From contig JBBCAX010000326.1 in NCBI GenBank assembly GCA_051382335.1, positions 1-18,395 on the forward strand: a stretch of 18,395 bases of DNA, written 5' to 3'. Shown here in pieces: positions 1-18,395 of this stretch. A program made the translations under genes and the position numbers. The notes under the pieces are model-generated. The model did no database searches. It saw only the letters and a list, made by a program, of their open reading frames with translations, and was not told the DNA's origin. This DNA is from Deltaproteobacteria bacterium TL4 (GTDB lineage: Bacteria; SAR324; NAC60-12). Numbering within the stretch: the first letter of the stretch is position 1; every line of letters starts with the position of its first letter.

Positions 1-224
1 TAAACTTCGTTCTAATAATTCCATAGAGTACACCTAATTGAGAGTTTAGTTTTTGTTGTAAAAAACTTTTTACTCTTTGGTGTACTCTTGTTCAAACTTT
101 TTATTAACGCTTCTAAAAACTGATAGAGCTATTGAACACTATAAGTTGACCTCAATTCCAACGTCGGATTGCCTTCTCCCCTCGTTGGAAATGTCAAAAT
201 ACTTCATCTCGCTCAGGAGAAACG

Positions 225-1117
225 ATGATAATTACGAATTACGAATTGGGAGTTATTCACCATTCACCATTCACCATTCACCATTCACCATTCACCATTC
301 ACCATTCACCATTCACCATTCAATTAAGCCATTCCTGATTTTTCTTTCTCAGCTTTCTCTCTTTATATTGCTCTCAACCTCTGTCTTTGCCTAGGCACCG
401 GTGGATTTCTTCACAGCGATGGATCAGCTTGCGGAAGCGTTCCAGCCTAAACTGGGTAAATCCAGCGTGACCGTCGGTCTGATCCAGAGCAAGTCAGATG
501 GCACTCGTTTGAAACTCAGTGACGCGATTGCCGAACAACTCGCCATTGCTCTGAAAAACAAAGGTGCGGCGCTGGTGGCCTCCGAAGAGCGTCTGAGCAA
601 GACGGAGCAGGCGAATTTCCTTTCTGGTCTGAGTCAGGCGCAGGTGCTGATCACGGGTACCTTCCAGAAATGGGGCAATGCGTATTCCGTAATGGCGCAG
701 GCAGTTGATATCGGTTCCGGCAAGGTGCTGGAAGGCAAAACCGTGCGCATCGCTGAATCCGATATTCCGCCAGACCTGCTGGAACCGGTGACGAGTGGAG
801 ACACGATTCAGGGGGAAGGTCACGCCAGCATCAGTTACCAGTGTTTCCCTGAAGAAAAACCCTGTCCTCCCGCGGTGGAACTCAAGCGTCGTGCAGTTGA
901 TGCTGCGCGGTTGATGGCAATGGAGGATTTTGCGGCCAAAACCGGCGTGAGCCTGAGTGCGGTGAATCAGGTGATCAATGGACGGGCTGGGAATAAAACC
1001 ATTGAGAGCCAGGTTTCCGGTCAGTTACGTAACGTCAAGATTCAGGAACCAGTCATTCAAGGCGATGAGGTCATCATAAAAATGACCGCCGAAATCTTTT
1101 CGTCGCCAAAACCTTAA
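225..1117 (+). pseudogene. Secreted protein (CsgG/FlgO-like alpha/beta domain plus LPP20/FlgT-N-like domain) with a disrupted leader; residual ORF 401-1117
   Basis: RBS CAGGAGAAA-CG-ATG at 225 has the same motif and spacing as the start at 1232. A signal peptide (FLIFLSQLSLFILLSTSVFA) is in frame with ORF 401-1117 but is followed by TAG at 392-394. ATG225 is out of frame with 9 heptamers. Domain names are by resemblance only. Confidence 0.6.
255..317. repeat. Heptamer tandem repeat (ATTCACC)x9
   Basis: Nine perfect copies counted directly, followed by a degenerate ATTCAAT; preceded by a short AATTACG duplication. Confidence 0.97.
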
Positions 1118-1124
1118 AACCAGA

Positions 1125-1215
1125 GGCAAGAGCGGCTGACGCCGCAAGAAACAAGAAACAAGAATCTTGGAGCGCAGCGTTCTTGTTTCTTGAAGCGTAG
1201 CGTTCTTGTTTCTTT
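1125..1215. repeat. Intergenic palindromic short-repeat element (AAGAAAC repeats vs TTCTTGTTTCTT)
   Basis: AAGAAACAAGAAACAAGAA followed by two inverted TTCTTGTTTCTT copies; small GCGGC/GCCGC hairpin. Confidence 0.7.
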
Positions 1216-1231
1216 CACAACAGGAGAAATT

Positions 1232-2779
1232 ATGTGGAAAAGAATCATCAGCAGTCTCATCGGCATTGGGCTGGCCTTCAGCCCCTCCGTCTGGGCGGAA
1301 ACACAAACCGTGGTTGAGGAAGGCATCGCCTATATCGGCAACGGCATCACGGTAGAAGACGCGCAGAAAGTGGCCGTCAACAAAGCCCTCAACAAAGCCC
1401 TCAACGGCATGGGTGCGTTTATTGAGTCTTCGCAGAAATCATCAGGCGGACGGCTGACCGCCAAGGAAGTATCGTCGATCACCGGCGCCGTAATGCAAAG
1501 CAAAATTCTGGAAACCAAGAATGAGGTGGAAGGCGCAACGTTCCTGATCAGAGTCAAGGTGCAGTTTCAGATCGACATGGAGAGTTTCAACCGCGCCCTG
1601 GCCAAATATCAGGAGGAAAGCAAGGACAAACAGGTGATTGCCCAGTTGATGGGATCGATGCAGAAACTTCAGGAACAACTGCTCAAGACGCAGAAAGGCA
1701 GTTTTGCGACCATCGAAATCGCCGATGAAATCGCCTTCAACACCAAAAAACTCGGCGACCTGCTGACCACTAAAGAAGTGATTAACAACGAACTGGAAAT
1801 CCAGAACATGTACATCCAGAAAATCAGAGCCATCATGCTCAACGACCTGATGCCGCTCATGACGCCCTTCCTGCGAGAGATCATGGTCTGGGATAAGGTG
1901 CCGCAGGAAAACAGAGGCCAGACCTTGTTCCTGCCGTTTGTCGGCGCGCCGAAAGAAAATCCCAATTATGGAGGCAAAGATAGCGATGGCAGGGTGCAGT
2001 GCATGAACCAGGAATACACCAACAACTATTTCAAACCGGCACTGGCCAAGCTATACCAGACCGCCAAAGATTATGACGCGCTCCAGCTCAAGACCCGTCC
2101 AGAACTGGAATTTGAGAGCGCTTTCGCCACACCGTTCATCCTGTATGTAAATCAGGATGAATATCCCGTTTACCTGAAAACCCGTGTGAGCGGCAACGCA
2201 TCAGGATTGAGCATGACCGTGAATCGTGAAGGCCGCATCGTGGACCTGAATTTCAGGCTTGAAGGCAACAGTTTAAGGAGTGAGCTGAGCTGCGGTCAAT
2301 ATAACCTGGACGAAAAATATCGCCTGACCGACATCCAGCAGTTTGACTGGCGGGTGAAACCCAGCAATCCCAGCACTTTTGAGTTGGGCCTGTTTCAAAA
2401 GATGGTTTATGCCGCAGACTCCAAGATCAATGGCGATGGCACGGTGACTCATCGTGGTTTGATGTGGCAGCAAGCAGGTGATAAAGAGTATGCGTGGGAA
2501 AAAGCCATCAACTATTGTAAGGCCTTGAGACTGGCTGGGTATCAGGATTGGAGACTGCCTGCCATTGAGGAACTCCAAATGTTGATTGAAAATAATCACG
2601 GTGCTCCATTCATCAATACCACCCTGTTTCCAAACACGCAGTCCTCGAGTTATTGGTCGTCCACGACGTATGCCTATTACACGTCCTTCGCTTGGAGCGT
2701 GAACTTCTACTTCGGCTACGTCAGCTACTACAATAAGACGTATAGCTTCTATGTTCGGTGTGTTCGAGGCGGACAATAG
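1232..2779 (+). CDS. Secreted protein: LPP20/FlgT-N-like N-terminus, coiled coil, C-terminal DUF1566 (C-type-lectin-fold) domain; probable DGR target
   Basis: RBS AGGAGA before ATG1232; signal peptide ending SVWA; DUF1566 motifs GDGTVT-GLMWQQ, WEKAINYC, GYQDWRLPAIEEL, YWSSTT, AWSVNF, YVRCVRGG. Confidence 0.88.
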   Translation: MWKRIISSLIGIGLAFSPSVWAETQTVVEEGIAYIGNGITVEDAQKVAVNKALNKALNGMGAFIESSQKSSGGRLTAKEVSSITGAVMQSKILETKNEVEGATFLIRVKVQFQIDMESFNRALAKYQEESKDKQVIAQLMGSMQKLQEQLLKTQKGSFATIEIADEIAFNTKKLGDLLTTKEVINNELEIQNMYIQKIRAIMLNDLMPLMTPFLREIMVWDKVPQENRGQTLFLPFVGAPKENPNYGGKDSDGRVQCMNQEYTNNYFKPALAKLYQTAKDYDALQLKTRPELEFESAFATPFILYVNQDEYPVYLKTRVSGNASGLSMTVNREGRIVDLNFRLEGNSLRSELSCGQYNLDEKYRLTDIQQFDWRVKPSNPSTFELGLFQKMVYAADSKINGDGTVTHRGLMWQQAGDKEYAWEKAINYCKALRLAGYQDWRLPAIEELQMLIENNHGAPFINTTLFPNTQSSSYWSSTTYAYYTSFAWSVNFYFGYVSYYNKTYSFYVRCVRGGQ

Positions 2780-2802
2780 GTGATTTGGTGATTTGGTTAT
2801 TT
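2642..2802 (+). other. Putative DGR variable region (VR) plus downstream GGT(G/T)ATTT x3 repeat
   Basis: 41 consecutive codons (2642-2764) with no third-position A; Y/F/S/N residues encoded by NNC/NNT codons derivable from AAC/AAT; octamer repeated at 2779-2802. Confidence 0.7.
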
Positions 2803-2905
2803 AAAAATGCAGAGGCAGAACTGGAGTGTACGAAGACAAGAAAGGAACGTCTATAGGAAACTATAATAACCGTTGATCTTTGCTAACCCAATGAAATGAG
2901 GATGT

Positions 2906-3547
2906 ATGGAAATTCAAGATAATCAAAAATTTGCGCACACCTTTTTACAGGAATATTTAAAAAATGGTTTAGGCGCTTTGTCTAAAAGGGATGTGGACAT
3001 CCTGGTTCTGCGTTTGCTCATTGACGATGGGAAATACAAGTTTCCTCAAGAGATTTTTAAAGCGTGCAGGGAACTCAAATTAACTGAAACAAAATTAAGA
3101 AATTTGTACCAGGATGCTCAGTTGAAATACTGGCAATATGATGAAAAGCTGGCAAAAGAAAAGTTCATCGAACTCGTAGCTTCAAGTGCGATGGAACGCA
3201 ATAAAGAAAAAATTACCTTCATTGTACGGGACCCTTTTTTGCGGCAATATTTTGAAGAGTGGGTGGATAAAGCGAATGGATTTACAGATTCTTCGTTCAA
3301 TAAAAACCTGGTGGTCATTCATCAAGAAATCCTAAAACGAATATTAGAGGGATTTTGTTCTGAAAACCAATTCAAGGAAATACAATCACGTTTCCCCAAG
3401 GAATTACAGAAGATCAAAACTGCCAGCAGCTTCAAAAATGCTCTCGACGCTTTTATGATTGAGTTTGCGAAAGCTGCGGGAAAAGAAACTGGCGCCCTTT
3501 CCATAAAAGTGATTGCAGCCGGGTTAACCTTATTTCTATCTGCCTGA
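2906..3547 (+). CDS. Hypothetical protein, 213 aa
   Basis: Long ORF with RBS GAGGA; AT-rich; possible TATAAT at 2862-2867; no family recognised. Confidence 0.8.
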   Translation: MEIQDNQKFAHTFLQEYLKNGLGALSKRDVDILVLRLLIDDGKYKFPQEIFKACRELKLTETKLRNLYQDAQLKYWQYDEKLAKEKFIELVASSAMERNKEKITFIVRDPFLRQYFEEWVDKANGFTDSSFNKNLVVIHQEILKRILEGFCSENQFKEIQSRFPKELQKIKTASSFKNALDAFMIEFAKAAGKETGALSIKVIAAGLTLFLSA

Positions 3548-3629
3548 GAAGCAGTAGTCCTGTTGTAAAACGAGAGCAAAAAATCAGTTATTTTTTTTCT
3601 CAGATTTTTCGAGGAAGGCTTTGATTTCC

Positions 3630-4244
3630 TTAAGGGAATAGTGTTGGAAGTGCCATTAGCCCTAAGGCTAAGGCGAGTCCTGTCACCCAGGTATAAATCG
3701 TACTTTTGCTCAACCCCATCCACAGGGCAATCCGAGACAGCGGAACATTCCAGAAATATAAATTGAGACAAAATACCATTTTCTGGATCAAGAGAGGAAC
3801 GCTCTCCACCGCCTCATTGGGGGTCAGCAAGAACTTTACCGCATCCAATTGGGTTTTCTCACTTGCGGGGACTTCCTCGTTCAAGGCTGTAATGCCCGTT
3901 TGAGACAACAAGGGGAGAACCTGCTTGGGAGATTCTCCCTCAACCCCTTCCAGCGCACTGAACGCGGCCTGAAGTAAAAACTCTTCTTTGGGATGAAACT
4001 GCCCCTGTTCCCACGAATGCAAAACTTCCTGCCTCATCACCGTGCAAGGTACTTGGTCCAACGCTGTACGGATATTGGTCTCTGTTAAATCACTTCGTCC
4101 CAACTTCTGGTTGGCGGCTTCCCGTAACTCTTCGGTAGAGCGCCAGAAATGCTGACGCAGTTCCTGCTCTACCGCAGACACTACTTCTGCGTCTACTTTG
4201 CGTTTTAGATTTATCATGCTATTCTCAGGAGGTTTGATTGGCAC
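3630..4244 (-). pseudogene. Transposase remnant (N-terminal/HTH part; catalytic domain missing)
   Basis: Ends just after an HTH-like segment (VPLSRIALWMGLSKSTIYTWV) typical of IS transposase DNA-binding regions; no convincing start; no DDE triad. Confidence 0.55.
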
Positions 4245-4363
4245 GATTAGCCCGGAAGGCCTCTCGGTAATGAATCGTTCTTGGATTATGCAGGGTAAGT
4301 CGTTGGAAGGGAGTTACGACTTAAAAACCAGGACGTTCCCGGAAAGAAACGGATAAATGATGA

Positions 4364-4387
4364 CATAAGGATTATGTCCCCTGATTT
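4364..4387 (+). repeat. Left copy of 24-bp long-range inverted repeat (CATAAGGATTATGTCCCCTGATTT)
   Basis: 23/24 match to the reverse complement of 13164-13187; also partly duplicated in tandem (29-bp units 4371-4399 and 4400-4428). Confidence 0.92.
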
Positions 4388-4587
4388 GCATATTTTCGTA
4401 TTATGTCTCCTGATTTGCATATTTTTGCATTGACAATGAAACCCGTATTGAGCAGTCCGTCACTGTTTTTGCTGTCGTTGGTGAAGAGGCCTTGGATTGG
4501 GCGACAGCGACTAGTTATTTCCTCAATCCGAGTTCAATTCATTCACCCTCAAATGGGGATTTTATCTCGTTCCTAAAGGAGCATCCT

Positions 4588-6612
4588 ATGATACGTAATT
4601 TCTTTCTATTCATGACCAGTCTGTTGTTGAGTGTGTCCCTTCTGTCCTGTGGTGATCAGCCTCTGGAAACGAACGAACCTCAAAGTACCTCTGCTATAAT
4701 CACGGTGGCGTTTCCCTCCACGGAACCAGCATCCGCACGCTTTCTCAGTACAGCTAAAGCCAAAGGCGTGGTGGGGGATGTGACCAAAATCACCATCACT
4801 GTCAAAAATGACACCACCGCTGTGGTGACTGACCAACCACTCACCCAGACCGCTTCGGATTGGAATGTCACACTGACCAATTTGCCCATAGGAGTCGCAC
4901 TGACGTTTGAAGCCCATGCCGTCAACGTAACCAATGTGGAGATTTTCAATGGCTCCACTCAGCAAACCCTGGCCGAGACCAACAACACCGTCACTTTGAC
5001 CCTGGCTCCAGTGGATGATGCGGCAGCGCCAACCTTGCCAAAAATCACTCAGATCGCCAATCCTGCCAAAGTCATTGTTTCCAAAACAGCAACAGTTTCA
5101 GTCCAGATTGGGGGAACTGCAGGTGAAAAACTCACGTATCAGGTGACTGCTGCCACCAATGGAGGCTCTTTCACTCCCGCATCTGGTGACATCACACTGA
5201 CAGGGACTACCGCAACGATTGCTCTCACGTACACCGCTCCTGCGACTCTGGCCAAATACAAACACACTTTCACCTTGACCAATGCCCAGGGCAACACCGT
5301 TTCCTCCGAGTTTGAAATGGAAGTCGTCCAACAGGTGACAACCAGTGTGGTCAAAGTTCAGTTCAATCCGGTCATTACCTCCCTGAAAGTCGTCCGCTCC
5401 GGAACCACAATTATCTGGACCGCGACCGTGAATGATGATGGTGCCGCCAGCACCTTGCGTTACCTATGGACTTTTGCTGGAAAAACCTTTGTCGATGCCA
5501 CCACCAATCCCGCCACAATGAATGACTACACCGAATCCACTACCGGCAACCTGGTGTTGAAAGTCACAGATGGCAATGGCACCGGAGGCTCCACCACCTT
5601 GACCTACGCTCTTCCCGCAAGTCAGTTTCCTGACAACGTGGCCCTCAATCTGCAAGGTTCCACCGCTGGAATGATCACCGTACCGATGGAAGTGGCGTCT
5701 TGGACAAAATTTACTTGGTCAAATGCTACTTCTACGTTGGAAAAAACAACGGAAGGTATCAAACTATCCTGCAGTGAGTACAGACAGGGTCTGCAGTTTG
5801 CTCCCAAAGTGGCTTATGATCTAAGTAATGCTGAAGTTTTTATGAAATGGAAAGCCAATGCAAGCGGGAATTACTCTTTCTTCTATCCTGCGATCTATCA
5901 CGTTGCTAATGACTTCACCATGACAGGTATTGGATCATTTGGGGGGGGATCAACCCATCACGGTTACGGTGAAAACGTCCTCATTGCTGAAAATACGTTT
6001 TACTACACACGGATGAAAATCAACTCAGACAAGACGTATAATGTTTTCACGTCCACTGGTAACTATGACTCAAACGGAGGAACCGTCGTTATTTCTAAAT
6101 CAGGTACTATTCCCGACACAGAGTGGGCAGGAATCAACAGTGCTACTTTCGGTGCATTATTTGGCGATAACTATGCTCCTGCCTACATGATTGTGAGCGA
6201 AGTCATCATTAAAAAGCCTGCCTCTTGCCAGTCCTCCGGATTGTATGACAATTGTCTGACCTATGGCGGTCATACCTATGGAATCACCAAAACCGCCATG
6301 ACCTGGGATCTGGCCAAAACCCAGGCGGAAACGAATGGGGGACATTTGGCAGTTGTTGACACCAGTGCGGAAAACACCTTTCTTACGACGAGTTATGTGA
6401 CCAGTACGATCGGCCCCTGGATGGGCTACAATGACCTTGTGACCGAAGGTTCCTGGAAATGGGTCAATGGCAGTACCGCTACCTATACCAATTGGTCTCC
6501 AGGACAACCTGATAATTCGCAGAATGAAGATTGTGGTCATATGTTTAGTGATGGTCGCTGGAATGATAATCAATGTAGTGCTTCCATGAAAGCCATAGTG
6601 GAGTGGGAGTGA
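4588..6612 (+). CDS. Lipoprotein paralog A: three shared Ig-like stalk domains, a beta-rich domain and a C-terminal C-type lectin domain
   Basis: RBS AAAGGAG before ATG4588; lipobox LLSC; CTLD motifs TWDLAK-GGHLAVV, WMGYND-EGSWKWVNG, NWSPGQPD, EDC, WND. Confidence 0.9.
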   Translation: MIRNFFLFMTSLLLSVSLLSCGDQPLETNEPQSTSAIITVAFPSTEPASARFLSTAKAKGVVGDVTKITITVKNDTTAVVTDQPLTQTASDWNVTLTNLPIGVALTFEAHAVNVTNVEIFNGSTQQTLAETNNTVTLTLAPVDDAAAPTLPKITQIANPAKVIVSKTATVSVQIGGTAGEKLTYQVTAATNGGSFTPASGDITLTGTTATIALTYTAPATLAKYKHTFTLTNAQGNTVSSEFEMEVVQQVTTSVVKVQFNPVITSLKVVRSGTTIIWTATVNDDGAASTLRYLWTFAGKTFVDATTNPATMNDYTESTTGNLVLKVTDGNGTGGSTTLTYALPASQFPDNVALNLQGSTAGMITVPMEVASWTKFTWSNATSTLEKTTEGIKLSCSEYRQGLQFAPKVAYDLSNAEVFMKWKANASGNYSFFYPAIYHVANDFTMTGIGSFGGGSTHHGYGENVLIAENTFYYTRMKINSDKTYNVFTSTGNYDSNGGTVVISKSGTIPDTEWAGINSATFGALFGDNYAPAYMIVSEVIIKKPASCQSSGLYDNCLTYGGHTYGITKTAMTWDLAKTQAETNGGHLAVVDTSAENTFLTTSYVTSTIGPWMGYNDLVTEGSWKWVNGSTATYTNWSPGQPDNSQNEDCGHMFSDGRWNDNQCSASMKAIVEWE

Positions 6613-6813
6613 GGTTTTGAAGTTTTGGGAACGCCATCTCCCACGGGGGCGCAAAAAAGAGAGCAACGGCGCTCTGTACATTTCAAAGCGTTTGGGTTAG
6701 TCTTTACTTATCTTGAGGCCTCTAGGAAAGAGTAAAACACTCAGCCTGAGCAAGATTCTAAAACAGAACTCTTTGAGGGAGTCTTCTTTTAACTCTATAT
6801 TCAGGACGTTATT

Positions 6814-7080
6814 ATGCTGACTTTGACGATTAAGGAAGCCAAGAAAAGTTTTTCTAAAATTCTGAATGATCAAAAAACGGTGGCAGTGAAGAATCCAACC
6901 CACACGTCCGTGATCGTTCCCTTTAGCTACTTCCAGGAACTTGAAAGAGCAGCGATCATTCTGGAATCGCGGCAATCCATGGAAGAAGCCAAGGGACAGA
7001 AGCGATACTCCGATGAAGAAGTGGATCAGCTGATTGCAAAAGTATTGGAAGAGCAAAAAGATGGCAAAATGGCTTCCTAA
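6814..7080 (+). CDS. Phd/YefM-like antitoxin
   Basis: 88 aa; N-terminus LTIKEAKKSFSKILN...VAV...VIVP resembles Phd/YefM; overlaps the downstream toxin-like ORF. Confidence 0.7.
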   Translation: MLTLTIKEAKKSFSKILNDQKTVAVKNPTHTSVIVPFSYFQELERAAIILESRQSMEEAKGQKRYSDEEVDQLIAKVLEEQKDGKMAS

Positions 7081-7303
7081 AACCGTTCAAATCCTTTTAC
7101 AGTTGTATTCTACCCATCCCCCCTTAGCGGAAGCAATCAGGGAGACGATCCGAAAATTGGAAAAAAATCCTGCCCTTGGGATCTATCTGATAGACACCAC
7201 TTACTCTTATAGTGACAGCAAGGGGAGGTTCAGGATTAACTATAACTACAATCCTGAACAAAAGATCAAAGAGATTGAAGTGGTCTCCCTTGTAGTTCTG
7301 TAG
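7061..7303 (+). CDS. RelE/ParE-like toxin
   Basis: ~80 aa; IRKLEKNPALG...GRFRINY...IEVVSL fits the RelE/ParE pattern; coupled to the antitoxin. Confidence 0.6.
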   Translation: MAKWLPKTVQILLQLYSTHPPLAEAIRETIRKLEKNPALGIYLIDTTYSYSDSKGRFRINYNYNPEQKIKEIEVVSLVVL

Positions 7304-7331
7304 CTTTCGCTCCTCTCTTGAAAGGCATTTT

Positions 7332-7590
7332 ATGAGAACTCAGATTCAAAAATGGGGGAATTCCCTGGCTTTAAGAATCCCTCGAACCTTCGTTCAGGAG
7401 ACTCATCTCTCCGAAAAATCAGAAGTGGAGATCACCCTGGAACGTGGAGATCACCCTGGAACAGGGGAATATAGTGGTTAAACCTATCAACAAAAAATGG
7501 TCATTGGATGAGCTTTTAGCGGGGGTTACGGAGGAAAATATCCACGGAGAAACGGATTGGGGTATCCCGGTCGGGAAGGAGATTGTCTAA
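7332..7590 (+). pseudogene. mazE: AbrB/MazE antitoxin frameshifted by a 19-bp tandem duplication
   Basis: MRTQIQKWGNSLALRIP...SLDELLAGVTEENIHGETDWGIPVGKEIV is restored by removing one copy of GTGGAGATCACCCTGGAAC (7425-7443 = 7444-7462). Confidence 0.9.
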
Positions 7591-7652
7591 TGGCTTACAC
7601 ACCTGACCGAGGGGATATTATCTGGATTAACCTACACTCAACGCGGGCATAA
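7590..7652 (+). pseudogene. mazF: MazF/PemK toxin N-terminal stub
   Basis: TAATG overlap with mazE; MAYTPDRGDIIWIN, then truncated at a palindromic element. Confidence 0.85.
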
Positions 7653-7761
7653 ATGACCGCTTTAATCGGTAGCATCGGGTTACGTCCCGATGTCTCTGCG
7701 TCAGGGCGTAACCTGACGCTACCGGCGTTTCAAAAGCGTCAATTGTGACCGCACGAAGTAT
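7632..7761. mobile_element. Palindromic MITE/REPIN-like element
   Basis: Imperfect outer IR enclosing two inverted GTAG-type REP-like hairpins (7667-7692 and 7699-7724). Confidence 0.75.
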
Positions 7762-7847
7762 ATCATAAAAGACAGGAACAAGTTCTGTTCATTTCAGAGA
7801 GTCTGTATTAATCTTTGCGCACACTTAGATACAGAAAGGAGGTGTGT

Positions 7848-8059
7848 ATGAACGTAAATTCAGTAAGACTCAATAGCAGTCTCCCGGCAGATGTCGCTCA
7901 GTTCCTGGATTCCGTCAAAAATACATTCATTGCTGAATCGGTGAGAGAGGGATGGAAAAATACAAACAGGAACAATTAAAAGAAGGGTATCAGGCGACCC
8001 GTGAAGAAGATTTGGAACTCTCTCAGGAATGGGAGTCCACCTTGGGAGACGGGCTATGA
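7848..8059 (+). pseudogene. RHH/CopG-type antitoxin of a second MazEF-like module, frameshifted
   Basis: Strong RBS AAAGGAGG; MNVNSVRLNSSLPADV...FIAESVRE continues in another frame as MEKYKQEQLKEGYQATREEDLELSQEWESTLGDGL; ATGA overlap with the toxin. Confidence 0.75.
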
Positions 8060-8223
8060 AACGAGGAGAACTTTTTTGGGTAAAATTTGATCCAACAGAA
8101 GGGGCTGAAATTAGCAAAACAAGACCCGCTTTCATTGTATCGAATGATATTATTCAGGACAGGCCTTTCTCTGAAATTTTTCGAGCTGTGCAGGTACCTT
8201 TTTTAAACCACGAAAAACACTAA
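8056..8223 (+). pseudogene. PemK/MazF toxin, truncated after ~35 aa
   Basis: MKRGELFWVKFDPTEGAEISKTRPAFIVSND is a canonical PemK N-terminus; the ORF then runs into a palindromic element. Confidence 0.88.
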
Positions 8224-8352
8224 AAACACGAAAGAAAACCTGCAAAATAGGGTTTCACGGAGGAATTCATTTATTAAAAAATCATTTATTTCGTGTTTTT
8301 CGTGTTTTTCGTGGTTAATTTTCAAACCACCTGCACAGCTCGAAATTTTTTC
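8173..8352. mobile_element. Palindromic MITE-like element
   Basis: Perfect 17-bp IR TTTCGAGCTGTGCAGGT (8179-8195 / 8329-8345) enclosing an inner IR of 9-mer repeats (AACCACGAAAAACAC... / ...TTTTTCGTGGTT). Confidence 0.8.
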
Positions 8353-8367
8353 TTTTGAAGGAGTGCG

Positions 8368-8628
8368 ATGCTAACTTGTGTTGAAGCTATTGTACAAAAT
8401 GGGGTTGTGAAACTGCTGGAACCTGTGACCTTGCAGGAAGGAACACGCGTGGTTGTAACGGTTCTACCGCAACCCGAGTTGTCTCAGTCCGTTTTGCTGC
8501 AACCCTTGTCTAAATGGGCTGCGCTGGTTCAAAGAAACAAACAACATCCTCTTTCCTTGGGACTCTATACGGAGCAAGATCGAAAAGATAGGCAGGAATT
8601 TCGAGAAAATTTTCAGGACGAAACCTGA
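8368..8628 (+). CDS. DUF104/AF2212-like antitoxin-family protein, no cognate toxin following
   Basis: RBS AAGGAG; VEAIVQNGVVKLLEPVTLQEGTRVVVTV motif. Confidence 0.75.
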   Translation: MLTCVEAIVQNGVVKLLEPVTLQEGTRVVVTVLPQPELSQSVLLQPLSKWAALVQRNKQHPLSLGLYTEQDRKDRQEFRENFQDET

Positions 8629-8685
8629 CACGCTCCTCAATATCTTGATTTCCCTATTTTTTATTTACCTTCATTCAAGGAATCT

Positions 8686-10389
8686 ATGCGTACTCTCTTT
8701 TTGTTGATGACCTGCCTGTTGCTGAGTTTATCCCTTGTTGCTTGTGGGGATTTTCAGGCAGGCAGCGAGGATCAGCCTCAAAGTAAGGAATTTCAAAGCA
8801 CTTCGGCGCGGATCAGCATCGGGTTTTCTGATGAAGAAGCTTCGATGGCACGTTTTGTCAGTACCGCCAAATTCAAAGGTGTGACAGGCGATATTTCCAA
8901 AATCACGTTGACGGTCAAAAATGGCACCACGGCGTTGGTCTCCGACAAAGCGCTCACCCAGACTGCTTCAGAATGGAGCGCCACCTTGAGTTCCTTACCG
9001 GTAGGCGTTGCTCTGACCTTTGAAGGACATGCCACCAATGCAGGCAATGTCGAAATTTTTAATGGTTCCACCCAGCAAACCCTGGTCGAATCTGACAACA
9101 ACGTAACTCTGACGCTGGTGCCTGTGGATGACGCAATAACTCCGGCCTTGCCAAAAATCATTCAAATTGCCAATCCTGCCAAGGTTCAAATTTCCAAAAC
9201 GGAAACGATTGCGATCCAGATTGGAGGAACTTCAGGTGAAAAACTGACGTATCAGATCGCGGCTGCTACAAGTGGAGGCTCCTTTACGCCTGCCTCAGGA
9301 GAGATCACACTAACGGGTACCACTGCGACGATCAGTTTTTCTTACACGGCTCCTGCGACTCTTGCCAAATACAAACACACCTTCACGCTCACCAATGCCC
9401 AGAACAACACGGTTTTCCAGGATTTTGAAATGGAGGTGATTCCAGAAATCCCTTCAACGCCACCCGCATTTGCTGCGGTCGCACAAGCAGTAACAACCAC
9501 GAAAAACATGGCAAAGGCAATAACTCTGTCAGCGATCAACACGAGCGTGACCAGCCTCACCTACAACATCACCACGCAACCTCTGTACGGGATAGTGACT
9601 GTCAGTGGCGCGACCGCAACCTACACTCCCACCACTAATTATGTGGGAACCGATTCGTTTGCTTTCAAGGTGAATGATGAAATCAGTGATTCTTCTCCCG
9701 CGACGGTTTCCATTACAGTCAACCGTCCTCCCAATCAGACTCCTGTAGCCAATGCGGGTAGCGCCCAAACCGTGGTGAAGGGAAATACGGTCACCCTAAA
9801 TGGTTCGGCCAGCAGTGATCCGGATGGAGATGCCCTGACTTATAGCTGGTCACTGACCACCAAACCATCAGGCAGCACAGCCACTCTGAGCAACGCCACA
9901 ACAACAACCCCCACCTTTGTGCCTAATGAGGAAGGCAGTTATGTGGCAACCCTTACGGTGAATGATGGCTTTGCTACGTCAACTCCTGCCACAGTCACGA
10001 TCACGGTGACAGATGGCAGACCTGCCAGTTTGTCAGAAATCGTGGGAACCTGGAACTGTCCTTCTTGTATTGGAGGGAGTTTGACGGTGGGTAGTAGTGG
10101 AGTCATTCCCTCAGTGCGTGTGGTGGTCGGTTCTCACGCTGGAGGAACGGGTTGTGTAGCCAGTGATAATGCCGAGTTTAGCGCCATTCAAGTCAATACA
10201 AGCCTGTTTACCTTTACTTCCAGATACGAGGCCAATTACTACTCTGTGAGTACACAAGTAATAGCCAATCTGACTGGAAAATTCATCAATAACAAATTGC
10301 AAATGAGTGTAACGTACAGTTTTACCAGGTTTGATTATAATTATACGCTCTGCAATCCAACTCTTACCATGGTAGATTCTACCCATTGA
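8686..10389 (+). CDS. Lipoprotein paralog B: two shared stalk domains, a cadherin/Big_9-like Ig domain, a PKD-like Ig domain and an unknown Cys-containing tip
   Basis: Lipobox LVAC; YTPTTNYVGTDSFAFKVND; PVANAG...LNGSASSDPDGDALTYSW...LTVNDG. Confidence 0.9.
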   Translation: MRTLFLLMTCLLLSLSLVACGDFQAGSEDQPQSKEFQSTSARISIGFSDEEASMARFVSTAKFKGVTGDISKITLTVKNGTTALVSDKALTQTASEWSATLSSLPVGVALTFEGHATNAGNVEIFNGSTQQTLVESDNNVTLTLVPVDDAITPALPKIIQIANPAKVQISKTETIAIQIGGTSGEKLTYQIAAATSGGSFTPASGEITLTGTTATISFSYTAPATLAKYKHTFTLTNAQNNTVFQDFEMEVIPEIPSTPPAFAAVAQAVTTTKNMAKAITLSAINTSVTSLTYNITTQPLYGIVTVSGATATYTPTTNYVGTDSFAFKVNDEISDSSPATVSITVNRPPNQTPVANAGSAQTVVKGNTVTLNGSASSDPDGDALTYSWSLTTKPSGSTATLSNATTTTPTFVPNEEGSYVATLTVNDGFATSTPATVTITVTDGRPASLSEIVGTWNCPSCIGGSLTVGSSGVIPSVRVVVGSHAGGTGCVASDNAEFSAIQVNTSLFTFTSRYEANYYSVSTQVIANLTGKFINNKLQMSVTYSFTRFDYNYTLCNPTLTMVDSTH

Positions 10390-10460
10390 ACGGCATGGTT
10401 CAAAAATGTCCATTTTCAGGTAACAGAACGGATTGTAGAGATCTCCAGAAAAGTTCTTTC

Positions 10461-10531
10461 CTGGGAACGCGGGCATCTTGCCCGCAAAAGCAGGCGGGAC
10501 GCCTGCGCTCCCAGCAGAAATTTATCTGGAC
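10461..10531. repeat. REP-like doublet, with an inverted near-copy at 17721-17790
   Basis: CTGGGAACGCGGGCATCTTGCCCGC...GCAGGCGGGACGCCTGCGCTCCCAG; its reverse complement aligns with 17721-17790 with few mismatches. Confidence 0.88.
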
Positions 10532-10562
10532 CTCGATACTCGTTCCGATGCTTTGGAACGAC

Positions 10563-10679
10563 AAAAGAATAACTTCCCAAAGTTTTTATTTCGAATGGTA
10601 GGGAGAGCGTCCCGCTCTCCAGCAAGGGCGAGACGCCCTTGCTACCAAGAAAATCCTAACTTATGGAAGTTATTCTTTT
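10563..10679. repeat. Nested palindrome: 22-bp outer IR around a GGTAG REP-like doublet
   Basis: AAAAGAATAACTTCCCAAAGTT / AACTTATGGAAGTTATTCTTTT (2 mismatches); inner hairpins at 10596-10620 and 10622-10647. Confidence 0.85.
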
Positions 10680-10831
10680 CACGATCCTTTGAATGGGAAC
10701 GAAGTAGAAAAGATGTCACCCTGATTTGAACCATGCCCATTGAACATTGTCTGGTTACGACAGCTTCCGCCTCGTAACCCAAATGAGGAGGCTTCCGCCT
10801 CCCTTCCATTCAACTTCGTAAGGAGTTTTCT

Positions 10832-13090
10832 ATGCTACGTACTTGCTTTCTGTTCATAACCAGTCTGTTGTTGAGTTTATCGCTCCTATCTTGTAGTGAT
10901 TTTGTGTCTGATAACAAGGATAGCCGTCAAGCCACGGAATCTCAAAGCGCTTCAGCACAGATCACCATCGGGTTTCCTGATGAAGATTCTACTCTGACTC
11001 GTTTTATCAGCACCGCCAAATTCAAGGGAGTGGTAGGAGATGTGACACAAATTACCCTGACCGTCAAAAATGGCACAACCGCTGTGGTGACTGATAAAGC
11101 GCTCACTCAAACCGCTTCCGAGTGGACCTTGACCTTGACTGATTTGCCAGTGGGAGTGGCATTGACCTTTGAAGGCCACGCTTACAACGCGACCAATGTC
11201 GAAATCTTCAATGGTTCCACCCAGCAAACCCTGGTTGAAGCCGATAACACGGTCGCTTTGACGTTGGCGCCAGTGGATGACGCAGTCACGCCGACCTTGC
11301 CCAAAATCAGTCAGGTCGCCAATCCCGCCAAAGTCAGTGCATCCAAAACAGCAACAGTTTCCCTCCTGATTGGAGGAACCTCCGGGGAAAAAATGACGTA
11401 TCAAATCACTGCCGCCACCAATGGAGGCTCGTTTAATCCAGCGTCAGGAAACATTACACTGACAGGCACAACTGCAACGATTGCCCTCACCTACACGGCG
11501 CCTGCGACGCTGGCTAAATACAAACACACCTTTGCGATCACGAATTCCCAAGGCAACATCGTGTCCATTGATTTTGAGATGGAAGTCGTTCAGCAAACCA
11601 CGACCAGCACCGTGAAAGTTCAGTTTAATCCAGTTGTGACCGCACTGAAAACCACTCGTTCCGGCACCGACATTATCTGGACTGCTACCGTCAACGATGA
11701 CACTGCCGCCAGCACCTTGCGTTACTTATGGACGTTCGCAGGAAAAACCTTTGTGGATGCCACCACCAATCCTGCCACCTTACAAAACTACACCGAAGCC
11801 ACCACCGGAAACCTCGTTCTCAAAGTCACTGATGTCAACGGCACCGGAGGCTCCACTACCGTCACCTATCCTCTTGCCGAAGGGCAATTTCCTGATAACG
11901 CAATCCTGAATATCACGGGTTCCACCACCGGACTGGTGGCTTATTATCCTTTCAACGGCAACGCCAATGATGAAAGCGGAAATGGAAACAATGGAACTGT
12001 CAACGGAGCCACTTTAGCCACGGATCGGCATGGGGTGGCAAATAAGGCGTATAGTTTTAATGGAAGCAGTAATTATATTGCTCTCCCCAGTGGATTCAAA
12101 GATTTCACAGGAGGTATTACAGTTTCTGTTTGGGCATATCCGGCTGCTCTGAATTATTGGTCAAGATTTATCGATTTTGGAAACGGTGCTAGCAGCGATA
12201 ACATTTTGCTGGCTAATGAAGGTAGTAGTTCCACTCTGACTTTTGTATCTTTTTCTGCTTCCAGTGAGTTAACACGCACCTCTGTCAGTAGCAGTATTGG
12301 TTTGAATCAATGGCAACATTTTGTGGCAGTCAATGATACCCTTGGGAATGTGTATTTATTCAAAAATGGGGTTAAAATTGCGACAGGTACCTCTACCGGG
12401 TTACCTAAAAATGTGACTCGGAACAATAACTACATTGGTAAAAGTAATTGGTCTGTTGATGGATATTATAGTGGTAAAATCGACGACCTCCGCATTTACA
12501 ACCGTGCTTTGTCTGCGGCAGAGGTGAGCGCTTTGTATGAGACTGAGAAGCCTGTTACAACGTCAACTGCTAGCACGGTTCTGCAACCAGGACCAGAAGA
12601 GGGAAGGGATACTTTTGTGAGAAGTTCTTTACCTACACCTTCAGCAGAATGGGAAACCTACCGCTTGGTATGTGAATCCGTCCTGCCAACAGGAGGATGG
12701 GGAGATCAATATTATTCATTGCTAAAATTTAACTTAACTAGCTTGCCTGAACATGCGACTTCAGCAAAAATTTATTTATATTCTATCCAGACAGGAGGAA
12801 ATGGTGTTACCCCTCTATATTTAGATCAAGTCACATCTTCCTGGAATGATACAACAACCTGGTCAACTAAACCTACATCAATCAACCTATCAGAACTTTC
12901 TGCACCAATTCCCAATGAATGGTATGAATTAGATATTACAGAACTCTATAATAAATGGAAGTCTGGTGGGGCTACAAATCATGGAATACAATTGCGTCCT
13001 AAAAATACATGGAACTACTGGAATAACTTTTACAGCTCAAATTATATGGATGACCCATCATTAAGACCTAAATTAGTTATTACTCCGTAA
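10832..13090 (+). CDS. Lipoprotein paralog C: three shared stalk domains, a LamG/concanavalin domain and a DNRLRE/CBM96-like domain
   Basis: RBS AAGGAG; lipobox LLSC; LVAYYPFNGNANDESGNGNNG...IDDLRIYNRALS; LQPGPEEGRDT...LLKFNL...WYELDITELY...NHGI...RPKLVIT. Confidence 0.9.
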   Translation: MLRTCFLFITSLLLSLSLLSCSDFVSDNKDSRQATESQSASAQITIGFPDEDSTLTRFISTAKFKGVVGDVTQITLTVKNGTTAVVTDKALTQTASEWTLTLTDLPVGVALTFEGHAYNATNVEIFNGSTQQTLVEADNTVALTLAPVDDAVTPTLPKISQVANPAKVSASKTATVSLLIGGTSGEKMTYQITAATNGGSFNPASGNITLTGTTATIALTYTAPATLAKYKHTFAITNSQGNIVSIDFEMEVVQQTTTSTVKVQFNPVVTALKTTRSGTDIIWTATVNDDTAASTLRYLWTFAGKTFVDATTNPATLQNYTEATTGNLVLKVTDVNGTGGSTTVTYPLAEGQFPDNAILNITGSTTGLVAYYPFNGNANDESGNGNNGTVNGATLATDRHGVANKAYSFNGSSNYIALPSGFKDFTGGITVSVWAYPAALNYWSRFIDFGNGASSDNILLANEGSSSTLTFVSFSASSELTRTSVSSSIGLNQWQHFVAVNDTLGNVYLFKNGVKIATGTSTGLPKNVTRNNNYIGKSNWSVDGYYSGKIDDLRIYNRALSAAEVSALYETEKPVTTSTASTVLQPGPEEGRDTFVRSSLPTPSAEWETYRLVCESVLPTGGWGDQYYSLLKFNLTSLPEHATSAKIYLYSIQTGGNGVTPLYLDQVTSSWNDTTTWSTKPTSINLSELSAPIPNEWYELDITELYNKWKSGGATNHGIQLRPKNTWNYWNNFYSSNYMDDPSLRPKLVITP

Positions 13091-13163
13091 CTAACGGGTA
13101 CTAAAAGAAGGACAGACGTGTCGAATACAAGGAATGTCCATCCACAAAGAAGACCCACAGAGG

Positions 13164-13187
13164 AAATCAGGGGACATAATACTTATG
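13164..13187 (-). repeat. Right copy of 24-bp long-range inverted repeat
   Basis: AAATCAGGGGACATAATACTTATG; its reverse complement differs from 4364-4387 at one base. Confidence 0.92.
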
Positions 13188-13788
13188 GTATTATGTTGTT
13201 GGTATCCATGATGCTTCTAATACACAAATGCGAGTTTACGTGAATGGAAATTTGGAGAATGACAGTAGCCATGATGTTTATTATTACAAAGGCCGACACC
13301 TGAATATTTATTCGGGAGCGAAAGTGACCTTGAAAAATAACCTGTTTATGGGAGTTTACGATCTGTATCATGTCAATGGTGAAGCCAGCGTTGAGGTTCG
13401 TTCCAACCTGCTCTACACCAATTCGCTGAATCACTACAATAGGGAGTATCCTTATCCTGAAAACACCGTGCTTACCGCGGACGCCAATGATGCCACAGGG
13501 GTTGCTTCCCCTATTCCGGTGGTGGATAAAGCGGGTTACGATTATCGGCTTAATGCTTCGTCAGAAGCCAAAGACCAGGGCCTGGATCCCGGGGAAGCGT
13601 ATGGGTTTTCGCTGGTTCCCCAATACCATTTTGTGGGTGCCGGACAAAACCACACCAAACGAGCCACAGCCAACGGAAAGATCGATATTGGAGCCTATGA
13701 AGTTGACGGAAGTGAAGCATTGGATAACACTACGGAAAAAGAAGAGCATCACGATCCCCTTCTCCCTGACGAGAGTCGCCCCCTTTGA
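13186..13788 (+). pseudogene. 5'-truncated surface-protein remnant (LamG fragment fused to a beta-helix-type C-terminus)
   Basis: Frame is open from the IR edge: WYYVVGIHDASNTQMRVYVNGNLEN (internal LamG strands), then ...DYRLNASSEAKDQG...DIGAYE; no signal peptide or RBS. Confidence 0.65.
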
Positions 13789-13796
13789 AGTTCAGA

Positions 13797-13820
13797 AGCC
13801 TGGCCTCAACAAGCCAGGCT
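13797..13820. terminator. Hairpin between convergent genes
   Basis: 8-bp stem AGCCTGGC/GCCAGGCT; no strong U tract, so it could be a REP-like unit instead. Confidence 0.4.
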
Positions 13821-13834
13821 GCGCCTTTAAAACT

Positions 13835-14047
13835 TTATTTCAGTAATTCCCAATACTTAATCACCTGCTTATTAACAATTTTCCCATCTTTAAGGCCGAT
13901 GGCATTCGGAGTGTGCCACTTAACCAGGTCGATCAAAACATCACCGTCCATCAGGGTGATCCGGATTTGTTTCTTTTCCGTAATGACCTGACTTAGTAAA
14001 ATGGCTTCATAGGGAGGAGCATCTTGAAGAGAGGAGCCTTTTCCCAT
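13835..14047 (-). CDS. Divergent Hfq/Sm-like protein, 70 aa
   Basis: MGKGSSLQD resembles Hfq MAKGQSLQD; Sm1-like IRITLMDGDVL; Sm2-like IVNKQVI; RBS AAGGA upstream. Confidence 0.6.
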   Translation of the reverse strand: MGKGSSLQDAPPYEAILLSQVITEKKQIRITLMDGDVLIDLVKWHTPNAIGLKDGKIVNKQVIKYWELLK

Positions 14048-14173
14048 AAAATCCTTGCAATGAAAAGGTTAGTAAACTCTCACCAAAGATTCTGCTTTTC
14101 ACCGCCGCAAGACTCTTCACGGAGTACAGGAGAGAAGGTGATTTCCAAGCAGGCACTCCACAAGAGCGCCACG

Positions 14174-17100
14174 CTACATTGATTTTAGTTCTTCTGCGAG
14201 TTTTCTGATTAACTCAGGCATCGCGCTTTTCAACGCCTTATGTACGGAACTCGCAATCATGTTTTCGACTATTTGCTCTAAGCTACTGGAAGACGCTCGT
14301 TTAGAAGGACGTTCCAGATGAGGATCTGACGGGATCACCAGAGGTTCTTCAATTAAAGGAAAGTCTTCGTCTGAGACCTCTAACCTGACTTCAGAGGACT
14401 CGTCTTCCAAAGTCACTTCCAACTCTGATTCCGCGTCTATCGCAGCACTGCCAACCTCAGACGCTGGCTCTGAGTTCTCATCCAGTTCGTCATGGAAAGA
14501 GACGCTTTCAGCATCTTCAATCTCTTCGGAATCCTCAAGCGTTTCCAATTCTGCTTCCTCATCCAACTCATCATGAAAGGACATCACTTCCGTGTCTTCA
14601 TCTTCGAAATCAGAGTCTAACGGACTCTCAAGAGCATCAACCTCTTCGCTTAGCTCTGTGGAACTATCTCTAAACGAATTGTCACTCAGATTCTGTTCCA
14701 TTTCGTTTTCATCAATGTCTTCTTCAAACAGAGGTTCTTCAGAAAGATCGTATTGTGAACTTTCTATGGAGGCCATCTCTTGATCTAACTCGTCCAGTTC
14801 AGCAAGGGCTTCTTGCTCCATTTGTTGTAAAGCTTCAGCATCTTTTTCGAGATCTTGTTCAAAAATATCTTCCCTGGTTATAGGTTCTGGTGAGCTCTCA
14901 TCCTCAGCACTCAAAGAATCCGTACTGAAATCTTCAGAATCCATAGTCAATTCATCGTCGCTTTGAACAGACTCCTCCAATTCACTTTCATCGCCTAGTT
15001 CAAGAGCGTCGTCCTCTTCGTCAAAGAGAGATTCATCGCTGCCGAACTCCTCGGCCTCCTCCGATAAAGCTGATAGTTCTTCATCCTCTTCGGCAAATAA
15101 GGCAGCGTCATCGTCAAGAGCCTCAGTCTCCGTTTCCTCATCAAATAAAGAACGCTCTTCATCAAAAGAAGCCTCCCCAAGGACATCACTTGGAGACTCT
15201 TCTTCAAATAACGCACTTTCGTCATCAGCGTCTTCCAGACCCGGCTCTTCGTCACTTTCATCCTCCAAGAAGAGAGAGTCTTCATCAAGAGCGTCTTCAC
15301 GCATAGAATCAGAATCAGCAAAAACATCTTCTTCCCTAGAAGCGTCGGAGTTCATGGTTTCTTCAACACTCGAAAGTGTCCCAATCCTGGTAATCAAATC
15401 ATCATCAACAACAGCCTGATCACTGCTTTCCAAAATTGCGTCCGGATCATAGAACACAATTTGATCCTGATCCAAAACAACACGGTCCCAAGCATGAGGT
15501 AAGGTGACTTGTTTATCTTCAGTTGTCATATCCAAAAACAATTCGTCATCGGTTGAGACATAGCAGGTTATCTCACTTTCTTCCGAATCCTCTGATAAAT
15601 TGACACCCTCAGGACTATCAACAATAAAATCATTTTTAGTTAAGGAAATGTCCTCTAACCCACCGCGTAAAGTCTGTACCGAATCGGTGTCATAGGTATT
15701 CAAATCGACATCATCCACAAAATCATTCAGTTCCAGATCAATATCCACCAAGCCTTTTCTTAGGGTTTGAGCGCCCACTTTTTTGTAGTAGTCTTCCTGA
15801 TCCAACGAAGGAAGATCCTGATCATCTCCTAAAATAAGTTCGTCCTCATCTTCTTCCAGCGTAATCTCACCAACGGCAAAGTCTTCCATTTCCAGGTCGG
15901 AGGTATCGGAAGCATCTAAAAATGAGGCATCCACCTCTGAGGAATCTAACACAATTTCTTCATCGTCAAATTCAGAATCCTCTTCGAAGTCATCCAGCGT
16001 CACCTCGACACGATCCATCTGTTGTAGTTCTTCTCTGCTGGGAAGTGCCTGTTCAAAACGCGCGTCGATTTTCTGTAGGGGAATCTCAAATGACGAGGCC
16101 TCGGAAGGACTATCCTCCTCTGACAGGGAAAACAACACTTCCTCTTCCTGTTCAAAATCCATTTCGCCTTCATTGTCTTCTTCAACAACAGAGGCCCCCA
16201 TAGGATTTTCCTCCCAGATCATTGCTGTCCTGTCAGCGGAAGGCTGATCTTCAATGACCAACTGATCTTCTATTCCTGATTGTTTCAGTTGCCCCAAGCC
16301 ATCTTGAGGTTCAGAAAATGCTTTGGTTTGTGGCTCCTGTAACAGGGCTCCCCCCTCAGTTGCCTCCATATCGTCAGCGGATGAGAGAATCACTGAGTCT
16401 TGTGAGCTTGCGAATAAGGCCTCCGCCTCATCCTCGTCCAACTCCAAACCTTCTTCGTCGACATCACCATCATTGTCATCTTCATCAAACGCCTCACCCT
16501 CAAGCGTCTCTTCATCTTCATCTTCGCTGGAGATCATAACCACAGCGTCATCGTCGGGTTCGACCAAATCGCTCACATCGTTATAGGAAACATCCGTCTC
16601 AAGTTGTAGAATTTCGTCATCGGTCAAATCAAGTTCATCTTCGTTGTCTTCTTCGAGTAACGAAGCGTCTTCTTCATCTTCAGACAACTCCATATCCTCG
16701 TCTCTCAAGGTTAGCAAGGCATCATCACTTTCATCGACTTGCTGTGAAAGATCAAGCTCCAGCAGGTCCTCGAAATCATCTTCAAATTCGGTCTCATCGC
16801 CCTTACTTTCGGAAATATCGATAACCTCAAGTCGATCAGAATCAACCTCGTCCAGATTGTCTTCAATGCTGGAAGCGTCCAAAGCCTCTTCATCCATAGA
16901 GATTTCATCCTCCAAAGAAACGCCAACCATGAGTTCTTCGTCCTCCTCGACTGGCCCTTCAATTTCCTCAGAAAAATCTACTTCAGGAACGTCATCATCT
17001 GTAAAGTTAGAGGCCGGAGGTGTGTCTTTAAGCAGATCCAGCATTTCATCATCAAAAACTTTAATACTCTCTTCAATTAATTGAGGTGATTCGTCAAAAG

Positions 17101-17506
17101 ACTGAGCTTGCTGAAACGCTTCTGCGGCCGGCATTAAGAAGGCTGAGGGAATGAATTGTTTGACTTCTTCCTGAAGGGTTGCTGCCTCAAAAGGAATCTG
17201 AATCAACCCATTAATTTTTAATTGCTGAAGTTGTTTTGTATCAATCCGGTCTCTGGCTTTTGCCAACAAAAGCAGCGGCACATTGCAAAGATCCTGGTCT
17301 TTTCGAAGCTCTTTGCAAGTAACGTAATTGTTCCGGCCATCAGAATTGCTAATTAAGATCAAATCGGGTTTGAGTTGTTTAGCCCGAGCTAAAAACCTAC
17401 TAGAGTCCTGTTCTTGATAAATTTGCAGGGTGCTTATCTGTAGCGTTGATGTAACCAACCCCTGAATAGTTTGACTTTCTTCAAGTACAAGAACAGATTT
17501 CGACAT
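14174..17506 (-). CDS. Pseudo-receiver domain protein with a very long acidic linker and helical C-terminus (RomR-like architecture)
   Basis: Receiver-fold pattern VLVLEES...KPDLILIS...VPLLLL, with Ser at the expected phospho-Asp; ~900 aa D/E-rich region; C-terminus LEQIVENMIASSVHKALKSAMPELIRKLAEEL. Confidence 0.85.
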   Translation of the reverse strand: MSKSVLVLEESQTIQGLVTSTLQISTLQIYQEQDSSRFLARAKQLKPDLILISNSDGRNNYVTCKELRKDQDLCNVPLLLLAKARDRIDTKQLQQLKINGLIQIPFEAATLQEEVKQFIPSAFLMPAAEAFQQAQSFDESPQLIEESIKVFDDEMLDLLKDTPPASNFTDDDVPEVDFSEEIEGPVEEDEELMVGVSLEDEISMDEEALDASSIEDNLDEVDSDRLEVIDISESKGDETEFEDDFEDLLELDLSQQVDESDDALLTLRDEDMELSEDEEDASLLEEDNEDELDLTDDEILQLETDVSYNDVSDLVEPDDDAVVMISSEDEDEETLEGEAFDEDDNDGDVDEEGLELDEDEAEALFASSQDSVILSSADDMEATEGGALLQEPQTKAFSEPQDGLGQLKQSGIEDQLVIEDQPSADRTAMIWEENPMGASVVEEDNEGEMDFEQEEEVLFSLSEEDSPSEASSFEIPLQKIDARFEQALPSREELQQMDRVEVTLDDFEEDSEFDDEEIVLDSSEVDASFLDASDTSDLEMEDFAVGEITLEEDEDELILGDDQDLPSLDQEDYYKKVGAQTLRKGLVDIDLELNDFVDDVDLNTYDTDSVQTLRGGLEDISLTKNDFIVDSPEGVNLSEDSEESEITCYVSTDDELFLDMTTEDKQVTLPHAWDRVVLDQDQIVFYDPDAILESSDQAVVDDDLITRIGTLSSVEETMNSDASREEDVFADSDSMREDALDEDSLFLEDESDEEPGLEDADDESALFEEESPSDVLGEASFDEERSLFDEETETEALDDDAALFAEEDEELSALSEEAEEFGSDESLFDEEDDALELGDESELEESVQSDDELTMDSEDFSTDSLSAEDESSPEPITREDIFEQDLEKDAEALQQMEQEALAELDELDQEMASIESSQYDLSEEPLFEEDIDENEMEQNLSDNSFRDSSTELSEEVDALESPLDSDFEDEDTEVMSFHDELDEEAELETLEDSEEIEDAESVSFHDELDENSEPASEVGSAAIDAESELEVTLEDESSEVRLEVSDEDFPLIEEPLVIPSDPHLERPSKRASSSSLEQIVENMIASSVHKALKSAMPELIRKLAEELKSM

Positions 17507-17713
17507 TGTTCTACCTCTGCATTAAAATTATAATAGCTTTCAGAATTTGAAACCTTCCTACTTCTTCCCTTAATCCAAGGAAATCACCCGATCAAGATAA
17601 AAGTGTTATTTTTATCTATTTCCCGGATATAATCTCCGGTCATGCTACTCATGCAAGCATGAAACCAATGGTATACCTCTTTTTTAGCAAAAGGCTCAAG
17701 TCTTTCGAACAAA

Positions 17714-17912
17714 TATAGTTGTCCAGATAAATTTCTGCGAGAGCGCAGGCATCCCGCCTGCTTTTGCGGGCAAAAGGCCAGCGTTCCCAGGACAATATAG
17801 TTCGCCAAAAAAGTTTTGTCTCGGGGGGAGGACGTCCCGCCCTCCGGTGAGGGCAAGATGCCCTTGTTCCCAGAACAAAACTTTCCTTGAGCACTATACT
17901 TTTCTGGAGAGT
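17714..17912. mobile_element. REPIN/MITE-like element with a second palindromic element (17796-17898) nested inside
   Basis: The outer element matches 10431-10535 in reverse; the insert is bounded by TATAGT...ACTATA with IR AAAGTTTTGT/ACAAAACTTT. Confidence 0.75.
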
Positions 17913-17967
17913 AACTCAGCGGTTATAGTCCTCGTTTCGCTAAAAGGCCGTAAGTTTTGAAATCCGG

Positions 17968-18015
17968 CTTCGACTCCGCTCAGCCTGCGAGATTTTTCCC
18001 TGAGCGAAGTCGAAG
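17968..18015. repeat. REP-like palindrome
   Basis: CTTCGACTCCGCTCAG / CTGAGCGAAGTCGAAG, 15/16 complementary. Confidence 0.8.
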
Positions 18016-18165
18016 AGGGGACCTGACAAAATGATGGCGATGGCCCCTGACTCTAAAAAACCAAACAAGGCAAATGTTCCTTAAATCAGAAACATTGAAA
18101 GAGAGGATTGCCTTTATAATTGCAGAGAAAACGAGGTAGAAAGTCTCGCGACCAAGACAGACCCA

Positions 18166-18395
18166 TCAGAAGGTTTTGGGCGTAAAATTGGCGGGAGTTT
18201 CGAGGGAAAAGACTTCATCATGGATGGCGGCCAGATACAGACCCGATTGCAGGACGTCCTCTCTCATTGAAGATTCGGTATCCACATAGACTAACATTCC
18301 CCGGATGGTTTTGTCGGAAAACTCAGGGAAAAACATCCGGAAGTTTTTCAGAATCTCCAGCGTTTGGTCCAGATCCCGTTGTTCCAGACGACTTT
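18166..18395 (-). CDS. Partial (3' end) PD-(D/E)XK-like / DUF3782-type protein
   Basis: Manual translation SRLEQRDLDQTLEILKNFRMFFPEFSDKTIRG...GLYLAAIHDEVFSLETPANFTPKTF*; runs off the window edge. Confidence 0.6.
   Translation of the reverse strand, partial: SRLEQRDLDQTLEILKNFRMFFPEFSDKTIRGMLVYVDTESSMREDVLQSGLYLAAIHDEVFSLETPANFTPKTF

Follow-up and report, generated by a model that had tools for sequence, protein, structure and literature searches.

The closest described systems are Legionella LdtA and the CLec2 DGR targets of category 'd' (DUF1566/DUF823/Fib_succ_major; Wu et al., 2018, PMC5758913). As presented in the part of that paper available to us, these targets carry a C-terminal variable repeat (VR) within a DUF1566 domain, have constant residues at the ends and an N-terminal extension, and are likely exported; their cassettes contain avd, a MutS-like gene and an RT with a MutS_I extension, and remote targets are reported there for non-phage DGRs. 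The gene described here is like these targets in all of these features, and cassettes of that make-up are resident in its genome (G000), a 6.59 Mb draft in 445 contigs for which the completeness figure counts marker genes only. The gene lies on contig C326, the whole 18,395-base stretch of DNA that we analysed and refer to as the window. Its tip, the last 130 or so bases of the gene, is a real VR and belongs to a known class, CLec2/DUF1566; it lies far from any RT, and the resident template does not serve it.

The target gene and its protein

The gene is an intact ORF of 515 amino acids at 1232-2779 on the forward strand, with an ATG start at 1232 behind AGGAGA at 1222-1227; a TTG at 1190 is an alternative start for the same ORF. 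Its assignment as a DGR target gene for a predicted secreted protein with a C-terminal Lcl_C (CLec2-type) domain is based on the ORF, the Pfam matches and two relatives of the same architecture, P0002 and P0003. By eye, 1232-1297 encodes a likely Sec signal peptide with a basic start, a hydrophobic core, a VWA end and no lipobox cysteine, and the protein is likely secreted by this route. A predicted Lpp20/Tip-alpha-fold (FlgT_N-like) domain follows at 1301-1618. The next part, 1619-2449, comprises a helical stretch and a middle region; it belongs to no known family and is common to the scaffold relatives that have no Lcl_C. The Lcl_C/DUF1566 domain itself (PF07603, E 3.8e-34, above cut-off) lies at 2450-2767, which bears out the DUF1566 C-terminus claimed in an earlier note on this DNA.

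That note had also claimed an LPP20/FlgT-N-like scaffold, and both the Pfam search and a fold search agree with it. The match to FlgT_N (PF16548; E 2.1e-4, 22.2 bits) falls below the cut-off of 28.8, and a sub-cut-off match of this kind is present in all four relatives scanned (4/4); the Pfam LPP20 family is not listed for the window protein at E 1. A model built from an 8-sequence alignment (pLDDT 74) has as its top two VIA rows Tip-alpha (3gio; Z 9.7, rmsd 3.0, 103 residues aligned) and Lpp20 (5ok8; Z 8.9, rmsd 3.2, 93 aligned), and the top Foldseek rows belong to the same family (E 1e-3 to 6e-3). The first 105 or so mature residues are thus predicted to adopt an Lpp20/Tip-alpha-type fold. 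A model of the whole protein made without an alignment has a pLDDT of 34; the Lcl_C domain has no sequence match among solved structures, and a search of the ESM Atlas returned unnamed clusters only.

Full-length relatives are few. Besides the window protein, the fusion of Lcl_C to this scaffold was seen only in P0002 and P0003, which their sources name SAR324 cluster bacterium; from these names alone, the host is likely a SAR324-group bacterium. P0004 and P0005 have no Lcl_C. Seventy of the 114 scaffold matches were scanned: the 20 closest all lack Lcl_C, the families listed for the other 50 (the top five for the TPR-rich ones) do not include it, and the distant ones often carry TPRs. Since scaffold relatives are mostly without Lcl_C, it is likely that the lectin tip was grafted recently on to a predicted secreted scaffold. 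An IS splits one of the relatives that lack Lcl_C (L051:5615-8118); it lies in an integrative element whose other genes, named by eye, include two that are tyrosine-recombinase-like and one that is primase-like.

Within the Lcl_C domain the VR spans 2642-2749 and is followed at 2750-2774 by a likely IMH of 25 bases (YVRCVRGG), a block after the last variable site that is identical in the three genes sharing this tip; VR and likely IMH together span 2642-2774. None of the 41 codons at 2642-2764 ends in A, just as had been claimed, compared with 89 of 484 upstream in the ORF (p 2.8e-4, for a stretch picked after the fact), and of the 2432 ORFs of at least 300 amino acids in the genome, only eight are likewise free of A at third positions over the corresponding part of the C-terminus. 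Scaffold codons of the types TCG, ACG, GCC, GTG, GTC and GGC, with TAC, TTC, AGC, TAT and TCC between them, are also as the note described. The triple repeat that it saw behind the stop is readable in the sequence at 2779-2802 as three 8-base units, GGTGATTT GGTGATTT GGTTATTT. Homology with the corresponding module on contig C103 ends at 2803-2810, and the GC hairpin that comes next on C103 is absent from the window.

The ORF list, Pfam and an adenine-tolerant scan revealed neither a template nor an RT in the window, in keeping with the earlier note; Rfam gave no match within it, and its promoter and terminator counts are at shuffle level. The window holds several other genes. Upstream, at 323-1117, is a FlgO-like/FlgT_N-like gene whose signal-peptide-like start (ending STSVFA) is severed by an in-frame TAG at 392-394, with no clear ATG; it is likely a pseudogene or an assembly error. 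Short intergenic tandem repeats precede both this gene (255-320, TTCACCA units) and the target gene (1147-1217, AGAAACA units and an inverted copy). Downstream, three paralogous lipoprotein-like genes (4492-6612, 8686-10389 and 10832-13090) have a common long N-terminal stalk and differing tips (Lectin_C; Big_9/PKD; LamG and CBM96), with toxin-antitoxin-like small genes between them, and 14174-17506 on the reverse strand encodes a 1110-residue response-regulator-like protein that ends in a very long, acidic tail of low complexity.

Variable tips, templates and tails in the genome

The tip of the window gene is common to a tandem Lcl_C gene on contig C103 and a lipoprotein-like gene on contig C140, which are otherwise unrelated genes of the same genome; we call these three tips group B. 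The earlier note expected mismatches to homologs to fall on template adenines. Using as proxies the homologous templates of contig C135 and of another genome, G086, rather than the cognate one, we find that 28 of the 31 variable columns (among 132) lie on adenines of the C135 template (Fisher p 3e-14) and 25 of 31 on those of the independent G086 template (p 7e-10). All 28 adenine-matched columns are at codon positions 1-2, and only three of 44 third positions vary within the group. Base composition (A/C/G/T) at columns matched to AAY codons is 44/2/22/28 in group B and 113/9/50/52 in seven template-matched targets; the two spectra fit one another (chi-square p 0.58). Inside the VR, conserved residues use identical codons in 27/29, 23/24 and 23/24 cases among the group-B genes, as against 17/30, 8/27 and 10/30 upstream in the same domain; a homogenised tract therefore starts near 2642.

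The three tips also have 23 fixed differences from the C135 template in common. The adenine rule, as given in the available part of PMC5758913, the confinement of differences to adenines and a scaffold unlike that of C135 together indicate that a DGR with another template wrote the group-B tips. On the evidence of sequence, the window tip is the work of a DGR. Sixteen residues of its VR fall on codons that correspond to AAY in the C135 template, and 11 of these are Tyr or Phe, as would be expected of a binding face.

Scaffold differences among the three tips amount to 1-3 of 88 columns, and those in the template-matched group A to 0-4; with a scaffold as uniform as that of group A, the rewriting of group-B tips was recent and may still go on. 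The window and C140 tips differ at one scaffold column, and both sisters of the window gene have A there. The ORFs of these two genes are intact, and the C103 sister has been severed upstream by a group II intron remnant and carries two silent differences; over 358 bases of the module, the likeness of the window to C103 is 75%. A match to the tip is present in 3 of 40 other genomes, and each of these matches is VR-like. In tandem Lcl_C genes (C103:28245-28757, L017, in this genome; C62, L022:1257, in genome G009) the post-stop tail is translated as a linker, GQ(S/L)GIWSL(D/G)YLAN, and the sequence of these linkers suggests head-to-tail fusion of entire target ends.

Profile searches of the genome found PF07603 at 36 places and RVT_1 at 20, with RTs in DGR cassettes on three contigs (C135, C34 and C153). 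The C135 cassette has the order target, MutS-like gene, avd, template, RT, target. The C34 cassette follows a C135-like plan, with an RT 55% identical to that of C135, and a deletion from the start of avd into the RT interior has removed its template. C153:1116-6300 is a complete FGE-type DGR with HRDC, avd and its own template, which matches its own FGE-type target; the window gene was rejected as a remote target of this system, the C153 template being absent from the BLASTN and adenine-tolerant matches of the VR. Broken RT relatives or fragments occur on nine further contigs (C68, C133, C156, C58, C208, C60, C387, C414 and C123).

The C135 template is matched by the seven genes of group A, on five contigs, with 0-4 non-adenine differences. 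On C187, all 18 mismatches to this template are at adenines, which is true remote targeting in this genome. The window VR differs from the same template at 40 positions, 22 of them non-adenine and five of these in the IMH, so the window gene was rejected as a further remote member of group A. Further groups of Lcl_C tips (C358/C60; C34:50496) differ at 11-16 columns from the resident template, and the assembly holds no template for them; the tips on C358, C60, C405, C220 and C34:50496 have scaffolds of their own and no assembled template, and on C60 and C115 an in-frame TAG takes the place of the conserved Trp.

A matrix trained on the 8-base tails of the seven group-A genes scores the window at 22.9 bits, C140 at 32.9, C103 at 28.0 and the C135 template at -2.2. 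Nine of 4083 ORF ends score above 15, namely six training genes and the three group-B genes; of the sites above 17 genome-wide, 20/34 lie behind an Lcl_C end and 14/34 do not. By this sequence measure, the tail is a mark of terminal Lcl_C target genes across all template groups of this genome. It is not universal, for scores behind tips in other genomes run from -19 to 26. A GC hairpin with a T run occurs five times in the genome, each time behind an Lcl_C gene of group A, group B or the C34:50496 type. No GC stem of at least five pairs lies within 130 bases downstream of the window gene (fold z 0.31), and the cis target C135a is likewise without a perfect stem. In BPP-1 such a hairpin is required for efficient homing, according to the available part of PMC3240598, and the available part of PMC5758913 gives hairpins for only 34% of DGRs; given this figure and the state of C135a, the missing hairpin of the window gene says little. 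The hairpin behind C358, C60, C405 and C220 was considered as a DGR signal and rejected, being a dispersed repeat of 160 copies.

Fate of the group-B template

The earlier note proposed a search of the rest of the genome for a non-coding copy of the VR that differs only at adenines. The sole Lcl-type template in the draft assembly, that of C135, differs at 22 non-adenine sites. DGR RTs and a template of the right type do exist in the genome, as the note supposed, and that template is non-cognate. An adenine-tolerant scan of both strands of all 445 contigs at full length found no group-B template, its only matches being C103, with 8 non-adenine mismatches, C140, with 18, and, further off at 22 apiece, C34:50496 and the C135 template. 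Pieces of 36 bases, with up to two non-adenine mismatches allowed, match the window and C103 only across the assembly. Within the assembly, genes for avd, the MutS-like protein and the RT of this clade are confined to C135 and C34, neither of which is linked to group B, plus a remnant of 30 residues on C123. The assembly keeps contigs down to 1008 bases, and 115 of its 445 contigs are shorter than 2 kb. The template that the note had predicted fits most codons, in a comparison by eye with the two sister tips only, and is probably wrong at three: every group-B gene has TCC for Ser at 2684, both sisters use an A-ending Ala codon at 2690, and the middle base of the codon at 2744 is G throughout the group.

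Public sequence was scanned in collections that may leave out the records nearest to this genome. A 23-base pattern for the B-type 3' end had no match in GTDB or viral contigs, and the B-type 3' end pattern gave none in metagenomes or plasmids; a looser pattern found five loci, none with a B scaffold (the best has 30 non-adenine mismatches), and 26 viral RT loci held no VR-like stretch. At E 1e-40, an RT of this clade is present in three genomes out of 87 others; G086 has a full cassette, and its template differs from the window VR at 26 non-adenine positions. The RT start codon lies inside the template IMH* (C135:19511; C42 of G086, L058), likewise in many of 120 RT relatives, and the RT N-terminus hence reports the 3' end of the template. 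Read in the +1 frame, the window IMH gives MFGVFEAD, and three of the 120 related RTs begin MFGVFAAESD; judged from these protein starts, templates with a B-like 3' end should exist elsewhere. In genome G009 (95% complete), where no RT matches at E 1e-15, a C103-like tandem gene carries a B-like scaffold that is off at 8-11 of 88 columns.

We consider it probable, if only just, that the window tip is the recently stranded target of a second Lcl-type DGR template that has been lost. A portable end module of Lcl_C domain, VR, IMH and 8-base tail would have been fused to the predicted secreted Lpp20-fold scaffold, and a distant cassette of the C135 kind, with MutS-like gene, avd, template and RT, would have copied template RNA into the window gene and two others. 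Template adenines would have been randomised at codon positions 1-2 and all other positions overwritten with one common scaffold, and some 16 likely surface residues of a lectin-fold binding face may thereby have been rebuilt. Secretion, ligand binding and the loss of the template, rather than its non-assembly, are parts of this account that we infer. In favour of loss, no part of a group-B cassette is assembled although 1-kb contigs are kept; DGRs have decayed in this genome, as seen in the C34 deletion and the RT fragments on nine other contigs; the C103 sister is severed and has two silent differences; the window gene is without the GC hairpin seen behind C103; the further tip groups (C358/C60; C34:50496) are likewise without a template; and in G009 a B-like tip stands without any RT match. 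A precedent for a stranded tip is given by the leftover targets of a DGR in Treponema denticola, described in the available part of PMC4891356. Counting against loss are the uniformity of the group-B scaffold, which is about that of group A, the draft state of the assembly and the intact ORFs of the window and C140 genes.

These last points favour a reading that we hold less probable but take seriously, namely that the cognate cassette is present in the organism, unassembled or unbinned, and still diversifies the window gene and its two sisters in trans. It would explain a near-identical scaffold in three unrelated genes and the intactness of two of them; remote targeting is real in this genome, as the gene on C187 demonstrates, three of 120 related RTs have a start that points to a B-like IMH*, and metagenome DGR contigs are short and remote targets missed, as reported in the available part of PMC8144416. 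However, none of the four cassette parts (0/4) appears in an assembly that keeps 1-kb contigs, and the B-type 3' motif is unmatched in metagenome and viral contigs and the B scaffold in GTDB, in scans from which the nearest records may be missing. The claim that the protein is diversified in trans thus stands in so far as a DGR wrote the tip from a distant template; as a statement about present activity it finds no matching template in the assembly.

The missing template could instead be the one deleted from the broken C34 cassette, since the deletion joining the start of avd to the RT interior took out a template which, given the divergence of the C34 and C135 RTs, probably differed from that of C135. 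We regard this origin as improbable: the genes flanking the C34 cassette and the nearby C34:50496 end in a different IMH and tail, and the scaffold of C34:50496, 13-15 of 88 columns off group B, makes it the better candidate relic of the C34 template. That the resident C135 DGR diversifies the window gene now is very improbable and contradicted by the sequence, with 22 non-adenine mismatches, five of them in the IMH; homing would also swap the B scaffold for that of group A, and a converted tract is seen in none of the three group-B genes. These objections outweigh the common clade, AAY layout and tail, the runs of exact identity with the C135 template (14, 10, 10 and 6 bases) and the finding for BPP-1, in the available part of PMC3240598, that 8 bases can suffice for 5' integration. 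Most doubtful of all is an origin without any retroelement, by recent gene conversion among lectin genes and diversifying selection. The 36 Lcl_C matches would provide the substrate, and the module shared by the window and C103 is 75% alike over 358 bases, but neither conversion nor selection would restrict changes to template adenines or produce the spectrum of a DGR, in which C is almost absent.

Beyond the loss of one template, at least four Lcl-type templates may have turned over serially on one pool of target ends, with the tail as a template-independent recognition or recruitment signal replacing the hairpin and an unassembled group-B cassette still active; we think this combination unlikely. 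If the tail were such a signal, any incoming cassette of this clade could capture genes that end in the module.

Comparison with known systems

Set against the category 'd' DGRs in the available part of PMC5758913, the window gene differs in having no cognate template in its assembly and no GC hairpin, and its protein, unlike LdtA, has no lipobox. The Lpp20/FlgT_N-like extension is not among the appended domains named in the available part of that paper, whose Table S1 may list a similar scaffold. For CLec2 DGRs without a hairpin, the conserved repeat behind the stop is a concrete candidate cis signal. The predicted beta-alpha-beta-beta fold of the N-terminus is common to Helicobacter pylori Lpp20 (5ok8), Tip-alpha (3gio) and HP1454 (4kzs), at 11-15% identity; in the window protein it leads into a helical region and then a tip of lectin fold, and the fold alone shows no function. 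A literature search for DGRs together with SAR324 found no paper.

The nearest parallel for the fate of the gene is the remote gene of T. denticola SP32 (PMC4891356, in the part available to us). There, as here, the resident template type is not the one that the VR fits; it differs from the foreign template mostly at adenines, the resident template is about 80% identical, and the pattern was read as gain and loss of cassettes. The T. denticola targets are of the FGE-sulfatase/CLec1 type and the foreign template is known from sister isolates, whereas the present targets are CLec2 and their template was not found in the assembly. Unlike T. denticola, this single genome would hold three stranded genes and at least two further template groups. 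The window gene may thus add one more stranded DUF1566 target, on an Lpp20/FlgT_N-like scaffold, and with its two sisters it forms a record of a further DGR template that worked recently in this likely SAR324-group genome.
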